Below are positions 1-64,000 of a stretch of 64,000 bases of DNA, piece after piece (positions within the stretch are counted from its first letter, which is position 1; every line of letters begins with the position of its first letter). The stretch covers positions 4,144 through 68,143 of the forward strand of contig JAZDQB010000028.1 of NCBI GenBank assembly GCA_043797205.1, in the 5' to 3' direction. A model generated the notes under the pieces. The model worked only from the letters and a program-made list of their open reading frames with translations. It was not told where the DNA came from and ran no database searches. Source of the stretch: Candidatus Woesearchaeota archaeon. Its GTDB lineage: Archaea; Nanobdellota; Nanobdellia; Woesearchaeales; GW2011-AR9. Position numbers and translations under genes: made by a program.

Positions 1-296
1 CTATCGGTAAGGTATCCCAAGTAGTAATCGAGAACTCTAAATTTATGCCTACGGACTTGCAGGTACAGGCTGGAGATACGGTAGAATGGGTGAATAAAGA
101 TGCAATTGAAAATAAAGAAAATACCACAAAAAATGAGGAAGATACTGCTGAACATACCGTAACTTTCGAGAGCGGAGATTTTGACCAGAAATTGGCCGTC
201 GGCGGAAAAGCCACTTACACTTTCAAAGAGAAAGGAACTTTTGGATACTTCTGTTCGATACATCCGGGGATGAGAGGAACGATTATTGTTAGTTAA
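1..296 (+). CDS. cupredoxin (plastocyanin/halocyanin-like blue copper protein), 5'-partial at window edge
   Basis: Frame is open from nt 3. Translation ...VVIENSKFMPTDLQVQAGDTVEWVNKD...HTVTF...GYFCSIHPGMRGTIIVS carries the type-1 copper ligand pattern (H...C..H..M) of plastocyanin-like domains. Confidence 0.6.
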   Translation, partial: IGKVSQVVIENSKFMPTDLQVQAGDTVEWVNKDAIENKENTTKNEEDTAEHTVTFESGDFDQKLAVGGKATYTFKEKGTFGYFCSIHPGMRGTIIVS

Positions 297-580
297 GAAT
301 ATAAAAAATTATTTTTTATTTTTGCTTTTTATTACCTCATCTTCTTTCTCATCTTTGCCAATTCTTCATAATCAGCTTTAGTTCCACTGCCGCCCTGACA
401 CTTTGCTTCCAATGCTGCCAATTCCTGCTTCCAAACCTTTTCCTTTTTCTCCAAATCCTTTTTGCTCATAGCCATAATGAATCACCTTTTAAGTTAATAA
501 TCACTAAATTCCTTCTGATTATATAAAGATACCTTTTTATACCAAATAATCTTTATCAGTTAAAAAGGAGGTACTTTAAC

Positions 581-1012
581 ATGGTTTATGATATGATGGG
601 TAATTTCGGAGGAATGGCTGCTTTGGGAGGGATGATGGCTTTTTTTGGCGCATTTCTGGTGTTCTTCTTAATATTAGGAGTAGGATTTTATATCTACTCG
701 GGATTCGCTTTCATGGCTATCGGTAAGAAAGCTAAACTAAAAACACCAGGATTAGCTTGGATTCCCTTAGTTGGACCAGCGATTATCGCTTACCAATGCG
801 CTAAGATGCACTGGTGGCCGTGGCTATTAATTATCGGTATGTTCATTCCTACGGTGGGATTCCTGTTCAGCATCGCTTTTGCGGTATTCCACGTCATCTG
901 GCAGTGGAAGATGTTTGAGAAAGTCAAATATCCGGGCTGGTGGGCTGTTCTTTGCCTGATTCCCTTTGTGAATCTAGTGCTGTACGGAATTGCCGCTTGG
1001 GCTAAGAAGTAA
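581..1012 (+). CDS. hypothetical polytopic membrane protein
   Basis: SD-like AAGGAGG 8 nt upstream of the ATG. About 4 hydrophobic helices. No motif recognised. Confidence 0.5.
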   Translation: MVYDMMGNFGGMAALGGMMAFFGAFLVFFLILGVGFYIYSGFAFMAIGKKAKLKTPGLAWIPLVGPAIIAYQCAKMHWWPWLLIIGMFIPTVGFLFSIAFAVFHVIWQWKMFEKVKYPGWWAVLCLIPFVNLVLYGIAAWAKK

Positions 1013-1124
1013 TTTTATTTTTGTTTTTTATTTCTTTATTATGTCTCGAAGGTAAGGCTTACTTTAGACATTAGCTTGTATAAAATACAAAATATTATAA
1101 ACCTAATCTAGTTTTTAAGGAGTT

Positions 1125-2105
1125 ATGATTAAAAGGTCTCTAGTAGGTATTCTGGCTGCTTTAACAGTAATCGGTTGCACTCCTACACCAGATGTTAAAA
1201 AACCGATGGAGGAGATAGGAGATTTTGTGAGAGCCCATCTAAACGATAATACTCCGGCATCGGAATATAAGTATGATGGGAACAATAACATTCTTAACCA
1301 ACTTATTGACGAAGGATTACTAAGACCAAATACTTCTTATGACACTAAAGATAAAGAAAAAATAAGCGCTTCTTTAGTAAAAAAAATAGACCTTATTTGT
1401 GGAGATATGGATTTAGCATTACAAGATAAGAATGTGCCCCAATTCGTAGCCGCGTATCATCGTGCAGTTCAATTTCAGAAAGATTTAGCCGGCATTAGTC
1501 CCGATTTAGCGGGTTTATCATCGGCGCGAATGGAAACTTCCTTAAGGGTTGGTCTAGACGGAAATATTTATACTTTAGTCGCTTCAAATCCAGGAATATT
1601 ACAAAATTGGCCGGAATCATGCTATTCTAATTCCGATACTAAAGATTTAGTTAAAGCCCTAATTGATTTTAATCAAAGAAGATGGGCTGCCACCACAAAA
1701 GAAGAAGAAAGACCCAAACATGTAAGTGGCCACTTAATTTTCCATGATGATTCTCAGTTGCTATTATCCCAGTCAAGACAAATTCCAAATGAACAAGTAG
1801 GAGATAAGGAAAGCGCGTACTTTAAACCCGATAGTACTATTTCTAACTTTAACTATAATCCTCACTCAAAAGTATTCGGCTATAATCTCACCACTTCTAC
1901 CCGAGAAGGAATCTCAGGCAGCCTGACCAGAGAATGTAATTTTATTGACCTCGGCGCGGATGGATTAGACCGGTGCGATGCTTTGTTAAACGGGTTTCCG
2001 GACACTCCGGAAGGTATCGCTTCCGCCAATAGTAAAGCTGCGGCATGCATGAAAAAAACCATTGACGTTCTGAAAGTAAGGTATGCTGGAACCGGTTTTA
2101 TCTAA
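1125..2105 (+). CDS. hypothetical secreted lipoprotein
   Basis: N-terminal signal peptide ending in a lipobox-like VIGC (MIKRSLVGILAALTVIGCTPTP). Confidence 0.5.
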   Translation: MIKRSLVGILAALTVIGCTPTPDVKKPMEEIGDFVRAHLNDNTPASEYKYDGNNNILNQLIDEGLLRPNTSYDTKDKEKISASLVKKIDLICGDMDLALQDKNVPQFVAAYHRAVQFQKDLAGISPDLAGLSSARMETSLRVGLDGNIYTLVASNPGILQNWPESCYSNSDTKDLVKALIDFNQRRWAATTKEEERPKHVSGHLIFHDDSQLLLSQSRQIPNEQVGDKESAYFKPDSTISNFNYNPHSKVFGYNLTTSTREGISGSLTRECNFIDLGADGLDRCDALLNGFPDTPEGIASANSKAAACMKKTIDVLKVRYAGTGFI

Positions 2106-2267
2106 CTATAATACCACTTATTATCACGTCCCTCGAATGAAGGGTTGGTTCTAAAACAATAAAGAAAAATAAACTATAAATTACCAATAGCTATCAATAT
2201 TTTTTCATGTCCAGCAATCAATTTTTTAAACCTATCCAGCTCTTCAGATACTACTTTTAATCTTTGC

Positions 2268-2666
2268 TTATCTTGAGAATTCTCTAACTTTGCCATATTT
2301 AATCCACCCTTTTATTTCTTCATCTGAATAATACCTTTCTCTAATACCCAGCATTACCCGAGCATAATGGAAATCATCCGTTATCCCAAATTTAACCTTA
2401 TTCATTAATAAGAAATCTTTTGTAGTAATAAATGCAGTTCTTCTATTGCCACTAGCAAAGGGGTGCTTTTGAACTAATCCTTTTAATAAAATTACTGCTT
2501 TATCATAGATATCTCCTTCTTTATCTGCGCATTCTTGAACTATTCCTTTTATCCTATCTAAACTTAACACTTTAGGACTATCCGCTCTTTTTACTTTGAT
2601 TAATTCTAGTACCAGCAAGTTATACTCAATAATCCTTTCTGGAGAGGGATATATTATTTTAGCCAT
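2268..2666 (-). CDS. doc: Doc/Fic family toxin (death-on-curing-like)
   Basis: HPFASGNRRTAF matches the Doc/Fic active-site motif HxFx(D/N)GNKR. About 130 aa as in Doc. No upstream antitoxin ORF is visible. Confidence 0.65.
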   Translation of the reverse strand: MAKIIYPSPERIIEYNLLVLELIKVKRADSPKVLSLDRIKGIVQECADKEGDIYDKAVILLKGLVQKHPFASGNRRTAFITTKDFLLMNKVKFGITDDFHYARVMLGIRERYYSDEEIKGWIKYGKVREFSR

Positions 2667-2714
2667 TTTATTAAATAGAGTTAGTAGAAGTATTTAAATG
2701 TTTATTTTCCGAAT

Positions 2715-4478
2715 CTAACAATAATACCACTTATTCATTTCTCTTTGCTCTCGATCTTTGACCGATCCTGGTTTATTAATTCGCGGTCGTTTAGAACTTA
2801 AATCACGTCTAAGGGTAATCCCTAATTCCTTCAAGAACATATTCATCCCTTCTTCCATCTTAAACGGACCATGCAAAGTTCCCTGCTTGGCCGGCTCACC
2901 GCTAAACACCATCAATCTATCAGAAAGATAATCTAAAAACATCAAGTCGTGATCTACCACCAATACCGTAATTCCTCTTTCAAAAGCCAAATTGCCCACC
3001 ACTTTAGAGATAAGTAGTCTTTGTTCTACATCCAGATAAGCCGAAGGTTCGTCCAGCAAAAATAATTCCGCATCTTGAGAAAGACATTTTACAATACTAA
3101 CCCGTTGCAGTTCTCCCCCAGACAATTCTTTCAATTTCTTAGTAAAGAGTTTCTCAATCTCTAACGGACGAATCAACTGATTGGAATATTTGCTTACTCC
3201 TTCCTGTAAGAAAGTCATCACTAATTGATCTGAATCCGTTTCCAGATACTGCGGCTTGTAAGCAATCTTAACCTTTTGATCAATCTCTCCGCTATCTGGT
3301 TCAATCAATCCGGCTAGAATCTTGATAAAAGAAGTTTTTCCGATACCGTTCTCTCCCAAGATTCCCACAATCTCTCCTCGATTCAAAGTACCCGGTTCCG
3401 CTTTCAAATTAAAATTACCCAACTTCTTATTCAATTCTGTCCAAGAGATTAAGGCCCGAGCGAATCCTTGCTGCTTATCCTGAGATTTCTCAAATTTGAT
3501 GTGCGAATCTCTAAAACGGACGTTCTCTTCCTTCAGATATCCATCTAAGAAAGAATTAATTCCTTCTCGAGTGGACTTTAATCCTGAGACTACTCCGTAA
3601 GCTTGTTCTTGTCCGTACATGATATTCAACAGATCAGTCATATAATCTAAAATAATCAGGTCGTGCTCAATGACCATCACCGCAGTTTTTTCATCAGCCA
3701 AAGCGCGGATGAATTTAGAGATATTCACGCGCTGTTTGATATCCAAATAAGAGGTGGGCTCATCAAAAAGAAATAAATTGGCACTTTTTAATACCGTCGC
3801 GGCAATAGCCACACGCTGCAATTCTCCGCCAGAAATATTCTGCACCGGAGTCTCTAAAAAGTTATTCAGCTGCAATTCTTTGCACACTTCTGCTAATCTC
3901 TTCTCATGATCTACCTTATGTAGCAATTCCTTCACCGTGCCGGAGAATTGTTTTGGAATCAAATCTACTTGCTGCGGTTTGTAAGAAAGAGTGATTTCAT
4001 CTTTATGCAACTTTTCTAAGAACCCTTGCATTTCTGTACCTTTAAAATAAGCAATGACTTCTTTAAAATCGGCCGGTTTGCGCCAATCTCCCAAGTTGGG
4101 AGTGATTTGTTTAGCTAAAATTCTTAACGCCGTAGTTTTACCAATCCCGTTCCTTCCCAAAATTCCGGTCACGTTCTTAAATAAAGGAGTAGGTAAAGAA
4201 AACAATTCAAACATATTTTCTCCGTAACGATGTACGGGAGATTTGTTTAGGGCTTCGGGAAGATTGATAATTTGAATCGCTTCATAAGGACAGCGTTTCG
4301 GGCAGATACCACAACCGGTACAGAGCATCTCATCGATCTGCGCTTTTTTAGTAGTTTCGTTGGGAGTAATACATTCCGCTCCGGTCCGATTGATCGGGCA
4401 CAACTTAGCACAAAGGTAACCTCCGCACTCTTGCGGGTGGCATTTCTGTCGTTCAATGATAGCAATGCGCTTAGTCAT
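2715..4478 (-). CDS. abcE1: ABCE1 (RNase L inhibitor homolog, ribosome recycling ATPase)
   Basis: N-terminal Cys-rich FeS region (CPINRTGAECI...CTGCGICPKRCP) followed by two ABC ATPase domains with Walker A GxxGxGKT twice and LSGGELQR twice. Likely start is the internal MTKRIAII. Confidence 0.9.
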   Translation of the reverse strand: MTKRIAIIERQKCHPQECGGYLCAKLCPINRTGAECITPNETTKKAQIDEMLCTGCGICPKRCPYEAIQIINLPEALNKSPVHRYGENMFELFSLPTPLFKNVTGILGRNGIGKTTALRILAKQITPNLGDWRKPADFKEVIAYFKGTEMQGFLEKLHKDEITLSYKPQQVDLIPKQFSGTVKELLHKVDHEKRLAEVCKELQLNNFLETPVQNISGGELQRVAIAATVLKSANLFLFDEPTSYLDIKQRVNISKFIRALADEKTAVMVIEHDLIILDYMTDLLNIMYGQEQAYGVVSGLKSTREGINSFLDGYLKEENVRFRDSHIKFEKSQDKQQGFARALISWTELNKKLGNFNLKAEPGTLNRGEIVGILGENGIGKTSFIKILAGLIEPDSGEIDQKVKIAYKPQYLETDSDQLVMTFLQEGVSKYSNQLIRPLEIEKLFTKKLKELSGGELQRVSIVKCLSQDAELFLLDEPSAYLDVEQRLLISKVVGNLAFERGITVLVVDHDLMFLDYLSDRLMVFSGEPAKQGTLHGPFKMEEGMNMFLKELGITLRRDLSSKRPRINKPGSVKDREQREMNKWYYC

Positions 4479-4553
4479 AAACAGAACTATTCGTTTTAGT
4501 TTTATATTATTTGTGGTAGGATTTTTAAAATCAGATTGTTTTTTACCATAAAT

Positions 4554-4718
4554 ATGACCAAATGCGAGATATGCCACAATAAACTGGAAGAGCTATTTCT
4601 AGACAAGATAAAAGGTACAATCGTAAAAAAGCCCGGTTCCAGTAAACAGTATTACTTCTGTTTCGAATGCCAAAGGAAGTTTAAGACTAAAGAAGAGTTA
4701 TTGAAGCAGATTAAATAA
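4554..4718 (+). CDS. small zinc-ribbon protein (CxxC...CxxC)
   Basis: MTKCEICHNKLEE...FCFECQRKF has two CxxC pairs. Short ORF, weak support. Confidence 0.3.
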   Translation: MTKCEICHNKLEELFLDKIKGTIVKKPGSSKQYYFCFECQRKFKTKEELLKQIK

Positions 4719-5100
4719 GCACTTCTAATCCACACAATCCAATTAGGATTAAATCACCTTTTTTTAATTCTACGGGTGCAGAATTCACTAAAATTTTATT
4801 TTTTCCACGTTGAATCTGTGTTCCCTCACTACTACCCACGTCAACAAGGAAATACTGTTTTTTAAACCATCCTTTACAAGTAATCAAAGCATGCTTACGA
4901 GAAGCCGCACCGTTATTTATAATTAGATTATTTTCGGAAGATCGTCCAACCTGAACGGGAAACTTTTTCAGTTCAATAACTTCCGGAGAAAGGAATAAGA
5001 TATAATTCTTAACCTGGGGCAGATTAGTAAGTTCTTTATGTTTAACTTCATTAGCCGCAGAGAACCACAGACCATATTTCAAAACAAGCTGAAAACCCAT
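4711..5100 (-). CDS. FHA domain-containing protein
   Basis: VGRSSENNLII...ASRKHALI...DVGSSEGTQIQRG...GDLILIG matches the FHA signature (GR, SxxH, S/TxNGT). Confidence 0.55.
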   Translation of the reverse strand: MGFQLVLKYGLWFSAANEVKHKELTNLPQVKNYILFLSPEVIELKKFPVQVGRSSENNLIINNGAASRKHALITCKGWFKKQYFLVDVGSSEGTQIQRGKNKILVNSAPVELKKGDLILIGLCGLEVLI

Positions 5101-5183
5101 AGTTAAGATAACGTGTTTGGAGTTTAAATATTTTTGCCTTATCTAGAAGTATAAAATCGTTCTGCTTGAATTCACCAATACCT

Positions 5184-5192
5184 TTTTAAAAT
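5184..5192 (+). promoter_or_regulatory. archaeal TATA-box-like element upstream of tRNA-Thr
   Basis: TTTTTAAAA lies about 25-30 nt upstream of the tRNA 5' end. Confidence 0.35.
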
Positions 5193-5215
5193 TGTAAGAA
5201 AAGTTAAGGTTAATC

Positions 5216-5305
5216 GCCTCTGTAGCTTAACGGTGGAGCGACTGCTTCGTATATACTTAATAAAGAAAGAGCAGTAGGCTGAGGGTTCAAATCCCTCCAG
5301 AGGCT
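5216..5305 (+). tRNA. tRNA-Thr(CGU) with an 18-nt intron at the canonical 37/38 position
   Basis: Cloverleaf read by eye: acceptor GCCTCTG/CAGAGGC, D arm GCTT-AACGGTG-GAGC, anticodon stem ACTGC/GCAGT with loop TTCGTA[TATACTTAATAAAGAAAG]A, T arm GAGGG-TTCAAAT-CCCTC, discriminator T. A T-run follows. Confidence 0.8.
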
Positions 5306-5426
5306 TTTATTCCTTTTACTTTGGAGTTGATAAGGACACTTTGTCCTTATGTGAAAATCTTCCAGAAGCTTTTATTCTTCTTTCGCTACAGAAATCTTTA
5401 AATAATACCGAGATTTCTTTCTCGCT

Positions 5427-5972
5427 ATGGTGTTTCAATGGATTTGGAAGAAAAGTAAGGACAAAAAAGAAGAGGACCGGGATTTCTTGGACCAAACCTT
5501 AGAAAGAGATATCCGCCGCAGTCTTCCGATAATCAATGAAAAATTCTTGAACAGCTCTAAATCTAAGGATAAAAATAGTACCATCCGCAGCAAGAACGAA
5601 TGGACGCCCAAAGATTCTACTCAAATCTTATTTGATAAGATTTATCGTAAGGACGTAAAAGAAGAATATCGTCCGACTAATTTCTTTAAGGAAATTAAGA
5701 AAGATGAGACATTTAAAGACTTTTCTTCCCGAGTACTTCCCGTGCATCTCTTTTTTACTATCGGCAAATACGCTCAGAAAGAACCGGCCAAGATTATTCA
5801 TCTGGTAATCATGCCCGGATTCAAAGGCAATAAAACTGCTTACAAATTCTTTGGCTACTTTGAAAGCGAAAAAGAGTTGTATACGGGAGAAAAAGACTTT
5901 AATTCCTTGGGAGACGCCGGAGTATATGAAGAATTGGCCAAATTAGCGGAAAGAATCCAGTGGAGAAAGTAA
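5427..5972 (+). CDS. hypothetical protein, tandem paralog 1
   Basis: Shares blocks with the next ORF (PTQILFDKIY / PTQILYDECY; PVHLFFTIGKYAQKE...IIHLVIMPGF / PLHILFFVGEHSKKQ...IRIVVLPSY). Confidence 0.5.
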   Translation: MVFQWIWKKSKDKKEEDRDFLDQTLERDIRRSLPIINEKFLNSSKSKDKNSTIRSKNEWTPKDSTQILFDKIYRKDVKEEYRPTNFFKEIKKDETFKDFSSRVLPVHLFFTIGKYAQKEPAKIIHLVIMPGFKGNKTAYKFFGYFESEKELYTGEKDFNSLGDAGVYEELAKLAERIQWRK

Positions 5973-5973
5973 G

Positions 5974-6531
5974 ATGGTTTTTTCGTTGTGGAGAAAAAGT
6001 TCTTCATCAATACTTTCTGAAGATCAAAAGAAACGATTAGAATCAGATTTAAAAAATGCTGCAGTTACAATTCAAGCTACAATAAAATACCACAAATTAA
6101 ACTCTGGTGGGCAGCGTATTAATCTTCCGCAACATTGGACAGAGTGGGATGGAAATGGGCCTACTCAAATCCTTTATGATGAATGTTATATTGAAGGAGC
6201 AGGTCCCGAAAAAGTTCCAAAAACGGTCTATCTTACAGCAGGAAAAGCATTTGAAGACCTTTCTGATTCGGTCAACCCCTTGCATATTTTATTCTTTGTA
6301 GGAGAACACAGTAAAAAGCAACTAAAAGAGACCATCAGAATTGTGGTTCTTCCCTCTTACCAGAATCAAATACCCACCTATAAAGCAGTAGGTTATTTGG
6401 AGTCATATCAAAAGGACCTTTCCATCCTGGCTAAAATCATTGATTCCAAATCCATTGTTAACATTAAATTTTTCTTAGAGATGATTGAATTCGCAAAGGA
6501 TATCCTTCACCATCATTTCCCGCCGAATTAA
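5974..6531 (+). CDS. hypothetical protein, tandem paralog 2
   Basis: Paralog of 5427..5972, starting 2 nt after its stop. Confidence 0.5.
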   Translation: MVFSLWRKSSSSILSEDQKKRLESDLKNAAVTIQATIKYHKLNSGGQRINLPQHWTEWDGNGPTQILYDECYIEGAGPEKVPKTVYLTAGKAFEDLSDSVNPLHILFFVGEHSKKQLKETIRIVVLPSYQNQIPTYKAVGYLESYQKDLSILAKIIDSKSIVNIKFFLEMIEFAKDILHHHFPPN

Positions 6532-6593
6532 TAGTTATCCAAAAGAAATTTTCCAAACATTTTATAAATTAACGTCGAGAATTAGATAGAAAT

Positions 6594-7595
6594 ATGACTC
6601 CGAAAACAGAGCAGCTCTTACAGCAAGCAGAGAAAGTGTATCAAAAGAATTTTACTAATAGCTGCTGGTTCGAACGCGCCATCTTTTTAAGTTGGTACTG
6701 CGCTTTGGGAGACTGCACTTTCTGCTATATGAGCACCCAAAAGAATAAAATTAAAAATCCTTCCAAAGCAAGACGCACTTTAAGTTCTATTTTAGCAGAA
6801 ATATTAATCACTAAAAAACAGGGATGGAAAATTGAATTCCTTTCCAGCGGTTATGGTGCTTATACTATGGAAGAGATCTTTCAAGTAGTAAAATTAAGTT
6901 CAATCGTAGCCAAAGAAAAATTATGGCTAAATATTGGTTACTTGAATGAAAAACAGATTAAGCCACTGCTTCCTTACATTAAAGGAATTTCTGTATCTAT
7001 CGAAACGGTCAATTGGAAGTTAAGAAAGAAAGTTTGTCCTTCCAAACAGATTAAACCCCTGCTTCAAACTTTAGAATTAGCACAGAAATATGAATTAAAA
7101 AAGGCTATAACTATTATTGTCGGTTTGGGAGAAACGATTAAAGATATAAATGAACTGTTTAAATTCATCAAAAAGTATAATATTAATCGAGTTACTTTTT
7201 ATTCCCTAAATCCGCATCCCGGAACTCCTTTTACTAAGAGCCCAGAAACAGGATACTATTTGCAATGGATTGCTCAAACTCGTTTAAAGTTCCCCACATT
7301 AGAAATCGTCGCTGGAAGTTGGGTCAGTCGTTTAGAAGAAATCCCTTTAGTGTTACGTGCGGGAGCTAACGCTTTCACTAAATTTCCGGCGTTAAAAGAG
7401 CTGGGGGGGAAGAATGCTCGAAAAGTAGAACAAGAGATAAAGAAATCTGACCGAAAGTTAGAAGGAAACTTGAGCCAAACTAAAAAAGCGAATTGGAAGA
7501 AAGAAATTGACACTTTACCCTTAGAAAAAGAGCTTAAAGAACAAATTCTTCTGAAATTAAAGCAATATTTAAAAAGAGCTTCCACTCCTAAATGA
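6594..7595 (+). CDS. radical SAM protein, biotin synthase (BioB/ThiH/HydE)-like, atypical CX4CX2C cluster motif
   Basis: YCALGDCTFCY Cys triad. IIVGLGETIKD resembles BioB GIVGLGETVKD. Also NPHPGTPF and AGANAF, similar to BioB GTPL and AGANS. Confidence 0.55.
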   Translation: MTPKTEQLLQQAEKVYQKNFTNSCWFERAIFLSWYCALGDCTFCYMSTQKNKIKNPSKARRTLSSILAEILITKKQGWKIEFLSSGYGAYTMEEIFQVVKLSSIVAKEKLWLNIGYLNEKQIKPLLPYIKGISVSIETVNWKLRKKVCPSKQIKPLLQTLELAQKYELKKAITIIVGLGETIKDINELFKFIKKYNINRVTFYSLNPHPGTPFTKSPETGYYLQWIAQTRLKFPTLEIVAGSWVSRLEEIPLVLRAGANAFTKFPALKELGGKNARKVEQEIKKSDRKLEGNLSQTKKANWKKEIDTLPLEKELKEQILLKLKQYLKRASTPK

Positions 7596-8350
7596 AAATG
7601 CCCGACGAACAAGAATTAGGCCAAAAATTAGAGCTGAAAATGGAGCAAGAACAGCAGATAGAAGTGCAAAAAGCAGTTCAGTCTGAAGAAGATTCTACTC
7701 CCAGCAACGATAGCAAATCTTTGGTGATTATGCTTATAGTGGTAGTAGGAATATTTGTAATAGCTTTTGGCGGGTTCAAAGTTTATGATTATTTTACAGC
7801 TGCGGCGGTAATTGATGTGGATCAGTTACACCAAGACAACTTGAATGGAGACATAAACGAAAAAGAAGGTTATGTGTATGGGGGATACAGCTTCGTGTTT
7901 GTCGATGGTTTATGGTGGACGGAAGTGAATCGCTTTGGTACGCTATTGAAAATACCTTTACACTTTGGAGCGAGAGAAGTAGACAATGTTTCTATCATTG
8001 GTCAGTTAGATACTAAAGGTTTTAATGCCGGAGACAGCATTTATATCGCTATTGATCCTAATATTGCCAACAAATATTATTCCTTGGCTTTGTCTGAACT
8101 GAGCTTTAACATTGTCAAAGGAGTAGATCGACAGATTGTTACTTCTTGTACTGAAAATAATTCCATTTGTGATAATCGCACTATTATCAATTGTGAAAAT
8201 ACTCAAGGCAAGCCCGTAATCCAGCTAGCGGTAGAAAACACTACCAGAATAGAATTCAAAGGCACTTGCATCAAGATTGCTGGAAACGGCTATGACTTAG
8301 TCCGGGCCACAGACCGAATATTACTGAAGTGGTATGGAATTATGAGTTAA
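7592..8350 (+). CDS. hypothetical membrane-anchored protein
   Basis: Acidic N-terminus, then a single TM helix (LVIMLIVVVGIFVIAFGGF), then a Cys-containing extracytoplasmic domain. Confidence 0.5.
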   Translation: MKMPDEQELGQKLELKMEQEQQIEVQKAVQSEEDSTPSNDSKSLVIMLIVVVGIFVIAFGGFKVYDYFTAAAVIDVDQLHQDNLNGDINEKEGYVYGGYSFVFVDGLWWTEVNRFGTLLKIPLHFGAREVDNVSIIGQLDTKGFNAGDSIYIAIDPNIANKYYSLALSELSFNIVKGVDRQIVTSCTENNSICDNRTIINCENTQGKPVIQLAVENTTRIEFKGTCIKIAGNGYDLVRATDRILLKWYGIMS

Positions 8351-8351
8351 A

Positions 8352-8630
8352 ATGGCAACTGAAGTAGATTGTTTTGAAAGCGGACGTAAATTTGGAGATC
8401 TAGCTCATAGAGTACAAACAATGTTTGAACAAGTTAGAGGTTCTGCTAAAAATCCTGCAACATATGAGATATTTGGTGAATCAGCGTCAAATGCAGTTAG
8501 AGAATTAGAAGAGTTTGGCAGATTATATCCACATCTTCTCAAAGACGCAGAATATAAAGCAAGTATGGGTATGGCTAGAGCTTGTACCTCTAAAGAAAAT
8601 TTTTTGGCTTATTTCAAAGAATGTCTATAA
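8352..8630 (+). CDS. hypothetical small protein
   Basis: ORF only. Starts 2 nt after the previous stop. Confidence 0.4.
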   Translation: MATEVDCFESGRKFGDLAHRVQTMFEQVRGSAKNPATYEIFGESASNAVRELEEFGRLYPHLLKDAEYKASMGMARACTSKENFLAYFKECL

Positions 8631-8633
8631 TTC

Positions 8634-9011
8634 TTATCTTCTAATCCCTAATACTTCTAAATAACCACTTTGGTTGACTGTAACAATTCTGAAATTCAAT
8701 CCTAATTCTAATACTGCTTCCAATACAGCCATGTGTTCTTTCCCATACCCGGAAGCCAGATTCAAAGCAATTTCAAAATCAGAGATCTGTCCATCTAACT
8801 GCTTTTTTATTTGTTCGGTTAAACTAATCACATCAGAATTATCTGCATCCACTACCACTAACCTCACGCTCTCCGAGCGATTCTTGAAGTTTTCTTCTCC
8901 AAATTTGTTGGTGATCAAGAACACTTTATCCCAATTTTGTATTTGAATCAAACGATTGACTTCCATCCAAGTTCCTTTCCCCGTAGATAATAAAGCGATT
9001 AAGGTGGGCAT
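8634..9011 (-). CDS. hypothetical protein (Rossmann/CARF-like N-terminus, uncertain)
   Basis: ORF only. N-terminal LIALLSTGKGTW is reminiscent of CARF/Rossmann strand-loop signatures. Weak. Confidence 0.4.
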   Translation of the reverse strand: MPTLIALLSTGKGTWMEVNRLIQIQNWDKVFLITNKFGEENFKNRSESVRLVVVDADNSDVISLTEQIKKQLDGQISDFEIALNLASGYGKEHMAVLEAVLELGLNFRIVTVNQSGYLEVLGIRR

Positions 9012-9102
9012 GATTAAAAACGGAGTTATTTATTATATAAATCATTCGCTGTATTTTTACATTATAAAAAGTTATATTAACTCAGAGATTTTACTTATTC
9101 TC

Positions 9103-9849
9103 ATGCAGATATCTTTTTTTGAAGAGTTCCCGGACAAAAACAGTCTTTCTAAACTGAAATTTATTCGCTTTCCCACCAAAATATACTTGGCTGCCAAAAG
9201 CCTAAAACAGTTCCAGAAGTTAAAAGTGCAGATTAAAAGCAAGCAAGTAAAAGAAGTGGTCTATTGGCCCATCTTAGAAAACAAAGAGGGATATTGGATC
9301 TCTCCCTGGTCCAAAAGAAAAGCGTTGAAGAGAATCTTTTTGGAATTAGAAGGAAAGAAAATTTCGGTAATGTTGGATTTAGAGCTTCCTTTCCGACGCA
9401 ACCCTTGGTTATTCATTACCCAAAAAGCATATTTCTTTTCAAATAAAAAGTTAATTCGTAATTTCATTGACAACTATTTGGGAGAAGTTTATCTGGCAGA
9501 ATATTATCCGGAAGGGAAGTTTAAAGAGAGTGTGATGAAGTTTTGGGGGTTGCATTACTCTTCCCAAAAAACTAAAATTATCAAGATGCTTTACCATTCC
9601 TTACATCACTTCAACAAAGAATTCTTAGTTAAAGAATTACGGCGAGGAAAACAAGAGTTCGGAAATAACTATTTTCTCGCTTTTGGAACGATTGCCCAAG
9701 GCATTAATGAGAATGAAGCGCTTCTTTCAGCAAAACAATTACAGCAAGATTTACAGCTGGCTAAAGAAATAGGAATTAAAGAGGTTATTATTTTTAGGTT
9801 GGGTGGATTGAATAAAGAATATGTTAAAGTAATAAGTGAATTCGTTTAA
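9103..9849 (+). CDS. hypothetical protein
   Basis: ORF 8956..9849; the start was moved to the internal Met (MQISFFEEF) to avoid an antisense overlap with 8634..9011. Confidence 0.4.
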   Translation: MQISFFEEFPDKNSLSKLKFIRFPTKIYLAAKSLKQFQKLKVQIKSKQVKEVVYWPILENKEGYWISPWSKRKALKRIFLELEGKKISVMLDLELPFRRNPWLFITQKAYFFSNKKLIRNFIDNYLGEVYLAEYYPEGKFKESVMKFWGLHYSSQKTKIIKMLYHSLHHFNKEFLVKELRRGKQEFGNNYFLAFGTIAQGINENEALLSAKQLQQDLQLAKEIGIKEVIIFRLGGLNKEYVKVISEFV

Positions 9850-10931
9850 AACAAAAACTTTCCAAAGCGCCACAATCTCGGCTCTTTAATCAATGCTTTC
9901 AGCACCAAAGGCAAAGGATTCTCGCGAGTATGTTGTTCCAGCAATTTCTGCATTTTAGGCTGCTTGATTATCTCTACCAATCTATCCCAATCTTCATCTT
10001 TGAACTTGTTGAAAGTTTTTCTCAATTTAAGATGTAAATCCATTTTCTTCTTCAGCTTCTTAACCTTTTTATCATAATCCTTATGGTTAATCAGACAATC
10101 TGCCAGAATTTGCGCCTGCTTTAATCCCGGAATCAGACCGCCCAAAGTAGTGGCTTTGACAAAGCCGGAAGCATCTCCCAAAAGATAGCAATTATTTTGT
10201 TTTAATTTTTGTTGAGGAGAATACAAAGGAATCATTCCCGCCTGCATTTCAAGCACGGAAAAGTTGTTGTTAGACATGAATGTATCAAATAACTTTCGTG
10301 CATCTTTAGTTGAGGCTAAACCAACTCTTGCTTTTGTTTCCGATTCCGGCACAATCCACGCAAACAAATCTGGACAAATTTCTGTTCCAAAAAAAGTTTG
10401 ATATGTCTGCGGATTAAATTTTCCTTCTACTAACGCTTGGATTCCTTGATAATTAATTCTCTTAGCATGATAGAATCCATATGCCTTGGCCGTCCTTGAC
10501 AACGGTCCATCAGCGCCGATAACTACTTCTGGCTGCAGTTTCAACTCTTTATTATTTTTAGAGTCTTTGATTATAATATGATCTCCTTCTTTTCTAACAA
10601 AAGTATGCTGCAGATGAATCTTTGCTCCCGCTTCCCGAGCTAAATTCGCAAAGAACTGGTCAAACTTAGTACGATCCACTAAATACTCTTTTTGCCGGAT
10701 TAGAGCGGTATGGTGAGGAGAATTCACTTCAATCTGACTGAAAGTATTGACTAAAAAAGACTCCTTAGATAGTTCAAATTGGTCGAAATCCGCGGTCAAT
10801 AAACCCGTACATTGAATAGGATTACCTATCTCTTTGTGCTCCTCGTAAATATTCACGGAATGACCTGCTTTCGCTAATAAATGTCCACAATAACAGCCAA
10901 TCGGACCCGCACCGATGATGGTAATGTTCAT
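9846..10931 (-). CDS. geranylgeranyl reductase family FAD-dependent oxidoreductase (archaeal lipid saturation)
   Basis: N-terminal dinucleotide-binding motif MNITIIGAGPIGCYCG with overall GGR-like composition. Confidence 0.75.
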   Translation of the reverse strand: MNITIIGAGPIGCYCGHLLAKAGHSVNIYEEHKEIGNPIQCTGLLTADFDQFELSKESFLVNTFSQIEVNSPHHTALIRQKEYLVDRTKFDQFFANLAREAGAKIHLQHTFVRKEGDHIIIKDSKNNKELKLQPEVVIGADGPLSRTAKAYGFYHAKRINYQGIQALVEGKFNPQTYQTFFGTEICPDLFAWIVPESETKARVGLASTKDARKLFDTFMSNNNFSVLEMQAGMIPLYSPQQKLKQNNCYLLGDASGFVKATTLGGLIPGLKQAQILADCLINHKDYDKKVKKLKKKMDLHLKLRKTFNKFKDEDWDRLVEIIKQPKMQKLLEQHTRENPLPLVLKALIKEPRLWRFGKFLF

Positions 10932-11023
10932 AGAAAGAGAAGCAAAATTAAACTATAAAAAGGTTATTAAACAAAAAATAAAGTTAAAAAAAATAAAAAA
11001 TTGGAGGAAGAATCTCGAATTAC

Positions 11024-12289
11024 TTAATAGTAATTCTTACCTTCTTCGTCGTCTTTCTTTAATCTGCTAAATCCTACGATTAAGCCTACGATTACCAAAA
11101 CAACTACTAACACGATTAAAGCAATCTCTAATCCGTTTCTTAAGTTGTAACTGGTATCGATAGCAGCAGGAGCAGCAGCAGCAACTACGTTCGCTTGGAA
11201 AGCCACGGTCTGCAATACTTCGCTACCGGATTTGATGGCTACGGAAGCCACATGAGATCCAGCAGTAGCTGCAGCAGCAACCTTAGCTTCAACGTAAACG
11301 ACTTTATTCTGGCCAGGAGCCAAAACTACTAAGCTGTCACTTAGGCTTAAAGTAGCCCAGTCACTGCCCGCAGTTCCTTCCAATAGATAAGCTTTGGAAG
11401 CGCTTCCAGCGTTGGTTAAAGCAATAGCATAAGTAGCACTAGTTCCAGCAGCTACAGTTTGAGCTTCTGGTCCAACGGCCAAAACTAACTTATCGGATAC
11501 TTGGTAAGCTTCGTTAGCTAATACTTTAATCTTGAAAGTCTTAGTAGCAACTTCATACTCGTCGTATTTAACGGTTACTTTAACGTCATATTCTCCTTCT
11601 TTAGCATCTGCAGGGATAGGTAAGAACATTTCCGGAACGTCTTCGTATTCTACGTTATGATTATCAGTAGCTACAGTGTCTACAAATTCACTCGCAGAAA
11701 CGCCCAATTCAGGAATAGCTACGGTAACTTTAACGTCATTCTGGTCTTTGTCTCCATAATTCTGCAATAATACCGTGGTCAATAATGATCTACCAGCTTT
11801 TAAGGTGGTGCTAGGAGAGAAAGTCACATCGGAAATCTCTATAGCATTTCGAGCAGGTTCTACTGCTAATTTAATATTTACATCCCCTAAAGCGGCAGTG
11901 TTCTGATCCAGAACTCTTAAGCGTAACCAATAGGTCTCTTTGTCTAACTTAGTAGGCAAAGTTACTTCTAAATTTACATATTTGATAGTGTTGGCAGCTA
12001 AATCAAACACATGAGTAGAGTCTCTTAAACTCTCATAATCATCATACTCATATCCGTTAATCTCAGCTTCAACTTCAACATCGCTGGCACCAGCTAGTCC
12101 AACGGCACTTAATCCCACTCTGATATTCAGAGTTTGTCCTTCTTCTACTGCTAAAGTAGAAGTTTGGTCTACAACATCTCCGTCTACCTTAATAGTTCCC
12201 CAAGCTAGGTTAGTATCATCCAAAGCACTAACTAGAGAAACGCATAATAGACTCAATGCCACAAACAACACACTTAACAATTTTCTCAT
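11024..12289 (-). CDS. secreted surface protein with C-terminal TM anchor
   Basis: Signal peptide MRKLLSVLFVALSLLCVSLVSA. T/V/A-rich beta-type sequence. C-terminal hydrophobic anchor followed by a basic tail. Confidence 0.6.
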   Translation of the reverse strand: MRKLLSVLFVALSLLCVSLVSALDDTNLAWGTIKVDGDVVDQTSTLAVEEGQTLNIRVGLSAVGLAGASDVEVEAEINGYEYDDYESLRDSTHVFDLAANTIKYVNLEVTLPTKLDKETYWLRLRVLDQNTAALGDVNIKLAVEPARNAIEISDVTFSPSTTLKAGRSLLTTVLLQNYGDKDQNDVKVTVAIPELGVSASEFVDTVATDNHNVEYEDVPEMFLPIPADAKEGEYDVKVTVKYDEYEVATKTFKIKVLANEAYQVSDKLVLAVGPEAQTVAAGTSATYAIALTNAGSASKAYLLEGTAGSDWATLSLSDSLVVLAPGQNKVVYVEAKVAAAATAGSHVASVAIKSGSEVLQTVAFQANVVAAAAPAAIDTSYNLRNGLEIALIVLVVVLVIVGLIVGFSRLKKDDEEGKNYY

Positions 12290-12416
12290 TTTATTCTTCC
12301 TCCAATGTTTTAAGTTTATTATTTTAATATATGGTTATATTTAAACCTTTCTGTTTTTTTAGTATTCAATAGTAGCTACACTTATAGGCTGCTTCATTAT
12401 GGTTGAAATATATATT

Positions 12417-14723
12417 TTATCCTACCACAAACTGTCTATATGCTACCTCATGAACTTGATCATTGCCGATGTAAACTTCTGCCAAGTACTCTCCCGAGAG
12501 AGCTTCTCCCGGAACCTCGATGAAGTTAGTAATGGTCTTGCCCTGTCCTGGTTTCAAATTGAATTCTCCGCTGGACACTTTGATTCCCAAATCATAAACC
12601 ATCACTGTTACTCGTAAATCAGATAAGACTTTATCTCCGGCATTCTCTACTTTTACAGTAAACTGAGTTTGATCACCTAAACTAACTAGTTCCGGAGTGA
12701 ACTGGGCCTTTACCACTTGCAAGCTAGTATGTAAGTCACGCACGTAAATGGTATACTTCTGGCTAGCCGTCCTTACCCCATCCGTAACGCTGATGCTTAC
12801 CGGATAATGTCCTTCACTCTCTGGTACCCATAAGATCAAACCATTCTGACTGATGCTCATTCCGTCCGGTGCTTGAGTCAAAGAGTAAGTCAAAGCTTTA
12901 TGCTCTCCCCCCACTTGAACTTGGTAACTATATTCTACTCCGATCGTTCCCAGAGTAGGCGGAGCAGAGGTAATAGCAAAGTCGGAATACTTACAGCTAT
13001 CATCATCTTTCTCAGCGGCTGCATCATAATTCAAAGCATTTACATCCGTGCATCCTAGTATATAATAAGTACAACTGTCATCATCATGATTAGCGGCAGG
13101 ATTGTAATTTTTAGCAGTAGCATCAGTACATCCTAACACTTCTATCGAACAAGTATTACTAAAAGTATCCCAGCTATGTCCATCCGCAGCACAGACGCGA
13201 TAATCTTCCGTAGAACCGTCCCAGCATTGAGTTAATTCTTCCGTAGTTCCCGGAACACAGTTAACATTATAAGTACAGCTACCGTCGTCTTTAGTAGCGG
13301 CGAAATTATAATTATTAGCTTGGGGATCAGTACAACCAACAACATCATAAACACAACTTCCGTCGTCTTTAACAGCTTGAGAGTTGTAATTCAAAGCTAA
13401 TGGATCAGTACAACCCATAGCATAAACACAACTACCATCGTCTTGGGTAGCAAAAGGATCGTAATTCAAAGCAGTAATATCCATACAACCTAATACAGGT
13501 TGAACTGGACAAACATTACTAAAAACAGTCCAGCTATGTCCATCCGCAGCACAGACGCGATAATCTTCCGTAGAATCATCCCAGCATTGAGTTAATTCTT
13601 CCGTAGTTCCTGGAACACAGTTAACATCATAAGTACAACTGCCATCGTCTTTAGTTGCTAAAGGATTGTAATTATCGGCCTTAGGATCAGTACAACCAAG
13701 TACGTCAACAGGAGCATATTTACAACTGCCATCGTCTTTAGTTGCTAAAGGATTATAATTAGTAGCTTTAGGATCAGTACAACCAAGCACATCAGGAATT
13801 TTTACAGTAAAGAAAAGAGCCCAAGTAAAAGTAGAAGAACAATCACTAGTAACTGTTACCATAGCCACATAATTTCCTGCTTGAGTGAATTTTCCTTTAA
13901 TTTGATCATTTCCACTAGCCGCAAATCCTGCCGGAACCGCAAAACCATTAGAAGTGTCCCAAGTATAACTAACACTGTCAGTACTGACACTCTTAACCAA
14001 ATTTACTTCTACATAATCATTAACAGTAACAGTATAAGTAGGGAATAAAAGTAAAGTTAAGGAATAATCTATAGATACTCCATTTACTTTTCCGTCAGGA
14101 ACAATCCAAGAAGGTTGTTCACAAACCGGTTGAATTGGACAAACATTACTTTTTCCGATCCAACTCATTCCGTCCGCAGCACAGACTTGATAATCTTTTA
14201 CAGAGCCATCCCAACAAGTATTAATAGTATTAGTAGCTCCAGGAGTACAGATAGGAACCTTACAACTGCCATCATCTTTAGTAGCAGCAGGATTATAATT
14301 GATCGCTTTAGGATCGGTACAACCTAGAATATCATTAACCTTTAATTTTAAAGTATCTTGAGCATTACCATTGGCACTTAAAACACTCGCTACTATATTA
14401 TAGTCTCCAGCAGTAGTGGGAGTATAACTTACTATTTCATAAAATTGATTTAAAAGATGAAGATGAGCATAAGGAGTAGCCACCACTGCTCCGTTAGAAT
14501 CGTACACATTAACGTACAAATTGTAATCTGCTGTTCCGTCGCTAATCACGGCAAATTGTACTGCTTTACCAACTTCAGTAGTTAAAGTAGTAATAGTTCC
14601 ATCCGCTTTGCCGTTGATTATCCACAAAGCCATTACGTCAACTTCTCCCGCTGCACATAACGTCGGAAGGATTGCTAACATCAAGACTGCCACTACCACC
14701 CCTAATAGTTGTGATGTCCTCAT
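12417..14723 (-). CDS. large secreted Cys-rich repeat protein (8 copies of a ~26-aa GCTDPxAxNYNPxAxxDDGSC module plus 3 copies of a ~45-aa Cys module)
   Basis: Signal peptide. The same peptide repeats recur throughout, with near-identical DNA repeats (e.g. ~13130-13290 vs ~13490-13650). Confidence 0.65.
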   Translation of the reverse strand: MRTSQLLGVVVAVLMLAILPTLCAAGEVDVMALWIINGKADGTITTLTTEVGKAVQFAVISDGTADYNLYVNVYDSNGAVVATPYAHLHLLNQFYEIVSYTPTTAGDYNIVASVLSANGNAQDTLKLKVNDILGCTDPKAINYNPAATKDDGSCKVPICTPGATNTINTCWDGSVKDYQVCAADGMSWIGKSNVCPIQPVCEQPSWIVPDGKVNGVSIDYSLTLLLFPTYTVTVNDYVEVNLVKSVSTDSVSYTWDTSNGFAVPAGFAASGNDQIKGKFTQAGNYVAMVTVTSDCSSTFTWALFFTVKIPDVLGCTDPKATNYNPLATKDDGSCKYAPVDVLGCTDPKADNYNPLATKDDGSCTYDVNCVPGTTEELTQCWDDSTEDYRVCAADGHSWTVFSNVCPVQPVLGCMDITALNYDPFATQDDGSCVYAMGCTDPLALNYNSQAVKDDGSCVYDVVGCTDPQANNYNFAATKDDGSCTYNVNCVPGTTEELTQCWDGSTEDYRVCAADGHSWDTFSNTCSIEVLGCTDATAKNYNPAANHDDDSCTYYILGCTDVNALNYDAAAEKDDDSCKYSDFAITSAPPTLGTIGVEYSYQVQVGGEHKALTYSLTQAPDGMSISQNGLILWVPESEGHYPVSISVTDGVRTASQKYTIYVRDLHTSLQVVKAQFTPELVSLGDQTQFTVKVENAGDKVLSDLRVTVMVYDLGIKVSSGEFNLKPGQGKTITNFIEVPGEALSGEYLAEVYIGNDQVHEVAYRQFVVG

Positions 14724-14790
14724 TTTTTACCCCCAAGATTCAATTTGAATATCATTTATTACATATAATTAGTAAAAATAAAAAAATAAT

Positions 14791-16254
14791 TTATTTCCAG
14801 TAAACTCCCAGAACACCCATAATCCCCATATCTTTTTGGGTATCTACTCTGAATTCTGGACCGATTCTTATACTCCATTTGTCACCCTTGCTAACATAAC
14901 CGGTAGTGACTCCTGTCGCAAATTCTCCCACAAAGTCATAATCGGTTTTAGAAACATTATTGGATTTTCCAGCCACAGTAGTAGTCCTTTCTAGAGTAGT
15001 TCTCTTAGCTGCTCCACCTGCTTTAAAGTCAAAATCAAGGTATCCTTTAGACACCGCTCGAACTTTAAGTACTGCACCCGCGCCCACTAAGCGATCGATA
15101 GTTTTAGCCTCTTCAGTTTCTTGAACTGCAAAACCTAAATCATCTGTAGTTTTACTGTCGGCTTTACGGTGATTATAACCACCATTAGCGTATCCACCTA
15201 AACGAACTACACCGTTTTCATCTAAAGCACTGGTTACTTGCACTTCTACTTCTACTCCAACGGCACTAGCTCCATTTCCAAAAGCATACACCGCCTTAGC
15301 GATAGCGTCAACCTGTATTGGTTGCTTTACCGGCTGAACCGGCTCCTTATAATTGCAGCCATGTTCTTTCAAGAAATCGATAGCTGTTTTGAAATCGCTT
15401 ACTGCTTTTTCATACTTATCGTTCTTATCTTTCAAAGCAGCGCCTTGTTCTGGACAAGCCGGAACAGCTTCTGTGTATTTTAAAAGTTCTCTTCCTACCG
15501 GAACTTTTCCCTCTTGAGCCGGAACTTTGTCTAGACATTCTTTTAATCCTTTAGTAGCAGTATCGCGAGTATCGCGAGCATTTCTAACATCAGTAAGCAT
15601 ACCTTTCAAGCGAGCATAATCTTCTTTGCAATTATCTCCGCCTAAGGAAACAAAGAAAGTTTCTAAGTCAGAAAGCTTAGCATCAGCTAATGCTTTTTCT
15701 AAAGGAACTCCTTTTCCGCCAGCATTATCTAAACGATCAGTAGCTGCTTTCAAATCGTCAACAGTAGCAAAAGGTTTGGCCTTGGTGGCATCATAACAAT
15801 GAGTGTTAGCTCCAGTACAATAGCCGTCTACTCTTTCAGTTAATCCAAAAGCACCAGCTAAATTATCGTCTAAACAAGTACCATGTTTATCAAATTGAGA
15901 AAGACAGGAAGGTTTTCCCGCAATTGGTTTCTGATCCGGACAGGTAAAGGTGACCACATCATCGCTGCCTAAGGTAGGTAAAGAATATTTTGCACCAGGA
16001 GTACAAGGGATACAATTTTTCTTTCCTGGAACACAGACTTCCAGGTTGACAGTCCCAATTTTATATACCGGCTTAATGCAAGTTCTATCAGCAGAAGTCA
16101 GTGCCTCTAAAGCTGCAGGAGTTAGAGTATCTACTCCCTCTAGAACACTTTCTTGAGGAGCAGGTGTACAAACACGAGTTTGAGCTACAGCAGTTCCGCC
16201 ATAAGCCAAAGTTGCACCAAGAAATAATCCGCTAACCAAAGTTCTTAATCTCAT
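14791..16254 (-). CDS. secreted Cys-rich hypothetical protein
   Basis: Signal peptide MRLRTLVSGLFLGATLAYGGTAVA. Many Cys in the N-terminal half. C-terminus ends in an aromatic residue (...GVLGVYWK). Confidence 0.55.
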   Translation of the reverse strand: MRLRTLVSGLFLGATLAYGGTAVAQTRVCTPAPQESVLEGVDTLTPAALEALTSADRTCIKPVYKIGTVNLEVCVPGKKNCIPCTPGAKYSLPTLGSDDVVTFTCPDQKPIAGKPSCLSQFDKHGTCLDDNLAGAFGLTERVDGYCTGANTHCYDATKAKPFATVDDLKAATDRLDNAGGKGVPLEKALADAKLSDLETFFVSLGGDNCKEDYARLKGMLTDVRNARDTRDTATKGLKECLDKVPAQEGKVPVGRELLKYTEAVPACPEQGAALKDKNDKYEKAVSDFKTAIDFLKEHGCNYKEPVQPVKQPIQVDAIAKAVYAFGNGASAVGVEVEVQVTSALDENGVVRLGGYANGGYNHRKADSKTTDDLGFAVQETEEAKTIDRLVGAGAVLKVRAVSKGYLDFDFKAGGAAKRTTLERTTTVAGKSNNVSKTDYDFVGEFATGVTTGYVSKGDKWSIRIGPEFRVDTQKDMGIMGVLGVYWK

Positions 16255-16367
16255 TTTTTATATACCTCCATTAAACAGGAATTTTTGTAATACTTCAGAA
16301 CATCTATACCAATACTACTCCAAAGTGAGCATTTATTTATAAATCTTTTGTATTCAACCCGCAAAAA

Positions 16368-17558
16368 TTAAAACAAACGATACATTTCGTAAACTATTCC
16401 TAAAACAAAAATTAAAATAAGTAAAATCCCTAGAAGAGTAAGTTTGGGTAAAGAATATTCTGGAACTCGCTCTCCTTTTTGCTTTGCTTTCCAATAGGTC
16501 AACACTGTAACAATTCCACTTAATCCCCCGGTAAGAGCCCCCACAATTCCCAAAATGGTAATAAAAGAAGTTAAATTCAATATCGTTATCAATAAAGGAA
16601 GAGAGAAAGTAAACAACAATGCCCAACGATGTTTAATTCCATAATCATATTCATAAATTTGCAATAAGACCATGCTTAAAGCCAAGAAAGAAGTAAACAT
16701 AGTCAATATCGCTAAAATATTCGCAAAAATTCCTAACAGAGGATGAGAATAGATGCTTAAAGCAATAGTAGCAATACGTTCGTTTGGCTGCAATAAATTA
16801 AAATTTTGTACTCCCACTAGACCGACCACAAGCACAGCAAACAGAGCATAAAGGATAATTGGAATAATTGAACCTACTAGAATGGCTACTTTCATTTTTT
16901 TCTTTTCTCGCCCCAATTCTTCCGAGATTTCAGGAATGGCTGCAAAGCCCATGTAAGCAAATAAGATTACCCCGTACGGAAGAAAAACAAAACCCCAAGA
17001 AGCAACATTATAATAATTAGTATTAATTTTGTTAATCGAAAAAATTCCAATCGAAACAACGGTGAGGATTAAAAATGAAACTAAAATCAGTTCTGCTTTT
17101 CCCGTCGCTTTCATCCCTAAGTAAACAATAATGAAACCAATTAAAAAGAAAAATAAAGAGTACATCAAAGGTGAACCCCACGAAAATAAAGAATAAAGCG
17201 TGGCTCCTTCCCCAATCAAATAAGCAGTTAACGCACCATAAGTTCCAAAAATTACAGCCACACCCATGGCCAATTTTCCCCATCTGCCTAAATATTTTTC
17301 TGCATATCCCGCTAGTTGATGTTTAGTTTTAGTACGCAAAACAATCTCTCCCACAAACAGATTTAACAACAGAAAAGCTGCTCCCAATCCCAAAATCCAG
17401 AACAGTCCCAACAGAAATCCGCTTTTCGCTACCACATAAGGAATTCCCAAGATTCCTGCTCCAATAATCGTACCCATTAAAGTACAAATAGCAATAGCAA
17501 GACGATGTCGAGCAAAGAATCCCTTATTGTTAGACACTTCACCGCTTTTTTTGAACAT
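16368..17558 (-). CDS. amino acid permease (APC/HAAAP-type transporter)
   Basis: About 11 TM segments. GTIIGAGILGIPYVV resembles aromatic amino acid permease signatures. Confidence 0.65.
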   Translation of the reverse strand: MFKKSGEVSNNKGFFARHRLAIAICTLMGTIIGAGILGIPYVVAKSGFLLGLFWILGLGAAFLLLNLFVGEIVLRTKTKHQLAGYAEKYLGRWGKLAMGVAVIFGTYGALTAYLIGEGATLYSLFSWGSPLMYSLFFFLIGFIIVYLGMKATGKAELILVSFLILTVVSIGIFSINKINTNYYNVASWGFVFLPYGVILFAYMGFAAIPEISEELGREKKKMKVAILVGSIIPIILYALFAVLVVGLVGVQNFNLLQPNERIATIALSIYSHPLLGIFANILAILTMFTSFLALSMVLLQIYEYDYGIKHRWALLFTFSLPLLITILNLTSFITILGIVGALTGGLSGIVTVLTYWKAKQKGERVPEYSLPKLTLLGILLILIFVLGIVYEMYRLF

Positions 17559-17699
17559 CTTCTTCAGAATACATTTTGGATTTATATAGCTTTCTTTGAA
17601 GTAAAATAAACACTATTATGCTTATTTGCGCAAGGTTTAAATAGGTCAAAAGAATACTTAACTTAGCACGTTTAGATTGTCAAAAGGGGGGTGAGTAGC

Positions 17700-17873
17700 A
17701 TGATCTATGAAGAAGATTATTGTGAGCTATTTGAAGAGGAGCTAGCTTTAGGCAGCGGAGAGAAAACTGCCAAATATTGCGAACTGTGCGAACTGCAAAG
17801 AGCTAACGAGAAGATGGTGACGGAAGTAATGGGAGTAGACATGAAAGACGTCAAAAACAAGATGTTAAAATAA
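17700..17873 (+). CDS. small hypothetical Cys-containing protein
   Basis: G-rich SD (GGGGGTGA) upstream of the ATG. 57 aa with CxxxxxxxxxxxxxxC..C. Weak. Confidence 0.3.
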   Translation: MIYEEDYCELFEEELALGSGEKTAKYCELCELQRANEKMVTEVMGVDMKDVKNKMLK

Positions 17874-17900
17874 TTTTTGTTTTTTTATTTCTTAGTATTT

Positions 17901-18968
17901 TTATTTTAGTGATCTATTTATTTCAATAGTAGAAATATCGTGCGGAAATGTCTTTTCGTATTTATCAATCACTTTTTGTCTTAAAATATAAGTATTGTAA
18001 TGGTGAGCGTACGCCAACCATCCTTCAAATACAGCATAAATTTGGTCGTAGTAAATTTTATTTAGCTCGAATTCTTCTTGCAATAAGAATATCTTCCGTT
18101 CCAGTTTTGGTACGTTTCCTTTTTTTAATAAGCGATGGAATGGGAAAATACGCGCACCTAAAAAAGTTATTCCTTGTTTGATAGAACGAATAGATGTTTT
18201 GTGTGGATGCAAGTGTAATTTTAAGTTAATAGTTAAGAAATTACTGATTTCTTGTCGATAAACTCGGAGCTTATCCTTATTGTTATCTAAAATTACAAAA
18301 TCATCTACGTAACGCAAGTAATATCTAATTTTTAATTTCCTTTTGATAAATTGATCCAGCTCATTCAAGTACACGTTCGCTAAGAATTGGGAAGTTAAGT
18401 TGCCCAAAGGCATTCCTTTATCAAAAGAATGGTTTCTTAATATTTTTCTAATTAACCACATCACTTTTTTATCTTTGATCTTTTTTTCAAGAATACGAAT
18501 TAAGATCGAATGATTTACTTCTTCGAAATAATGCTTTATATCTGCCTTTAACACGAATGTGTTTATGATATGGTTATTAGAAACTATCCTTGAAAAGGAT
18601 TCAAATCTTTTTATCGCTTTAAGAGTACCTTTTCCCTTCCGGTTGGCATAAGAATCATAAATGAAAGAAGTTTCAAAAATAGGTTCAATAAGATTACACA
18701 AAGCGTGATGTATCACTCTATCCCGAAAATGAGCTTTACTAATCTTTCTGGTTTTGGGATCGCGTACAATAAAGGTTTGCAATGGTTTTGGTTGATAAGC
18801 GTGTAAGAGCAGTTCTGTTCTAAGCAAAGAAAGATTATTTTGTAAATCCTTCTCAAATTCCAATACATAAGGCTTTTGCGTTTTATGTTTTCTCGCTTTC
18901 TTGTAAGCAAGATATAAATTATCTTCGCTGCATAATTTATCCCATAAATTACGATAAGTCTTCATGAA
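17901..18968 (-). CDS. DGR reverse transcriptase
   Basis: RT motifs include YVDDFVIL (YxDD) and LGNLTSQ, the DGR-type motif-4 signature I/LGxxxSQ. It lies immediately downstream of the TR. The track ORF extends to 19073 only because the TR is read in frame; the true start is probably MKTYRNLW. Confidence 0.85.
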   Translation of the reverse strand, partial: FMKTYRNLWDKLCSEDNLYLAYKKARKHKTQKPYVLEFEKDLQNNLSLLRTELLLHAYQPKPLQTFIVRDPKTRKISKAHFRDRVIHHALCNLIEPIFETSFIYDSYANRKGKGTLKAIKRFESFSRIVSNNHIINTFVLKADIKHYFEEVNHSILIRILEKKIKDKKVMWLIRKILRNHSFDKGMPLGNLTSQFLANVYLNELDQFIKRKLKIRYYLRYVDDFVILDNNKDKLRVYRQEISNFLTINLKLHLHPHKTSIRSIKQGITFLGARIFPFHRLLKKGNVPKLERKIFLLQEEFELNKIYYDQIYAVFEGWLAYAHHYNTYILRQKVIDKYEKTFPHDISTIEINRSLK

Positions 18969-18991
18969 CAAAAATCCTAGCCCAGCCAAGG

Positions 18992-19082
18992 TTATTCCGA
19001 GAAAACGGGCATTGTTGTTGAGATTGTTGTTGCCATTAAGGTTGTTGTTATGGTTGTTGCCCAAGACCAGCAAGCGCCCGCC
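18992..19082 (-). repeat. DGR template repeat (TR), ~91 nt
   Basis: Coding-strand sequence GCGGGCGCTTGCTGGTCTTGGGC(AAC AAC CAT AAC AAC AAC CTT AAT GGC AAC AAC AAT CTC AAC AAC AAT)GCCCGTTTTCTCGG. Twelve AAY codons. Identical to the VR except at adenines. Coordinates +/-2 nt. Confidence 0.85.
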
Positions 19083-19280
19083 TCTGTGTAGCTCTTTTAT
19101 CGTTATGCCACTGCTGCTTCGGTCTTTCCTTGCGTACTAGAGGTCGCAGCTGTATTTATCCTATTAGAACGTGTCTAATCGAAAGATTTTATGATGAGTC
19201 GCCTCAATCGTGATGAAAGAGCATGTAACCTTAGTATTGGCGGCATAACCGCTGTGGCTAAGATGAAGAAAAGTAAAGAA

Positions 19281-20087
19281 TTATCCTTTATATTGTTTTC
19301 TCAAATCACGACGTACTGCAGCTTCGTATTGCTTACGAACTGCTTCAGGAACGAATCTTTGTGAAGAAGCAAAAACCGTATTTAAGACCGTTTCTAAACT
19401 AGGAACAGTTCCTTTTTGCACTTCGCGCCCTGCGGGCGCACTCTCACCTACGACGCCTATCCGACGTACCCCGAGAAAACGGGCATTGCCGTTGAGAACG
19501 TAGTCGCCAACAAGGTTGCTGCCATGGCCGTAGCCCAAGACCAGCAAGCGCCCGCGAGGTTCTTCCGCCAGATCATCGCTATGCCAAATCCCAATATTGT
19601 CTCCATAAACTTTACGATGTTTAGCTAAATATCTCTTGGCAATATCTTCTCCACCTAAAAAAGGAATGGTTTGGGGATGCTCTAAAGCCGCATCAACAGA
19701 AATAACTTCAGAAGTAGATCTCTTCAAAACATCATAATCAACTTTGAAAACTTTACCATCGTCAATACGACCAGCTAAAGCATCAAATTCTTCTTGAGGA
19801 AAAGGTCCGGCACCATTTCGATGATGTTCTCGAGCATATTTTAGTTGTTCTGAATCATTCCAAGAAGTTTGGTCCTGAACGTAAAGAACGATCTTGCTGC
19901 CCCCTTTAGTAGTTCCCGTAATTCTTAAACTAGGAGTAGTCCACCAATTGGTAAACAAGTAGCTGTCATTCTTAGCTTTGATTCTTTTTTCAGCCAGTTC
20001 GGGCATATAAACAGCATCGTGAGCAACTTGACAAGCACGCAGAGCTTCTTCCATTATAGCATTGTAAAAAGGTTGATTTTTATTCAT
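19281..20087 (-). CDS. DGR target protein (variable protein), fold unknown
   Basis: 268-aa ORF containing the VR at about residues 178-207 (...GRLLVLGYGHGSNLVGDYVLNGNARFLGV...). No signal peptide. Confidence 0.8.
   Translation of the reverse strand: MNKNQPFYNAIMEEALRACQVAHDAVYMPELAEKRIKAKNDSYLFTNWWTTPSLRITGTTKGGSKIVLYVQDQTSWNDSEQLKYAREHHRNGAGPFPQEEFDALAGRIDDGKVFKVDYDVLKRSTSEVISVDAALEHPQTIPFLGGEDIAKRYLAKHRKVYGDNIGIWHSDDLAEEPRGRLLVLGYGHGSNLVGDYVLNGNARFLGVRRIGVVGESAPAGREVQKGTVPSLETVLNTVFASSQRFVPEAVRKQYEAAVRRDLRKQYKG
19425..19439 (-). other. GC-rich hairpin ~27 nt downstream of the VR 3' end (candidate DGR target-recognition hairpin)
   Basis: GCGCCC-GCA-GGGCGC on the coding strand (6-bp GC stem, 3-nt loop), in the position where DGR VR-proximal hairpin/cruciform elements are found. 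Confidence 0.5.
19466..19555 (-). repeat. DGR variable repeat (VR)
   Basis: 90-nt match to the TR with 16 mismatches. Every mismatch is at a TR adenine (AAC->TAC, GGC, GGC, AGC; AAT->GTT; AAC->GAC, TAC; AAT->GTT; AAC->GGC; GGA->GGG; ATA->GTA). Confidence 0.85.
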
Positions 20088-20312
20088 TGTTTCACCGAAG
20101 CTAACAAAAAGGGAGGTAATATTTAAATGTTTTGCTACTTTAAAGTTGTAATCCAGAAAGGAGCTGTTGGGAAAAAGCCACTACCCACTGGTCACAAGAA
20201 ATAAGAAAACTATCTTATTTCTGTGCAGAAATGAAGAGTTCCCCTTCATTTCTTGCAAGTCCGGCTAAGGTATATAAACCACCTCTTCTTTAAGCTTAAT
20301 CAGGTGGTTGAA

Positions 20313-20705
20313 ATGGAAAACGCTTTAGCCGTATTTGAAGGTAAGAAAATTAGAAAAACTTGGCATAATAATGAATGGTGGTTTGTAATCGAAGATGTAG
20401 TTCAAGCTTTGACCGATTCTAATGACCCTAAGCAGTATATCAATAAAATGAGACAAAGAGATGAAATTTTGTCTCAAGGGTGGGTACAAATTGTACATAC
20501 CTTTTTGGTAGATACTTCTGGTGGTAAGCAGAATATGAATTGTTCTAATACAGAAGGATTATTTCGTATAATCCAGTCTATTCCTTCTATAAAAGTTGAA
20601 CCTTTCAAATTATGGTTAGCTAAAGTGGGTTATGAACGTGTTCAAGAGATTCAGAATCCGGAATTAGCTCAAGATAAAGTTAAACGATATCCATTATTTT
20701 GTTAA
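20313..20705 (+). CDS. Bro-N domain protein (phage/virus antirepressor-like)
   Basis: ALAVFEGKKIRKTWHNNEWWFVIEDVVQAL...NTEGLFRIIQSIPSIKVEPFKLWLAKVGYERV matches the Bro-N architecture. SD AGGTGGT lies before MENALAV. Confidence 0.65.
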   Translation: MENALAVFEGKKIRKTWHNNEWWFVIEDVVQALTDSNDPKQYINKMRQRDEILSQGWVQIVHTFLVDTSGGKQNMNCSNTEGLFRIIQSIPSIKVEPFKLWLAKVGYERVQEIQNPELAQDKVKRYPLFC

Positions 20706-20870
20706 TTACAACTAGAAAAAAGAGGTAAGGTCAGAACTCTTAACAAAAACTTTTCCCTTTGAACAAGGTCGTCAGACTCCTACCTAAAAGTTTTTTGTGA
20801 GTTCTGCCAAACTACCTCCTTTTCCGAATACTCTAGGCTTTAATGCTTGAAAAGCTTAGAGGTGAAATAA

Positions 20871-21503
20871 ATGGAAAATAAATTAAAATTAGCAGAAATC
20901 GTTGGAATAATGCTTGGTGACGGATGTTTGTATAAAGAAAAGCGACGTAATCGTTATCAAACAACTATTTGTTTTCATAAAAAAGAAACAGATTACTTAA
21001 GTCATGTTAAGATACTATTTGAAGATTATTTTAAATACAAATTTTACGTAACTGAAATAGCGCATGAAATGTTGCTTAGAAACGGTAGTTTAGTAGTAGG
21101 AGAAAAGTTAATCAGCTTTGGATTATATCCTGGAAGTAAGATTGATAACAAAGTAGTAATCCCTTCTTGGATATTTAGTAATAAAGAATTCATTAAAAGA
21201 ACAGTGAGAGGACTTTTTGATACGGATGGATGCGTTTACAAGAAATATGATAGATATGCTCAGATTGTCTTTAAATTTGGATGCAAAGAAACTACTAACT
21301 CTTTAAGAGAAGCTATAATTATTTTGGGTTTTAATCCAACTAAAACCGAGAAGGGATATAATAAAGCGAAGCACACCTTTTTTCATAAATTCTATCTATC
21401 CAGACAAGGTGAAATTAAGAAGTTCTTTCAAAAGATAGAACCAAAAAATCCAAAGCATGTTAAAAGGTATGAGAAAATAAGAGGTGGGGACGCCGCGATT
21501 TGA
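20871..21503 (+). CDS. free-standing LAGLIDADG homing endonuclease (double-motif)
   Basis: Two LAGLIDADG motifs: IVGIMLGDGCL and VRGLFDTDGCV. SD AGAGGTGA upstream. Confidence 0.8.
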   Translation: MENKLKLAEIVGIMLGDGCLYKEKRRNRYQTTICFHKKETDYLSHVKILFEDYFKYKFYVTEIAHEMLLRNGSLVVGEKLISFGLYPGSKIDNKVVIPSWIFSNKEFIKRTVRGLFDTDGCVYKKYDRYAQIVFKFGCKETTNSLREAIIILGFNPTKTEKGYNKAKHTFFHKFYLSRQGEIKKFFQKIEPKNPKHVKRYEKIRGGDAAI

Positions 21504-21659
21504 ACGCGGATCCGAAGCTAGCTTCAGGAAAGTTTTGTCATCGCCGAAGCTCAACTCTCCAATTCTGGAGGCTCCTATTTTGGTCAGTGACTTTTAAATC
21601 ACTTCTAGCCAAGATGCACCCAGATGCCGCAAGGCAATGTGGATTATACTACGTCCCCA
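21485..21659 (-). tRNA. tRNA-like element: candidate intron-containing tRNA (tentatively anticodon CCA/Trp, at least 2 introns), or a tRNA-derived remnant
   Basis: Minus strand: 5' GGGGACG-TA... and 3' ...CCGCG-TTCAAAT-CGCGG-CGTCCCC-A-CC give a perfect 7-bp acceptor and T arm. A possible anticodon arm GGAGC-CTCCAG[45-nt intron]A-GCTTC fits. The D-arm region only folds if a further ~50-nt intron is assumed. Confidence 0.4.
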
Positions 21660-21713
21660 CAATCTACAAAACAAGAGAATTGTTTATTAAGTTTTTGCTC
21701 TTTTTACTCAAAA

Positions 21714-22802
21714 ATGATCGAATTAGACGGATCTCATGGAGAAGGCGGCGGTGCCCTAGTTCGAGTAGCTCTTGCTCTCAGCACCCTCACCGAACAAGAA
21801 TTTAAAGTAACCAACATCCGTGCCAACCGCCCCGAACCGGGATTAAAAGCACAACATCTGGAAGCGATTAACGCTCTGAAACAGATCTGTGATGCCGAAA
21901 CTAATGAGATTAAGATTGGCACTACAGAATTATATTTCAAACCAGGAAAGATTAAACGCGGAATTTATGAAATAGATATCGGTACCGCCGGCAGCATCAG
22001 CTTAGTATTACAAGCATTAATTCTACCCTGCATGTTCGCTCCGGGAAAAGTGACTTTAAAGATTAAAGGAGGAACTTGCGGTAAATGGCAAGCTTCCGTT
22101 TATTACTTACAAAATATTTTACTTCCCCATCTGCAGAAATTTGTCGATAAGATTGAATTAAAGATCTTCAAGCCCGGATATTATCCGCAAGGAGGAGGAG
22201 AAGTGCAACTGGAAATTACTCCAAGATTTAACATTCGTAAATACCAGTATGTAGAAGATTTCCTGAAAGAATTGAAAGTGCCACGGATTAAATTATTAGA
22301 AGCAGATAAATTAGAGCAAATTCGTGGAGTGGTCAATGTTTCTTCAGAACTGCAAGAAAAAGAGGTAGGTGAAAGAATTAAGAAAACAGCAGAGATGGCT
22401 CTAAGAAAATATGATGTTCCGATAAATGTCCGCTCCGAATACGCCAAAACTCTTAATGTTGGTGGAGAGATAGTATTATGGGCTTTATTCAGTGAAAAAG
22501 GTAAAGTTGATTCGGATAATCAAGTAATTATAGGAGCAGATGCTTTAGTAGAAAAGAACAAGAGTTCTGAACAAGTGGGAAAGGAAGCGACAGAAGCCTT
22601 AAGCAAAGAAATTAATAAAAAGAATGTGACTGACCATTACTTATTAGACCAATTAATTCCTTTTATGGCCTTGCTTCCCGGATCAGAAGTCCAAACCACC
22701 GAAATTAGCGAGCATGCTTATACTAATATGCATGTATGCAAACAATTCGTTCCCATCACCTTTAAAGTGGTTAAGGGAAAGATTAAGGTGGAATTAAGAT
22801 AG
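21714..22802 (+). CDS. rtcA: RNA 3'-terminal phosphate cyclase
   Basis: MIELDGSHGEGGGALVRVALALSTLTEQEFKVTNIRANRPEPGLKAQH matches the RtcA N-terminal signature. Start moved to the internal Met. Confidence 0.85.
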   Translation: MIELDGSHGEGGGALVRVALALSTLTEQEFKVTNIRANRPEPGLKAQHLEAINALKQICDAETNEIKIGTTELYFKPGKIKRGIYEIDIGTAGSISLVLQALILPCMFAPGKVTLKIKGGTCGKWQASVYYLQNILLPHLQKFVDKIELKIFKPGYYPQGGGEVQLEITPRFNIRKYQYVEDFLKELKVPRIKLLEADKLEQIRGVVNVSSELQEKEVGERIKKTAEMALRKYDVPINVRSEYAKTLNVGGEIVLWALFSEKGKVDSDNQVIIGADALVEKNKSSEQVGKEATEALSKEINKKNVTDHYLLDQLIPFMALLPGSEVQTTEISEHAYTNMHVCKQFVPITFKVVKGKIKVELR

Positions 22803-22848
22803 AATTTCTCGTAACCTTTATAAAATAGATAAGGTTTAAATCTAAACT

Positions 22849-23019
22849 ATGACTGAAAAAACCTGTATCTCTTGTAAAAAGAGAGTCGTTAACAAAGTAG
22901 GTAGTGTTACTATTAAATGTCCCAAATGCAACAAATACGAATTGGTGCGTTGTGAGAATTGCCGGGCTAACGGAACCAAGTACACTTGCCCTAACTGCGA
23001 TTTTGTGGGACCAAATTAA
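22849..23019 (+). CDS. small four-CxxC zinc-finger protein (HVO_2753/COG2888-like)
   Basis: MTEKTCISCKKR...KCPKCNKY...CENCRAN...CPNCDF; 56 aa, directly upstream of EF-1beta, as is common in archaea. Confidence 0.6.
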   Translation: MTEKTCISCKKRVVNKVGSVTIKCPKCNKYELVRCENCRANGTKYTCPNCDFVGPN

Positions 23020-23299
23020 AATGGCTAAAGCAATAATCACTTTTCGACTGATGCCGGAATCTCCCGAAACCGATCGCAAAGAGATTGCCGAAACGGCTCT
23101 GAAGATTGCTAAAGAGAATAAAGCTATCGGACAGATGCAAAGTAAAGAAGATCCCATCGGCTTCGGTATCGTCGCTGTTCTTGTTTTAGCTATGTATGAT
23201 GTGGACAGTTCTGATTTTGAAGCCATTGCCGCCCAGATGAAAGAGATTAAAGGAGTAGAATCAGCCGAAGTTGCTAAGATGGATTTAGCGCTGGGTTAG
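23020..23299 (+). CDS. ef1b: translation elongation factor 1-beta (aEF-1beta)
   Basis: MAKAIITFRLMPESPETD...IGFGIVAVLV...VESAEVAKMDL; about 93 aa, typical aEF-1beta. Confidence 0.8.
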
Positions 23300-23310
23300 T
23301 AAAACAGAGA

Positions 23311-24255
23311 TCATAATTTAAGAAGCGTTCTGCGACAATTTTTACAAAGAGGATTATCTTTTGGATGCAAACACCATAACCAAAAATCAGGTTGATACAA
23401 TAATACAAATCCATTATTACGAGCTAACTCAGATGCCCGGGTAGATGTCATGGCTATAGCTAGAGCACTTCCTCGTAAGCATTCATCTTTTAGATTTTGT
23501 ATTAATGAAGTTCCCAAATTAGATTTTTTCTTCCAGAACCTTACACTTAAACCAATATTATTTATATCAAAAGTAGGACAGGGTTGGTTCAAGAAACCAC
23601 CCTTAGGTTTGAAAGTTACTTGCATTCCCGCAAGAACCTCTTCGTCTACACCAATAGCAATTACTTCTCTATCATAATTAGATTCATATCCTCCGCCAAC
23701 TGCCCCTTCGCGAAAGATTTGGATTAATTGTTTTTTTTCTTCAACCGTTTCAACATTTTTAATTCGAAATGGAGGTTTGATTTCTGCAATTTCTCGATAA
23801 ATAATGGAAACACATTCAACTTTAGACTCTTGCAAACAAAACAATAATTGATCGACAAGAGTAATTTCTTTAGAAAGAAGGGTTGTTCTTACTAACCGAT
23901 TCTCATTAAATAATTGGTTTTGTGAGGATAATAAATTATAATAGGCAAAACATAATCTTCTGAAACCAAGTAATTTTGTAGCTTTTTGTTCCGCAAATGA
24001 ATTTAGAAGCTTCTTTTCTTTACTGCTCAAAACAGAAATAGAATCAAAAAGTTTAGATTCACTCACTAGTTTCACTGATTTAAAATATTTTAGTTGATTC
24101 CTTATGATTAGAAGTACATTTAATCTGCTATTCTTCTTATTGGTTGAATACAAAACCTCTTTCTTTGACGCTTTTGTGGATAAGTCGTAAATTACTGTCT
24201 CTAATTTTCTAAAAATCTCTCTTAATTGGGTTTCTTTCTCTAACATTTCGGGCAT
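23311..24255 (-). CDS. hypothetical protein (third gene downstream of the HEPN-like/MNT pair)
   Basis: ORF only. GGGYESNYDREVIAIGVDEE block. Cys-containing C-terminus. Confidence 0.45.
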   Translation of the reverse strand: MPEMLEKETQLREIFRKLETVIYDLSTKASKKEVLYSTNKKNSRLNVLLIIRNQLKYFKSVKLVSESKLFDSISVLSSKEKKLLNSFAEQKATKLLGFRRLCFAYYNLLSSQNQLFNENRLVRTTLLSKEITLVDQLLFCLQESKVECVSIIYREIAEIKPPFRIKNVETVEEKKQLIQIFREGAVGGGYESNYDREVIAIGVDEEVLAGMQVTFKPKGGFLNQPCPTFDINNIGLSVRFWKKKSNLGTSLIQNLKDECLRGSALAIAMTSTRASELARNNGFVLLYQPDFWLWCLHPKDNPLCKNCRRTLLKL

Positions 24256-24335
24256 TATTCAAGAAGGATTATTATTTATATAAATATTACCTAAATAAAG
24301 TTAACGGAAGTAGCCAAGATGAATCTGACACTTGG

Positions 24336-24959
24336 TTAAAAAGAATCAGAAAAAATCTCATTAATCTTATAAATTACTTTATTCTTATTTAAGAATGTCA
24401 TGATTTCCTGGCGATGCTCCATCGGCACCAAAAAAATGGCTTTACCTAATTTTTTTCCGCCTGATTTTTCTATTAGACCTTTGCCAATGTAAATTTTCTT
24501 GCCAACTTTTTGGGTATAACCATAAAGTTTTCTCCAAATCGTCATTTGTTGGTTATTTTTCATCTTTGACACATCAATATTAACTAGTAAATAATATTTA
24601 ATGTTAGGTGGAATCTCTTGATATTTACCATAAAGAAGAATACCTGAACTAATCACTTCCCGATGCAAAGACCACTTTTGTAGCTCCCCCACTTTCAAGG
24701 AAATCTCATTCCTTATCCCCTTTAATCTCCAAATTTTTCCTGCTTGAGAACTCTTAAAGAGAGCCAGATTCTTTTCAACTTCCTTTTCTAAAGTTTCATC
24801 AGCATCAACAAATAAGTCAATATCACTCTCAGCATTAAAATCCCCCCTAGCTACAGACCCAAAGAGAATAATCTTCCTTATTTCCGGCCCAATCTTACTA
24901 TCTAATAAAAAAGAAGAGAAATTGAGTGCATATCCAATTAAATGGTTTTTATTCAACAT
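24336..24959 (-). CDS. nucleotidyltransferase (MNT/pol-beta superfamily) with C-terminal extension
   Basis: ILFGSVARGDFNAESDIDLFVDADE is the GS...DxD minimal nucleotidyltransferase motif. Overlaps the upstream ORF by 11 nt. Confidence 0.7.
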   Translation of the reverse strand: MLNKNHLIGYALNFSSFLLDSKIGPEIRKIILFGSVARGDFNAESDIDLFVDADETLEKEVEKNLALFKSSQAGKIWRLKGIRNEISLKVGELQKWSLHREVISSGILLYGKYQEIPPNIKYYLLVNIDVSKMKNNQQMTIWRKLYGYTQKVGKKIYIGKGLIEKSGGKKLGKAIFLVPMEHRQEIMTFLNKNKVIYKINEIFSDSF

Positions 24960-25353
24960 TGAGCATACCTTTTAGAATATTTTCTAAAGTTTCAAACAAA
25001 TGCAAAGCTTCTTCTACTCTCTCTATTGGTCGAGGAGCCCCATAAGAAAGTTTTTCACAAATAATCTCTAACTGAATCATTAAGCTGACAATCTCTTCCT
25101 TCCTTTCAAACTCAGGTAAGCGCCGGAAAACAGTATCGGACTTAAACCAAGCATGATTTAACTGGAACCCTTCTTCTACTTTATTTTGCTGATGCAAATA
25201 AGCAGAGAGTAATTCCGTGATCGCTTTAGAAGCATTATCTCCGATAATTCGCTGCGAGTTCTCTATCCCTCTCACCTCTACCGCCCACTTAAAGATGGTT
25301 TCTTTTCTCTCTTCAAAAGCCTGCAGGTGCATTTCTATTCGCATAACGTTCAT
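24949..25353 (-). CDS. HEPN-like / nucleotidyltransferase substrate-binding-like partner protein (putative)
   Basis: 134-aa helical protein translationally coupled upstream of the MNT gene. A canonical Rx4-6H motif is not obvious. Confidence 0.45.
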   Translation of the reverse strand: MNVMRIEMHLQAFEERKETIFKWAVEVRGIENSQRIIGDNASKAITELLSAYLHQQNKVEEGFQLNHAWFKSDTVFRRLPEFERKEEIVSLMIQLEIICEKLSYGAPRPIERVEEALHLFETLENILKGMLNVE

Positions 25354-25380
25354 TTATGTTAGTAACTATATAAATCTTTT

Positions 25381-25393
25381 GTAAGTAACTTAC
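25381..25393. promoter_or_regulatory. inverted repeat GTAAGT-A-ACTTAC (candidate operator) in the promoter of the HEPN-like/MNT operon
   Basis: Perfect 6+6 inverted repeat, followed by the related direct repeats ACTTACATAAAA / AATTACATAAAA, 30-70 nt upstream of the 24949..25353 start. Confidence 0.3.
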
Positions 25394-25460
25394 ATAAAAA
25401 TATGTTAGTTAATTACATAAAATATTGCTGTTTTAAAAAGTAAATTGAGTTTCTACCGCT

Positions 25461-26225
25461 CTAATCCTTCGCTATTTTCCACATCATTTGAAAGTATTCT
25501 AAAAAGCTTTGCGCAACTTCTTCAGATTTAATATAAATAGAAGTAATTTTCTTACCAAATACAATAATTACAGTCCTATCGCGATAGATATTTATCGCTA
25601 CAGGAGAAGTATGCTCAATATACTTGTTCTTAGTTCCAGGAAATTGTTTGTTAGAGTACAAATCTTCAGTCGTCTTTCTCTGTCTCCTATTAAAGAGCAT
25701 ATGCGTCCTAATTTTCTTTTGCTCACGCAAAATATGAATTTTCCGAAAAAAAGACCATACTGCTTCTTCATCCATTCCTTTAGTTCCACCGATGACATAA
25801 CAAACTTCACCAGATTTAAGCATCTCTACCTGTTCACGAAAGATTATCTCTAATCCTTTCATTCCTAAAAGAATTTCTACTTCCTGCTCCTCTTTAGAAG
25901 AATTAAACAAAGACAAGAGCCCAGGGATGGCTAATTTAGCTTGTTTCTCTAAGGAAGAGATATCTTCTTTTTTCTTTTCCAAATAGTTTAACAATTGGTG
26001 AGGATTGGTAGGCTTAAAATTTTTTATCTTATTCTCGATAAAAGTAGAAGTCAATCCTTTCTCCTGTAATTTCTCTAAAACTTCATAGACTTTTGAACCT
26101 GAAATTCCCGATTCTTTCACGATGTTATTACGAGTCGAAATTCCTAAACTAAGCAGAGCTAAATAGACCTTCTTTTCTGATTCAGTTAATCCTATTTCTT
26201 TCAAGAGTGGTTCAAAGTCTTTCAT
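25461..26225 (-). CDS. TrmB family transcriptional regulator
   Basis: N-terminal HTH LTESEKKVYLALLSLGISTRNNIVKESGISGSKVYEVLEKLQEKGL is typical of TrmB. Confidence 0.7.
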   Translation of the reverse strand: MKDFEPLLKEIGLTESEKKVYLALLSLGISTRNNIVKESGISGSKVYEVLEKLQEKGLTSTFIENKIKNFKPTNPHQLLNYLEKKKEDISSLEKQAKLAIPGLLSLFNSSKEEQEVEILLGMKGLEIIFREQVEMLKSGEVCYVIGGTKGMDEEAVWSFFRKIHILREQKKIRTHMLFNRRQRKTTEDLYSNKQFPGTKNKYIEHTSPVAINIYRDRTVIIVFGKKITSIYIKSEEVAQSFLEYFQMMWKIAKD

Positions 26226-26280
26226 AGGTACCCCTCAGGGGGAGCTAGTATTTAAATATTGCTTTGTTGCTGAAGAAGAG

Positions 26281-26784
26281 ATGGAAAACTTAGAAAAAAA
26301 AGTAAAAGAAAGCTGGATTAAAAGATCTTATCAAAAAGAATGGGTAACGATGGGGAACAACGTAGTTGCGGCTGCCACATCTATAGGTATTACTGCTGTA
26401 GTAACTCATCTCGCTAAAAAATATTTTAATGTTGAATCTGATGAAGCTTTAACCTTGACGGCCACAGTAACAGATTTATCCAGTTATTATATTACTTTAT
26501 TCGGACAATTTCTTTATAGAGATAGAGAAGAATTAAAAGATAGGGAAGATAAACTAAGTTTAAGAAAAGTTGGAAGAAAATTAGGGGAATATGGCAGTTT
26601 CTTTGGGGTTTTGACCGCAGCATATACTGGAGCAAGAGTAGTGGCACAATATGCTTTACAAAAATTAGAAGTAGACCCTGTTGCCGCATCAGTAATAACG
26701 CAGGTAGGCCTTACTGGAATATTTACCGGAATAATGCCCATGCTCCGTTATGGAATTAAGAATTTGTGGTCTTCTGGAGTTTAA
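26281..26784 (+). CDS. hypothetical protein
   Basis: ORF only, divergent from trmB. Confidence 0.4.
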   Translation: MENLEKKVKESWIKRSYQKEWVTMGNNVVAAATSIGITAVVTHLAKKYFNVESDEALTLTATVTDLSSYYITLFGQFLYRDREELKDREDKLSLRKVGRKLGEYGSFFGVLTAAYTGARVVAQYALQKLEVDPVAASVITQVGLTGIFTGIMPMLRYGIKNLWSSGV

Positions 26785-26835
26785 ACCGAAAGGTTTAAAT
26801 ATGTGTTAACAAATAGCACACATAACATGGTAAAT

Positions 26836-27045
26836 ATGACTTTATCGATACCGGAAGAAGTACACAAAGAGATGCAATTCCACACCGAAATTAAGTGGAG
26901 TGATGTAGCCAGACAGGCTTTTGAGAAGAAGATTAGGGAACTGCATTGGATGGATAAGCTTCTGGAAAAGAGTACTTTAACCGAAGAAGATGCCGAAAGG
27001 ATCGGTCACAAAATCAAACATGAAATAGCCAAAAGATTCCGATGA
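26836..27045 (+). CDS. ribbon-helix-helix/CopG-like antitoxin (VapB-like)
   Basis: MTLSIPEEVHKEM resembles an RHH N-terminal strand. 4-nt overlap with the downstream PIN gene. Confidence 0.5.
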   Translation: MTLSIPEEVHKEMQFHTEIKWSDVARQAFEKKIRELHWMDKLLEKSTLTEEDAERIGHKIKHEIAKRFR

Positions 27046-27449
27046 AACTGATCATCAATACCAATAGAATCATGGCGGCTTTAATTAAAGATTCTTTTTC
27101 TAGATATATTATCTTTCATTCCAATTGGGAATTAATCTACTTAACTTTCTCAGAACAAGAGATTGAAAAACACCAAGATGAACTTTTAAAAAAATCAGGG
27201 TTAAACAAGGAGAAATTTGAACTGGTTCTGTCTAAACTAAAGGAGAAGTTTATTCTTCTAAATGATGATTTAATTAAAGGAAATATGATCGAAGCGAGTA
27301 AAATTATGGATGAAGTAGATCCTGACGATACTCCCTTCATCGCTGCGGCTTTAGCTACCGGTTCGGATATTTGGTCAGATGATTCTCATTTTAGTCAACA
27401 AAAGAAAATAAAAGTATGGAAAACCAAAGATTTGATAAAGTTACTTTAA
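27042..27449 (+). CDS. PIN-domain nuclease (VapC-like toxin)
   Basis: LIINTNRIMAAL ... DPDDTPFIAAALATGSDIWSDDSHF carries the acidic PIN residues. Confidence 0.65.
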   Translation: MKLIINTNRIMAALIKDSFSRYIIFHSNWELIYLTFSEQEIEKHQDELLKKSGLNKEKFELVLSKLKEKFILLNDDLIKGNMIEASKIMDEVDPDDTPFIAAALATGSDIWSDDSHFSQQKKIKVWKTKDLIKLL

Positions 27450-27455
27450 AAAAGA

Positions 27456-28514
27456 TTAAACCTTAATTCCATGAACACTAAAGTGCGTCCTTACTCCCTT
27501 ATATTTTTTTAGTGCATCTTCCATCTTGGAAGGATTCTTCTTTTGCAAGCTGGCAGTTTCATGCACATCAATAAAGCCTACTTGTTTGCTCTGTGATTCT
27601 TCTAACAACAATTCTAAAAACTTCTGTTCTTCTAAGAATTTGTTCTCAGAAACCATCTTTTTCAGCAAATCAGAATTAGATAATGTTCCAGTCCATAATG
27701 GACCGGAGAAAATAAATTCTGCTCCACACCTACATTTTTCCTTATTATAAATAGATGTCTTAAAATTCAAACATTTTTTACAGAACAAAAAGTATTGGTG
27801 CTGTTTCAAGAGAGTATCGCAATCATCTTTGCCCCGACGATTCTGAAAATAAACCCTAAAATAATGGTCTTTGTGATAAGCAAGTATCGGCACAAGAGCT
27901 TTATCAAATTGTATCCCTTGCAATTGAATTTTTCTAATTAATATTCTTAATCCCAATTCATGCATCAGATAATTCTTGAAAGAAGTAGCCCAATATTTTC
28001 TTTTAGTAACCGAAGGGTAAGTTCCAGTTAATGCTGCTGTATCGGTAGCAGTAACTGCAATAATTCCTCCTCGAGAGATTCTGGCTACGGCTGTGGCTAG
28101 AAAAGGATTGGGAGAACCAAAAGGATCTATTTCGATATAATCAAAGCCAATCTGTTCCTGCATAAAGAGGTTGGCTTCTTTATTGAAGATAAAACACTTA
28201 TTTTTATCTAGCTTTACTTTATTCAGCTTAGCGTTCTCTAAAAAGATTTTACTAAAATCATCTTTCATATCGTTAACGTACAGATGTTTAATCTTATTCT
28301 TCTTCAACTCTTTCAAGAATCGTAAAGAGCGAATTCCACTTCCGGCCAAAGGATCGCAGAGGTTCATCTCAATATTTTCTAACGAATTAAGTAAGGTAAT
28401 AGAAATATTGCGATTAGAAGCCATTACTGGATTATAGAACACATCCATCTCTTGAGAAACAATCTTAGGCAGTTCTGCTTTGATTTTAATGGAATGTTCG
28501 GTAGTTAAAGTCAT
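27456..28514 (-). CDS. trm1: tRNA (guanine(26)-N2)-dimethyltransferase
   Basis: FYNPVMASNRNISI and the SAM-binding region LCDPLAGSGIRSLRF are Trm1 signatures. Confidence 0.85.
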   Translation of the reverse strand: MTLTTEHSIKIKAELPKIVSQEMDVFYNPVMASNRNISITLLNSLENIEMNLCDPLAGSGIRSLRFLKELKKNKIKHLYVNDMKDDFSKIFLENAKLNKVKLDKNKCFIFNKEANLFMQEQIGFDYIEIDPFGSPNPFLATAVARISRGGIIAVTATDTAALTGTYPSVTKRKYWATSFKNYLMHELGLRILIRKIQLQGIQFDKALVPILAYHKDHYFRVYFQNRRGKDDCDTLLKQHQYFLFCKKCLNFKTSIYNKEKCRCGAEFIFSGPLWTGTLSNSDLLKKMVSENKFLEEQKFLELLLEESQSKQVGFIDVHETASLQKKNPSKMEDALKKYKGVRTHFSVHGIKV

Positions 28515-28566
28515 AAGACCGGAAAAATAGAATAACTTTAAAAACCATTCTAATTCTATAAAGGAT

Positions 28567-30354
28567 ATGGCTTTACGTAAAGTGTTAGTAGCAACAATGG
28601 GACATGTCGATCATGGCAAGACTTCCTTGTTAGACAAGATTAGACGAACTGCCGTTTGTTCGGGAGAAGCCGGCGGCATTACTCAAGCCATCGGCGTTTC
28701 TATCATTCCTATTGAAACTATCAAAAAAGTGTGTGGTAAGCTTTTAGATTCCATGAAAGGAAAACTTACTGTTCCGGGATTATTGTGCATTGATACTCCC
28801 GGTCATGCCGCTTTTACTACTTTAAGAAAACGTGGCGGCTCTCTGGCAGACATTGCTATTATCGTAGTTGATATCAACGAAGGTTTTAAACCGCAGACTT
28901 TAGAATCTATCGAGATCCTTAAGGCTAATAAAGTTCCTTTCATCGTTGCTGCTAATAAAATTGATTTAATTAACGGCTGGAATTATGATCCAGAAAAATA
29001 TTTGTTAGACAACCTCATTAATTTAGATATCAAACTGCAAAGTTTATTTGAAACTAAGATGTACGAATTGGTAGCAAAGTTTGCGGAGTTAGGATTAGAA
29101 TCAGAACGCTTCGATCGCGTGCAGGATTATACTAAACAATTGGCTATCGTCCCCATTTCTGCGAAAACGGGAGAAGGAATTCCAGAATTGTTAATGGTCC
29201 TTACCGGATTAGCGCAAAAATTCTTAGAAAAGAAATTAGAGATAGAAGAAGAAGGAAATGCTAAAGGTACCGTTCTAGAAGTAAAAGAAGAACAAGGTTT
29301 AGGTACTACTTTAAACGCTATCTTATACAACGGAACCTTAAAAGTCAACGACACCATCATTATCGGCGGAATTGACGGAGCCATTGTAGCTAAAGTCCGC
29401 GCTTTATTAGAACCGGCAGAATTAGCGGAGATGCGCGAGAAAAAAGCTAAATTCCAAAATGTGAAAGAGGCGGTTGCGGCGACTGGAGTAAAAATTTCTG
29501 CACCTGGATTGGAAAAAGCTCTTGCCGGTATGCCTCTCCGTTCTTGCACTGGAAAAGTAGAAGAAATAGAACTGCTTAAAGCCGAAGTGCAATTAGAAGT
29601 AAGCGAAGTGATTGTGGAATGTGATGAATGTATCGGAATCCTTATCAAATCAGATACGATCGGAGGATTAGAAGCTCTACGCAACCTTCTCCTCTCTCGT
29701 GAAATTCCGGTCGCTTCTGCTTCCCTCGGCGATATTACTAAAAAAGATCTTTCTCAATTAGAATCATTGCGGGATAAGGATGAATTTGTGGGCGTGATTC
29801 TAGGGTTTAACATTAACATACCGGTAGACTTGGAAGAATACATCAAAGCTAAAAAATTTAAAATTATTACCAATAATGTCATTTACAAAACTATTGAAGA
29901 ATATGAAGCTTATATCCAAAACCTGAAGAAAGAGATTGAACTGAAAGAATTATCGAAAATTGTCCGTCCTTGTAAATTCTTATTCTTGGAAGGTTACGTC
30001 TTCCGTCAGAACAATCCAGCTATTATCGGAGTAGAAATTGAAGTGGGACAGATAAAAAGCGGCGATCCGGTTATGAACGGAGAAGGTAAGGCTCTCACTA
30101 CCGTCAAAAGTATGCAGGAAGAACAAGAAAATGTCAGTTTAGCGGCGCAAGGAAAGCAGTTAGCTATGGCTCTGGATGGAATGACAGTGGGCAGACAAAT
30201 CAACGAAGGAGACTTCTTATATACTGACTTACCGGAAGATGATTTCAAGAAATTGAAAGAGTTAAAGAAACATCTTTCTAAAACCGAATTGGAAGTATTG
30301 CGCGAGATCGCTGAGATTAAGCGCAGAAATAATCCGGTATGGGGAGTGGGATGA
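28567..30354 (+). CDS. infB: translation initiation factor aIF5B (IF-2)
   Basis: VATMGHVDHGKTSLLDKIR is the G1 motif. DTPGH is also present. About 595 aa, matching aIF5B. Confidence 0.9.
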   Translation: MALRKVLVATMGHVDHGKTSLLDKIRRTAVCSGEAGGITQAIGVSIIPIETIKKVCGKLLDSMKGKLTVPGLLCIDTPGHAAFTTLRKRGGSLADIAIIVVDINEGFKPQTLESIEILKANKVPFIVAANKIDLINGWNYDPEKYLLDNLINLDIKLQSLFETKMYELVAKFAELGLESERFDRVQDYTKQLAIVPISAKTGEGIPELLMVLTGLAQKFLEKKLEIEEEGNAKGTVLEVKEEQGLGTTLNAILYNGTLKVNDTIIIGGIDGAIVAKVRALLEPAELAEMREKKAKFQNVKEAVAATGVKISAPGLEKALAGMPLRSCTGKVEEIELLKAEVQLEVSEVIVECDECIGILIKSDTIGGLEALRNLLLSREIPVASASLGDITKKDLSQLESLRDKDEFVGVILGFNINIPVDLEEYIKAKKFKIITNNVIYKTIEEYEAYIQNLKKEIELKELSKIVRPCKFLFLEGYVFRQNNPAIIGVEIEVGQIKSGDPVMNGEGKALTTVKSMQEEQENVSLAAQGKQLAMALDGMTVGRQINEGDFLYTDLPEDDFKKLKELKKHLSKTELEVLREIAEIKRRNNPVWGVG

Positions 30355-30830
30355 TGCAAACCCTTACCATCCTCAATTCCAAAGAGATCCGGCAGTTAAA
30401 ACAGCAGCTAGAAATAGAATTTGGCTATGCTCCGCCGGAAGATTATGCTTATCTTAGAACTGAAAAAGAGAAAATATTCTTAATCAACAAAGATGTAGCT
30501 AAAGTAGATTGGGATAAACTGATTGTAGATAAAATGGGACTCTATTTTGGAGAAGATTTGGGAGAAGAGTTTCGCTTAAGCAAAGAAGGAGCTCAATTGC
30601 TAGGAACAGAAGCTCAGAAACATAAAGTCCAACTAAAAAATGTAATAGAATTATCAAAAGAAGAACTGAAACATTATTTTACCGGTGCAGACCTTCCAAA
30701 AGAATGCGGTAAAGAAAGCAGACTAATATTATTAAAGTACAAAGAAGACATTTTAGGCTGCGCCAGATATAAAGAAGGCAAGATTCTCAACTTCATGCCT
30801 AAGATTCATCGCGGCGAAGTTATTCTTTAA
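30339..30830 (+). CDS. putative PUA-domain RNA-binding protein (Nip7-like)
   Basis: C-terminal ...RLILLKYKEDILGCARYKEGKILNFMPKIHRGEVIL looks like a PUA domain. Weak. Confidence 0.4.
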   Translation: MGSGMMQTLTILNSKEIRQLKQQLEIEFGYAPPEDYAYLRTEKEKIFLINKDVAKVDWDKLIVDKMGLYFGEDLGEEFRLSKEGAQLLGTEAQKHKVQLKNVIELSKEELKHYFTGADLPKECGKESRLILLKYKEDILGCARYKEGKILNFMPKIHRGEVIL

Positions 30831-30951
30831 GATAAAAGTTCATCTTTCTAAAACAAGTCATCACTAGATAGTACTTATTTCTCCGAAACATTTATAAATG
30901 TGTTACTATTCTATAGTAGAAATCAACTTAAAAATTAAGGAGCTATTAACT

Positions 30952-33786
30952 ATGGGAAGAAAAAACTTATTTGTTCTGGTGTTAGGGGTTTTATTGTTAA
31001 GCGTTCTTAGTTCGTTTTCTCTAGCCGAAAGCAGAACCGTAGATTACCAAGAAATCAATCAGGGTTTAACTGCCATTACAGAATCTATGAACAGCTTAGA
31101 AGAAGATATAGACACCACTATTCAAAGAGATTATGGAATCGGTGAAGCTAAGAAACTACAGAAGGAAGTTTACAATATCCAGAAGCAGATTATAGAATTA
31201 GAATCAAAGTTTGAAGCACCACCGGTCTTTTCAAAAGGATTTGTGAGTCGAGAGATAGCAGAGATTATCACAAAATTTGCAGATTTGAAACAGAAAAGCC
31301 GCGATTTACTCGCTAAGTTGAGAATATATACAGAGCAAGAGAATAAGGAAGCCCAGATTGAAGCTTTAAAGAACGATCTAGCTACTTTAAATCAACATTA
31401 TAAAGATTATAATCAGCAATTGATTGTTTTAGGTAACGCTGTTAACACTGCTATTACTAAACAAGAAGATGAATCAGTAGTACAACAGTTACAAGAAACG
31501 ATTCAAAAACAAGAAGCTAGCATTTCTGCAGACTTAGAAAAAGCTAAAACGGATTATCAATTAGCCGATTATTATAAACAAACTGATTTGTGGTATGGTT
31601 TCAAGACCGTTATAGACATCTTTACTCAAGATCTAACTGATTTACAGAACATGATAATCAAGTTGGAAAATTACCTAGCACAATCCAAGGTAGACTTTGA
31701 TTTTGATGGTGTTCCTAATGACCAAGACAATTGTATGTGGGAACCAAACTCTGACCAAAAAGATACCAATGGAGACGGAATGGGAGATGTTTGCGATGTA
31801 GATATTGATGGAATTCATAACGGTGACGACAATTGCCTTGACGTTTACAATCCCGACCAATTAGATGATGATTATAACGGATTAGGTAATGCTTGTGATT
31901 CAGAATATGTTGATTGTTTTGATTCTGATGGAGAAGACGCCTATACCAAAGGTTATACTACTAACGGACAGAAAGAAAATATTATTTACGACCATTGTGA
32001 AGGGGATGCCGTAAAAGAAGAAATGTGTGTAGAAGGAAAACAAGGTTTTACTTATTTATTCTGTAAATCCGGAGAAACTTGTCAAGACGGAGCCTGCGTA
32101 GAAATAGTTGTTCCGGTAGATACCGATAAAGACGGAATCGAAGATACTAAAGACAACTGTCCTACTGTAGCTAATGCTGATCAAAAAGATACCAACGAAG
32201 ATGGAATGGGAGATGCTTGTGATAGTAATTTGCAGAAATACGAACAGCTATTAACTTTATACACTATCGAATATAATACCGTTGATCAATTAATTGAAGA
32301 TAGTGCAGACCAACTTCAAAACAGTTGTTCTCCCGGGGTACAAGAATTTCAAAAGGGAATGATCACTTCTGGGATTATACGTGCTAATAATGCTTATTTA
32401 TCCTTAACAGAAGTTACTTTGGCCGCCAAATCTAAAGGATACACAGAATTAGCAGATAGAATCGAAGCCTTAGCTCACCAATTTGAGACCTTAGCCTCTG
32501 CTACTCAAAGCTACTTAGATAGTTGGAAACCAGCAGACATTTGTATTACAGAAGTAATCGATACGGATAAAGACGGAATTGAAGATACTAAAGATAACTG
32601 TCCTACCGTAGCTAATCCTAATCAGGAAGATTCTGATGCAGATAGAATTGGAGATGCTTGCGAGATTTCTGATTGTGTTGACTCCGATAATGGAATAGAT
32701 ATACACACCAAAGGAAGCATTACCGTCAAAGGAAACACTATTCTTGACGTTTGTGAAGGGGATCTGGTCAAAGAGCAAATTTGTACTGGAGAGTATGGAG
32801 GATTCACTTTACAGATGTGTCCTAATGGAGAAACCTGTCAAGAAGGAGCTTGTGCAGAAAGAATCAGACCTCCCGTAGATACTGACAAGGATGGTATCGA
32901 AGATACTAAAGACAACTGTCCGACTGTGGCTAATGCTGACCAGAAAGATACTGATGCAGATGGAGTAGGAGATGCTTGTGAACCAATTATACCCCCTACC
33001 GACACTGATAAGGATGGCATCGAAGATAGCAAAGATAATTGTCCTATTGTAGCTAATCCCTTGCAGGAAGATACTGACAAAGATGGAGTAGGAGATGCTT
33101 GTGAACCAATCGTACCTCCTACCGACACCGATAAGGATGGCATCGAAGATAGCAAAGATAATTGTCCCACTGTAGCTAATCCAGATCAAAAAGATTCTGA
33201 TGGAGATAAAGTTGGAGATGTCTGTGATCCTACTCCTCTTCCGGTAGATACTTTCGTTACCCAGTACAATGAATTAAACGCGAAATTACAAGGGTATGGA
33301 GATGATTACGTTGATTACAGAAAAGAATATCTTAAAGCTAAAGATAAAAATGATGCTAAGGATATCAAGAAGCATAAGAACGAATTAAATGATCTTACTG
33401 ACTCTTTAGACAGCTTAGAGGAAGACGTAGACGACTTAATCAACAAAGTTGAACATGCTTCCGGGGATTACAGACAATTACTAGACAATCTAGACTCTTT
33501 ACAAGAAGATATCACCAAACTTAAGGGTAAGATTGAAAAGTTATTGGATCAAGGAAGCAGCAGTACTGGCAGTACTACCGTGGTTCAGAGTAAACCGGTT
33601 TCTGTCCCTAGCTTGAAGTCTAACTCTCCGGTAGAAGTGCATAAATTAAACTTTGTTCTTCCGGCAGCTCCAGTTACTCCTCCCGCGAACACCGCTTCGG
33701 AAGGAGAAGTTATGCCTTTAGTAGTATTAGGAGCAGGGATTGTAGCCGTTTTAGCCGTAATTATCTTCTTGCTAATGCTGTTATAA
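30952..33786 (+). CDS. large surface protein: signal peptide, coiled coil, >=6 thrombospondin type-3-like Ca-binding repeats, C-terminal TM anchor
   Basis: Repeated DTDKDGIEDTKDNCPTVANxDQKDTDxDGxGDACE modules. Start taken at MGRKNLFVLVLGVLL. C-terminal VVLGAGIVAVLAVIIFLLML. Confidence 0.7.
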   Translation: MGRKNLFVLVLGVLLLSVLSSFSLAESRTVDYQEINQGLTAITESMNSLEEDIDTTIQRDYGIGEAKKLQKEVYNIQKQIIELESKFEAPPVFSKGFVSREIAEIITKFADLKQKSRDLLAKLRIYTEQENKEAQIEALKNDLATLNQHYKDYNQQLIVLGNAVNTAITKQEDESVVQQLQETIQKQEASISADLEKAKTDYQLADYYKQTDLWYGFKTVIDIFTQDLTDLQNMIIKLENYLAQSKVDFDFDGVPNDQDNCMWEPNSDQKDTNGDGMGDVCDVDIDGIHNGDDNCLDVYNPDQLDDDYNGLGNACDSEYVDCFDSDGEDAYTKGYTTNGQKENIIYDHCEGDAVKEEMCVEGKQGFTYLFCKSGETCQDGACVEIVVPVDTDKDGIEDTKDNCPTVANADQKDTNEDGMGDACDSNLQKYEQLLTLYTIEYNTVDQLIEDSADQLQNSCSPGVQEFQKGMITSGIIRANNAYLSLTEVTLAAKSKGYTELADRIEALAHQFETLASATQSYLDSWKPADICITEVIDTDKDGIEDTKDNCPTVANPNQEDSDADRIGDACEISDCVDSDNGIDIHTKGSITVKGNTILDVCEGDLVKEQICTGEYGGFTLQMCPNGETCQEGACAERIRPPVDTDKDGIEDTKDNCPTVANADQKDTDADGVGDACEPIIPPTDTDKDGIEDSKDNCPIVANPLQEDTDKDGVGDACEPIVPPTDTDKDGIEDSKDNCPTVANPDQKDSDGDKVGDVCDPTPLPVDTFVTQYNELNAKLQGYGDDYVDYRKEYLKAKDKNDAKDIKKHKNELNDLTDSLDSLEEDVDDLINKVEHASGDYRQLLDNLDSLQEDITKLKGKIEKLLDQGSSSTGSTTVVQSKPVSVPSLKSNSPVEVHKLNFVLPAAPVTPPANTASEGEVMPLVVLGAGIVAVLAVIIFLLMLL

Positions 33787-33894
33787 GAAGATTCTTTTTC
33801 TTTTTTATTATTCTTTCTTAATTAATTATAATAAGATACAATGATATTCTAAAGTAAACAAATCTTTATATATCCCCTTCCACCCAGATAGTTC

Positions 33895-34572
33895 ATGAAA
33901 AGATACTGTTATGGATTCTTGATTTTGGCCATATTCTTGGCACTGCCGGCAGTTTGGGCTGCTACTGACTTCGAAGACCAATACCGCGATTTAAGGAGTG
34001 AATATTATAATTTGGTGGACAAATACACCCATTACAAAGAAGGATATCTCGATGCCCAAGATTCTGATGAGTACTATGAATTAAAATATGAAAGAGATTT
34101 AAGAGACGTTAAAAGCGATTTTTCTTCTTTAGAAGATGATGCTATTACTTTAATTGGAGACATCCGAGACGCTGATGGTTCCGAAGCACTTATTGATGAC
34201 GTCAAAGACCTGCGAGACAATGCCGCTGATTTTCAGAATAGAATTGAGGATTTAATCGGAGGAGATTACTATGGCCATTCTGATTATGATGATCATTACT
34301 ACAACCATTACGATTATTATTACGATGAATATGGATATTACGTCAAAGAACCGGTTAAAGCCGCTGCTCCTGAGCCCTCGGTAACGGTGGAGCCATTAAA
34401 CGTTTATTTCGTTTCTAGTGTTCCTAGTAATCCTGCTCCGACTGCCCCAGTTGCTGCACCTAAAATAATCACTGCTCCGGCAGACTTTGGAATCGTGTGG
34501 TTATTAGCCGGAATTGTAATGCTATTAGCAACGATAATCTTCTTAATCTCCGCAGGTATAAAGAAGAAGTAA
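33895..34572 (+). CDS. acidic D/Y-rich secreted protein with C-terminal TM anchor
   Basis: Signal peptide, D/E/Y-rich body, and ...IVWLLAGIVMLLATIIFLISAGIKKK. Confidence 0.5.
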   Translation: MKRYCYGFLILAIFLALPAVWAATDFEDQYRDLRSEYYNLVDKYTHYKEGYLDAQDSDEYYELKYERDLRDVKSDFSSLEDDAITLIGDIRDADGSEALIDDVKDLRDNAADFQNRIEDLIGGDYYGHSDYDDHYYNHYDYYYDEYGYYVKEPVKAAAPEPSVTVEPLNVYFVSSVPSNPAPTAPVAAPKIITAPADFGIVWLLAGIVMLLATIIFLISAGIKKK

Positions 34573-34626
34573 AAAATATTTATTATTTAAGTTTATTTTA
34601 AAATTTATAAAAACAAGAAGAAAAAA

Positions 34627-34863
34627 TTATCTAAGAACGTCTTCAATCGGTTTCTTGCCCTTGAGCTTCTTAGTATCGTCCTTAGCTTCTTTGGCCATCG
34701 CTACTAAATCTACACCCAAATCTTTTAACTCTTTGATATGCATCTGCATTAGTTGTTCTACAATCTGTAAGATGCGCATTAATTCTTCTCGTTCTTTGGT
34801 TAAAGTAGCTAAAGAGCCCTTATGAAAGCCCACTTTTTCAGTTTTATCCATTTCTTTTGCCAT
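34627..34863 (-). CDS. small helical hypothetical protein
   Basis: ORF only. Confidence 0.35.
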   Translation of the reverse strand: MAKEMDKTEKVGFHKGSLATLTKEREELMRILQIVEQLMQMHIKELKDLGVDLVAMAKEAKDDTKKLKGKKPIEDVLR

Positions 34864-34960
34864 AAGCTTAAGAGAGAAAGGAGGTTTATAAGCTTTTGCT
34901 CTAAATCTGTCCTTAAAACATAGAAATATTTTTAAAGTAAATAAAGTAATTATAAATTAT

Positions 34961-35503
34961 ATGACTGAACATTTATTTCGACTGAATACGATTTTGTGGA
35001 TCGAAGACCAATGGGAACACGTTATGTATGATTGTGCTTGCGTTCTCATAGAACATGACAAAATTTCTCGAGAATACGGTTCAGGAATGAAAATAAAAAC
35101 TTTAGATATAATGACTAAGCTCCCTCCCGAAGAGGCGCAGAGTGAAGTGGAGCGGGTAATAAGAGAATGTGAAGATAATCCCTTTGTTGTTAATGTACAT
35201 ACCGCCCAATTGGCTCGAACATACTTAGAAAGAATTACTCCTGGAGCAATTATTTGTGATTCTAGCTTTCCACTTAATGGAAAAGCAGTAGTAGGGTGGC
35301 TAAAGGAGCATGGGCTTCCAAGTTATCCTTTAATCGGACTTTCCGCAAAATATTTCTTTGATTTACCGCCAGAAATGCAAGATTTCTTTACTAGCACTTC
35401 TGCGGTATACATAGAAAAAACCAGATTAAAGATTGATGACCTAGTGGAAAAATTGGTGTTCTCCCACCGCTACGTTCAAATAGCTACACAGCATCAGTCA
35501 TGA
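34961..35503 (+). CDS. hypothetical protein
   Basis: ORF only. Confidence 0.4.
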   Translation: MTEHLFRLNTILWIEDQWEHVMYDCACVLIEHDKISREYGSGMKIKTLDIMTKLPPEEAQSEVERVIRECEDNPFVVNVHTAQLARTYLERITPGAIICDSSFPLNGKAVVGWLKEHGLPSYPLIGLSAKYFFDLPPEMQDFFTSTSAVYIEKTRLKIDDLVEKLVFSHRYVQIATQHQS

Positions 35504-35538
35504 AAACCTTTTAAAACCCCAAGGTTATTCTATCTAAT

Positions 35539-35925
35539 ATGAGCCTATTCAGCAAACTAGCCTTTTGGAAAAAAGAGGACGAGTTCAATTTTGATCAAGT
35601 AGCAGAAAGAGATATGAATAAACCGGATCCTTTTGCTCAAGGATTTGAACAGAATCAGGAACAAGAAGGATTCCCTCCAGAACAATCTGCTTTCGATCAA
35701 CCGCAAACTGCTTCTCCGGGAGCTTCTCCACAACAATATGCCCAAGCTTCCCGCTCCGCTCTTTATCCCGGTTCTTCTAAACCTGCTATGGGTCCTTCTG
35801 GAGATCGCGATCTAGATTTAATCAATAGCAAATTAGATACCATCAGAGCCATGCTCAGTGCCATCGAGCAGAGATTAGACAAAATAGAACGGGGAGAACC
35901 TAAAGCTCCGCCCAGATTATGGTAA
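35539..35925 (+). CDS. low-complexity Q/P-rich hypothetical protein with C-terminal coiled coil
   Basis: ORF only. Confidence 0.4.
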   Translation: MSLFSKLAFWKKEDEFNFDQVAERDMNKPDPFAQGFEQNQEQEGFPPEQSAFDQPQTASPGASPQQYAQASRSALYPGSSKPAMGPSGDRDLDLINSKLDTIRAMLSAIEQRLDKIERGEPKAPPRLW

Positions 35926-36371
35926 AAGAACCTTTTATTTCTAAGTATAAGTTTCCCTTATGGTTTACGGGAATCACTTTACTGATAGTTCTATTGGACC
36001 AATTAATCAAATACTTTATTCTAACCTTAACTCCTAATTGGAATCTTGAAATCTTACTAATCCACTTGGTTAAAAATACTGGAGCCGGATTCGGTATCTT
36101 CCAGAATCAAGCTTTGTTCTTAGGAATCATTTCCGCCCTTGCCGCGATACTAATCTTATTCAACTATCAAAAGATTGATAAGAATTATCGGACGCAAATC
36201 CTTTTTGCAGTATTGTTGGGGGGGGTTTTAGGAAACATGATCGATCGCTTCTTCCGCAGTTTTGTAATTGATTTTATTGACTTTGGTTGGTGGCCTGCAT
36301 TTAATCTAGCAGATGCTTGTATCTCAGTTTCAATAATAGGATTAGTTATTTGGTATTGGAAAAAGAAGTAG
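35919..36371 (+). CDS. lspA: lipoprotein signal peptidase (signal peptidase II)
   Basis: VKNTGAGFGIF, LGGVLGNMIDRF and FNLADACI match the three conserved LspA boxes. Confidence 0.75.
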   Translation: MVKEPFISKYKFPLWFTGITLLIVLLDQLIKYFILTLTPNWNLEILLIHLVKNTGAGFGIFQNQALFLGIISALAAILILFNYQKIDKNYRTQILFAVLLGGVLGNMIDRFFRSFVIDFIDFGWWPAFNLADACISVSIIGLVIWYWKKK

Positions 36372-36395
36372 AAATAATCTTAAAAAAGAGATTAA

Positions 36396-36992
36396 TCAAT
36401 TCACACAACTATGTTGCCGATAGCCCTTCTTCTTAGCTTCTTCCTTGCTTTCGAACCAAATCCTTCTTCCATCACGAATCTTCTTGGCCCAATCGCACTT
36501 AGGTTCATGATAAACATTAGAAGATTTGCTGGCTACATATTTTCCAGGAGTAAAAGTTACTTCTTTAGCTACTTCTGCTTTCTCTCCTTTCACCTTACTG
36601 GTTTTAGCTTCTGGAACCGCTTTACCCGGATCAAACACTTCGCTGTGCAACTCTTCTTCTGCCGGAACCGACTTAACCTTTCTTTTCTTGGGAAGGGCTA
36701 AGATTAATCCCATCAAAGCCAAAATTAAAAGCACTACACTGACGCTGCCTAAAAGGAACCACAATCCTAGTAGGTTCATCAGGTAGAACAAAAACACCCA
36801 AAATAACACCTCTTCTCCCAAAGTTTTATAGCCCACCAATCCCCCTAAAGTTAAAGCTAAAAATATGATGAAAACAAATAGTTCTAAATTGAACAGATTT
36901 CCACCCACACTTAGAATCATACGAATCAGTCCAAACAGAAGTAACGTTAACAATAAAGCATAAACGAATAATCTTAATGATGATTTTGCCAT
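36396..36992 (-). CDS. membrane protein with C-terminal Cys/His-containing domain
   Basis: Four TM helices, then ...VYHEPKCDWAKKIRDGRRIWFESKEEAKKKGYRQHSC. Confidence 0.45.
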   Translation of the reverse strand: MAKSSLRLFVYALLLTLLLFGLIRMILSVGGNLFNLELFVFIIFLALTLGGLVGYKTLGEEVLFWVFLFYLMNLLGLWFLLGSVSVVLLILALMGLILALPKKRKVKSVPAEEELHSEVFDPGKAVPEAKTSKVKGEKAEVAKEVTFTPGKYVASKSSNVYHEPKCDWAKKIRDGRRIWFESKEEAKKKGYRQHSCVN

Positions 36993-37108
36993 GTTTTAAG
37001 TTCAGTAACGAGAATATATAAGCATTTCTATCCTCTATTTGTTATGATAAGAAACAATATATTTGTTTATAGCGTTAAAGATGCCAAACAATTATTAAGA
37101 AAAACAAC

Positions 37109-37444
37109 TTAAAACTCCGCTTCCAGATTCTTCAGATAACCTTTCTTCTTCAAGAATTCTACTTCAGATTTGCTTTTATATTTGTGCACCACGTCTCCCT
37201 TTTCATCTCCACCCAATTCCCACGGCTCGATAATGACCACATCATTTTCTCTTACCCATAAGGCTCTTCTTAATCTTCCTGGGATGCGGCAGATTCTTTC
37301 TTTCCCGTCCAAACAAAGCACCCTCATTCTGCTTCCACCCAAACGTTGTTGCACCACGCCTAGAACTTCTCTACCTTGCGGAACCCTCACTCTAATCATA
37401 ATCTGTTCTTCACTAGGTGGTTGTTCTGCCATTACTAATATCAC
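37109..37444 (-). CDS. eif1a: translation initiation factor aIF1A
   Basis: IRVRVPQGREVLGVVQQRLGGSRMRVLCLDGKERICRIPGRLRRALWVRENDVVIIEPWEL is the S1-like OB fold of aIF1A. Confidence 0.85.
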   Translation of the reverse strand: MILVMAEQPPSEEQIMIRVRVPQGREVLGVVQQRLGGSRMRVLCLDGKERICRIPGRLRRALWVRENDVVIIEPWELGGDEKGDVVHKYKSKSEVEFLKKKGYLKNLEAEF

Positions 37445-37525
37445 AGCACACTTTATTTATAAAGCTTTGCTCCTCTGAATAAATCTCCCAAAGATTTAAT
37501 AATCTGTTAATGAAAATCATTCTTT

Positions 37526-38461
37526 ATGTCCACTCAAATCTTCATCAAGAAGGAAGCCCAAGGAATATACGGAAAATATCCTAATGAAAGAACCCCAGAA
37601 GAATTGATTAAATGCGGCATCGTCAATTTAGACAAGCCTAAAGGACCCACTTCTCATCAAGTTTCTGATTACGCGCAAAGGATTCTGGGAATAACTAAAG
37701 CTGGCCATTCCGGAACTTTGGATCCGCAAGTGACTGGAGTGCAGCCGATTGGATTGGGAAGAGCCACCAGAATTACGGAATTCTTGCTCACTGCGCCCAA
37801 AGAATATGTTGGGATTATGCATTTGCATAAGTTGATAGAAGAATCCTTATTGCAAGCAGGGGTAAAAAAGTTTATCGGAAAGATAAAACAACTTCCGCCC
37901 ATCAAAAGTGCGGTGAAAAGGGAAGTTAGGATTAGAGAGATTTATGAATTTGAACTTTTAGAAATAAAAGGACAGGAAGTTCTCTTCCGCGTCAAATGCC
38001 AGGCCGGAACTTACATCCGAAAGTTGTGCCATGACTTGGGTCAAGAACTAGGTATCGGAGCGCACATGGCTGAATTAAGAAGAACTCAAGCCGGCCCCTT
38101 TACCGAGAAAGATCATCTAGTTACCTTAAACGACTTGGATGATGCTTATCATTTTTATAAGGAAGAAAACAACGATAAATTCATTAAATATTGTTTGCAG
38201 CCGGCTGAATCTGCTCTAGTATATCTCCCAAAATGCTGGATATTAGACAGCGCCATTATCAGTATTACTCATGGCCGAGATTTAGCTATCCCCGGAGTCT
38301 GTAAATTAGAAAATTTCCGTAAAGAAGAAGTAGTCGCCATCCTCAGTTTGAAAGGAGAATTGGTAGCCATGGGAGAAGCCCAAATGTCGGCAGTAGAAAT
38401 TAATACCAAAGATAAGGGTATTGCTATCAAAGTGAAGAAAGTGTTTATGGAGACGGAATAA
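37526..38461 (+). CDS. cbf5: H/ACA RNP pseudouridine synthase Cbf5 (TruB family with PUA domain)
   Basis: GIVNLDKPKGPTSHQV...GHSGTLDPQVTGV is the TruB catalytic motif with its Asp. The C-terminus is PUA-like. Confidence 0.85.
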   Translation: MSTQIFIKKEAQGIYGKYPNERTPEELIKCGIVNLDKPKGPTSHQVSDYAQRILGITKAGHSGTLDPQVTGVQPIGLGRATRITEFLLTAPKEYVGIMHLHKLIEESLLQAGVKKFIGKIKQLPPIKSAVKREVRIREIYEFELLEIKGQEVLFRVKCQAGTYIRKLCHDLGQELGIGAHMAELRRTQAGPFTEKDHLVTLNDLDDAYHFYKEENNDKFIKYCLQPAESALVYLPKCWILDSAIISITHGRDLAIPGVCKLENFRKEEVVAILSLKGELVAMGEAQMSAVEINTKDKGIAIKVKKVFMETE

Positions 38462-38478
38462 GAGATTATAAAATATTT

Positions 38479-39075
38479 TTAATTCAGTTCAATAACCATC
38501 CCTTCCCAACCGGGATTAACCACTTTAGTTTCTCCAATCTTATCCATGGCACCGGCATTTTCATGGATATGTCCGCAAATAGCTAGTTGAGGTTTGATTC
38601 TTTCAATAAAAGCGCGAAAATCCCTATTTCCGACATGATTTCCTTCGATAAAATCAGCGGTAGTGTTGTGAGGCGGCCCATGAGTAATTAGCACTGTTTT
38701 TCTTTCTTTATGTTTACCATACCATTCTCGCGCTATTTTTCTAAATTCGGCATCTTCTCGAGCAAAGCCTCCTTCCCCATAGCCGAGAAAGATATAATTT
38801 CCAATTTCTAAATCCTTTTGGTGAAGATTCATACAGTTAGGATAATTAGGTAAAATGTTATTAAACACTTGATCGCTCTCGTGGTTTCCGGGAATTAAGT
38901 ACATCTTTTTTCCCAAGTTATCCAACTGCCTTAAGACATAACCCAAATTATGTCCGAACTGGCTTAGATCCCCGGCACAAACTAAGAAATCAATATCTTC
39001 TTGCTTAGCTCTTTCCAGTAACTTTTGTAAAACCTTTCTATCTTCATGCAAATCCACAAAAGCCAGAAATTTCAT
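38479..39075 (-). CDS. metallophosphoesterase (calcineurin-like)
   Basis: MKFLAFVDLHED...FLVCAGDLSQFG...LIPGNHES...ITHGPPH...ICGHIHE. Start moved to the internal Met to remove the overlap with S3Ae. Confidence 0.75.
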   Translation of the reverse strand: MKFLAFVDLHEDRKVLQKLLERAKQEDIDFLVCAGDLSQFGHNLGYVLRQLDNLGKKMYLIPGNHESDQVFNNILPNYPNCMNLHQKDLEIGNYIFLGYGEGGFAREDAEFRKIAREWYGKHKERKTVLITHGPPHNTTADFIEGNHVGNRDFRAFIERIKPQLAICGHIHENAGAMDKIGETKVVNPGWEGMVIELN

Positions 39076-39091
39076 AATAAAAGAATAAAAA

Positions 39092-39799
39092 TTATTCTTC
39101 CTTCTCTTCAGCAGCAGTTTCAGGAATCTCTTCTTTTTCTTCCACTTTTTCGGTATTTTCCGGAGCGGAATGGTCTTCAACTACTACTTCTTCCTGAACT
39201 AATCCTTTTTCTTCCAATTTAAGCACGCGGATGGACAAATCTCGTAAAGGATAAATTTTATTCAATCTTTTACGAGCTCCACTCTGAACTTTCTGCGTTA
39301 CTAGGTTAGAAACAAAATTATCAAAACCGGAATTGTTGATTTCTTCTTGAAGAACTTCTTTCAGCTTACTACGTAACATCGCTCCGCGAGAACGTTGAAT
39401 TTTGTTCACCGTAACCATTAAAGTCTTAACAATAACTGCTCGGCCACTTTTAGTTTTAAATTTAAAAGTATCATCTAGACGATTAGCATTTTTACGGATG
39501 GCTCTTTTCACTCCGGCAGTACTTAATTCGTATCCAATTAATACTGTGTTTAAATTACTTCCCATTGCCTTATTGATTTGTAGAACGATATAATTATTCT
39601 GGTCTTTCATATTATTGGTTAATTCTCTTAAACTAACCTTAACTGTTCTTCCAATAGCACTTTCGGGAGAACTTAAATAAGATTCTCCCACTTCCTTATT
39701 GGCAAAAATCTTAGGAGCGATAATTTTGTACCATAATTTCTTTTTAACTTTAATTTTGCTAACTTTCTTTTGTACCTTTTCTTCTTTCTTCTCAGCCAT
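39092..39799 (-). CDS. rps3ae: 30S ribosomal protein S3Ae (eS1)
   Basis: KKKLWYKIIAPKIFANKEVGESYLSSPESAIGRTVKVSLRELTNN is typical of S3Ae. Acidic C-terminal tail. Confidence 0.85.
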   Translation of the reverse strand: MAEKKEEKVQKKVSKIKVKKKLWYKIIAPKIFANKEVGESYLSSPESAIGRTVKVSLRELTNNMKDQNNYIVLQINKAMGSNLNTVLIGYELSTAGVKRAIRKNANRLDDTFKFKTKSGRAVIVKTLMVTVNKIQRSRGAMLRSKLKEVLQEEINNSGFDNFVSNLVTQKVQSGARKRLNKIYPLRDLSIRVLKLEEKGLVQEEVVVEDHSAPENTEKVEEKEEIPETAAEEKEE

Positions 39800-39940
39800 T
39801 TTTATTGAAACCTCAATGATTGTTTAATAATTATTATCTTTAGGGTTATAACTAATAGCTTAGATACCCCATTTAAGTTTAAATTAGAAAGCTATTTAAA
39901 AAGGTTGTGGGCAAAAAATATATTTACCCCCGTTCCCTTC

Positions 39941-40750
39941 TTAAGGTTGTAAGGTCAACCCTTCTGGTAGGCTTACTTCTACTGGACTAACTGCTCCCGC
40001 TCCGGCAGAAATAGAAGTAAAAGTATGCGTTTCCAAAATCACTTCTTCGTCGTTATTATTCAAGATATAAACAATCCGTTTGATGGGCAAGCCATAAAAG
40101 TTATCTACCCACAACTTTTCTAAAGTTCCGTCCGGTAGTTTAGAAACAATTAAAGTTGCTTCACGATTATCAAACAGCTCCTCGCTGCTTAAGGATTTAG
40201 CGGTTCGATCCAGCTTTTCTACCAAATCTAACGGAGTAATCTTCACCAATTCTTCAAAATAGTTGAGAATTAAATATTTCCCTTCCATTTCATCACAAGA
40301 AATACCTTTTAGAGTGCAAGTTCCATAAGCAGTATGCTTAACATTATCTAGATATACTTCATTATAAGAAAACCTTTTGTTAAGGAATTGGGTTTGAGAA
40401 TACTCTTTTTTTACCTTTGTATTGTAAACATAAACTTTATAACTGTTATCTTCAATATACAACCCGTTAGGATTACGATAATTAGAGATATAATAATAAT
40501 GATAATTTTTAATATTACTACTTTTCAACTTTAATTCTTGTACCCAGATGTTGGTAGGAAGAGACTTTTCTTCTACTTCTTCTGTTAAAACTCCTACTGC
40601 TGCTCCCGTAATTCCGCTCGGAATATCCTCTTTCGGAGAAGTATCTACAGGAGTATTAGCTGTCTGTTGATCAGAAACCGTACTGCTACAGGCCGTTATT
40701 AAACTCACCACTAGCAACAATCCTAAAACCATTAAAATATTTATTTTCAT
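39941..40750 (-). CDS. hypothetical lipoprotein
   Basis: Signal peptide ending in the lipobox LITAC. Confidence 0.5.
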   Translation of the reverse strand: MKINILMVLGLLLVVSLITACSSTVSDQQTANTPVDTSPKEDIPSGITGAAVGVLTEEVEEKSLPTNIWVQELKLKSSNIKNYHYYYISNYRNPNGLYIEDNSYKVYVYNTKVKKEYSQTQFLNKRFSYNEVYLDNVKHTAYGTCTLKGISCDEMEGKYLILNYFEELVKITPLDLVEKLDRTAKSLSSEELFDNREATLIVSKLPDGTLEKLWVDNFYGLPIKRIVYILNNNDEEVILETHTFTSISAGAGAVSPVEVSLPEGLTLQP

Positions 40751-40833
40751 CTTATCCCTCTTTAGAAAAAGAAGAACTATGCCTATTTAAACGTATCGCT
40801 AGTGAAGAAGATAATTAAAAATAATATCCCAAA

Positions 40834-41979
40834 TTAAATTACCTTAAACCCTTTCAATTCCAGAATCTTCTTTACGGAAGCATCGATCTGCTCCAAGGAA
40901 ATTTTTCCTTCTTCCACTGCTGCCCTTACCACTTGAATCATATGATAGATCTCGTTAGGATCCTCATTAAAATTAATTATTACATCATTTCCAGCCGCGA
41001 ATACCGCCAGGTACAACTCGTCTGGAGAAGAATAATAATCTTTCAATCCGAGCATGTTCACTTCATCGCTAAAGATTATTCCATAAAAACTACTTTTCAA
41101 ATCGTTTAAAGCTTCTACAGAAACTACGGCTGGTTTTCCAAAGGAGTCCACCGCCCCGCTAGAGATGATGTGGCTGACCATCATCCCTTTTAATTCTTTA
41201 TCTTGAGATAAGATAGTAAAGGGATAAACGTCATTAGCTTCTATCTCCGCCGAAACGATATATTTATGCGGATCACGCACTACTAACGTCTTTCCGGGAT
41301 AATGTTTAGCCGTAGCGATGATACTTTCGCTGTGCAAACCATTAATATAAGCTTGAGCTAGTTTGGTAACTTCTTCTTTATCTCCCGGAAAACTGCGACA
41401 GTTCCAAATTTCGTCTTTAAGATCTACCACGGGAGAAAAGTCTACTGTAAAACCAAGTTGGTGTAAAAATGCTCCTTCTTCTTTACCAGCAGCATAGGCT
41501 TCTTCTTCCGTAGAAATATCTCTTAAAGCAGTAAAATTGCGGAAATAAGAGAAAGGATTCCAACATCCTTCCAAATCGGCAGTAACTAAGAACGGAATAG
41601 TGACATTTTCTTGATATTTAGAAATCAGTTCTTGATATAGTTGTGCGTCCTTCATAGCAAATAGATGTATTCCGCCTATTTGCATCTTTTTCCAGGCTTC
41701 CAAGTTCCATTGGCCCCCATGCACAATCACCATTTGAGCAATTTTTTGGTCTAAAGTGAGTGAATCTAAAGAAATCACCTTATCTTTAATTTCGATTGGT
41801 TTCTGAGAAGGAATGAGCCAACCACTAGCTTTAGCTACGTTCAAGAAAGCCAAAGCAAGAACTACCATCAATAGTCCAAAAAATAATTTCTTATGGACGT
41901 TCCACTTTTTATCTTTAACTTTCTGGTTTTGGTTCTTTTTTTTGCTTTTGGTTTTGTTCATAAAATATTCTATCTCCAA
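40834..41979 (-). CDS. glycoside hydrolase family 3 N-terminal-domain protein (NagZ-like beta-hexosaminidase)
   Basis: N-terminal TM. Blocks KHYPG, VSHIISSGAVD and GIIFSDEVNMLG are GH3-like. Confidence 0.7.
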   Translation of the reverse strand: MEIEYFMNKTKSKKKNQNQKVKDKKWNVHKKLFFGLLMVVLALAFLNVAKASGWLIPSQKPIEIKDKVISLDSLTLDQKIAQMVIVHGGQWNLEAWKKMQIGGIHLFAMKDAQLYQELISKYQENVTIPFLVTADLEGCWNPFSYFRNFTALRDISTEEEAYAAGKEEGAFLHQLGFTVDFSPVVDLKDEIWNCRSFPGDKEEVTKLAQAYINGLHSESIIATAKHYPGKTLVVRDPHKYIVSAEIEANDVYPFTILSQDKELKGMMVSHIISSGAVDSFGKPAVVSVEALNDLKSSFYGIIFSDEVNMLGLKDYYSSPDELYLAVFAAGNDVIINFNEDPNEIYHMIQVVRAAVEEGKISLEQIDASVKKILELKGFKVI

Positions 41980-42329
41980 TAACTCTGTTGCTGACAGTAG
42001 CGGTAAACTTTGCTGTTCAAACCATAACTTACACTGCCACTTCCGGTTTTACAGATCCAATCGATTCTTCCTAAATCCGTCTGCTGTTGGTAAAAGAAAC
42101 ATTCTAACTGTTTTCTTGCTTCTAAGCAGCAAGAATCTATTTCCGGCCAGGAATTAAGTTGTCCTTGCCAATTAACTACGCACAAAGGTTCTTCTCGATC
42201 TAACACATATTGCACTTGACCTAAGGAAGGAAGAGTGATTCCAAAGAAACTTAGAAGCAGAAGCAGAGCTATTACACCTAAAGAGACATTAACCACTATC
42301 CACACTTTAGAAGGAACCTCTTTTAACAT
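41970..42329 (-). CDS. small Cys-rich secreted/membrane hypothetical protein
   Basis: Signal-anchor plus 8 Cys. Confidence 0.4.
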   Translation of the reverse strand: MLKEVPSKVWIVVNVSLGVIALLLLLSFFGITLPSLGQVQYVLDREEPLCVVNWQGQLNSWPEIDSCCLEARKQLECFFYQQQTDLGRIDWICKTGSGSVSYGLNSKVYRYCQQQSYWR

Positions 42330-42444
42330 ATCTTAAATAAAAAGAAAAATTATATATAAAACTATCCCCTTTCTAGCTAAAGTATCTTAAATTGAACAAT
42401 TTAAGTTTAAAATCAACAAAATCAATATCTTGAGGTAAAAATCC

Positions 42445-42699
42445 ATGGAAGTCAAAATTTACAGCACCCCTACCTGCACTTGGTGCCAGAAGGCTAAAGA
42501 GTGGTTCAAAAAGAATAAAGTTTCTTTTCAGGATATGGATATTACTGAAAGCGACACTTATCGTGATGAACTGATTGAGAAATCACACCAAATGGCCGTT
42601 CCCGTAATTGATATTGATGGTAAGATATTTGTAGGATTCCAAGAAAAAGTGATGGAAGGAATCTTTCCCAAGGAAGAGAAGAAAGGAAAGAAGAAGTAA
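42445..42699 (+). CDS. glutaredoxin-like protein
   Basis: KIYSTPTCTWCQKAKEWF carries the CxxC thioredoxin-fold motif. 84 aa. Confidence 0.7.
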   Translation: MEVKIYSTPTCTWCQKAKEWFKKNKVSFQDMDITESDTYRDELIEKSHQMAVPVIDIDGKIFVGFQEKVMEGIFPKEEKKGKKK

Positions 42700-42717
42700 A
42701 ATAATTATTTTAAAGTC

Positions 42718-43674
42718 TTAAATATTTTTTAATATTTCCTTAACATCCTTATTCTCATACAAGATTTGTTGTACTCCTTGAATAATGGGCAGTTTAAGAT
42801 GAAACTGTTCTGCCAGAATTAAAGCAGATTTTAAGGATGTAACTCCTTCCGCCACCATTTTCATTTCTGCTAGAACCTCATCCAATTTTCTGCCTTTGCC
42901 TACCTGCTCTCCCACATAAAAGTTACGGGAATGCACACTGGTACAGGTTACAATCATGTCGCCTAATCCGGCTAATCCATAAAAAGTTTCTTTCTTCGCT
43001 CCCAATTTCAATCCTAAGGTCTTTATTTCTTCTAAACCTTTAGTCAATACATAAGCTCGAGCATTGTCCCCTTCTCCCTTTCCAGCTAAGATCCCTAGCA
43101 TAATGGCTAAGATGTTCTTTAAGGAAGCGGCTATTTGCACCCCAATTATATCATTACTTAATTCAACTCGCAGAGAATCGTCTTCTAGCATTTTTTTGAG
43201 TTTTTGCTTTCCTTTACCTCCCGCCAACACTATTCCAGAAAATTTGCCATGGCACACTTCTTCCGCATGCGTCGGACCATATAAGCAATAAACGTTTCCG
43301 GAATATTTTTCTTGCACTGCTTCACTTAAGAGCTTATTTCTGGAAGCGAATCCTTTCGAACAAATGAGCAATGGAACTGCTGATTGCTGCTGTAAGTGCG
43401 GTAAAGCGTTCTCTAATGTTGCTTCCACCTTATCCGAAGGAACCACCATTAACACTAAACTACATCCAGGAAGAACTTCTTCCATCTTCGAAGAAATAAA
43501 AACGTTTTCGGGAATGTGCGCTTGATGCAGTAACGGACACACTCTCTTTTCCTGCATCTCTTGTGCTTGTTCTACTACGAATTCCCACACTTTAACTGGA
43601 TGTTTTTTAGCGAGATGAATAGCTAGAGCGGTACCCCAGCTTCCTCCACCCAGAATAGCGATGTATTTTTTCAT
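42718..43674 (-). CDS. gpsA: NAD(P)H-dependent glycerol-3-phosphate dehydrogenase (GpsA-like)
   Basis: MKKYIAILGGGSWGTALAIHLAKK is the Rossmann GxGxxG. GpsA-like length and blocks. Confidence 0.75.
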   Translation of the reverse strand: MKKYIAILGGGSWGTALAIHLAKKHPVKVWEFVVEQAQEMQEKRVCPLLHQAHIPENVFISSKMEEVLPGCSLVLMVVPSDKVEATLENALPHLQQQSAVPLLICSKGFASRNKLLSEAVQEKYSGNVYCLYGPTHAEEVCHGKFSGIVLAGGKGKQKLKKMLEDDSLRVELSNDIIGVQIAASLKNILAIMLGILAGKGEGDNARAYVLTKGLEEIKTLGLKLGAKKETFYGLAGLGDMIVTCTSVHSRNFYVGEQVGKGRKLDEVLAEMKMVAEGVTSLKSALILAEQFHLKLPIIQGVQQILYENKDVKEILKNI

Positions 43675-43726
43675 TAGAGCTAAATAAATCAAATTTGTTT
43701 AAAAGGATTGTGGAAGAATAGGAAAT

Positions 43727-44050
43727 TCACTTCACCAACGTCAATTTCAGTCTCTGCTCCCAACGATATTGATAAGTAAAACCCACATAAAAGGTAGTAG
43801 AATAAGAAGTACCTTCTTTTATCGTTCCTTTACAGATCAATATTCCTTCCTGCTGTTTATCGGAGAAAGATAAACTTTTTTCCTCGTTCTTTCCGGAAAA
43901 ACTGCACACCAACTTTTCTCCCCCTAATTGAGAATTGATTAAAGTAACATTCTGTACTTTTCCTTGACCCTTATTCTTTATCTGCAAACGGAACTCTACT
44001 TCTCCCCCATTACCGGTGTCGGGATAAATAATTTCTTCCATACTAGCCAC
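43727..44050 (-). CDS. hypothetical small protein (last gene of a 4-gene surface-protein cluster)
   Basis: ORF only. Own SD GGTGG. Same frame as the upstream gene, separated by a single TGA. Confidence 0.4.
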   Translation of the reverse strand: MASMEEIIYPDTGNGGEVEFRLQIKNKGQGKVQNVTLINSQLGGEKLVCSFSGKNEEKSLSFSDKQQEGILICKGTIKEGTSYSTTFYVGFTYQYRWEQRLKLTLVK

Positions 44051-44053
44051 CGC

Positions 44054-44596
44054 TCAAGGAGCTCCCTGCCCAGCATAACTATTTTTGTTCTTAATCTTAC
44101 AGCCGGCATCAAAAACATCATAAGAATTGGGATTTAAGCACACCGTATCCACAAAATCAAACTTGGAATCGTAGCTTATCTCTAGAAAATAATTTCCCAT
44201 ATATTGTTCAGAGTTAGAGAATAACTGTCCGGCTGCGCCGATAAACTCGATTCGTTCCTGTCCTCCCAAAGGAGTTAAAGCGGTTCTTCCTTCCAAAGAA
44301 GAAAAAGTTTCGCTATTATGATCTAATCGAAAATACTTTTCATCCAATCCTATTATTTCTACCTTCCCATTAGTTACCGGATAAGCCGCTTCATTAGATA
44401 GGTCCATAATCATCCGAAAAGAGGAATAGGGATAAATTTTTTCAGGAGGAGCATTGGGCAGGAAAGTTACTTTCAGTTCGCTTACTCCGGTCTGAAAATT
44501 ATAACTAGTTTTCTTCATCGGAACAGAAGAACCACATCCGAGCAGAAGTAAAGCTACGACCAAAAGTACCATGAAATGTAGATTATTTTGCCTCAT
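44054..44596 (-). CDS. hypothetical lipoprotein
   Basis: Signal peptide with lipobox LLLGCGSS. Confidence 0.5.
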   Translation of the reverse strand: MRQNNLHFMVLLVVALLLLGCGSSVPMKKTSYNFQTGVSELKVTFLPNAPPEKIYPYSSFRMIMDLSNEAAYPVTNGKVEIIGLDEKYFRLDHNSETFSSLEGRTALTPLGGQERIEFIGAAGQLFSNSEQYMGNYFLEISYDSKFDFVDTVCLNPNSYDVFDAGCKIKNKNSYAGQGAP

Positions 44597-46542
44597 GAAA
44601 CCAAAGTCACCCGGATGGATTCTTCTTTCTTAATTTTATAATCGTATTTTAATTCCGCTTCAAACTCTCGATAAATATACATTTCGGGGTTAGTAAATTC
44701 CAAAGGTAAACTTTGGATGATACATCCTGGAAGGTAAATATCTTTTTTTAGTTTCTTAGACGAAGGAGCAACATCGCCATTTAAACATTTACTATCAGCA
44801 GGATCGGGTAAAAATCCGTCCAAATTTATTTTATACTGCCAAACTTTAGTAATCTCTCCCGGACCGACATTCTCGATCATTGATTGCAATAAAATAGTCT
44901 TTCCGCTTTCAATAATCGGATAACTTCCTGAATGACCAAAAGCAAAGTTCAAACGAGCAAAATCTTCCGGACCTACCGAAGTATAAACCTTATTGGGAAA
45001 ATGAGCGTCAAATATTTTATTGCTACTAATCCAATCTTTTTTCCACTGTTCGCTTTTAGTTCCGATAAATACTCGTGCCAGACGCGAAGTAGTATTTAAT
45101 CCAGTTAATTCTGCCGTAAAGGTTAGCTTATACGAACCATTCAATTTGGGTTCACCAGGATAAGTGCAATAGATCAATTTACTTTGCGTCGCTTGATCCA
45201 CGTAAAACTTGTTATCTCCGGCAGTTCCGGCTTCGAGATAATTGATTCTGTCTCCCCCGCTAATTTTTCCCAAGAAAGATTTAGGATTGGATTTAGTTTC
45301 AGTAAAATTACAGTTAACTTCCACCATAAACTGCTGCTCGCGGGGATTAGTAATCTTCACTTCTACCGGATATTGAATTTGATAATTGTCTGTAGAATAA
45401 ATAGTTGATTCTCGCGGGAAGAATTTATCCGTAACTAATTCTGCTCGCGTCGGCATCTTGATGGTGGGATCATTTACTCCTGTAACTTGAATTAAATCTT
45501 TCTCTCGTTTATCTTTTCGATCTTTCAGACATTGGTCAAACTGAGGAGTTCCTTTATCAATTTCTTCCACGTTCTTACAGTAGAATTCGTCTTCAGCTAA
45601 ATCTTGTCTTTCCTTCACGCATTGAGCCACATCCGATCTCCCATCAAAGATACAAATCATATTAGAAACAAACGGATTTTCTCCGCTAAATTTTTCGGTG
45701 GCTTGTTTCTGAGCATTAGCCAGAGTTTCTGGAGTAGGCAGAATAGATTCGTTACCAAAAGCAGGAACAGCAGAACCCACGCAGACAATAACAATGTACA
45801 TTATACCCACCACTCGCACCACTTCCATAAAAGTGCTAAGCTTGCTTTTCTCTTCCGTAGGAAAACAGAACAGTCCTAACAGGGACCACCAGGGCATGTA
45901 TTGAATTAAATTATTAATAATGGTCGTCAACCTTAACTCTATCCCTCCGAAAAGCAGCGCCAGCAAGCCCATGTCCAAAAACAAAAAAATAATTGGAACG
46001 AAAGCCCAAGCTGCCGCCTTAAATCCTTCTCCTTTAGTAGCGATACCTAAAATAAGAATTATCGCCCCGGTGATTATCCCAAAATACGTTAAATTAGAAA
46101 GAGTAGAACCGTAAATAAAGTACCACACCATAAAAGCAAAAATAACTATCCAGCCACCGATTTTCTTTTCTATCATTTTCTTTTCTTCTAAGAAAGTAAA
46201 AAATACGTACGCTCCAAATAAAAACATTAACAAGGTGAAATAATTAATTGCTCCGGTATTCGTTCTCAAGAAGAAAAAATGTACTAATCCCACTAAAAAG
46301 AGCAAAAAACTTTGCTGTTTGAGCAAGTTCATTACTCCTTCGCCCACTGTAGCCCCCGCACCCCACAGCGCTCCTTGCGCGGCACTCCCTCCCGCACTTA
46401 CTGCTCCACCCACCTTACTAGCAGCTTTTCCTAAAGCCGGAGCTAGAGCTTTTCCAATTCCAGTAGCAGCAGCCTTTTCCGCCACCTTTCCTCCTGCTCC
46501 GGATGCTGCTGCACCCTTACCAAACCAACTACTTATACCCAT
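44593..46542 (-). CDS. polytopic membrane protein with Gly/Ala-rich N-terminus and large extracellular C-terminal domain
   Basis: About 70 aa of G/A/K-rich N-terminus, about 8 TM helices, then about 400 aa of soluble Cys-containing domain. Confidence 0.5.
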   Translation of the reverse strand: MGISSWFGKGAAASGAGGKVAEKAAATGIGKALAPALGKAASKVGGAVSAGGSAAQGALWGAGATVGEGVMNLLKQQSFLLFLVGLVHFFFLRTNTGAINYFTLLMFLFGAYVFFTFLEEKKMIEKKIGGWIVIFAFMVWYFIYGSTLSNLTYFGIITGAIILILGIATKGEGFKAAAWAFVPIIFLFLDMGLLALLFGGIELRLTTIINNLIQYMPWWSLLGLFCFPTEEKSKLSTFMEVVRVVGIMYIVIVCVGSAVPAFGNESILPTPETLANAQKQATEKFSGENPFVSNMICIFDGRSDVAQCVKERQDLAEDEFYCKNVEEIDKGTPQFDQCLKDRKDKREKDLIQVTGVNDPTIKMPTRAELVTDKFFPRESTIYSTDNYQIQYPVEVKITNPREQQFMVEVNCNFTETKSNPKSFLGKISGGDRINYLEAGTAGDNKFYVDQATQSKLIYCTYPGEPKLNGSYKLTFTAELTGLNTTSRLARVFIGTKSEQWKKDWISSNKIFDAHFPNKVYTSVGPEDFARLNFAFGHSGSYPIIESGKTILLQSMIENVGPGEITKVWQYKINLDGFLPDPADSKCLNGDVAPSSKKLKKDIYLPGCIIQSLPLEFTNPEMYIYREFEAELKYDYKIKKEESIRVTLVS

Positions 46543-46600
46543 CCTTACCTCTTTTTTAATGTTATTAAACTAATGATTAAATGAAGATTAAAAATAAAAT

Positions 46601-47791
46601 TTAGGAAATCAAATCCGCTCTTAACTCTCGTACTTCTACCGTCTTGCGCGGCTTGATTTTAATGGCATTATTCCCCTGCACTACATCCGAACTAATATTC
46701 ATTTTCATAGAGAGTGCTTTAGTATCAAAGCCGTAATAATGACCATTAACCAAGATATCTCCATACTTGCTTTCTCCATCATCCACAAAGTAAACTTTCA
46801 ATTCTACCGACTTGCTTCCGTTAACGATATCACTATAAGTCTCGTGAGATAGTCCGAAGTAATAAGTAGGAAAATCCAACTCTTTAAGTTTTGAAGTTAT
46901 AGAAACATGTGATAAGACATAACTGCCTCTTTCCGTCTGGAAGACTAAACTGTTTTCATTCTCTTGAATTAAATTTGGAGCAATCTCTATTGGTACTAAA
47001 GCCAATTCGCAGTCGGGAATACTGTTATAAATCTCATTATTGTTGAGAGCGACTCTTAATTTTCCCACCTTTCCATTTTTGCATTCCGGTTGGAAACGCA
47101 AAACTACTTTTTCCAGGTTACGCTTTTCCGTCTCCGAAACTAAGAACACTTGTTTAGAATATTGCCCTTCTAAGTTAGTAATTTGTCCCACCACTTTCGC
47201 TTCTTCAATGGAAACTTCGTTAGTAGCCCAGAAGGCCATTCCGGGAGAAGAAACTCCAAAAATCAATTCGTTACTCTCCTTCAAGCTGTTCTGGGGAAGA
47301 TTTAAGGTAAGAGAATTATCTGCTTCCACTGGAGCATTAAAAACGGTTTCTCCGTTAAGAAGAATATTCAAGCGACCACTAACTTCTTTAACTTTAAAGT
47401 TAAGCATCACTTCTTTAGTATTAACTAAATCGTTAACTTCAAATTTAAATATACTTTCTTCATGGCCGAAAAGATTTTTGCGAGCGTAAATCAAACTTTT
47501 TTCCGCTAGAATTTCACTTTGTGCTTGAGTAAACACTTGCACTACCGGCAAAGGATGCTCCATATCCCGGCGAGCTAAATAATCTATTTTTCCGGGAGAA
47601 GTTAACAACAAATTGGACGCTCCACTTCCACTAGAAGAGCTGATAGAACTGCTAGAAGATTTATCTCCCAACAATTCCGCCCGCTCTTGGGGCGGCATTA
47701 ATACAATAAACATAATTAATAATCCAGCCACGATAGCTAGAAAAAGGGCTGCTCCAGCCGCAGATTGTCCTCTTTTTGTGTACGATACCAT
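46601..47791 (-). CDS. secreted protein with possible class III (type IV pilin-like) signal peptide
   Basis: MVSYTKRGQ|SAAGAALFLAIVAGLLIMFIVLM has a basic segment, then G-Q, then a hydrophobic stretch, as in archaeal prepilin signals. Tentative. Confidence 0.45.
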   Translation of the reverse strand: MVSYTKRGQSAAGAALFLAIVAGLLIMFIVLMPPQERAELLGDKSSSSSISSSSGSGASNLLLTSPGKIDYLARRDMEHPLPVVQVFTQAQSEILAEKSLIYARKNLFGHEESIFKFEVNDLVNTKEVMLNFKVKEVSGRLNILLNGETVFNAPVEADNSLTLNLPQNSLKESNELIFGVSSPGMAFWATNEVSIEEAKVVGQITNLEGQYSKQVFLVSETEKRNLEKVVLRFQPECKNGKVGKLRVALNNNEIYNSIPDCELALVPIEIAPNLIQENENSLVFQTERGSYVLSHVSITSKLKELDFPTYYFGLSHETYSDIVNGSKSVELKVYFVDDGESKYGDILVNGHYYGFDTKALSMKMNISSDVVQGNNAIKIKPRKTVEVRELRADLIS

Positions 47792-47844
47792 AATACCCTA
47801 ATAAAATCAAGGGATATATAAATTTAATCTGTTTTCAAGCTAAT

Positions 47845-48021
47845 ATGAACCCCTCGCCAAGGGGCCAGCGCCGAGCGGAAGCTTCAAGTCACTCCGCTAA
47901 AGCTTCGTTCGTGACTTTGCTGCGCAAAGCTTCGTAAGAGGACTAGCTTCCCGTTCACCTTAGTACTTTAGTAAATGTTGGAACGGGTCGGCGCGAGAGG
48001 GTTTCATATCCCTGCCCTGTT
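47845..48021 (+). ncRNA. structured GC-rich ncRNA of unknown family (~175 nt)
   Basis: GC-rich island in an AT-rich intergenic region. TATA box GATATATAAATTT about 25 nt upstream. Terminal helix ATGAACCCCTCGCC / GGCGCGAGAGGGTTTCAT. Internal stems include AGCGG/CCGCT, GTCAC/GTGAC and CCCGTT/AACGGG. Ends in CTGTTTTTT. Confidence 0.4.
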
Positions 48022-48084
48022 TTTTGGAATAAAAACGAGAATGGATAGAAACAAATATATACCTTAGAATACAAATTAAAACCA

Positions 48085-48798
48085 ATGGTCACCTTAACTT
48101 ACCAAGAACGCTTCCGGACGGAGAACGGGGTATTTGACAATACTACCGAAAGGAATCTGTTTGAACTGCAAAGTCGAGGATATTTCGACCAGTTGATCGG
48201 CCCCCATGAAGTAGGTAAGGAAAGTAACGTTTTTCTAGCTGAGAAAGGCCAAAAGAAGATTATCGTCAAGATTTATCGCGTGCAGAATTGCGACTTTAAA
48301 CGCATGTTTAATTATATCAAAAAAGATCCGCGCTATGATTTTCTCAAAAATAAACGTCGAGAAATCATTTATGCTTGGACTCAAAGGGAATACAAAAACC
48401 TTTACCGGGCCCAGGAAGCCCAAATCAATTCTCCCCGACCGATAGTATGGCGAGCTAATATACTTATAGAAGAAATGATTGGCACGGATCAGCCGGCCTT
48501 GACACTCAAAGATCAACCACCTCGGAATCCCGCTAAATTCTTTCAGGAAGTGCTCAAAAACATCGAAAAACTGTATCGAAGTGGAATAATTCATGGTGAT
48601 TTATCTGCCTTTAATATCCTTAATTTTAAGGAAAAACCGTACTTTATTGACTTCTCCCAAGCTACTTTGGTCAAGACACCTAATTCTTTAGAGTTATTGG
48701 AAAGAGACTTACGTAATGTGGTTCATTTCTTTAAAAAATTAGGAGTTAAAGCTGATTCAGAGGAAATATTTAAAAAACTGACCCAGGATAGAGAATAA
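48085..48798 (+). CDS. rio1: RIO-type serine/threonine protein kinase
   Basis: VGKESNVFLA...VKIYR...IIHGDLSAFNIL...IDFSQA are the RIO kinase motifs. Confidence 0.85.
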   Translation: MVTLTYQERFRTENGVFDNTTERNLFELQSRGYFDQLIGPHEVGKESNVFLAEKGQKKIIVKIYRVQNCDFKRMFNYIKKDPRYDFLKNKRREIIYAWTQREYKNLYRAQEAQINSPRPIVWRANILIEEMIGTDQPALTLKDQPPRNPAKFFQEVLKNIEKLYRSGIIHGDLSAFNILNFKEKPYFIDFSQATLVKTPNSLELLERDLRNVVHFFKKLGVKADSEEIFKKLTQDRE

Positions 48799-48800
48799 TC

Positions 48801-49403
48801 ATGACTAATTCCAACAGCAGCTTAATTGATTCAGTAGAAGATTCAAAGTTAGAAAGTTCTTCTAGCTCCGACTTTTCCTACGATTTAAGGATACCGCAAG
48901 AGAGAGTAGCAGTGCTTATCGGCAAGGACGGAGAAACTAAAAGCTTAATCGAAGAGCAAACCGGTTGCAAGCTAAACATTACTACGGACGGAGAAGTGAA
49001 CATCGCTGGAACGGACGGAATGCGTATGTACACCACTAAAGAGATAGTTAAGGCCGTAGCCCGCGGTTTTAATCCTAAGACTGCTCTTCTTTTACTTAAA
49101 ACTGATTATGCTTTAGAGATAATTGACTTGAAAGATGTGGCGGGAAAAAGCAAGAATGATTTAGAAAGAATCAAAGGAAGAGTAATTGGTAAGGGCGGCA
49201 AGTCTCGAGAAGAGTTGGAAAGATTAACTGACACTTACATTTCTGTTTATGGCAAGACTATTGGCATTATTGGAGAATTAAATCAAGTAGTGATGGCTCG
49301 GCAGGGAGTAGCCAAATTATTGGAAGGAGCTATGCACACTACTGTTTATCGTTTCTTAGAAAGAAAGAAAAAAGATCAATTGTTCGGCCAGCAACCGGTA
49401 TAA
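48801..49403 (+). CDS. KH-domain RNA-binding protein (Dim2/Krr1-like, the usual archaeal RIO neighbour)
   Basis: Two KH GxxG loops (LIGKDGETK and VIGKGGKSR). Start overlaps or abuts the rio1 stop. Confidence 0.7.
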   Translation: MTNSNSSLIDSVEDSKLESSSSSDFSYDLRIPQERVAVLIGKDGETKSLIEEQTGCKLNITTDGEVNIAGTDGMRMYTTKEIVKAVARGFNPKTALLLLKTDYALEIIDLKDVAGKSKNDLERIKGRVIGKGGKSREELERLTDTYISVYGKTIGIIGELNQVVMARQGVAKLLEGAMHTTVYRFLERKKKDQLFGQQPV

Positions 49404-49419
49404 TTTTCTAGTTTGTACT

Positions 49420-49675
49420 TGTTTAGCATCCTCCGGTCAACGCTACTCTTATTTCACTTCCGGCAGACAAGAGGGTTGCCTCCCAAACTTTAACTAAAGT
49501 TTGAACAAAGGTAATGGGACATAAAGTCCCATATCGCGACCCGCTGTGTACTAGCAAGGTCGCGCTTGAGGGCTTCATGCCCTCAGTTGCATACCAGATG
49601 TGCATAACCATCTGACGGAGAACGTCTGCTCTCGAGGAAAACATTCAACAGCGTTGAAGATGCTAAACAAATAAT
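49420..49675. ncRNA. structured ncRNA of unknown family (~255 nt), strand unresolved
   Basis: No credible ORF; the 73-aa track ORF is GC-island noise. An ~18-bp terminal helix pairs GTTTAGCATC...GTCAACGCT with AGCGTTGA...GATGCTAAAC. At least 5 internal hairpins (TGGGAC/GTCCCA, GAGGGC/GCCCTC, GACG/CGTC and others). GC content well above the flanks. Confidence 0.4.
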
Positions 49676-49759
49676 TTGGTATTAATCCCTTTTCTTAGAA
49701 AAATTTAGCCTCCTGCCTTACCAACAAAAATTAAAAAGAAAAAATAAAGCCTTAAAGGC

Positions 49760-52315
49760 TTATTCAACTACTGGGGTTTCTGCAACTACCGGAGCAGCTA
49801 CAACTACTGGAGCAGGGGCACCAACCTTAGCATCAGTGTAAGTAGTTCCTTCCACTTCAACTTCAGTTCCCTTCATTTCTTTCCATCTGTTGGCTACAAC
49901 CTTACCAGCCAGTCTAGTGTCTTCACCAGTGTAACCAGCTACTAACATCGCTACGCTAGCACCGTTCTCGAACAACTTAACTTGAGCTTTACCAGCAGTA
50001 AATCCGTCTGCACAGGAAGCCGGGTTGCCTAACAAGCTCGCTGCAACCGTGTTCACACAAGGTCCACCCACTACAATCAAATTCTGCGCCTTGAAGTCAG
50101 CTACTTCGCTGTCCAACTTAGTGGCATCCACAATGGCTACCGGAGTCCAGGTTCCGCCCGTACTGGTAGCACTAGTTACTGCACCACTAGTTACGTACAC
50201 TTGAGGCAAGATTTGCTCTTCTGGATAGTTATAAGTAAACTCATCCGGACTTGAAGTGGGCTCGTTGAGAGTTATCTTTCCGCCTTGGACAGTATAACCA
50301 TAACCCACGTCGTTCATTCCTTCTGGTGTTACCAAAGTATAACCTGATTGAGCAGCTCTAACTTCGGTATCGGAGTTAACTGAAATGGTTAACACTATTG
50401 GGTCTGCGTTCAAGTTGTCGTAGTCAGTATCACTAGGCGTATCTATTGAAAGCACAACAGATCCGGCATTAGCAACAACACCGTTAGTTCCGGTGTTATC
50501 AATTACAGCTATTCTTCCACCGTAGTAGTCTCTAATACCAACTAAATCAGGACCAGTAACGTCATTATCTCCATCCAAATCAACCTGTATGGTCCAGTCG
50601 TCTGTGGCATCAGCAGCGGTTACGTTTTGTACTATAAACGAATAACCACCTAACTTGATGGTTGCTCTGGGGTTAGAGGTTGCTGCGCTATACTCTAAGG
50701 TCTCACCATTACCGATGTTCTTGAACTTTAACTTAGCATCGCTCTTGTCGGTATCATCTGAACCTTTGAACTGTAACAAGAAGGACTTTTCTTCTCCCTG
50801 TCCACCAGTAGCAGAACCGTCGGTCAAAACAAAGTAATCGTTTTTCTCAATAGTCTTAGACTCGTTTAAGATTACTTTCTTATCATCCGACTCTTCTCCT
50901 AACGTCATGTTATAAGAAGAGGTGTTAGCAAAAAGCTCAGAATAAGCTACAGGCATATCAACCTTGTCGTTGCTACCATCATACCAAGTCAACATATATC
51001 TTCTGTCAGTACTGGAAGATAACTTAAGATCATGAGTGGTTTCAACAGTCAATCCCTTATATTCAATGTCCCAGTTACCGGTGAACAATACTTCTGACTC
51101 ATCTCCCTCAGCTTCGATGATATCACTTAACTTAGCGTTGGCAGGTACAAAGTAGTCATCTTCTGCTGTCATGTTCAACTCGATAGTGTTTAACCTAAAA
51201 GTAGAGTTGTCATCAGTTCCTGTAATGATTACATTAGCACCATCAATAGAATCTGAACCAACTACTAGTTCATGAGATGAAGTACCAGTGATGATACTAT
51301 CATCTCTCAATTCTAGCTTATTAGCTCCCAAGAAGAAAGTGGCAGAGTGTACTCCTCCCGCATAAGCTTGGTACAAAATTTCGGAGACACCTACTTCTTT
51401 GCTATCGGATAATTTTTTAGTCTGTCCAACCTGCATCTTGTCGGTACCTTCACCATTTACTACAAACTTAACCTCATCCTCGTCAACATAGACCAACTTA
51501 ACCTTATATTCCTTTCCAGATAAAGTGTAAGTCTTTTCTTCACCTTCTAAGATAGTATCACTAGTAGCTCCGCCCATTAAAATTAATTTAACACTATCTT
51601 CTCTTGCTGCAAGAGGTCTTGTGGCCAAGACAATAGTATATTCCTTACCCAATAAATTAATCTTAGTCGAATCTAAGTCACTCAAATACTGACCGGTAGA
51701 GGAAGCAGTTCCAGACAAGTCTGAAGCAACGTCACTTTCAACCGGAGAAGTGAACTCTAACTTATATTTAGCAATCTGACTACCTGAAGTAAAAGTTAAG
51801 AAATCTGCAGTTACTTCATTATCATCTTCAGCGAATCTTACCACTCTACTTGTAGCTGAGCTATCAAGATCAAAATATAGATATTGGTTATAACTATAAT
51901 CTTTTTCGCCAGTAGCGTAAGTTCCGCTAGTTAAAGCAATAAGCTCATCTTCACTAATATAAGTCACAATATCTGTAAAGGTCTCATTATTAGGGGTAGT
52001 AGTCTCACTAGGAGTCATCTCCAATGCCTTAGCAGAAGTTCCAACCATCCATGCATCTCCTTCTACTGTAGTCGTAGCCGTTTCACCTGCTTTCAGGTAT
52101 TTCATACCGGCAGCGATATCGGTCATAGCTAAATTATCCACCGCAGCAGCATTCTCTCCAACGACTAAATAACCGTTAAAGGTTCCGTTCTTAACGAACA
52201 TAGCTGGGTAGTCTTTTAAATCTACTGCAGCTAAAGCGCCCATGGCCGTGGCCCCGAGCATTAACGCACCGGTTCCGATCGCGAACAAGCGCTTAGTTAC
52301 TTTTTTTATTTCCAT
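49760..52315 (-). CDS. large S-layer-like secreted surface protein
   Basis: Signal peptide MEIKKVTKRLFAIGTGALMLGATAMGALA. T/S/V-rich beta-type composition. 465-bp leader region upstream. Confidence 0.6.
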   Translation of the reverse strand: MEIKKVTKRLFAIGTGALMLGATAMGALAAVDLKDYPAMFVKNGTFNGYLVVGENAAAVDNLAMTDIAAGMKYLKAGETATTTVEGDAWMVGTSAKALEMTPSETTTPNNETFTDIVTYISEDELIALTSGTYATGEKDYSYNQYLYFDLDSSATSRVVRFAEDDNEVTADFLTFTSGSQIAKYKLEFTSPVESDVASDLSGTASSTGQYLSDLDSTKINLLGKEYTIVLATRPLAAREDSVKLILMGGATSDTILEGEEKTYTLSGKEYKVKLVYVDEDEVKFVVNGEGTDKMQVGQTKKLSDSKEVGVSEILYQAYAGGVHSATFFLGANKLELRDDSIITGTSSHELVVGSDSIDGANVIITGTDDNSTFRLNTIELNMTAEDDYFVPANAKLSDIIEAEGDESEVLFTGNWDIEYKGLTVETTHDLKLSSSTDRRYMLTWYDGSNDKVDMPVAYSELFANTSSYNMTLGEESDDKKVILNESKTIEKNDYFVLTDGSATGGQGEEKSFLLQFKGSDDTDKSDAKLKFKNIGNGETLEYSAATSNPRATIKLGGYSFIVQNVTAADATDDWTIQVDLDGDNDVTGPDLVGIRDYYGGRIAVIDNTGTNGVVANAGSVVLSIDTPSDTDYDNLNADPIVLTISVNSDTEVRAAQSGYTLVTPEGMNDVGYGYTVQGGKITLNEPTSSPDEFTYNYPEEQILPQVYVTSGAVTSATSTGGTWTPVAIVDATKLDSEVADFKAQNLIVVGGPCVNTVAASLLGNPASCADGFTAGKAQVKLFENGASVAMLVAGYTGEDTRLAGKVVANRWKEMKGTEVEVEGTTYTDAKVGAPAPVVVAAPVVAETPVVE

Positions 52316-52792
52316 TCTAAAACACACCTCCGTGTTTGAATATTAGTCAGCCGGTCCTTTCCCTTTTCCAGCCGTCACAAAAATTCCGAAAGAGGCACCA
52401 TTCTTACCGATACTTCTTTTCGATTTTGGAGACGACCGTCCGGGTCAGATTCTCAACTGTAACCTTAGTTTTAGGAGGTAGCTTTTATAAAGCTTTCGCA
52501 AACCAAACGGTTTCTCCTCGCACTTTTGAGGCAATACGGGCTAATTCGCCAAAATTTGCGACAAATAGCCGTTCACTATCTGATAATAATAAAACTAAGA
52601 AACAGAACTTAGTTCTAACTTTCGTTAAATGCAATCCGGGCTTTCGACGTATTAGAAATACGCTTAACTACCATAAAAAAGTAACAAAAATAAGTGCATT
52701 TAACGCAAATTCGGTTTAAAGTGACAACAAAAATAAAGCAGAAGCCTGCTGAACCACAAAAGATATAAAAACCAGTAAATCTACTTAATTTT

Positions 52793-53443
52793 ATGCAATT
52801 TTCCCAACTGTCCTTGCCTGAATTTTTCCAGAAATATTATACTAAATTTCCCCTTCTGACTCCGGTGCAAGAAAAGGCCGTTCAAGCGGGCTTATTAAAC
52901 AATACTTCCTTATTGGTATGCGCTCCTACCGCTTCTGGAAAGACCCTCATTGCGACCATGGGGATAGCCCAACACCTTGAACAAGGGCACAAAACTATCT
53001 ATCTAGTCCCGCTCAAAGCTTTAGCCAACGAAAAATTCAAAGAATTCCAACAATTACTGGCTTCCACTCCCTACAAAACGGTAATTTCTACCGGGGAGAT
53101 GGATTCTGAGTCCAATTACCTGGCTAAATATGACCTTTTGATCCTGACTACAGAAAAGCTCGATTCCCTCTTAAGACACCGCGTGAGTTGGCTAGAGCAA
53201 GTTAAATTGGTAGTAGTGGATGAAATCCATCTTTTGAACGATGCCAGTCGGGGACCTACCTTAGAAATCATCTTAACCCTCCTCAAATCCCTAATTAGGC
53301 CGCAATTGATCGGTTTAAGTGCTACCATTGGCAACCCGCAGGAGTTAGCGCAGTGGTTAGGAGCAGAATTGGTGCAGGATTCCTGGCGACCGGTAGAATT
53401 AAAGCAAGGAATTCGAGTGAAGGATGAAACAGAGTTTTATTAA
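52793..53443 (+). CDS. Ski2/Hel308-like helicase, N-terminal RecA1 domain only (truncated gene, split gene or pseudogene)
   Basis: Motif I CAPTASGKT, motif II VVVDEIHLL, motif III LSATIGN. The ORF stops after 216 aa and motifs IV-VI are absent. A convergent gene follows. Confidence 0.55.
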   Translation: MQFSQLSLPEFFQKYYTKFPLLTPVQEKAVQAGLLNNTSLLVCAPTASGKTLIATMGIAQHLEQGHKTIYLVPLKALANEKFKEFQQLLASTPYKTVISTGEMDSESNYLAKYDLLILTTEKLDSLLRHRVSWLEQVKLVVVDEIHLLNDASRGPTLEIILTLLKSLIRPQLIGLSATIGNPQELAQWLGAELVQDSWRPVELKQGIRVKDETEFY

Positions 53444-54639
53444 TCTCTAAGCAACAACTTTATCTTTTCTATCCTTTCCTTCAGCCCTTCCTTAACATAA
53501 TCTAACTCCAACGCTCGTTGATAACAACGTAAAGCTAGCTCCAGATGCAACTGTTTTTCATGAAGTACGCCTAAATTATAATACGTCCGAGGGTTTTGGG
53601 GAGAAAGTTGTAACGCCTTGGAAAGCTCCGCTTGAGCTTTATCATAAAACCCTTGTTTCTCATAAATCGCCCCCAAGTTAACATAAGCGTCAAGAGAAGA
53701 GGGATTAAGTTGAATTACCTTCTTAAAATAATTTGCTGCTTGAATCAAATCCAGTTCACAAAAGAAACACATCCCTAACCCAAAGAGAACCTCAGAAGCA
53801 ATAAACATTGGAAGTGGTTTTTCCAAGAGCGAAAGATAATTTTTCTTCGCTTCTTTATAATTATTCTGTCTTTGCTGGACTAGAGCTAGGTTTAATCGAG
53901 GTTCAACAGGAAGAGGGTTAAGCTCTACTGATAGTTTCAACTCTTTTTCAGCCAGATTGTTCTCCTCTTTCTCTTTATATTGCACCCCAAGCTCAAAGTG
54001 AGCTTTAGCATCATTAGGATTTTCTTCTACCTTTTTGATTAAAAGTCGTAAATACTCCTTTTTTTTCCCCTCAGAATCTTTCAGTTCACCATAATGGTGG
54101 ATTGCTACCAGAAGAAGAGGAAAATCCAATTTTTCCTCAGTGTCAAACTTAATCATTTCATGGATCCTTCCAATAAAATAAAAATTCTTCTTGTTACGGA
54201 AGAGCCGTATTTTTACTGAAGGATACCACCCCGGAAAATTAAATGTATATTTACCTGGAGAGCAGGACTGCCATCCACTGAGGGAAGAGTTAAGGGAATA
54301 ATTTTTAGTAAGAATTGAATATCCCCCTACTTCAGCATTAGAGATTGCTTCTTTTATTTTTAAGTATTCTTCTTTTGTAACCAGCTCGTCCGCATCTAAA
54401 ATTAAAATCCAATCTTTAGTAGCATGCTTTAAAGACTCATTTCTAGCTGCAGAGAAGTCATCGCACCATTGAAAATCAAAGATCTTCTCTGTAAATTTAG
54501 AAGCAATTTCTTTAGTTTTATCAATGCTTCCGGTATCCACAATAATAATCTCATCTACTAAATTTTTTACTGAATTTAGACATTGTTCTAGGAACTGCTC
54601 TTCGTTTTTCACGATCATGCATAAAGAGAGGGTGGTCAT
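53440..54639 (-). CDS. family 2 glycosyltransferase with C-terminal TPR repeats
   Basis: LSLCMIVKNEEQFLEQCLNSV...DEIIIVDTGSIDKT...ILDADE is the GT2 DxD architecture. The C-terminal half is TPR-like. Confidence 0.7.
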   Translation of the reverse strand: MTTLSLCMIVKNEEQFLEQCLNSVKNLVDEIIIVDTGSIDKTKEIASKFTEKIFDFQWCDDFSAARNESLKHATKDWILILDADELVTKEEYLKIKEAISNAEVGGYSILTKNYSLNSSLSGWQSCSPGKYTFNFPGWYPSVKIRLFRNKKNFYFIGRIHEMIKFDTEEKLDFPLLLVAIHHYGELKDSEGKKKEYLRLLIKKVEENPNDAKAHFELGVQYKEKEENNLAEKELKLSVELNPLPVEPRLNLALVQQRQNNYKEAKKNYLSLLEKPLPMFIASEVLFGLGMCFFCELDLIQAANYFKKVIQLNPSSLDAYVNLGAIYEKQGFYDKAQAELSKALQLSPQNPRTYYNLGVLHEKQLHLELALRCYQRALELDYVKEGLKERIEKIKLLLRD

Positions 54640-54659
54640 TAAGAGTACCTGCTTAACTT

Positions 54660-55877
54660 CTAGGTAGAAGAATAGTTTATAATCATTTCCCGTATTTCTT
54701 TAAACTTTTGTACAGAATAGTTGGATTTGTATTCTCCACTTAATTTTCTCATCCTTTCCACTTCAACCTTTACTCCCCTTTCTTCCAATTCTTCCTTCAT
54801 CCGACACAAACATTCTAAGAACTGAGTAATGTTAGTAGGTTTCTCCGTTTCTTTGCAACGTTCAAAATCTATCAACACTGGCTCCCCAAAATTGGTAATC
54901 AAAATATGTTTGTAAGGATGATGCAACTCTTCCTTGTTCACTTTCAATTGATCTAAGCGGAAGAGTTGTTTCAAGATTTTGATTATTACTTCTCTAATCT
55001 CTCCCTTACCCTTATCCTTCAACCATTCCCCCCAACGTTCTCCTTCCACTAATTCCATTACCAAATAGTTAGTTCCGGAAAAATATAATTTGGGTCCAAT
55101 ACCTTCCCGATTCAATCTTTCTAACCATTTGACCTCGTTTTCCATTCGACTAAGAGCAGTGCTGCGGGGATTTTCCATTTTGATTGCTACTTTCAGCAAT
55201 TTTTCTTGGGCAAAATGTGATTTTACTTGATTTTGCGTTTTCCAAACTCCGGAATATACTACTCCTCTTTTTCCCTTAGCTAAATAATGTACTTGTGCGA
55301 TTCCTTTTCGTTCCAACTCCCGCAGCAATTCGCTTTTTTCAATCAGATAAACAAACAACTCTTCAAAGAAAGGGAACTTTTTGCTTTCCAATTCTTTAAA
55401 CTGCAATAAATTATGCTGCAGAATTTCTTCAATCTTCTCTTTGTTGGTGTAAGAAGAAAACAAAAAGAGAATTTTTCCTTTCGCTGCCAGATATTTTGAT
55501 ACTTGGTTAAAGAAACGTGCGGAAATTTCCCATCCTTTCTTCCCCCCATACAAAGCAGGATCTTCGATTCCGGGGTCTTGCGGCAGATAAGGTGGATTAA
55601 AGATAATAGTATCAAATTGGCCGGATACATTTTGGAAAAGGTCACCCACTCTAGCGGTAATTTTGCGCCGGTTTTCTTTCTGAATTTCTGAGTTTAAGGT
55701 TTTTATCACTTCTTCATTAATATCAATGGCTAGAATCTCTTTCATATCCTTATTTTCTGCTGCTGTAAGTGCTTGAATTCCCGAACCCGTTCCTACATCT
55801 AAGACTCTTCCTGAAGCTAATTCTCTCACCCACTTTTGTAAAAGGTAAGAATCTTCTTGTGGTTCGTAAATGTCCAT
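54660..55877 (-). CDS. fusion protein: HemK/PrmC(Mtq2)-like SAM methyltransferase + Bud32/RIO-like small kinase domain
   Basis: N-terminus VLDVGTGSGIQAL...DTIIFNPPY is the NPPY MTase. C-terminus LAKGKRGVVYSG...LVMELVEGERW...ILITNFGEPVLIDFERC resembles Bud32-type kinases. Confidence 0.55.
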   Translation of the reverse strand: MDIYEPQEDSYLLQKWVRELASGRVLDVGTGSGIQALTAAENKDMKEILAIDINEEVIKTLNSEIQKENRRKITARVGDLFQNVSGQFDTIIFNPPYLPQDPGIEDPALYGGKKGWEISARFFNQVSKYLAAKGKILFLFSSYTNKEKIEEILQHNLLQFKELESKKFPFFEELFVYLIEKSELLRELERKGIAQVHYLAKGKRGVVYSGVWKTQNQVKSHFAQEKLLKVAIKMENPRSTALSRMENEVKWLERLNREGIGPKLYFSGTNYLVMELVEGERWGEWLKDKGKGEIREVIIKILKQLFRLDQLKVNKEELHHPYKHILITNFGEPVLIDFERCKETEKPTNITQFLECLCRMKEELEERGVKVEVERMRKLSGEYKSNYSVQKFKEIREMIINYSST

Positions 55878-55998
55878 AAATTAAGAAAAAGTAAGGGGTA
55901 ATAAAAAACTATTGATGTTTCTTCAGTAAATTACAGAAGTAAAATACTTTTTCATTCTTGTTCTAATTCTTGCTAAATATTGATAAAATAAAAAGAGA

Positions 55999-56280
55999 TT
56001 ATAGATATATTCTTTCTTCTTTCCCGATTTTAACATCCATTGCCCGAAGTTTTGCTTGAAGTCCTAAAGGAGTGTTATGCCCAATTCCGCATCCGCCCAC
56101 TGCGCCTTCTGGTACTCCTTCATTATTTCCTAAATAACCACCTTCTTTAAGAGTTCCAGCAATGTCCATCCGAACAGGACCAAACCCCAATCCTTTTGTA
56201 ACAGTTTCCTCAATAAGACGTTGCAAAACAGTAGTAGGTACGGCCGGAACTCTTTCCTGATAAGTTATGTTGTATTCCAT
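55999..56280 (-). CDS. hypothetical protein
   Basis: SD AAGGGG before MEYNITYQ. Gly-rich ...GVPEGAVGGCGIGHNTPLG. No family assigned. Confidence 0.4.
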   Translation of the reverse strand: MEYNITYQERVPAVPTTVLQRLIEETVTKGLGFGPVRMDIAGTLKEGGYLGNNEGVPEGAVGGCGIGHNTPLGLQAKLRAMDVKIGKEERIYL

Positions 56281-56498
56281 TTTTAAACCCCTTATTTTCA
56301 ATCTTTATGACTATTCCTACTAAAAACAGTACTTATATTTAAACTTTTCCATAAATTCACCACTTAATAATAGTAAACCGGGTCGCTGGCCTCGCCGCTT
56401 CCTAATTGTAATATTAAAAAACGTAACCAACTATTTTATTAAAACTTAATTAGCTCAGCAGGCACTAATTAACCTTACCTAAAAAATTTTAATCAAGG

Positions 56499-57836
56499 TT
56501 ATTGCTCTAATCCTCTCCGCGTAGCCAATAACTGATTAGTCTGCTCTAGATTCAGAATTAATTCTAAAAAATACTTCTCGCGCTCTTCAGCATTCCGGAC
56601 TACGCTGCGCACCGCTTGCACTAATTCTTGAATTTCATTATTTCGGTCCAACAGCACCGCACAAATTTTACTCTGCGACGGCTTTTTCAAACGTTCCCAT
56701 TCTCGGCGCATATTCAAACGATACATCTCTTCTAATCTCAACACTGCTTCACGGAAATCATTCTCGTCTGCCTTCTGTTTTGCTCCTTTGGCCAGATCTT
56801 CCATGGTAGCGAAGAATTCAAACACAAATTCAGGAACATCGGAAGGCAAAAGAGTATTTTCCAATTCCTTACTGCTGCGGTTGAAATAACCGTTAAGATT
56901 AAGTAAAGAAGATCTTAAAGCATCTCGCTGAGAAAGGGGAATGATCAGATTGAAAGCCCGGGTTTGAAAGGTGACAAAAATTTCTGCCAATTCCTCTTTA
57001 GCCGCTTCTAACTGTTCGGGAGAATAAACTACGTTTGCTTCCATCAGACGGAAAATCGCTTGGGCTGTTTCCATCAACCCCCCTTCTAAACGAGTAAGAG
57101 CATTCTGACGTGATTGTAATAGTTCTACTTCTACCTCTAAAGAAGCATTACTCTCTTCATAGTAAGCTTCTATCTCCGGAACAATCCCGGCTTTCCAGAA
57201 CAAAAATCCTTTTCCCAATAGATTCTTAATACTATTTTGCAATCCTTGCACTAGTTCTGTTCCGTTAACTCCTTCTTTGAATTGTGCCGATTCGTTTTTA
57301 GTCAAAGTGTTGGTTAAAAAATCTTTCAACCTCTGCAGGGAATTATTGTAAGCCAAAACATCTTGCCGCTCTTCTTCCGGTAAATGCTGTTCGACTAATT
57401 TAGTATGCTCATAGCGACCGATCAACATCCCAAAGTTAGGATCCAACAGTTCTTGTTCCAAAGTACGGATAGCTAGAGGAAAATTTCCTTCCTGCAAGTA
57501 AGAAGAAATTTTATTCAGAAAACTTTCGATTTGATATTTGTTTAAGAAAGGTAAAGAATTCTTTAAGCGCTGCGCATTCTCTCGTTCTTTAGTTAAATTA
57601 ATGTAATCTAATGCTGAACGTTCTAAAGCCGCTAGACGCTGCGAGATCTCTTTTTCCATTTGCAGCGACTTGTTTAAATTATTATTAGTATTTTCTTTCT
57701 TTTGTACCGCAGATAAAGAATTATTAGCATTACTATTAATCAGCTGGATGGTAGCCAGAGCTTCTTTCAGCCAGAGCATCTGTTTCTGTTCCAATTCTGA
57801 GATTCCAATTACCGGAGTATTAAACACTTTAACCAT
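56499..57836 (-). CDS. coiled-coil hypothetical protein
   Basis: ORF only. Strongly helical, with heptad-like repeats. Confidence 0.45.
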   Translation of the reverse strand: MVKVFNTPVIGISELEQKQMLWLKEALATIQLINSNANNSLSAVQKKENTNNNLNKSLQMEKEISQRLAALERSALDYINLTKERENAQRLKNSLPFLNKYQIESFLNKISSYLQEGNFPLAIRTLEQELLDPNFGMLIGRYEHTKLVEQHLPEEERQDVLAYNNSLQRLKDFLTNTLTKNESAQFKEGVNGTELVQGLQNSIKNLLGKGFLFWKAGIVPEIEAYYEESNASLEVEVELLQSRQNALTRLEGGLMETAQAIFRLMEANVVYSPEQLEAAKEELAEIFVTFQTRAFNLIIPLSQRDALRSSLLNLNGYFNRSSKELENTLLPSDVPEFVFEFFATMEDLAKGAKQKADENDFREAVLRLEEMYRLNMRREWERLKKPSQSKICAVLLDRNNEIQELVQAVRSVVRNAEEREKYFLELILNLEQTNQLLATRRGLEQ

Positions 57837-57976
57837 ATGACCCTCTTTTCATTTGAGGAGAAAGACGTATTTAAACATTTATATCGTTGAGTCGTATATT
57901 GTTAAATATATGATTTTCATATATAACGATTACTCTCGAAACGTTTTTAAATAAAGTTCTAAAATAGGTTTAAGGT

Positions 57977-58136
57977 GGGCCCATGGTCTAGCGGTTATCT
58001 TCCTAAGGAAGACTGCATATGATGTCTCCCTTACATGCACAGCTTAGCTGGGCGACCAGCACCGCAGTGCTGAGTACGGAGAATGTCCCCGGTTCGAAAC
58101 GCAGCAATAACTGCCACGAAAGTCCGGGTGGGCCCA
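57977..58136 (+). tRNA. candidate multi-intron tRNA (tentatively Val, anticodon UAC; introns in the D-loop region, at 37/38 and in the T-loop)
   Basis: GGGCCCA...TGGGCCC-A acceptor. T arm CCCGG-TTCGAA[24-nt insert]T-CCGGG restores TTCGAAT. Anticodon arm TCTCC-CTTACA[41-nt insert]C-GGAGA. D stem GTCT with AGCGGTTA loop. A TATA-like TTTTTAAATAAA lies about 30 nt upstream. Confidence 0.45.
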
Positions 58137-58156
58137 TTCATTTTTCTTTAATATAA

Positions 58157-58486
58157 CTAACTTATTCCTTTAATTAATAAATTAACCGAATAGAGAAGAA
58201 GAATCGTTTCAAGCACCAATAGAATACAAAAGAGAAGCTGCATAGCAATATATCCATTCATAACCAAAGCCATATCTTGCTTAGCAAAAACAATATCTCT
58301 CTCGTTGGTGGTATTCGTTACACTCATCCTTTCTTCAAGAAATGGATCAATATTAGCTCGGTTAAAAGTAGAGAAAACCCCTCGGTCGGAAAAATATTCC
58401 AAAGTAAGATAGATTCCAGCAATGGTTATGAGCAAAAAGACTATGCCTAAAACAAGTTGCAATCTTTTGACCGCCTCTTTTTTCAT
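58157..58486 (-). CDS. small membrane protein
   Basis: Two TM helices. Confidence 0.4.
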   Translation of the reverse strand: MKKEAVKRLQLVLGIVFLLITIAGIYLTLEYFSDRGVFSTFNRANIDPFLEERMSVTNTTNERDIVFAKQDMALVMNGYIAMQLLFCILLVLETILLLYSVNLLIKGIS

Positions 58487-58581
58487 AACTCTGAGAAATA
58501 TATTTTAATATATAAACCCTTTCTTCTATGAGCCAGCTAAAAACAAAACCTTAAAAAGAGGTAAGGTTATTCTCTCCCTAT

Positions 58582-59340
58582 ATGGCTGATGCGGTAGCCC
58601 AGACAACTCAAGAAGAGGTAATGGATTTACTTCTAGAACAGGATGATGTTACTTGGCGAACTATTCTGTTAGACTTAGTCAAAAACGAGCAGATGAATCC
58701 CTGGGACGTTAATTTAACTTTGCTTACTAGAAAATATCTGCAGACTATCAAAGAGATGCAGCAGCATGACCTAAAAATATCTGGAAAAATCTTATTAGCG
58801 GCGGCACTGCTGCTGCGCATCAAATCTACACACTTTATCGACAAGGATCTAGCGGAATTTGATCAATTGTTATACCAAACCGGAGAGGAAGACGAAAATT
58901 GGGATAATCTAACTGAAGAACAAAAAGAGCAACGCGTAAAAGAGAAATATAAATTAATTCCTCGCAATCCTCAACCCCGCAGCAGAAAAGTTTCTATCCA
59001 TGACCTGATTGAAGCCTTGCAGAAAGCGATGGAATCTAAAAAAAGAATCCTGGCCCAGCAACGTCCGGTAAAATACGTTATTCACAAAAAAGGGATGGAT
59101 ATTGTGGAAGTTATTTATGATTTGTACCATAAGATTATGTATTATTCTAATAAGGAAGAGAATCAGGACAAAAGAATTACTTTTACTCAGCTTTTGCCGC
59201 CCAAATCTGGAAAGCAGGAGAAAGCCTTTACTTTCATCCCTTTATTACATTTAGAAAACCTGCAGAAGATTGAGACCGAACAGAAGAAACCTTTTGATGA
59301 GATTTATATTACGCTACTGGGGAAGAAAGTGGCTAAATAA
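58582..59340 (+). CDS. scpA: segregation and condensation protein A (kleisin)
   Basis: EEVMDLLLEQDDVTWRTILLDLVKNEQMNPWDVNLTLLTRKYL is the ScpA N-terminal signature. Confidence 0.75.
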   Translation: MADAVAQTTQEEVMDLLLEQDDVTWRTILLDLVKNEQMNPWDVNLTLLTRKYLQTIKEMQQHDLKISGKILLAAALLLRIKSTHFIDKDLAEFDQLLYQTGEEDENWDNLTEEQKEQRVKEKYKLIPRNPQPRSRKVSIHDLIEALQKAMESKKRILAQQRPVKYVIHKKGMDIVEVIYDLYHKIMYYSNKEENQDKRITFTQLLPPKSGKQEKAFTFIPLLHLENLQKIETEQKKPFDEIYITLLGKKVAK

Positions 59341-59420
59341 GAGCAATTCTCTTTAAACTATAGAAAAACTCCTCTTTACTCCATAAATCTTTTAAAACCA
59401 CCCCCTTATTAATATAAAGT

Positions 59421-61289
59421 ATGAAGTCTACTAAAGAAATTAAGGTTCCGGATAAGATTGTCGACCAGGTTATCGGACAGGATGAAGCCGTTAATACTAT
59501 CAGAAAAGCGGCTTTACAGCGTCGGCACGTCCTTCTAATCGGCGATCCCGGTACGGGAAAAAGCATGCTGGGATTAGCTTTAGCGGAACTGCTGCCCCAA
59601 TCAGAATTGAAAGACTTGATTGCCTATCAAAATCCTAATGACGAAAATAATCCTTCCATCAAAGAAGTCAAAGCTGGAACGGGCAGAGATGAAGTCAAGC
59701 TGCGTTTATTGGACGGCAGCAAAGGCAACCGCAACAATAATTTCTTGATGTTTTTTGTAGCTATTTTAACTATGATTGCTCCGTGGTGGGTAAGATATCA
59801 TTACAAATCCGATTTAATGTTCACCGCTTTCTTTTTGGGAGGAATGCTTTTCTTAGCTGCCTTCGCCATTATGTTAGGAATGGGACAGAGAATGTTCCGC
59901 GCTAATGCCGAAATCACTCCGAAACTAATTGTCGACAACTTCGGTCGGAAAACTGCACCTTTTTTTGACGCCACGGGAGCCCATGCTGGAGCTTTACTCG
60001 GTGACGTCTTGCACGATCCTTTCCAATCAGGAGGTTTAGGCACTCCCGCCAATCAGCGTGTCGTAGCGGGAATGATCCATAAAGCTCACCTAGGGGTATT
60101 GTTTATTGATGAAATCGCTACTTTACATCCCCGTACTCAGCAAGAATTATTATCCGCTTTACAAGAGAAGAAATTTCCTATTACCGGTCAATCAGAAAGA
60201 AGCGCCGGAGCGATGGTTAGAACTGAACCTGTTCCGTGCGACTTTGTATTAGTTGCTGCCGGAAATTACGAGACGGTGAAAGATATGCATCCGGCGTTGA
60301 GATCGAGAATCAGAGGTTATGGATATGAAGTGTACATGAATGAAACTATGATCGACACGAAAGATAATCGTTTGAAGATTGCCCGTTTTGTAGCGCAAGA
60401 AGTTAAAAAGGAAAACGGCAAAATTCCCCATTTCTCAGAAGAGGCAGTTAATGTTATTATCGAAGAAGCACGCAAGCGAGCCAATCGCAAAGGACATTTA
60501 ACTCTTTACCTGCGCGGATTAGGTGGACTAGTACGCGCCGCCGGAGATCTAGCTAAAGAAGACAAAGCAGAACTAGTATTAGAGAAACACGTCAAAGAAG
60601 CTAAAAAGTTAGCCCGTACTTTAGAACAGCAGATGGCTGATAAATATATCGAACGCAAGAAAGAGTATGAAGTGATTGTAACTTCGGGAAGAAGAGTGGG
60701 CCGCGTGAACGGCTTGGCCGTGATTGGAAGTGGAGCAGCCTTCTCCGGAATCCTTTTACCGATTGAAGCAGAAGTTACCGCCGGAGGAAAGAAAAATCAG
60801 ATTGTGGCTACCGGAAAATTAGGCGAGATCGCTAAAGAAGCCATCATTAATGTTTCTGCTATCATCTTAAAATATTTCGGAGAAGATATTGTCGAAACCA
60901 AAGATATCTTTGTACAATTCCTGCAAACTTATGAAGGAGTGGAAGGAGATTCCGCTTCCATTGCTGTCGCTACCGCCATTATCTCTGCCTTGAAAAATAT
61001 TCCTATCAAACAAGAAATTGCTATGACTGGAAGTTTATCGGTACGGGGAGAAGTCCTGCCCGTAGGTGGAGTCTCTTCCAAAGTCGAAGCAGCCATTGAA
61101 GCCGGAGTGAAAACAATTATTGTCCCAAAAAGCAATTTGCAAGATATTGTTGTTGATGCCGACAAGCTAAAGAAAGTGACTATTATACCCGTAGTAAGTT
61201 TGGAAGAAGTTCTCGAGTTTGCTTTAGATTGGGAAGGAAATGAGAAGTTAAGAGATCAGATTGTTAATGGAAAGAAGAAGAGGAAGTAA
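59421..61289 (+). CDS. lonB: archaeal membrane-bound ATP-dependent Lon protease (LonB)
   Basis: AAA+ Walker A GDPGTGKS. Two TM helices inserted in the ATPase domain. C-terminal protease domain with [12 protein letters not shown] and the catalytic Ser. Confidence 0.9.
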
Positions 61290-61293
61290 AAAA

Positions 61294-61632
61294 TTATTTC
61301 AATGCTTCAATAAATTTATCCAGGCTAGAGATCGAAGCGGCTTGGACTTTCATTATGTCTTCAAGTTTCTTCAACGTGCCAGAATCTGTTATAATCATTT
61401 TGCTGATCTGCATTTGTGCTAGATGATCTGTTGATCGCTCCTTTAAATAAGACACTGCCTCCACTACTTCTCCTACAGAATGTCCTAAAGATTCTGCCTG
61501 TTCAAATCCTTTGATGTTTACGGAAACATAATACTTAGCATCCAAAAAGTCTTCTGGAACTAATAATCCCACGGAATGGAACAACTTCACTTCGTCTTCC
61601 ACATCAATTTTTCTTCCATACATTTCTATCAT
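61294..61632 (-). CDS. hypothetical protein (shares identical leader and first codons with the next gene)
   Basis: SD AGAGGA before the ATG of MIEMYGRK. The track ORF starts at an in-frame TTG inside the repeat. Confidence 0.45.
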   Translation of the reverse strand: MIEMYGRKIDVEDEVKLFHSVGLLVPEDFLDAKYYVSVNIKGFEQAESLGHSVGEVVEAVSYLKERSTDHLAQMQISKMIITDSGTLKKLEDIMKVQAASISSLDKFIEALK

Positions 61633-61681
61633 TTTTTTATCCTCTTGTTTTAAGCCCAAGGAAGGCAGTTATTTGATTTAT
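61629..61681. repeat. 53-bp perfect direct repeat, copy A
   Basis: TCATTTTTTTATCCTCTTGTTTTAAGCCCAAGGAAGGCAGTTATTTGATTTAT is identical to 62023..62075. Confidence 0.8.
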
Positions 61682-61705
61682 ATTAATTGCAAGAAGTGTT
61701 AAAAA

Positions 61706-62026
61706 TTATTTTTTCTTACTGGGATTTAAGATGGCATCATCAAGTGTTCTTTGATTAACGGCTTGATATTCAAATTCTCCTGCACAATCCCTATAATTTC
61801 TCAAGTATTGGGTTTGGCTTTCATTAACTAATAGTCTTCTTCCATCAAAATCAACCATAATCCAAGGTTTATCGTGTTGGTATCCACTATTTAATCCAAA
61901 AATCAATCTTTCTGCGACTTGAACTAAACTATCAATTTTTAGTTGAGTATGAGCTAATGCACTCATATGCATTCCACCAATATGGCGAATTCCTTCATAT
62001 TTAACACAAACATTGATTTGGGTCAT
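61706..62026 (-). CDS. hypothetical protein
   Basis: Same 53-bp leader as 61294..61632; begins MTQINVCVKYEG. Confidence 0.45.
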   Translation of the reverse strand: MTQINVCVKYEGIRHIGGMHMSALAHTQLKIDSLVQVAERLIFGLNSGYQHDKPWIMVDFDGRRLLVNESQTQYLRNYRDCAGEFEYQAVNQRTLDDAILNPSKKK

Positions 62027-62075
62027 TTTTTTATCCTCTTGTTTTAAGCCCAAGGAAGGCAGTTATTTGATTTAT
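62023..62075. repeat. 53-bp perfect direct repeat, copy B
   Basis: Identical to 61629..61681. Confidence 0.8.
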
Positions 62076-62170
62076 GATTAGTAATAGCATTAATAACATA
62101 ATTAAATCTTCTGAGCGAAATATTTATAAAAAAGCCCATTTTATCTATTAATTGGTAAAAAGGATAAAAA

Positions 62171-63124
62171 ATGAACTTAGATATTAAAGATAAGCGGATA
62201 TTATATGCGCTGGATAAGAATGCTAGGATTAGTTATAGTCAGTTAGCCAGAAAAACCCAGTTAAGCCCCGAAGTGGCTTTATATCGAGTAAAGAAGTTGG
62301 AACAATCCGGTATCATCACTCAATATCAAACCTCCGTCAACTATTGGAAATTAGGATTGATCCATTTCAAGATCTGCTTAGTTTTCAATGGTATTTCTTT
62401 GCAAGCCGAAGAAGAATTGTATGTTAAACTGAAAGAAATACCTCAAATAATTTGGATAGCTAAATGTCAGGGAGAATATGATTGCTTGCTTTCTTGTACA
62501 GTTAATAATATGGAAGAATTGGATTCTGTTAAAGATAAAATCTTAGCGCTAGCTAACAAACATCTCCTCAATAAGACTATTTCACTCTCTTCGAAAATAT
62601 GGTCTTTTCCAAGAAGATATCTTACCGCCCAAAAAGAAGAATTACTCGAAAAAGAGGACCACCATCCGGTAGAATTAGACCGATTAGATATAGAATTGTT
62701 GAGAATATTATCTTTAGAAGGAAGATTGTCGGTGGTCCAGATTGCAAAAAAATTAAAGTCCACTATTAAAATTATCACCAACAGAATAAAAAAATTACAG
62801 CAAAGTAAGACCATCAACAATTACCGCTTGGTGATTGATTACGAAAAATTAGGAGTTAAGTTGTTTAAAACCTTCATCTCTTTAAAAAACCCAGAAAATA
62901 ACAGATTGAGACAACTAATTACTTATCTTAATACCAATAAACATCTGGTTCATAATCTCAAAGTGATTGGTGCTTGGGACTTAGAGCCAGAATTTGAATT
63001 TGAAAAAGAAGAGGAATTCCAGAAAGAGATCCAAAAGATAAAAAACAAATTTTCAGATATCATACAAAAGATTAGTGTTATTAATGTTATTAAAGAGTAT
63101 AAGTACACTTTCTTCTACAAGTAA
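62171..63124 (+). CDS. tandem (duplicated) Lrp/AsnC family transcriptional regulator
   Basis: Two HTH_AsnC modules (DIKDKRILYALDKNARISYSQLARKTQLSPEVALYRVKKLEQSGII and LDRLDIELLRILSLEGRLSVVQIAKKL), each followed by a RAM-like domain. Confidence 0.7.
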   Translation: MNLDIKDKRILYALDKNARISYSQLARKTQLSPEVALYRVKKLEQSGIITQYQTSVNYWKLGLIHFKICLVFNGISLQAEEELYVKLKEIPQIIWIAKCQGEYDCLLSCTVNNMEELDSVKDKILALANKHLLNKTISLSSKIWSFPRRYLTAQKEELLEKEDHHPVELDRLDIELLRILSLEGRLSVVQIAKKLKSTIKIITNRIKKLQQSKTINNYRLVIDYEKLGVKLFKTFISLKNPENNRLRQLITYLNTNKHLVHNLKVIGAWDLEPEFEFEKEEEFQKEIQKIKNKFSDIIQKISVINVIKEYKYTFFYK

Positions 63125-64000
63125 TCACTTCTTACTATAAATCTCCTCCACCAGCCCCATAATCCTTTCTGCGGTCTTCTCTCCGATACCTTTAATCGCA
63201 GTCATCTCTTCTTTAGTAGCATTCACTATATTCTTAATGGTGCCGAAATGTTCTAGCAGCAAACGAGCCGTCTGCACTCCTACTCCTGGAAACGCAGAAA
63301 CAAAAAATTCTTGCTGCTCTTTCATGCTTCTGGGCTTTCGATCATGATAAGAGAAATCTCTTTCTTTGTTCTGCTCGCGCTGGGCCATCACCGCTAACAA
63401 CCCGGCCGTATCACGCGAATTCTTAGTGTAAAGGATTGGCACACCAAAATCCAATACAATCGAAGCGAGCATCCCACGAATAGCGTTAGCATGCACTTTG
63501 CGTACCGAATAAATATCTTCTTCCCCTTCAATGATAACCACGGCCCGTTCAAAATTCTTTTTCAGATCCCGTACTTGCTCCAACAATCTTCCGTCAATAA
63601 TGGAAGCCACAAAATCCGGCACTTGTTTCAGTTCCACTCCTACTCTTCCGGAGACAAGGTAATCTGCCGATTCTAATTGTGCCGTCTTTACACTTATGCC
63701 TAGGTCAATCAACTCTTTTACGATACGATTATTCTTTTCGCGATGATCAGCCAGTACGGCTGTTACTGGTTCTTCTGGTTTAGTAAAATTAAGAAGAGAG
63801 GCATTTCCATTACTGACTGCTTTGCTATCAAGATTATTTTCTTTCGGATTAAAAGTGAACTCCTTTTTAATTTCAGTTAGATTACGGTACATTTTCTTTT
63901 CCTTATGAAAAGAACTCCAGCGATAAGCTTCATCTCGTGTTCCTTCCGTCACTAAAATCGTTACTTCCCCTTTTTCCAATCGACCGGTTCTACCTCTTCT
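63125..64000 (-). CDS. hef: Hef/XPF-family nuclease (ERCC4 nuclease + HhH2), 5'-partial; the helicase part lies beyond the window
   Basis: ERCC4 block AVLADHREKNNRIV...ADYLVSGRVGVELK. C-terminal HhH2 GVGVQTARLLLEHFGTI...IKGIGEKTAERI. The frame stays open to the window edge and reads ...RRGRTGRLEKGEV, like helicase motif VI. Confidence 0.75.
   Translation of the reverse strand, partial: RRGRTGRLEKGEVTILVTEGTRDEAYRWSSFHKEKKMYRNLTEIKKEFTFNPKENNLDSKAVSNGNASLLNFTKPEEPVTAVLADHREKNNRIVKELIDLGISVKTAQLESADYLVSGRVGVELKQVPDFVASIIDGRLLEQVRDLKKNFERAVVIIEGEEDIYSVRKVHANAIRGMLASIVLDFGVPILYTKNSRDTAGLLAVMAQREQNKERDFSYHDRKPRSMKEQQEFFVSAFPGVGVQTARLLLEHFGTIKNIVNATKEEMTAIKGIGEKTAERIMGLVEEIYSKK

Follow-up and report, generated by a model that had tools for sequence, protein, structure and literature searches.

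A compact AvpA-type diversity-generating retroelement with a structured RNA, a probable scaffold, beside its template repeat in a Woesearchaeota archaeon

Analysis of a 64,000-nucleotide stretch of DNA from a Candidatus Woesearchaeota archaeon, referred to here as the window, reveals a minus-strand cassette that is very probably an intact, protein-minimal, chromosomal diversity-generating retroelement (DGR) of the AvpA type in a tiny archaeon of the DPANN group. The type is a known one: AvpA-type DGRs were first described in 2015-2016 in Nanoarchaeota (PMC4372165, PMC5006420), and the fold of the target protein, that of the AvpA C-type lectin, has already been solved and is not new. [quoted passage not shown] The three features that it singled out as unusual (the lack of avd, an internal VR and a possibly new target fold) all turn out to match known DGRs or AvpA.

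The cassette is arranged in the order target gene, RT-16 RNA, TR and RT along the minus strand (Table 1), with 315 nt between the stop codon of the target and the start codon of the RT, the latter lying 32 nt past the TR. The stretch of some 200 nt between the target and the TR had been read as plain spacer, but what separates the stop codon of the target from the TR is a structured RNA, the Rfam motif RT-16, which scores above its gathering threshold and is matched at full length (model positions 1-158 of 158). A search of the 64-kb window for an additional VR, TR, RT or AvpA-like gene found none.

Table 1. Coordinates of the features of the cassette, numbered from the first nucleotide of the window.
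Feature	Position	Strand	Description
RT	17901..18965	-	354 aa, ATG at 18965; DGR clade, with YVDD and LGNLTSQ
Long-range helix, 3' strands	18975..18991	-	Two parts; ends 10 nt before the RT start codon
IMH* GGAATAAC	18991..18998	-	TR 3' end; marks the TR as invariant donor
TR core	18997..19081	-	85 nt; 25 adenines, 12 AAY codons plus one CAT
RT-16 RNA (Rfam RF03019)	19083..19263	-	cmscan 53.7 bits against a gathering score of 50
Target gene	19281..20087	-	268-aa AvpA-like variable protein
GC-rich hairpin/cruciform GCGCCC-GCA-GGGCGC	19425..19439	-	DNA fold; within the target ORF, codons 217-221
IMH GGGGTACG	19465..19472	-	VR 3' end; marks the VR as recipient
VR core	19471..19555	-	85 nt; residues about 178-206, GRLLVLGYGHGSNLVGDYVLNGNARFLG; direct repeat with the TR

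The TR and VR form a single direct repeat of 85 nt with 84% identity, and no second repeat of about that length is present in the 4 kb between positions 17000 and 21000. It is apparent from the alignment that the mismatches within this core are restricted to TR adenines, as had been anticipated: all 14 fall at such positions (10 A>G and 4 A>T), an outcome with a chance probability of 1.2e-9 given 25 adenines in 85 nt, and all sit at the first or second position of AAY codons. A 4-nt extension at the 3' end adds two further A>G differences (18996/18995 versus 19470/19469) and brings the total to the 16 counted previously; their assignment to TR adenines stands, but these last two constitute the discriminator between IMH and IMH* and are not products of mutagenesis. 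Similarly, the repeat of about 90 nt reported earlier is real, but its outermost positions (19082/19556, G versus C, and 18992/19466, A versus C) lie outside it. The repertoire, previously put at more than 10^13 on the basis of the 12 AAY codons, computes to 5.2e14 protein variants and 1.1e15 DNA variants when the one CAT codon is added, and in an alignment of 50 members of the target family the hypervariable block coincides with the VR stretch only. The 5' and 3' constant parts of the TR may, tentatively, form a stem (90% of cells paired, with compensatory double changes at three of seven pairs, in three sequences each), although the modest support that these figures lend it is confounded by coding constraint.

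At their 3' ends the VR and TR carry GGGGTACG and GGAATAAC respectively, and the sole difference between the two is GG versus AA. The same IMH/IMH* pair is found at the VR and TR 3' ends in 14 of 16 other RT-linked cassettes; in those of loci L025 and L045 the detected repeat stops short of the 3' end. Corresponding sequences in the Nanoarchaeota DGRs are TGGGGT (IMH) and TGGAAT (IMH*) (PMC4372165). The GC-rich hairpin is positioned 31 nt downstream of the VR core, and equivalent GCGCC...GGCGC hairpins are present at related loci.

The target protein has no signal peptide and gave no matches to Pfam or NCBIfam profiles, and was identified through a PDB sequence search and a fold search alone. 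A phmmer comparison aligns its residues 5-259 with residues 9-251 of the AvpA chain (PDB 5IOO) at an E value of 1.7e-63, and the AF2 model, submitted to a fold search, likewise gives the AvpA C-type-lectin fold. Sequence and model structure thus both place the predicted fold in the AvpA subclass of C-type lectins, contrary to the earlier view that no C-type lectin was recognisable and that the fold might be new. Three motifs are conserved in AvpA, GxxVVVYAH, HPxxxPFxG and RFxGV (PMC5006420). The latter two are present as HPQTIPFLG and RFLGV, whereas the first reads GSKIVLYVQ, in which the G, V and Y are kept and the H is replaced by Q. The VR, at residues 178-207, is indeed not C-terminal, with 61 residues remaining after it, but this is not unusual, as AvpA has the same layout; AvpA and other Nanoarchaeota targets have an internal VR, a tail of about 46 residues that includes two helices, and a hairpin within the coding region (PMC5006420, PMC4372165). 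In the AF2 model of the present target, the tail following the VR forms helices at residues 231-242 and 248-266, and the hairpin-encoded residues 217-221 fall in a segment (212-225) with pLDDT below 50.

The resemblance extends to the entire element when the Nanoarchaeota AvpA DGR (SCGC AAA011-G17 / DUSEL4; PMC4372165, PMC5006420; PDB 5IOO; our locus L057) is used as the reference. Both have a target gene, an interval of about 300 nt and then the RT, with targets homologous in sequence and fold; in each, the VR comprises about 27-30 codons, of which 12 are variable and of AAY type, has a repertoire of at least 1e13, and sits internally, ahead of a flexible linker and two helices. Also shared are a hairpin within the ORF that encodes disordered residues, an IMH of GGGGT versus an IMH* of GGAAT, the protein motifs HPxxxPFxG and RFxGV, an RT-16 RNA directly 5' of the TR and the lack of an Avd-family gene. 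The two also differ: amino-acid identity is 46-49%, the host of the window is a Woesearchaeota MAG with locus tag V2A62_04720, the C-terminal tail runs to 61 residues as against 46, the loop of the hairpin reads GCA where GRA is reported for Nanoarchaeota DGRs, and the first family motif departs from GxxVVVYAH as described above.

The absence of avd noted in the original prediction is confirmed: between target and RT the coding strand contains no ORF that reaches 40 aa, and none of the 10 small ORFs of the window matches the Avd family (PF05635). Nor is there a conserved accessory gene in the 3.5 kb around the cassettes when 16 of them are compared. The absence is not, however, unusual. Wu et al. 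report avd in about 74% of DGRs and its absence from 26% (PMC5758913), and TR-RT cassettes without accessory genes (Architecture A, with no avd, HRDC, MSL or CH1), whose core organization is that of the present cassette, make up 29% of catalogued DGRs (PMC5758913). Most CPR/DPANN DGRs in the same study differ in having architecture B3, with a reverse-strand avd between the TR and RT (PMC5758913); the present cassette has no room for such a gene because its TR-to-RT gap is only 32 nt. Two neighboring genes were considered as possible Avd substitutes and rejected. A 57-aa acidic ORF downstream of the RT is present in the closest relatives only, and a Bro-N gene upstream of the target is present only in the closest relatives and in the more distant L016, where it is about 2.6 kb downstream of the RT; with an occurrence in 4 of 16 cassettes, these genes look like synteny and not like parts of the cassette. 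Should Avd be as essential here as in BPP-1, activity of the cassette would require some substitute for it.

The order target, RT-16, TR, RT is common to 16 related cassettes, 14 of them distinct (RT-16 was not detected in L045). Mismatches between TR and VR are restricted to adenines in L001/L006, L003-L005, L011, L012, L025, L026, L049, L057 and L059; there is one non-A mismatch in each of L016, L035 and L055 and several in L040 and L064, and L045 and L048 yielded no resolved TR/VR pair. In one related genome, a single TR serves three targets. Poly-G tracts were noted in the RT genes of L025, L035, L049, L055, L059 and L064, and may reflect phase variation, slippage or assembly error. Comparison with L001 reveals that the TR and VR evolve in concert. 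The two TRs differ by one C/T substitution that is mirrored in each genome's own VR, TR-A sites account for 13 of the 14 differences that separate the VRs, and the window has no non-A TR/VR mismatch in 85 nt even though the surrounding gene is only 86% identical to that of L001. The mirrored substitution and the confinement of VR differences to TR-A sites provide indirect evidence, drawn from comparative sequence data, that the DGR is or has been active. JGI metagenomes contained no match to a pattern with N at every TR-A position, and the only hits of a looser pattern for the 3' half of the VR came from two other lineages, L068 and that of the L003 contig, both of which have TRs of their own, so that no within-lineage VR variants were found.

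Two alternative views of the cassette need to be weighed. The RT is readily recognized by Pfam RVT_1 (E 3.6e-24), and its best PDB match is 8ub7 (E 3.6e-49, 171 bits), a chain shown by tblastn against BPP-1 to be 100% identical to BPP-1 brt; the next RT, of group II/retron type, follows at 2e-21 and 80 bits. The RT is a close relative of bRT, the RT of the prototype DGR, with which it aligns end to end, YVDD with YMDD and LGNLTSQ with IGSLTSQ, in agreement with the motifs initially recognized, and it fits the DGR form of motif 4, [ILV]GxxxSQ, plus YxDD. The notion that it is nonetheless a group II intron or retron RT, and the TR and VR an unrelated duplication, deserves virtually no credence and is effectively refuted. 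It is true that group_II_RT_mat (TIGR04416) is the top NCBIfam match and that homologues go by database names such as 'group II intron RT' and 'retron-type RT', but its 160.6 bits are far under the cut-off of 300, as are the 57.9 against the retron model NF038233 under its cut-off of 235. Moreover, bRT is easily the best solved relative, an Rfam scan of positions 17800-20200 detected no group II intron RNA and no retron ncRNA family, and adenine-only mismatches together with an IMH/IMH* pair are specific to DGRs. Could the cassette instead be a decayed DGR, a fossil whose VR is now frozen? We regard this as improbable, notwithstanding that no Avd homologue was found, that neither of the two metagenome scans yielded VR variants within the population, and that Wu et al. 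discarded over half of their candidate DGRs as inactivated (PMC5758913). The RT has an undamaged ORF with its catalytic motifs and aligns with bRT throughout; IMH, IMH*, the hairpin and RT-16 are likewise all intact. Non-adenine mismatches are wholly lacking from the 85 nt while the neighboring coding DNA stands at 14% divergence from its nearest counterpart; the VR also carries the one substitution by which the TR departs from that of L001, and DGRs without Avd are common (PMC5758913).

The RT-16 RNA is a consistent component of these elements. It is located directly 5' of the TR in 16 of 17 AvpA-type cassettes (54-92 bits; L045 is the one without a detected copy), its nucleotide identity to the L001 counterpart is 95% compared with 86% for the flanking genes, and its main stems covary. 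This combination of position, conservation and covariation suggests that RT-16 probably serves as a scaffold at the 5' side of the DGR RNA. To our knowledge, the motif has so far been without an assigned function. In the paper that describes these motifs (PMC5737381), RT-1 to RT-19 are said only to lie near RT genes, and RT-10 alone is tied to a DGR, being located in the BPP-1 spacer between TR and RT. Here, RT-16 adjoins a DGR TR and pairs with sequence 3' of it.

The pairing across the TR is a long-range helix in two parts, CCTTGGC (18985-18991) with ACTAAGG (19229-19235) and GCTAGGA (18975-18981) with TCTTAGC (19257-19263), so that the RT-16 core, the TR and IMH* all lie within it. It covaries: among 17 cassettes, 90% of cells are paired over its 14 pairs and 12 of these show compensatory double changes, while none of 500 shuffles was as good and slid registers were 22-55% paired. 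RNAalifold predicted part of it, and in an unbiased scan the part joining 19257-19263 to 18975-18981 ranked second among all helices, with that joining 19229-19235 to 18985-18991 below the scan's 80% pairing threshold. The scan found no template:primer duplex for the TR 3' end of the kind formed by TR and Sp in BPP-1, and no priming site was identified. The complementarity around the TR might alternatively act in translational control of the RT, or as an alternative-pairing switch with the P1 hairpin of RT-16. Indeed, the purine-rich 3' strand (AGGA, AAGA), 10 nt before the RT start, resembles a ribosome-binding site, and the same 5' strand can also take part in the local P1 stem of the Rfam model, which has 90% of its cells paired. 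We think such a role rather unlikely, as 8 of 15 sequences leave the local pair 10-69 open, whereas pairing of these columns with their two long-range partners holds in 14 of 15 and 16 of 17, and a duplex of upstream and downstream sequences enclosing the TR is present in BPP-1 and about 207 other DGRs (bioRxiv 10.1101/2023.10.23.563531). The roles of a DGR RNA helix and of an RT control element or switch do not, in any case, exclude each other.

The prototype DGR of BPP-1 (mtd-avd-TR-brt) shares with the present cassette its adenine-specific TR-to-VR differences, a homologous RT, IMH and IMH*, a GC hairpin downstream of the VR, a C-type-lectin-fold target with 12 variable residues, and a duplex of TR-upstream and TR-downstream sequences that loops out the template. 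The present cassette departs from it in having no Avd, in the placement of its structured RNA, RT-16, upstream of the TR, in a VR that is not C-terminal and in its location on a cellular archaeal chromosome rather than in a phage tail-fibre gene. By analogy with BPP-1, cDNA synthesis, cis-priming and homing may be envisaged here as well. A single transcript would contain the RT-16 RNA, the TR, IMH* and the RT coding region; the RT would copy the TR into cDNA with misincorporation opposite template adenines, and the mutagenised cDNA would replace the VR in the target gene, the direction of transfer being set by IMH versus IMH* and the transfer assisted by the nearby GC hairpin. The 12 AAY codons and one CAT codon would be rewritten, giving up to 5e14 variants, and the altered residues would form the ligand-binding surface of the AvpA-homologous protein; the published proposal for AvpA-type targets is interaction with a host or symbiont. 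By the same analogy, RT-16 and the long-range helix would do the job of the Sp RNA, the avd:Sp duplex and Avd. We further raise, as a tentative suggestion on which we would not yet rely, that in AvpA-type DPANN DGRs the RT is the only protein needed and Avd is dispensable as the RNA, with RT-16 as its scaffold, does more. Were the RNA to serve in this way, the covarying helix would join RT-16 to the 20 nt downstream of IMH* and thereby hold the template in a closed loop, an arrangement that would correspond, in rearranged and perhaps circularly permuted form, to the Sp RNA of BPP-1 and its 'cPRT stop' duplex.

Taken alone, this locus is one more well-preserved DGR in a class already catalogued in DPANN archaea and changes little. 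Its value lies in its being clean and compact, with a single target, TR and RT and without accessory genes, and together with its relatives it provides a testable picture of how the template RNA might be organized in a DGR without Avd, a picture that links the orphan Rfam motif RT-16 to a function. A small module of an RT plus an RNA could also be tried in the development of targeted-mutagenesis tools. Should the RNA indeed act as the scaffold that replaces Avd, then these archaea would carry the smallest self-contained DGR mutagenesis module described, consisting of an RT gene of about 1.07 kb and an RNA of about 0.3 kb.

[quoted passage not shown] On the minus strand the target ORF is followed by about 200 nt of non-coding DNA, the A-rich repeat and the RT gene, and the TR/VR pair is the sole long repeat found by a repeat search of the surrounding 4 kb (17000–21000). 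The two copies have 14 mismatches, every one at a TR adenine (10 A>G and 4 A>T) that is the first or second base of an AAY codon; given 25 adenines per 85 nt, the probability of such an adenine-only pattern is 1.2e-9. The predicted confinement to TR adenines thus holds throughout the core of the repeat, although two of the 16 differences originally counted are of another kind. Both are A>G and sit at the 3′ margin of the repeat (TR GGAATA, VR GGGGTA), where the ends of VR and TR, termed IMH and IMH*, differ. The same GG/AA pair is present in 14 of 16 other RT-linked cassettes (in loci L025 and L045 the detected repeat stopped short of the 3′ end and the pair was not covered), and TGGGGT versus TGGAAT is the IMH/IMH* signature of Nanoarchaeota DGRs (PMC4372165). 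Because the pair recurs and is published, we regard the two sites as a directionality signal and not as products of mutagenesis. The TR contains 12 AAY codons and one CAT, allowing 5.2e14 possible protein variants; no additional VR, TR, RT or target paralogue was found elsewhere in the 64-kb window.

Features of the DGR and its surroundings (window positions)
Feature	Position	Strand	Remarks
Target ORF	19281-20087	minus	268 aa
VR	19471-19555	minus	85-nt direct repeat with TR
GC hairpin	19425-19439		GCGCCC-GCA-GGGCGC, within target ORF
RT-16 RNA (Rfam RF03019)	19083-19263	minus	full-length match, 53.7 bits (gathering score 50)
TR	18997-19081	minus	85-nt direct repeat with VR
TR constant parts	19075-19081 : 19004-19010	minus	5′ GCGGGCG, 3′ GCCCGTT
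Outer helix part	19257-19263 : 18975-18981	minus	first 7 nt of RT-16
Inner helix part	19229-19235 : 18985-18991	minus	7 nt just 5′ of conserved CUACAYGC box; partner strand directly after IMH*
RT (RVT_1)	17901-18965	minus	354 aa, natural start ATG 18965, stop 17901
57-aa acidic ORF	17700-17873	plus	three cysteines
Permease gene	16368-17558		
Secreted cysteine-rich proteins	12417-14723, 14791-16254	minus	
Bro-N gene and neighbouring LAGLIDADG gene	20313-20705 and 20871-21503	plus	

The closest solved structure to the RT is PDB 8ub7 (E 3.6e-49, 171 bits), a chain with 100% identity to the brt protein of the prototype DGR, that of Bordetella phage BPP-1; group II intron-type and retron-type RTs come next among solved structures, at about 80 bits. 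In an alignment with bRT, the RT motifs LGNLTSQ and YVDD correspond to IGSLTSQ and YMDD. NCBIfam contains no model for DGRs, and the RT scores far under the cut-offs of its group II intron (160.6 bits, cut-off 300) and retron (57.9 bits, cut-off 235) models; no intron or retron RNA families were detected around the cassette. Alignment to bRT also shows that the true start is ATG 18965. The TR shares the reading frame of the RT ORF and is free of stop codons (18965–19073 on the minus strand; 6016–7194 in related locus L003), so that RT models of 390–392 aa run about 36 extra codons through it; ORF finders and gene callers give this over-extended model, including the NCBI protein for this MAG.

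Three features were originally called unusual, but all are standard in the group to which this element belongs, the AvpA-type DGRs of DPANN archaea, which have been known since 2015–2016. The impression of a possible new ligand-binding fold arose because profile libraries gave no match to the target; the AvpA-type fold is already solved. The target sequence is the same as that of a hypothetical protein from a Candidatus Woesearchaeota MAG; it has about 50 homologues, all those with a source name being from DPANN archaea. The family alignment is well conserved up to residue ~175 and includes a hypervariable block of the form xxxxxGLxGxxxLxxxGRFxGV; two of three AvpA family motifs (HPQTIPFLG and RFLGV) are present in the target, and the third, GxxVVVYAH, reads GSKIVLYVQ. 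In AvpA, the variable protein of the Nanoarchaeota DGR, 12 variable residues give about 1e13 variants, the VR is internal and followed by 46 residues predicted as two helices, and the hairpin lies within the coding region and encodes disordered residues (PMC5006420). The target likewise has an internal VR, followed by 61 residues, and in its predicted structure residues 212–225, including hairpin codons 217–221, have pLDDT below 50 and precede two helices.

The reported lack of the accessory gene avd stands: no coding-strand ORF of at least 40 aa lies between target and RT, and none of the 10 small ORFs of the window matches the Avd family. It is not exceptional, however, as 26% of DGRs lack avd, 29% have an accessory-free TR-RT architecture, and no avd was found elsewhere in those genomes (Wu et al., PMC5758913). 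Apart from target and RT, no gene family within 3.5 kb is common to more than 4 of 16 related cassettes. The 57-aa acidic ORF, which follows the RT closely but on the other strand, has no family match; it is 77–86% identical in the closest relatives, L001 and L003, and absent from more distant cassettes. A divergent Bro-N domain gene adjoins the target and is kept in L001, L003 and L016; the free-standing LAGLIDADG endonuclease gene beside it looks like a mobile insertion, since it occurs in the window and L001 but not in L003. Downstream, the permease gene separates the DGR from genes for two large secreted cysteine-rich proteins, one of which (12417–14723) has many tandem copies of a ~30-aa motif, LGCTDPxAxNYNPxAtkDDGSC.

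A scan of species-representative genomes identified 62 AvpA-like loci, mostly in DPANN MAGs with a few in other-labelled bins. In 16 related loci, representing 14 distinct cassettes, the AvpA-like gene is followed after ~300 nt by an RT gene of the same strand; among these loci is L057 (Nanoarchaeota SCGC AAA011-G17), a single-cell genome of the kind in which AvpA-type DGRs were first described (PMC4372165). TR/VR mismatches are adenine-only in most related cassettes, with one non-A mismatch in a few and several in L040 and L064; L045 and L048 gave no resolved TR/VR pair. The TR of the closest relative, L001 (RT 87% identical), differs from that of the window at one C/T site, and in both the VR mirrors its own TR, whereas the two VRs have 14 differences, 13 at TR-A positions; flanking coding DNA is only 86% identical. 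Judged by sequence comparison, such a pattern is the mark left by TR-to-VR transfer once the two lineages had separated. No within-population VR variants were found in metagenome scans.

On contig DATDVR010000006.1 (Nanoarchaeia) one TR/RT matches the VRs of three AvpA-like paralogues (L011, L013 and L028) spread over ~30 kb, with mismatches nearly all at adenines; AvpA-type DGRs can therefore diversify remote targets, and this one may have targets beyond the window. Of the 62 loci, about 44 lack an RT within 6 kb. AvpA-like genes also occur in MAGs labelled Methanosarcinales (L019, L029, L030, L032, L037 and L044) and Planctomycetota (L042); binning contamination is the most likely cause, as the family is otherwise restricted to DPANN.

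Six related cassettes (L025, L035, L049, L055, L059 and L064) have an RT frame that is interrupted at the same conserved site, immediately before motif 4 (LGNLTSQ), where a poly-G run of 7–10 nt in AT-rich DNA precedes CGA(A/C)(C/G)GA; in five of them exactly one further G would restore the frame. At this site L070 carries an in-frame G12 and two database homologues an in-frame GGGG; the window RT has no such break. The interrupted frames could reflect a homopolymer assembly error, or else phase variation or slippage that controls expression of the RT; we found no literature linking DGRs with homopolymeric tracts.

The original prediction passed over the gap between target and TR, which is a structured RNA, RT-16, an Rfam motif to which no function has been assigned. 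In 16 of 17 related cassettes, among them L057, an RT-16 RNA (54–92 bits) immediately precedes the TR, and the stretch is better conserved between the window and L001 (95% identity) than the neighbouring genes. RT-1 to RT-19 were described only as motifs near RT genes, and only RT-10 among them was tied to a DGR (Weinberg et al., PMC5737381). An alignment of the 17 cassettes, covering RT-16, the TR and the sequence up to the RT start, reveals a two-part long-range helix of 14 pairs, with 90% of cells paired and compensatory double changes at 12 pairs; none of 500 shuffles was as good, and pairing fell to 22–55% when the partner was slid. When the whole alignment was scanned without bias, the outer part ranked second among helices and the inner part stayed under the 80% pairing threshold of that scan. 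The Rfam model has a local P1 hairpin, the base of which is less well supported than the long-range helix. By linking the 5′ end of RT-16 with the 20 nt that follow IMH*, the helix encloses the TR. The 5′ and 3′ constant parts of the TR can also pair, looping out the A-rich variable part; scored at columns 237–244 with 314–320 of alignment A4, 90% of cells are paired in the 17 cassettes, a signal confounded by coding constraint, and only 3 of 7 pairs have compensatory double changes, in three sequences each.

The Sp RNA of BPP-1, which follows the TR, makes two adjacent duplexes, one with the TR 3′ end and one with sequence 5′ of the TR; upstream:downstream duplexes of the latter kind are predicted in 207 DGRs (bioRxiv 10.1101/2023.10.23.563531). 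The archaeal helix resembles this arrangement, but here the structured RNA is mostly upstream of the TR and the gap from TR to RT start is only 32 nt; the unbiased scan of the 17-cassette alignment yielded no candidate template:primer duplex. By analogy, we infer that RT-16 and the long-range helix constitute a DGR RNA that would position the template for the RT without Avd, and together they may organise an Avd-independent, protein-minimal DGR.

Follow-up and report, generated by a model that had tools for sequence, protein, structure and literature searches.

Genomic organization of the locus

The DNA analysed here, referred to as the window, comprises 64 kb (64,000 nucleotides) of a 71.6-kb contig from a Woesearchaeote. 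A first-pass annotation made from the sequence alone had noticed a Bro-N ORF, a stand-alone 210-aa double-motif LAGLIDADG endonuclease and a tRNA-like element overlapping the endonuclease gene, all beside a diversity-generating retroelement (DGR), and had taken them together to suggest an integrated viral or mobile island. The features of this interval are as follows (coordinates of the window, strand, feature).

17691-17873, plus: orf60, a small Cys-rich ORF, native left flank of a variable slot
17901-18965, minus: DGR reverse transcriptase (RT), 354 aa from ATG 18965 (Pfam RVT_1, E 4.5e-24)
18997-19081, minus: DGR template repeat (TR), 85 nt, 84% identical to the variable repeat (VR)
19083-19263, minus: RT-16 RNA motif (Rfam RF03019), directly upstream of the TR (cmscan 53.7 bits, gathering score 50, full-length model match)
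19281-20087, minus: DGR target gene, 268-aa AvpA-type variable protein with C-type-lectin fold, VR at 19471-19555
20088-20312, no strand: intergenic promoter-like region with the TATA-like sequence GGTATATAAA at about 20267-20278, split by a 61-nt palindromic insert (20195-20255)
20313-20705, plus: Bro-N ORF, the truncated N-terminal 130 aa of a family of about 280 aa (Pfam PF02498, E 1.4e-13, 51.7 bits, cut-off 25.6)
20715-20870, no strand: leader or spacer upstream of the LAGLIDADG gene that can fold into a long imperfect hairpin (MFE -44 to -49 kcal/mol)
20871-21503, plus: free-standing double-motif LAGLIDADG endonuclease gene, 210 aa (Pfam LAGLIDADG_3, E 4.5e-09; LAGLIDADG_2, E 1.2e-05)
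21485-21658, minus: tRNA-Trp(CCA) gene, 174 nt, giving a mature form of 74 nt after removal of three introns (comparative parse of 12 orthologous loci)
21614-21643, minus: tRNA-Trp intron 1, 30 nt, in the D-loop
21581-21605, minus: tRNA-Trp intron 2, about 25 nt, at the D-loop/D-stem junction, with boundaries ambiguous by a few nucleotides
21519-21563, minus: tRNA-Trp intron 3, 45 nt, at the canonical anticodon-loop position, with motifs resembling boxes D' (TTGA), C' (GATGA) and D (CTGA)
21714-22802, plus: RtcA (RNA 3'-phosphate cyclase), conserved right flank (Pfam RTC, E 1.6e-76)

All the features noticed at first are indeed there: the Bro-N ORF matches its Pfam family, the LAGLIDADG gene carries both motifs and lies outside any intron or intein, and the tRNA-like element proves to be a real tRNA-Trp(CCA) gene, the 3' end of which overlaps the LAGLIDADG stop by 19 nt. 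It is their assembly into a virus that does not hold. With a probability of roughly three in four, the interval consists of resident chromosomal features plus one small lineage-specific cassette, and the prophage reading is dropped.

Both flanks are native. A homologue of orf60 (59% at the amino acid level) lies upstream of the LAGLIDADG gene in L173/L174, two related loci with no DGR, and another is found in L169 (75%). RtcA, which likely starts at ATG 21714, is syntenic in L001-L012, L169 and L173; a longer RtcA ORF from 21624 overlaps the tRNA gene. The other cellular genes of the window include those for aEF-1beta, an HVO_2753-like zinc finger, Trm1, aIF5B, Cbf5, ABCE1, ribosomal protein S3Ae, a RIO kinase and an S-layer protein.

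The diversity-generating retroelement

The presence of a DGR was confirmed by the RVT_1 match of the RT and by the mismatches between TR and VR, which all fall at T on the plus strand of the TR, that is, at adenines of the coding (minus) strand. The RT has more than 7,600 homologues at E<=1e-20, and the best 120 are approximately 58-63% identical, the named ones among them belonging to Woesearchaeota or Nanoarchaeota. It also matches phrog_1423 (E 6e-117) and NCBIfam group_II_RT_mat (E 5.5e-47, under the model cut-off), and its dN/dS against L085 is 0.09. The longer RT ORF that was listed for the window reads through the TR.

The target protein, searched as a profile of five orthologues, matches AvpA (PDB 5IOO) over its full length (residues 3-264, E 6.1e-67). 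AvpA is a crystallised CLec-fold protein from Nanoarchaeota (PMC5006420), and this homology supports the earlier proposal of a ligand-binding role for the variable 268-aa protein. The presumption that the DGR is virus-borne fared differently, since DGRs have been described as prevalent in cellular DPANN genomes (PMC6349945) and the target is homologous to the AvpA of Nanoarchaeota. With the AvpA-type DGR (Paul et al. 2015; Handa et al. 2016, PDB 5IOO) the window's element shares the RT, an adenine-specific TR/VR pair, an AvpA-like C-type-lectin target, a variable protein of about 260 aa and a cellular DPANN genome as host. It differs in that the minus-strand order is target, RT-16 RNA, TR and RT, and in that this copy adjoins a Bro-N gene and a tRNA-flanking endonuclease.

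Within the population this DGR shows activity, and it is typical of those in cellular DPANN genomes. L084 and L085 are 99.5-100% identical in every 200-nt segment over about 10.6 kb, excepting that of the VR (91%); their TR is identical and their VR differs. A related DGR, with an RT 72% identical, lies elsewhere in the chromosome, beside SecY and a ribosomal protein operon.

A tRNA-Trp gene with three introns

The minus-strand RNA gene is probably the cell's own tRNA-Trp(CCA), with three archaeal-type introns, one of which would carry a box C/D-like guide aimed at C34. When spliced in silico, the forms of all ten orthologues submitted to ARAGORN with default settings (10/10) were called as tRNA-Trp(CCA). 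The spliced tRNA of the window has a 7-bp acceptor stem (GGGGACG/CGTCCCC), a T-arm (CCGCG-TTCAAAT-CGCGG) and an anticodon arm (GGAGC-CTCCAGA-GCTTC), and the anticodon stem shows a compensatory change at 29:41 (GGAGC/GCTTC in the window vs GGGGC/GCCTC in L085).

Intron content varies even between strains that are about 92% identical. Intron 1 accounts for an exact 30-nt length difference from L084/L085 (overall identity about 92%) and is present in L169; intron 2 is missing in L006, L008, L012, L013 and L056 and variable elsewhere; and intron 3 is missing from L007. As read from the sequences, the GTGC/GTAC at the 3' end of intron 1 can pair with an exon GTAT beside both junctions, in a BHB-like arrangement found in six orthologues, and intron 3 may form helices with both exons. 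In intron 3, TTGGAG base-pairs with the anticodon loop such that C34 lies opposite the fifth nucleotide before box D' (the N+5 position); orthologues have ATGA or CTGA in place of TTGA as box D'.

This arrangement resembles the euryarchaeal pre-tRNA-Trp intron in its canonical position, its C/D-type boxes and the choice of C34 by N+5 (Clouet d'Orval 2001; Singh 2004, as reviewed in PMC11408192). A complete guide of this kind would have boxes C, D', C' and D and would address both C34 and U39 at N+5. A box C and a U39 guide were looked for in the window's tRNA-Trp intron and no clear or convincing one was found, so that the two differ in these elements as well as in the host, which is here a Woesearchaeote. 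The introns added at non-canonical positions recall the multi-intron tRNAs of other archaea, where such introns lie in the D- and T-arms, as in Crenarchaeota and Nanoarchaeota (PMC4090602).

No tRNA was called at about 21.5 kb by ARAGORN, in default or intron mode, or with Rfam RF00005 at the gathering threshold. Such a miss is expected with three introns, two of them at non-canonical positions, and the locus shows that a probably essential tRNA-Trp gene is overlooked by standard tools in genomes of this kind. A permissive Rfam scan gave a weak match to a tmRNA end only (E 0.005). The tRNA-Arg(GCG/CCT) calls obtained with a lowered ARAGORN threshold and with a brute-force single-deletion scan are artefacts, given that the orthologues show a CCA anticodon arm and three introns. 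The idea of another RNA that only ends like a tRNA (of SRP, RNase P or tmRNA type) was dropped, because the exons are collinear across 12 loci.

The tRNA-flanking LAGLIDADG gene

The 210-aa protein contains the motifs IVGIMLGDG (LGDG at residues 15-18) and VRGLFDTDG (FDTDG at 116-120). Across 30 homologues, 35 residues are invariant, G16, D17, G18, D117 and G120 among them, and D119 is conserved in at least 90%. The AF2 model (pLDDT 95.2, pTM 0.91) predicts an alpha-beta-beta-alpha-beta-beta-alpha double-domain saddle fold, and the top Foldseek matches are I-Tsp061I, PI-PfuI and I-DmoI (probability 1.00, E 1e-9 to 1e-7, TM 0.65-0.76). The predicted protein thus resembles the archaeal monomeric LAGLIDADG enzymes I-DmoI, I-Tsp061I and the endonuclease domain of PI-PfuI in its double-motif monomer fold, its length of about 200 aa and the acidic residues ending both motifs. 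Those enzymes are encoded inside rRNA introns or inteins, while the gene in the window stands free and adjoins a tRNA gene at its end; in sequence the resemblance to them is marginal (profile E of about 1e-3).

The gene belongs to the chromosomal background of these archaea. The order permease (minus), LAGLIDADG (plus), tRNA-Trp (minus) and RtcA (plus) was found in L001/L004, L003/L005, L006, L008, L010 and L012, and partly in L013, which represent at least seven Woesearchaeota species, and the RT, the target and Bro-N are in none of these loci. Given this conserved syntenic pair in genomes with no DGR, the LAGLIDADG gene and the tRNA lie outside the DGR block. Across the syntenic loci the LAGLIDADG protein is 51-57% identical, a level similar to that of its neighbours RtcA (52-66%) and Trm1 (55-62%). 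Its leader at 20715-20870 is homologous to the region upstream of LAGLIDADG in L173/L174, both of which have neither DGR nor Bro-N, and is missing from L169 and L171.

The association with tRNA genes extends well beyond Woesearchaeota. Among distant LAGLIDADG homologues from CPR bacteria and archaea, 59/68 have an abutting or overlapping tRNA, scored as a same-strand tRNA starting -38 to +9 nt of the stop codon, vs 32/948 background ORFs; the loci behind this association (n=80) come from one pattern-based scan and may be phylogenetically clustered. Protein clusters follow the tRNA type, for example Tyr in 39/40 members of one cluster and Trp in 11/12 of another. The Woesearchaeota genes meet tRNA-Trp at its 3' end, in convergent orientation; elsewhere among archaea and in CPR bacteria, LAGLIDADG meets tRNA-Tyr, Ser or Gln at the 5' end and shares their strand. 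No description of tRNA-flanking LAGLIDADG genes was found in the literature searched, the coverage of which was incomplete.

A close parallel is with phage T4 SegB and other free-standing homing endonuclease genes, which are stand-alone genes among or against tRNA genes. Such genes, when placed beside essential genes, mark boundaries of genetic exchange (Brok-Volchanskaya 2008, cited in PMC10448857; Barth et al. 2023); the window and L085 are about 90% identical up to the tRNA/RtcA start and about 100% identical immediately to its right. SegB comes from a phage and is of the GIY-YIG type, whereas the window's protein is of the LAGLIDADG type and its relatives reside in cellular CPR/DPANN chromosomes. 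In the LAGLIDADG case the ORF end and the tRNA boundary are fused, and a clade keeps to a single tRNA type.

From these sequence patterns, the gene is read as a member of a putative tRNA-end-specific homing-endonuclease lineage beside a recombination hot spot. It is tentatively proposed, with somewhat less than even odds, that the 210-aa protein is one of a so far undescribed lineage of LAGLIDADG enzymes that are free-standing, active and directed at tRNA gene ends, with one tRNA species per clade (Trp in Woesearchaeota; Tyr, Ser or Gln in CPR bacteria and other archaea). Such enzymes would persist in streamlined genomes by repeated homing, and the breaks that they make would turn tRNA flanks into hot spots for cargo, where a DGR and a Bro-N gene may be gained, truncated and lost. 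The most likely mechanism would be that the endonuclease cuts the tRNA-gene boundary of alleles that lack the gene, which is then copied in by break repair. Among the relatives compared, no clean empty site, or empty target allele, was recovered for the endonuclease.

It is unlikely, though worth weighing, that the protein is instead a domesticated host factor, such as a WhiA-like DNA-binding regulator or a protein acting on the adjacent tRNA gene or its transcript, and no longer a selfish endonuclease. The gene is single-copy and has stayed in place across species in which even housekeeping proteins are only about 55% identical; its dN/dS is 0.14, and long purifying selection in synteny would also fit a domesticated DNA-binding protein. 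WhiA is among the structural neighbours of the model, and some homologues are named WhiA by JGI. In WhiA, however, the catalytic residues are lost, and here D17 and D117 are invariant and D119 nearly so. The protein also has no extra HTH domain, and it is dispensable in L169, a close relative where the gene is missing at the same tRNA-Trp junction. Furthermore, its orientation to the tRNA differs by clade (convergent vs co-directional), yet the end of the ORF always meets the tRNA boundary, which indicates a relationship to a DNA site rather than to the transcript.

Across many speciation events the gene has stayed next to tRNA-Trp, under purifying selection and with both catalytic Asp residues retained, yet it can be lost, as in L169. 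That a large family of free-standing LAGLIDADG genes appears locked onto tRNA-gene boundaries across CPR and DPANN is the more important by-product of this analysis. If the enzymes cleave, the biology of homing endonucleases would be widened from rRNA introns and inteins to the tRNA flanks of the smallest cellular genomes, a natural set of compact meganucleases would become available with conserved targets readable from genomic context, and there would be a concrete mechanism for the variability of tRNA flanks even where integrases are lacking.

The Bro-N gene and the variable slot

The Bro-N ORF called mechanically begins at TTG 20253, and the likely start is ATG 20313, giving 130 aa. This form is 100% identical to an NCBI entry, 'Bro-N domain-containing protein [Candidatus Woesearchaeota archaeon]'; looking up the exact LAGLIDADG and Bro-N sequences of the window returned no record. 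Homologues (n=4,268) lie overwhelmingly on cellular DPANN contigs, in varied contexts, and their modal full length is 275-280 aa. With Bro-N/DinD-like proteins (PF02498, phage anti-repressor N-terminal domain) the window's ORF shares the N-terminal domain, but it keeps only the first 125 or so of about 280 residues, homology ending at about 20690 (residue ~125). A tblastn search downstream of 20705 found nothing left of the C-terminal half; two long gapped tblastn matches that enter the LAGLIDADG ORF were judged spurious as such a remnant. The truncated gene has a dN/dS of 0.056, indicating that it is still constrained. Against PHROG, it matches phrog_15286 (E 1.4e-28) and anti-repressor Ant families (E 1e-9 to 1e-6).

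RT, TR, RT-16 RNA, target and Bro-N form a discrete block of about 2.9 kb, which is missing in L171-L174 and L001-L013. The relatives compared fall into four allelic states of the slot.

Window and L084-L087: DGR, truncated Bro-N, spacer, LAGLIDADG
L169: DGR, full-length Bro-N abutting the tRNA, no LAGLIDADG
L171: permease, promoter, LAGLIDADG, tRNA-Trp
L173/L174: orf60, spacer, LAGLIDADG, tRNA-Trp

The syntenic Bro-N of L169 is 282 aa long, and its C-terminus (...KIISGDAAI) resembles that of LAGLIDADG (...KIRGGDAAI), which suggests a simple deletion of the endonuclease rather than a homing event. For the same reason, a history in which LAGLIDADG homed back into an L169-like allele was set aside: the retained LAGLIDADG-like terminal codons make independent deletions from a common ancestor with both Bro-N and LAGLIDADG at least as likely.

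The signs of a virus or integrated element were sought throughout the window. The matches of its ~57 ORFs to Pfam are to cellular families, or there are none, and neither Pfam nor PHROG disclosed an integrase or other recombinase, a capsid, a portal or a terminase gene across the 64 kb, which bears out the first-pass statement that integrase and capsid genes are missing from the window; no integrase was found in the related loci L084, L085 and L169 either, though one may lie elsewhere in the genome. The checks that the first-pass annotation had proposed gave no sign of integration: at three mismatches or fewer there is no second copy of the 18-mer or 29-mer from the 3' part of the tRNA that could serve as an att-like repeat (chance matches to the tRNA gene do not exceed 12 nt), and GC content shows no discontinuity. 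Pattern-based scans of IMG/VR, which detect close relatives only, gave nothing close for RT, Bro-N or LAGLIDADG; distant relatives were seen for LAGLIDADG (23-31%) and Bro-N (48%) and none for the RT. Comparison with relatives, also proposed at the outset, divides the island claim. The DGR/Bro-N block is discrete and absent from L171-L174 and L001-L013, and this part stands, in that the DGR is no old fixture of this chromosome. The LAGLIDADG/tRNA pair is resident and conserved in genomes with no DGR, an outcome that the first-pass annotation had itself named as speaking against an island and that applies to this part only.

A decayed integrative element made of DGR and Bro-N, which entered at the 3' end of tRNA-Trp and whose integrase and att sites have eroded, the LAGLIDADG being unrelated to it, would account for some of these observations and is given a small chance, roughly that of an outsider. 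The cassette lies downstream of the 3' end of the tRNA, and in L169 Bro-N runs straight into that end. Synonymous divergence in the cassette (dS 0.53-0.67) exceeds that in the flanks (0.21-0.34, with a dN/dS of 0.03 for RtcA), and the window's Bro-N is nearer to copies in unrelated contexts (77-81%) than to the syntenic copy of L169 (58%). Some of the other Bro-N loci adjoin DinD-like and Fic genes, as in variable regions. Against this, no integrase or repeat is left in any of six related loci, the LAGLIDADG gene sits between cassette and tRNA in the window, and the LAGLIDADG-like terminal codons at the L169 junction point to a deletion and not to an att junction. An RT was found near 0/80 other Bro-N loci, and at two other loci with related RTs no Bro-N was called nearby, at the SecY one on the DNA recovered.

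That DGR, Bro-N, LAGLIDADG and tRNA-like element form a single integrated virus or mobile island, with the variable protein as a viral receptor-binding protein, is very improbable, since what speaks for it (Bro-N domains common in phage anti-repressors, as in the PHROG matches, homing endonucleases common in viruses, a block on the 3' side of a tRNA gene, and a DGR and Bro-N missing from relatives) is met by a LAGLIDADG/tRNA pair syntenic in at least seven species with no DGR, housekeeping genes abutting the block on both sides, the lack of viral genes, att repeats and a GC break in the 64 kb, an RT with no relative in IMG/VR and a target homologous to a cellular protein. The result is a corrective one: a Bro-N domain, a LAGLIDADG gene and a tRNA near a DGR do not amount to a virus, and the DGR here is nothing out of the ordinary, an AvpA-type element of a cellular DPANN genome placed in a chromosomal slot that varies.

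For the preferred reading, that of resident features plus one small cassette, the following history is proposed. The slot between the upstream gene and the endonuclease/tRNA pair varies among genomes; in the lineage of the window it would have received an AvpA-type DGR (RT, TR, RT-16 RNA and variable protein) together with a Bro-N gene, and a truncation where the latter meets the endonuclease leader would later have removed its C-terminal half. In the intergenic region upstream of Bro-N, segments 20170-20194 and 20256-20278, which are separated in the window by the 61-nt palindrome, are joined with no gap in L171, directly upstream of LAGLIDADG. The palindrome itself recurs in L171 and, close to Bro-N genes, in L096, L098 and L110.

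Genomic context of the DGR cassette

The window is part of a DPANN archaeal chromosome; its Bro-N and RT ORFs have 100% identical counterparts among the NCBI-annotated proteins of a Candidatus Woesearchaeota MAG. Pfam searches of approximately 57 ORFs across the 64 kb returned either cellular families or no match, the families including ABCE1, aIF5B, Cbf5, Trm1, aEF-1beta, HVO_2753-type zinc finger, ribosomal protein S3Ae, RIO kinase, LonB, ScpA, S-layer protein and XPF. The first-pass annotation suggested that the DGR lies on an integrated viral or mobile island marked by a Bro-N ORF, a free-standing LAGLIDADG ORF and a tRNA-like element. All three features exist, as confirmed by Pfam, by fold and motifs, and by comparative tRNA assembly, respectively. 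Nonetheless, the island proposal is only partly supported, given that the DGR and Bro-N form a variable inserted cassette, with neither a virus nor an integrative island present. No integrase, capsid, portal or terminase was found among the ORFs scanned, no att-like repeat of the tRNA was found in the window, and the GC content of the block (0.33-0.39) lies inside the range of the window (0.33-0.43), without a step. In IMG/VR scans, which detect close relatives only, the RT had no relative, one Bro-N was found at 48%, and LAGLIDADG relatives appeared only at 23-31%.

The clade of the RT exceeds 7,600 members; among the best 120 listed, identity is approximately 58-63%, and those with names come from Woese- or Nanoarchaeota. 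One RT homologue (72%) adjoins SecY and the ribosomal protein operon, and another (59%) adjoins Trm1 and aIF5B. DGRs are reported to be common in the genomes of DPANN cells (PMC6349945), and the present cassette is likewise cellular, not viral. The target is a full-length homologue of AvpA (5IOO, E 6e-67), a crystallised Nanoarchaeota variable protein (PMC5006420), and this homology supports a ligand-binding role for the 268-aa variable protein.

The loci L084 and L085 derive from replicate groundwater samples. Along an alignment of approximately 10.6 kb, each 200-nt interval shows 99.5-100% identity between them, except for the interval containing the VR (19471-19555 in our window), where identity falls to 91%. 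With the two loci differing at the VR and identical in the TR, the comparison shows directly that the population contains an active DGR. Downstream of the VR, approximately 60 target residues (19281-19470) have a dN of 0.67 and a dN/dS of 1.2 versus L085, with a dN far lower (0.07) in the N-terminal 177 residues; the divergence of this tail suggests an allele swap or relaxed constraint. An Rfam RT-16 RNA motif (RF03019, 53.7 bits) is located at 19083-19263 on the minus strand, between the target gene and the TR, and may be part of a TR transcript used in priming.

Allelic states of the variable slot

Among the window and its close relatives, the slot was seen in four allelic states, in which orf60 is a small Cys-rich ORF and RtcA the RNA 3'-phosphate cyclase.

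Table. Allelic states of the slot (loci; gene order).
State 1 (L173/L174): orf60 homologue, spacer (equivalent to window 20715-20870), LAGLIDADG, tRNA-Trp, RtcA
State 2 (L171/L172): permease, promoter-like segment (equivalent to window 20170-20194 plus 20256-20278), LAGLIDADG, tRNA-Trp
State 3 (window, L084-L087): permease, orf60, RT, TR, RT-16 RNA, target, promoter, Bro-N (residues 1-130), spacer, LAGLIDADG, tRNA-Trp
State 4 (L169): same DGR, full-length 282-aa Bro-N continuing directly into the tRNA-Trp 3' end; spacer and LAGLIDADG both absent

Versus state 1, the window carries approximately 2.9 kb extra, roughly 17880-20710. Versus state 4, found in a locus with 84% identity to the window in RtcA and 90% in TrmB, it has 801 bp (Bro-N tail, spacer and LAGLIDADG) in place of 453 bp (the Bro-N C-terminal half), with the right breakpoint about 10 nt beyond the tRNA 3' end. 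More distant relatives hold DUF192, HIT plus DUF7670, or SOD plus DUF7557 in the same slot. The dS of the cassette (0.53-0.67) is about double that of its flanks (0.21-0.34). In short, the DGR and Bro-N make up a separate cassette, specific to this lineage, in a slot whose content varies.

The Bro-N ORF matches PF02498 with an E of 1.4e-13 and probably starts at ATG 20313, not at TTG 20253. It covers only the first 125-130 residues or so of a family with a modal length of 275-280 aa; homology ends at approximately 20690, and downstream no trace of the missing C-terminal part was found. Its dN/dS of 0.056 versus a strain approximately 92% identical indicates that purifying selection persists. 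The protein is 77-81% identical to Bro-N genes in unrelated contexts and only 58% to the syntenic copy of L169. Eighty further Bro-N loci (65-81% identical) contain neither an RT nor a LAGLIDADG gene, and the lack of an RT in all of them means that Bro-N is no regular companion of DGRs. The C-terminus of the L169 Bro-N (...KIISGDAAI) resembles that of LAGLIDADG (...KIRGGDAAI), indicating that LAGLIDADG was probably deleted in L169. From these sequences, the lineage of the window probably lost the C-terminal half of Bro-N and that of L169 the endonuclease, in either order.

A 61-nt palindromic element (20195-20255) splits the promoter-like segment that is unbroken in L171. Three other loci (L096, L098 and L110) have related copies close to their Bro-N genes, and L171 has one downstream of tRNA-Trp; the element may represent a small repeat, MITE-like or terminator-like.

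Comparison of window 16165-26767 with L085 revealed a mosaic of identity, roughly about 90% to the left of about 21.9 kb and about 100% at 22.0-26.0 kb. In detail, identity is approximately 82-97% at 16.2-21.4 kb, falls to 66% over the tRNA gene, reaches 98-100% at approximately 22.0-26.0 kb, except for approximately 95-97% at 22.6-23.0 kb, and is 77-86% at 26.0-26.8 kb. This pattern points to recent recombination tracts, with one edge just right of tRNA-Trp.

LAGLIDADG and tRNA-Trp as a resident pair

Two adjacent genes close the slot on its right side:
20871-21503, plus strand: free-standing LAGLIDADG ORF (210 aa)
21658..21485, minus strand: tRNA-Trp(CCA) gene with three introns (30, about 25 and 45 nt)

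The tRNA-like element proved to be a real gene. It escaped default tools on genomic DNA and emerged from the alignment of the intergenic region of twelve orthologous loci, in which collinear exons assemble into tRNA-Trp(CCA), with acceptor stem GGGGACG/CGTCCCC, a D-arm with GG in the D-loop, anticodon arm GGAGC-CTCCAGA-GCTTC, T-arm CCGCG-TTCAAAT-CGCGG and discriminator A. Spliced in silico, all ten orthologues submitted to ARAGORN at default settings were called tRNA-Trp(CCA), and a compensatory A:T to G:C change in the anticodon stem distinguishes L085 from the window.

The third intron, at the canonical position, carries D'-, C'- and D-like boxes, and its TTGGAG pairs with the anticodon loop, which sets the nucleotide five upstream of D' opposite C34. 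A C34-guide arrangement of this form has been described for the euryarchaeal tRNA-Trp intron (PMC11408192), which makes the third intron a candidate guide of that type; box C and a U39 guide were looked for and not found. Comparable non-canonical D-arm and T-arm introns are known from Crenarchaeota and Nanoarchaeota (PMC4090602). Here, the 30-nt D-loop intron (21614-21643, minus strand) is present in the window and L169 and precisely missing in L084/L085 (L085 about 8400-8560), although these loci are approximately 92% identical to the window overall; T-loop introns occur in other species, and L007 has no anticodon-loop intron. The intron content of this gene is fluid.

RtcA stays beside the multi-intron tRNA-Trp in many species. 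Its longest ORF starts at ATG 21624, and the added stretch (21624-21713) overlaps the 5' part of the tRNA gene; given that the conserved N-terminus (MIELDGSHGEGGG) begins at ATG 21714, gene callers over-extend RtcA in the window and L169. The sole tRNA called by default tools in the window, tRNA-Arg(TCG) at 5216-5305, is 90 nt long and therefore probably also contains an intron or long insertion.

Both motifs of the LAGLIDADG ORF retain their acidic residues; among 30 homologues, D17 and D117 are invariant and D119 nearly so. Its predicted fold is a double-domain saddle (pLDDT 95), with the archaeal intron-encoded I-Tsp061I, the PI-PfuI endonuclease domain and I-DmoI as best structural matches. 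Nano- and Woesearchaeota MAGs carry a single homologue per genome, at 50-81% identity. In loci with readable DNA, the genes are arranged as amino-acid permease (-), LAGLIDADG (+), tRNA-Trp (-) and RtcA (+), followed by zinc finger, EF-1beta and Trm1 (L001/L004, L003/L005, L006, L008, L010 and L012; partially in L013 and a JGI contig). None of these syntenic loci contains an RT, an AvpA-like gene or a Bro-N gene. The identity of LAGLIDADG (51-57%) is within the range of its housekeeping neighbours (RtcA 52-66%, Trm1 55-62%, permease 40-56%), and its dN/dS is 0.14. At every one of these loci, the ORF finishes in codons that are reverse-complementary to the tRNA acceptor/T-arm and encode the conserved C-terminus GDAGI(RTQI). 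LAGLIDADG and tRNA-Trp are thus a conserved chromosomal pair, independent of the DGR; because this pair is syntenic in relatives lacking the DGR, these two supposed island hallmarks are resident features. For this half of the block, the synteny is the result that the first-pass annotation had set as refuting its proposal.

LAGLIDADG genes at tRNA boundaries

The genome scan for LAGLIDADG relatives also recovered 68 distant homologues (29-40% identity; L015-L083) from CPR bacteria, Bathyarchaeia and other DPANN, the ORF ending at about 8.5 kb in most loci. For 59 of the 68, the start of a tRNA gene on the same strand falls within -38 to +9 nt of the stop codon, versus 32 of 948 for the remaining ORFs (100 aa or longer) of these loci. 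The partners in these 59 loci are Tyr(GTA) in 39, Ser(CGA) in 12, Gln in 4 and others in 4. Clustered by identity, the LAGLIDADG proteins sort by tRNA partner, with 39 of 40 Tyr in one cluster and 11 of 12 Trp in another. The end of the ORF reaches the tRNA boundary co-directionally in CPR and convergently in Woesearchaeota, and this meeting in either orientation argues for a relationship at the level of DNA.

We think that LAGLIDADG is a homing-type enzyme with a site across the tRNA-gene boundary; its cleavage, target site and causal role are inferred. Repeated breakage and repair at this boundary would fit the variability of the slot, the breakpoints at the tRNA end and the identity mosaic with L085. 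That the protein has instead been domesticated for a DNA-binding role appears unlikely. For the homing-type enzyme, the closest known analogues are free-standing phage homing endonucleases adjacent to essential genes, T4 SegB of the tRNA gene cluster being one example, together with "collaborative homing" (discussed in PMC10448857). A recent survey of CPR LAGLIDADG reports rRNA insertions only and never mentions tRNA (PMC11270868). No description of the tRNA-abutting arrangement was found in the literature, coverage of which was incomplete, and an earlier one is possible. Every component belongs to a known kind; the tRNA-end-locked LAGLIDADG lineage looks like a new form of one of these and merits follow-up.

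Elsewhere in the window, a nucleotidyltransferase gene (Pfam Polbeta/NTP_transf_2) and an adjacent 134-aa ORF with no Pfam match (24336-25353) look, by their arrangement, like a candidate MNT/HEPN-type pair, and an RHH-PIN pair precedes Trm1 in L084/L085 (L084 14533-15182).

Follow-up and report, generated by a model that had tools for sequence, protein, structure and literature searches.

A tRNA-Trp gene between a homing-endonuclease gene and rtcA

The minus strand from position 21658 to 21485 of the window (the whole stretch of 64,000 nucleotides that was analysed) holds a tRNA-Trp(CCA) gene with three bulge-helix-bulge (BHB) introns, at tRNA positions 15/16, 22/23 and 37/38 (introns A, B and C). 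Its 3' end is overlapped by the last 19 nt of a convergent LAGLIDADG gene, the TGA stop of which falls within the T-loop complement; this protein gene is a neighbour and not a part of the tRNA gene. Upstream lies the divergent rtcA. The features are, in the direction of the tRNA gene:

21714..22802, plus strand: rtcA (RNA 3'-phosphate cyclase; Pfam RTC and RTC_insert), divergent, 55 nt from G1
21683..21690, minus strand: TATA-like box TTAATAAA, its centre lying about 29 nt upstream of G1, in the 55-nt spacer common with rtcA
21644..21658, minus strand: exon 1, G1-A15, GGGGACG UA GUAU AA (acceptor 5' strand, positions 8-9, D-stem 5' strand, A14, A15)
21614..21643, minus strand: intron A, 30 nt, at 15/16 in the D-loop, UCCACAUUGCCUUGCGGCAUCUGGGUGCAU, with an HBh' motif
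21605..21613, minus strand: exon 2, 9-nt micro-exon C16-G22, CUUGGCUAG (remainder of the D-loop, including G18G19 and A21, and the first D-stem 3' nucleotide)
21580..21604, minus strand: intron B, 25 nt, at 22/23 in the D-stem 3' strand, AAGUGAUUUAAAAGUCACUGACCAA
21565..21579, minus strand: exon 3, A23-G37, AAU A GGAGC CUCCAG (D-stem 3' strand, position 26, anticodon-stem 5' strand, CCA loop)
21520..21564, minus strand: intron C, 45 nt, at the canonical 37/38, with the anticodon stem as its outer helix
21538..21561, minus strand: candidate guide and K-turn module within intron C
21485..21519, minus strand: exon 4, A38-A73, A GCUUC GGAU CCGCG UUCAAAU CGCGG CGUCCCC A
21471..21484, minus strand: T-rich trailer CCUCUUAUUUUCUC, probably an archaeal terminator; T-rich tails also follow the orthologous genes
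20871..21503, plus strand: LAGLIDADG homing-endonuclease gene (Pfam LAGLIDADG_3 and LAGLIDADG_2), convergent with the tRNA gene

Much of this can be read directly from the minus strand, as an earlier note on this DNA had done. The acceptor pairs GGGGACG (21658-21652) with CGTCCCC (21492-21486) at 7/7 positions and ends in discriminator A at 21485, and the canonical T arm, CCGCG-TTCAAAT-CGCGG, occupies 21509-21493; acceptor (7 bp) and T stem (5 bp, with a UUCAAAU-type loop) are perfect in the genomic sequence. The anticodon arm is composed of GGAGC-CUCCAG (21575-21565) and A-GCUUC (21519-21514) with a 45-nt insert between them, so that the insert of about 45 nt beside the CCA anticodon proposed in the note is the 37/38 intron; the ends, which it placed about 175 nt apart, span 174 nt. 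The A14, G18G19 and A21 of the D arm appear only once introns A and B are removed.

The acceptor plus T-arm signature by itself lies within chance: Markov-shuffled windows held 0.37 matches on average, with at least one in 26/100 shuffles. In the window, the signature scan returned two sites, namely the tRNA-Trp element and a tRNA at 5216-5305, and no second tRNA-Trp-like element. The reality of the element rests on conservation, on covariation and on the fact that a mature tRNA is exactly restored across some 30 related contigs. On unspliced DNA, ARAGORN made no tRNA call at the element in either default or intron mode; the latter is a check that the earlier note had suggested and, at default settings, it found no tRNA in the raw region. 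The Rfam tRNA model likewise had no match at the gathering threshold or at E<=10, where the only Rfam matches were a sub-threshold tmRNA-like one (T arm plus acceptor) and a weak C/D one. Split in four by three introns, the gene is therefore overlooked by standard tRNA finders. Lowered ARAGORN thresholds produced a tRNA-Arg(gcg) with an 86-nt intron, which we discarded as spurious for its poor D arm.

Once spliced, the window sequence is tRNA-Trp(cca) according to ARAGORN at default settings. Removal of the 45-nt intron yields the anticodon arm GGAGC-CUCCAGA-GCUUC, with a 5-bp stem and a 7-nt loop that has U33, CCA and a purine at 37; also present are the identity elements G1-C72 and A73, which are marks of archaeal and eukaryal tRNA-Trp. 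In the mature tRNA the D stem is weak (G10·U25, U11-A24, A12xA23, U13·G22; 75% of cells paired) and is invariant clade-wide. No CCA tail is encoded, the 3' flank being CCU; because these flanks vary among orthologues, CCA would need to be added after transcription. Upstream, an element of the form (A)nCTTAATAAA, TTTAAATA or TTATAAAT stands at an equal distance from nearly all orthologous genes, and we infer that the TATA-like box is the promoter.

Orthologues, intron combinations and covariation

Exact-pattern scans using the 3' half of the gene located 8 genome and 17 metagenome loci, the genome loci being Nanoarchaeia/Woesearchaeota-type MAGs. Together with the window these make up 20 distinct pre-tRNA sequences, and 8 more were found beside endonuclease homologues. 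The resulting set, some 30 orthologues drawn from metagenomes and DPANN MAGs, carries one, two, three or even five introns. Intron C is present in all of them, at 34-68 nt; it stands alone in L001, L008 and L019, and is combined with 15/16 in 10 sequences and with 22/23 or 23/24 in L002, L006 and L012. Three introns are found in the window, in L021 and L017 (independent assemblies) and in L034, and L026 appears to carry five. Intron A is missing from L001, L008, L019, L002 and L006 and present in 13 distinct orthologues, with further examples of its presence in L030, L033 and L034; position 22/23 is occupied in L021, L002, L006, L026, L027, L029, L031 and L034, and position 23/24 in L017 and L012.

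The exons between these variable inserts hardly change. Exon 1 is near-invariant, the exceptions being acceptor positions 5/6 in some lineages and positions 8-10 in L011. The micro-exon, which keeps introns A and B just 9 nt apart in the window, reads C(C/U)UGG(C/U)(U)AG in all orthologues, and it is joined to exon 1 and/or exon 3 where introns are lacking. Intron removal leaves 73-74-nt products that match intron-poor orthologues, some of them exactly: L015 and L025, with two introns each, are identical when spliced to the one-intron L001, and spliced L003 and L018 are identical to L008. The earlier note's view of an interrupted tRNA-Trp(CCA) with at least two introns is thus borne out, and the orthologues refine the number to three. 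Genes for the same mature tRNA that differ in intron number sometimes sit within flanks that are >90% identical between genomes.

Covariation was scored on 15 sequences spliced by hand, with complementarity as a partial guide; in these, the cloverleaf has 95.2% of cells paired versus 40-52% in slid controls. Double changes occur in eight pairs, including 4/5 of the anticodon-stem pairs that span the 37/38 intron, and the observed covariation score was reached by 0/500 shuffles. The acceptor and T stems are 100% paired across the same 15 sequences, with compensatory changes.

BHB motifs and a candidate guide in intron C

We used a 3-4-3 BHB register (a 4-bp central helix, two 3-nt bulges, and a cut after the second bulge nucleotide of each strand), with junctions set independently by comparison with intron-less orthologues. 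BHB-compatible motifs, a point on which the earlier note had made its proposal depend, are found at all three junction pairs in relaxed form. For intron A of the window, the central helix pairs G10-U13 with GUGC (4/4), the bulges are AA|U and AU|C, and the inner helix comprises CCA/UGG and UGCC/GGCA. For intron B, GGCU pairs with GACC at 3/4 positions (one C·A), between bulges AG|A and AA|A and next to the inner helix AGUGAUU/AGUCACU. Intron C pairs C32-C35 with GAAG, again at 3/4 positions, with a conserved C34·A mismatch and bulges AG|A and CU|A; its inner helix, GGAGAG/CUUUCC, begins past a small internal loop. This last register agrees with the published rule for 37/38 introns that the first two anticodon nucleotides lie inside the central 4-bp helix (PMC4090602).

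Strict hBHBh' flanking helices are absent: introns A and B are of the relaxed HBh' type, with inner helix h' and an outer helix of just 1 bp in the window and of 0-1 bp in almost every orthologue, and the inner helix of C is interrupted. Relaxed BHB motifs are a recognised class (PMC3239211, PMC5829648). A single-sequence BHB scan does not discriminate, in that 87/11,430 arbitrary junction pairs within the element pass the same criteria. In 13/13 distinct orthologues, the intron A register gives a central helix of 3-4/4 bp together with at least 3 bp of inner helix, and four unrelated inner helices are represented (CCA/UGG, GGAA/UUCC, CCAA/UUGG, CUGUC/GACAG). All of the intron B sequences scored (5/5) fit as well; their central helices covary (GGCU/GGCU, GCUA/UAGC, UGGC/GCUA) and their five inner helices all differ. 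Nearest-neighbour folding does not recover the BHB helices: the MFE structure predicted for the precursor, at -64.7 kcal/mol versus -43.1 kcal/mol for the three-BHB structure, retains the acceptor and T arm along with the intron hairpins.

Judged from sequence comparison, 21658-21485 is very probably an expressed gene for tRNA-Trp(CCA) from a DPANN archaeon (Woesearchaeota / Nanoarchaeia-like), with three protein-spliced BHB introns, the last of which is a candidate guide. We propose the following pathway. The TATA-like box at about -29 would drive synthesis of a pre-tRNA of about 174 nt containing all three introns, each of which would form, together with nucleotides of the adjoining exons, a 3-nt bulge, a 4-bp helix and a 3-nt bulge; for their central helices the D-arm introns would borrow the D-stem 5' strand G10-U13 (intron A) and G18, G19, C20 and U20a (intron B). 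The archaeal splicing endonuclease would cut past the second nucleotide in every bulge; the four exons, of 15, 9, 15 and 35 nt, would be joined by an RtcB-type ligase to give a tRNA of 74 nt, and CCA would be added after exon ligation. Intron C, before or after its excision, may act as a half-size box C/D-like guide, whose UGGAG would base-pair to C32-A36 and whose D'/C'-like K-turn would place C34 at N+5 for 2'-O-methylation.

The geometry behind this last step is conserved. The module runs UGGAG (complementary to C32-A36), AG, UUGA (D'-like), a GC-UUCG-GC hairpin and GAUGA (C'-like); 3' of it, a D-like CUGA at 21524-21527 overlaps the BHB central helix. [quoted passage not shown] With C34 at N+5, the reading of intron C as a guide is consistent with the tRNA-Trp intron guide for Cm34 that is known experimentally in other archaea (PMC4090602, PMC7994747).

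It is possible, but in our estimate distinctly the less probable reading, that UUGA...GAUGA is instead a structural or L7Ae-binding K-turn that aids folding or splicing, or the relic of a full box C/D RNA, and not a guide. Box C (RUGAUGA) was not found in intron C of the window, and the 3' CUGA is lacking in L007, L019, L029, L032 and L033. There is also no position-39 guide, since CAAAACUUUC, upstream of CUGA, is not complementary to A38-G44; the would-be second guide does not match exon 2 and pairs with the first as the BHB inner helix. Among curated Rfam C/D models none exceeded its threshold, the best being sR39 at 11.5 bits versus a gathering score of 50. Half-size C/D RNAs are also reported to be poor guides in vitro. 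Against this alternative, N+5 spacing to C34 is exact in these 22-24 of 26 diverged sequences despite the range in intron length, and the module fits the known function of tRNA-Trp introns elsewhere in archaea.

The guide that we favour resembles the box C/D guide in the pre-tRNA-Trp introns of Haloferax volcanii and Pyrococcus (sR50), which directs Cm34 and Um39: the tRNA is the same, as are the 37/38 position, the placing of C34 at N+5 from a D'-type box, and the D'/C' K-loop. In contrast with that guide, the window intron is shorter (45 nt versus a median of 65 nt) and lacks both box C and a position-39 guide (the residue here is G39); its D-like CUGA, on the 3' side, shares nucleotides with the BHB central helix and does not occur in some lineages.

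The neighbouring genes, alternative readings and known intron systems

The gene order permease - tRNA-Trp - rtcA - aEF-1beta is kept in relatives with one to three introns. The earlier note had found the nearby rtcA suggestive; its distance of 55 nt stands, but the neighbour is uninformative about extra introns, and a functional coupling of rtcA to them is ruled out by the equal synteny of one-intron relatives. An exact look-up of the RtcA protein returned no record. The overlap with the LAGLIDADG gene, also pointed out in that note, is real and meaningful, but as a case of a family sited at the tRNA-Trp 3' end: homologues adjoin that end in every DPANN locus with readable DNA, and the ORF, intact and double-motif, is present or absent at one fixed site, the 3' boundary of tRNA-Trp. 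A PDB sequence search with the LAGLIDADG protein gave no match. Mobile DNA in general (reverse transcriptase, Bro-N, LAGLIDADG) adjoins the tRNA 3' end.

The segment 21480-21720 resembles L021 (80-97% identity), whereas its flanks resemble L006 (90-100%). Bearing in mind that invariant exons could permit an assembler to switch strains, this mosaic might mean that the three-intron combination is an artefact of strain-chimeric metagenome assembly. We consider that very unlikely: L021 and L017 share the architecture from independent assemblies, L034 has three introns and L026 five, and chimerism may explain the mosaic but would not invent the gene structure. A slightly more improbable possibility, raised in the earlier note, is that of a decayed tRNA-Trp pseudogene or att remnant, its inserts junk and no working tRNA being made, to which the silence of standard tools, the mobile DNA at the 3' end and the weak D stem might seem to point. 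The evidence speaks against it in several ways: exon sequence is essentially constant, and the inserts, though variable, preserve BHB geometry in every case; the stems covary; promoter box, terminator and syntenic position are conserved across about 30 contigs; a tRNA-end repeat of at least 12 nt is absent from the adjacent insertion (12-14-nt matches elsewhere in the window, at 3745 and 55808, look like chance); and no other tRNA-Trp-like element exists in the window. As for the D arm, the earlier note was right that a further intron must be assumed, but the single one of about 50 nt that it envisaged is two, of 30 and 25 nt, flanking CUUGGCUAG: although one deletion (about 50-64 nt) can join the D-region ends GUAUAA ... 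AAUA, and ARAGORN accepts 84/172 products of an exhaustive series of single deletions there (a non-discriminating result), a gene with one non-canonical D-arm intron plus the 37/38 intron is the least credible alternative of all, given that CUUGGCUAG is conserved, is contiguous exon in orthologues without one or both inserts and provides G18G19 and A21, and that each of the inserts, with a BHB motif to itself, is found without the other in further genomes.

For the three-intron gene as we read it, the mosaic tract may have another origin. We raise as a speculation, one that we would not yet bet on, that the tRNA-Trp locus of this DPANN clade is a hot spot of homing and recombination, where a dedicated, free-standing LAGLIDADG family targets the 3' boundary and gene conversion moves BHB introns. 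Allelic gene conversion, driven by double-strand breaks from the endonuclease or more generally by recombination between the invariant exons, would carry BHB introns into and out of the tRNA-Trp gene. Such a hot spot would account for the patchy one-to-five-intron distribution, the mosaic tract and five-intron L026. Intron number shows no clear correlation with presence of the endonuclease gene (about 2.4 versus 2.0 introns, hand-counted). Polymorphic presence beside conserved sequence is a feature likewise of free-standing homing endonucleases (the phage T4 seg genes) and of archaeal rRNA-intron LAGLIDADG proteins; unlike these, the window ORF, a predicted endonuclease, lies outside any intron or intein, at the 3' boundary of a tRNA gene.

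Genes of this kind are already known, and that in the window is a further example. As in the multi-intron tRNA genes of Thermoproteales and ARMAN-2, its introns are of the protein-spliced 3-4-3 BHB type, canonical and non-canonical together, with relaxed HBh' motifs outside the anticodon loop; Pyrobaculum islandicum tRNA-Pro also has three (25/26, 37/38 and 56/57), and ARMAN-2 tRNA-Pro has introns at 53/54 and 59/60. Position 22/23 is a listed tRNA intron position (PMC4090602), and three introns are the published maximum per tRNA gene (PMC3239211, PMC4390854). The present case differs from Thermoproteales and ARMAN-2 in its lineage (Woesearchaeota / Nanoarchaeia-type DPANN), in having two D-arm introns 9 nt apart, in an intron content that varies between close relatives whose mature tRNA is the same, and in a relative, L026, with apparently five introns, above that maximum. 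According to Kaneta et al. 2018 (PMC5829648), tRNA genes are disrupted more in DPANN lineages with the L3-loop endonuclease, and incomplete DPANN tRNA sets point to unidentified disrupted genes. The window gene is a case of such a hidden gene; in the text of that paper as consulted, no specific tRNA-Trp architecture or intron polymorphism is described.

Routine annotation would make genomes of this clade appear to lack tRNA-Trp, and the gene fills that gap. Its short 37/38 intron may be a minimal form of the tRNA-Trp guide RNA. The roughly 30 orthologues offer a natural experiment in how introns are gained and lost, and with an adjacent homing endonuclease and an apparent conversion tract, the locus makes the spread of BHB introns testable; the hot spot, if true, would be a concrete DNA-level route by which BHB tRNA introns spread.

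The tRNA-Trp gene and its introns

On the minus strand between rtcA and a LAGLIDADG homing-endonuclease gene lie a perfect acceptor stem, GGGGACG (21658-21652) with CGUCCCC (21492-21486), then discriminator A (21485; the gene sequence has no CCA end), and a perfect T arm (CCGCG-UUCAAAU-CGCGG, 21509-21493). An anticodon arm can also be drawn, GGAGC-CUCCAG (21575-21565) being pairable with GCUUC (21518-21514) across 45 nt. A direct reading of this strand agrees with the description and coordinates of the element in the earlier note, and comparison with orthologues bears out its reading as an intron-split tRNA, refined here to three introns.

Finding a perfect T arm and a 7-bp acceptor together within 330 nt has no significance by itself: the combination occurs at two places in the window, both tRNAs, and 0.37 occurrences are expected per Markov-shuffled window. 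ARAGORN called one tRNA in the whole window (5216-5305), and in neither default nor intron mode the tRNA-Trp locus in unspliced DNA, which the Rfam tRNA model also left unmatched at the gathering threshold and at E<=10. At lowered thresholds, ARAGORN's call at this locus is tRNA-Arg(gcg) containing an 86-nt intron, which is implausible. The spliced 74-mer from the window is called tRNA-Trp(cca) by default.

The exon boundaries were obtained from orthologues. The 25-nt 3' half of the gene, scanned over public genomes and metagenomes, identified 17 metagenome loci and 8 genome loci, the latter in Nanoarchaeia/Woesearchaeota-type DPANN MAGs, with a Methanosarcinales label on a few of them. The 20 distinct precursors (window counted) have in common the 5' end GGGGACGUAGUAUAA, the anticodon-loop CUCCAG and the 3' half, and differ by discrete insertions.

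Intron positions in tRNA-Trp precursors (L numbers label loci in related genomes and metagenomes)
37/38 alone: L001, L008, L019
15/16 (after GUAUAA) and 37/38: ten sequences
22/23 or 23/24, and 37/38: L002, L006, L012
15/16, 22/23 and 37/38: window, L021; also L017, with 23/24 in place of 22/23

Eighteen sequences were segmented by hand and then script-checked, and in silico intron removal left products of 73-74 nt. L015 and L025 thereby become identical to the one-intron L001, and L003 and L018, whose D-loop introns are of two unrelated versions, to L008. Because intron removal across the orthologues restores matching mature sequences, the window gene can be laid out as follows.

Exons and introns of the window tRNA-Trp gene
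21658-21644, minus strand, exon 1, 15 nt
21643-21614, minus strand, intron A (15/16), 30 nt
21613-21605, minus strand, exon 2, 9 nt
21604-21580, minus strand, intron B (22/23), 25 nt
21579-21565, minus strand, exon 3, 15 nt
21564-21520, minus strand, intron C (37/38), 45 nt
21519-21485, minus strand, exon 4, 35 nt

Cloverleaf pairing reached 95.2%, versus 40-52% with partners slid, in an alignment of 15 sequences that we had spliced ourselves, some of them more distant, with different acceptor and T stems. Two-sided changes occur at eight pairs, including four anticodon-stem pairs whose strands are split by an intron, and the covariation score was reached by 0 of 500 shuffles. We regard the three-intron gene as real, and its introns as predicted to be spliced.

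A TTAATAAA-type box at 21690-21683 (minus strand), about 29 nt upstream of G1, and a T-rich tail after the gene are conserved in orthologues. The order permease - tRNA-Trp - rtcA - aEF-1beta is kept whether a relative has one, two or three introns; adjacency to rtcA, which had been taken as a hint of extra introns, is therefore uninformative on that point.

The D stem of the clade's tRNA-Trp (within 21605-21658 in the window, and in all orthologues) is unusually weak and invariant (G10·U25, U11-A24, A12xA23, U13·G22), and its 5' strand also serves as the central splicing helix of the 15/16 intron. Inserts after AACCUGG in the D-loop of L011 and near 25/26-26/27 of L032 are further D-arm introns, at positions (given approximately) that differ from those listed above. 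The window's other tRNA (5216-5305, plus strand) is a 90-nt tRNA-Arg(tcg) by ARAGORN default; intron mode reads tRNA-Thr(cgt) with an 18-nt intron at 37/38, giving a more canonical loop (U33, A37) and an imperfect bulge-helix-bulge (BHB; central helix 3/4). The default label is probably wrong.

Splicing motifs and a guide-like module

The BHB register that we chose (3-nt bulges cut after the second nucleotide, with a 4-bp helix between) is consistent with the placement of the first two anticodon nucleotides within the central helix (PMC4090602). For intron A, G10-U13 pairs with GUGC, GUAC, GUAA or GUAU directly before the last two intron nucleotides (3-4 of 4 bp in 13/13 sequences), and directly adjoining is an inner helix of 3 bp or more, which comes in four unrelated versions. 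For intron B, the register fits all five sequences; inner hairpins differ, and the central helices covary (GGCU/GGCU, GCUA/UAGC, UGGC/GCUA), that of the window being GGCU with GACC and one C·A mismatch. Lacking an outer helix, introns A and B are both of the relaxed HBh' type reported for non-canonical introns (PMC5829648, PMC3239211). The outer helix of intron C is the anticodon stem; its central helix pairs C32-C35 with GAAG, with a conserved C34·A mismatch, and its inner helix (GGAGAG/CUUUCC) lies beyond a small internal loop. A single-sequence BHB scan yields 87 chance candidates, and the minimum-free-energy fold of the precursor (-64.7 kcal/mol) is not the three-BHB structure (-43.1 kcal/mol); the motifs are convincing only because orthologues fixed the junctions independently.

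The 37/38 intron, 34-68 nt long across the clade, has a conserved pattern, UGGAG(N2)-NUGA-short hairpin-RAUGA, in which UGGAG is the complement of C32-A36. Its geometry agrees with the N+5 rule for box C/D guide RNAs and with the D'-loop-C' layout of a K-loop (PMC7994747). In other archaea the tRNA-Trp intron guides Cm34 and Um39 (PMC4090602). In contrast, intron C lacks box C and a position-39 guide, and its 3' CUGA, absent in some lineages, overlaps the BHB helix; for these reasons we stop short of calling it a full box C/D RNA. None of the Rfam C/D models match it. The module would act like the known intron guide for C34, which we predict to be methylated.

The endonuclease gene and the inserted DNA

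The window holds an insert of about 3.9 kb (17560-21485), absent from most relatives, that separates the permease gene from the tRNA 3' end.

Features of the insert
17901-19073, minus strand, reverse transcriptase gene
19083-19263, minus strand, Rfam RT-16 RNA (53.7 bits), directly upstream of the reverse transcriptase
Within the insert, 268-aa ORF of no assigned identity
20253-20705, Bro-N domain ORF
20871-21503, plus strand, LAGLIDADG gene

L021 also has about 3.9 kb inserted, common to the window up to the Bro-N gene (~20670), and no detectable LAGLIDADG homologue. We looked for a direct repeat of the tRNA end at the insert and found none.

The LAGLIDADG protein has 82 homologues at E<=1e-5, mostly in Nanoarchaeota-type MAGs. 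At all DPANN loci with readable DNA (window, L006, L012, L019, L026, L027, L029-L034), one adjoins the tRNA-Trp 3' end in convergent orientation, with a stop codon placed anywhere from 53 nt within the tRNA gene to 24 nt past its end (-53 to +24 relative to the discriminator).

LAGLIDADG genes at related loci
L012, 542-1171
L019, 198-893
L026, 1501-2124
L027, 1501-2118

Many relatives have no such gene at the site, and there a permease gene lies about 100 bp from the tRNA. Since the gene is present or absent at one fixed site, the family looks like a putative free-standing homing endonuclease, whose target would be the tRNA-Trp 3' boundary or flank. A Bathyarchaeia homologue (L028; 37% identical) lies 66 nt from a tRNA with a 105-nt intron.

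Similarity along the window is mosaic: the tRNA and promoter (21480-21720) are 80-97% identical to L021 and 37-87% to L006, whereas the flanking LAGLIDADG and rtcA DNA (21120-21420, 21960-22500) matches L006 at 90-100% identity and is distant from L021. The mosaic reflects either conversion of the tRNA locus or an assembly that is chimeric between strains.

A relative with five putative introns

The L026 precursor (216 nt) has five putative BHB introns, at 15/16, 22/23, 37/38, 53/54 and 59/60. With these removed, its T arm is exactly that of L032, where it is uninterrupted, and ARAGORN calls tRNA-Trp. The 53/54 intron recurs in L027 with a different inner helix.

tRNA-Trp genes of the two relatives
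L026, logan ERR2281800_2907, ~2148-2363, on the other strand from the endonuclease gene
L027, ~2128-2319, three introns (22/23, 37/38, 53/54)

Archaeal tRNA genes with several introns are already known, as is a tRNA-Trp intron carrying a guide RNA. Hidden disrupted tRNA genes had been predicted in this lineage (PMC5829648), to which the window gene adds one such case. The stated maximum is three introns per tRNA gene (PMC3239211, PMC4390854), and our literature search for four-intron tRNA genes found no archaeal case; the five introns of L026 would surpass that published maximum.
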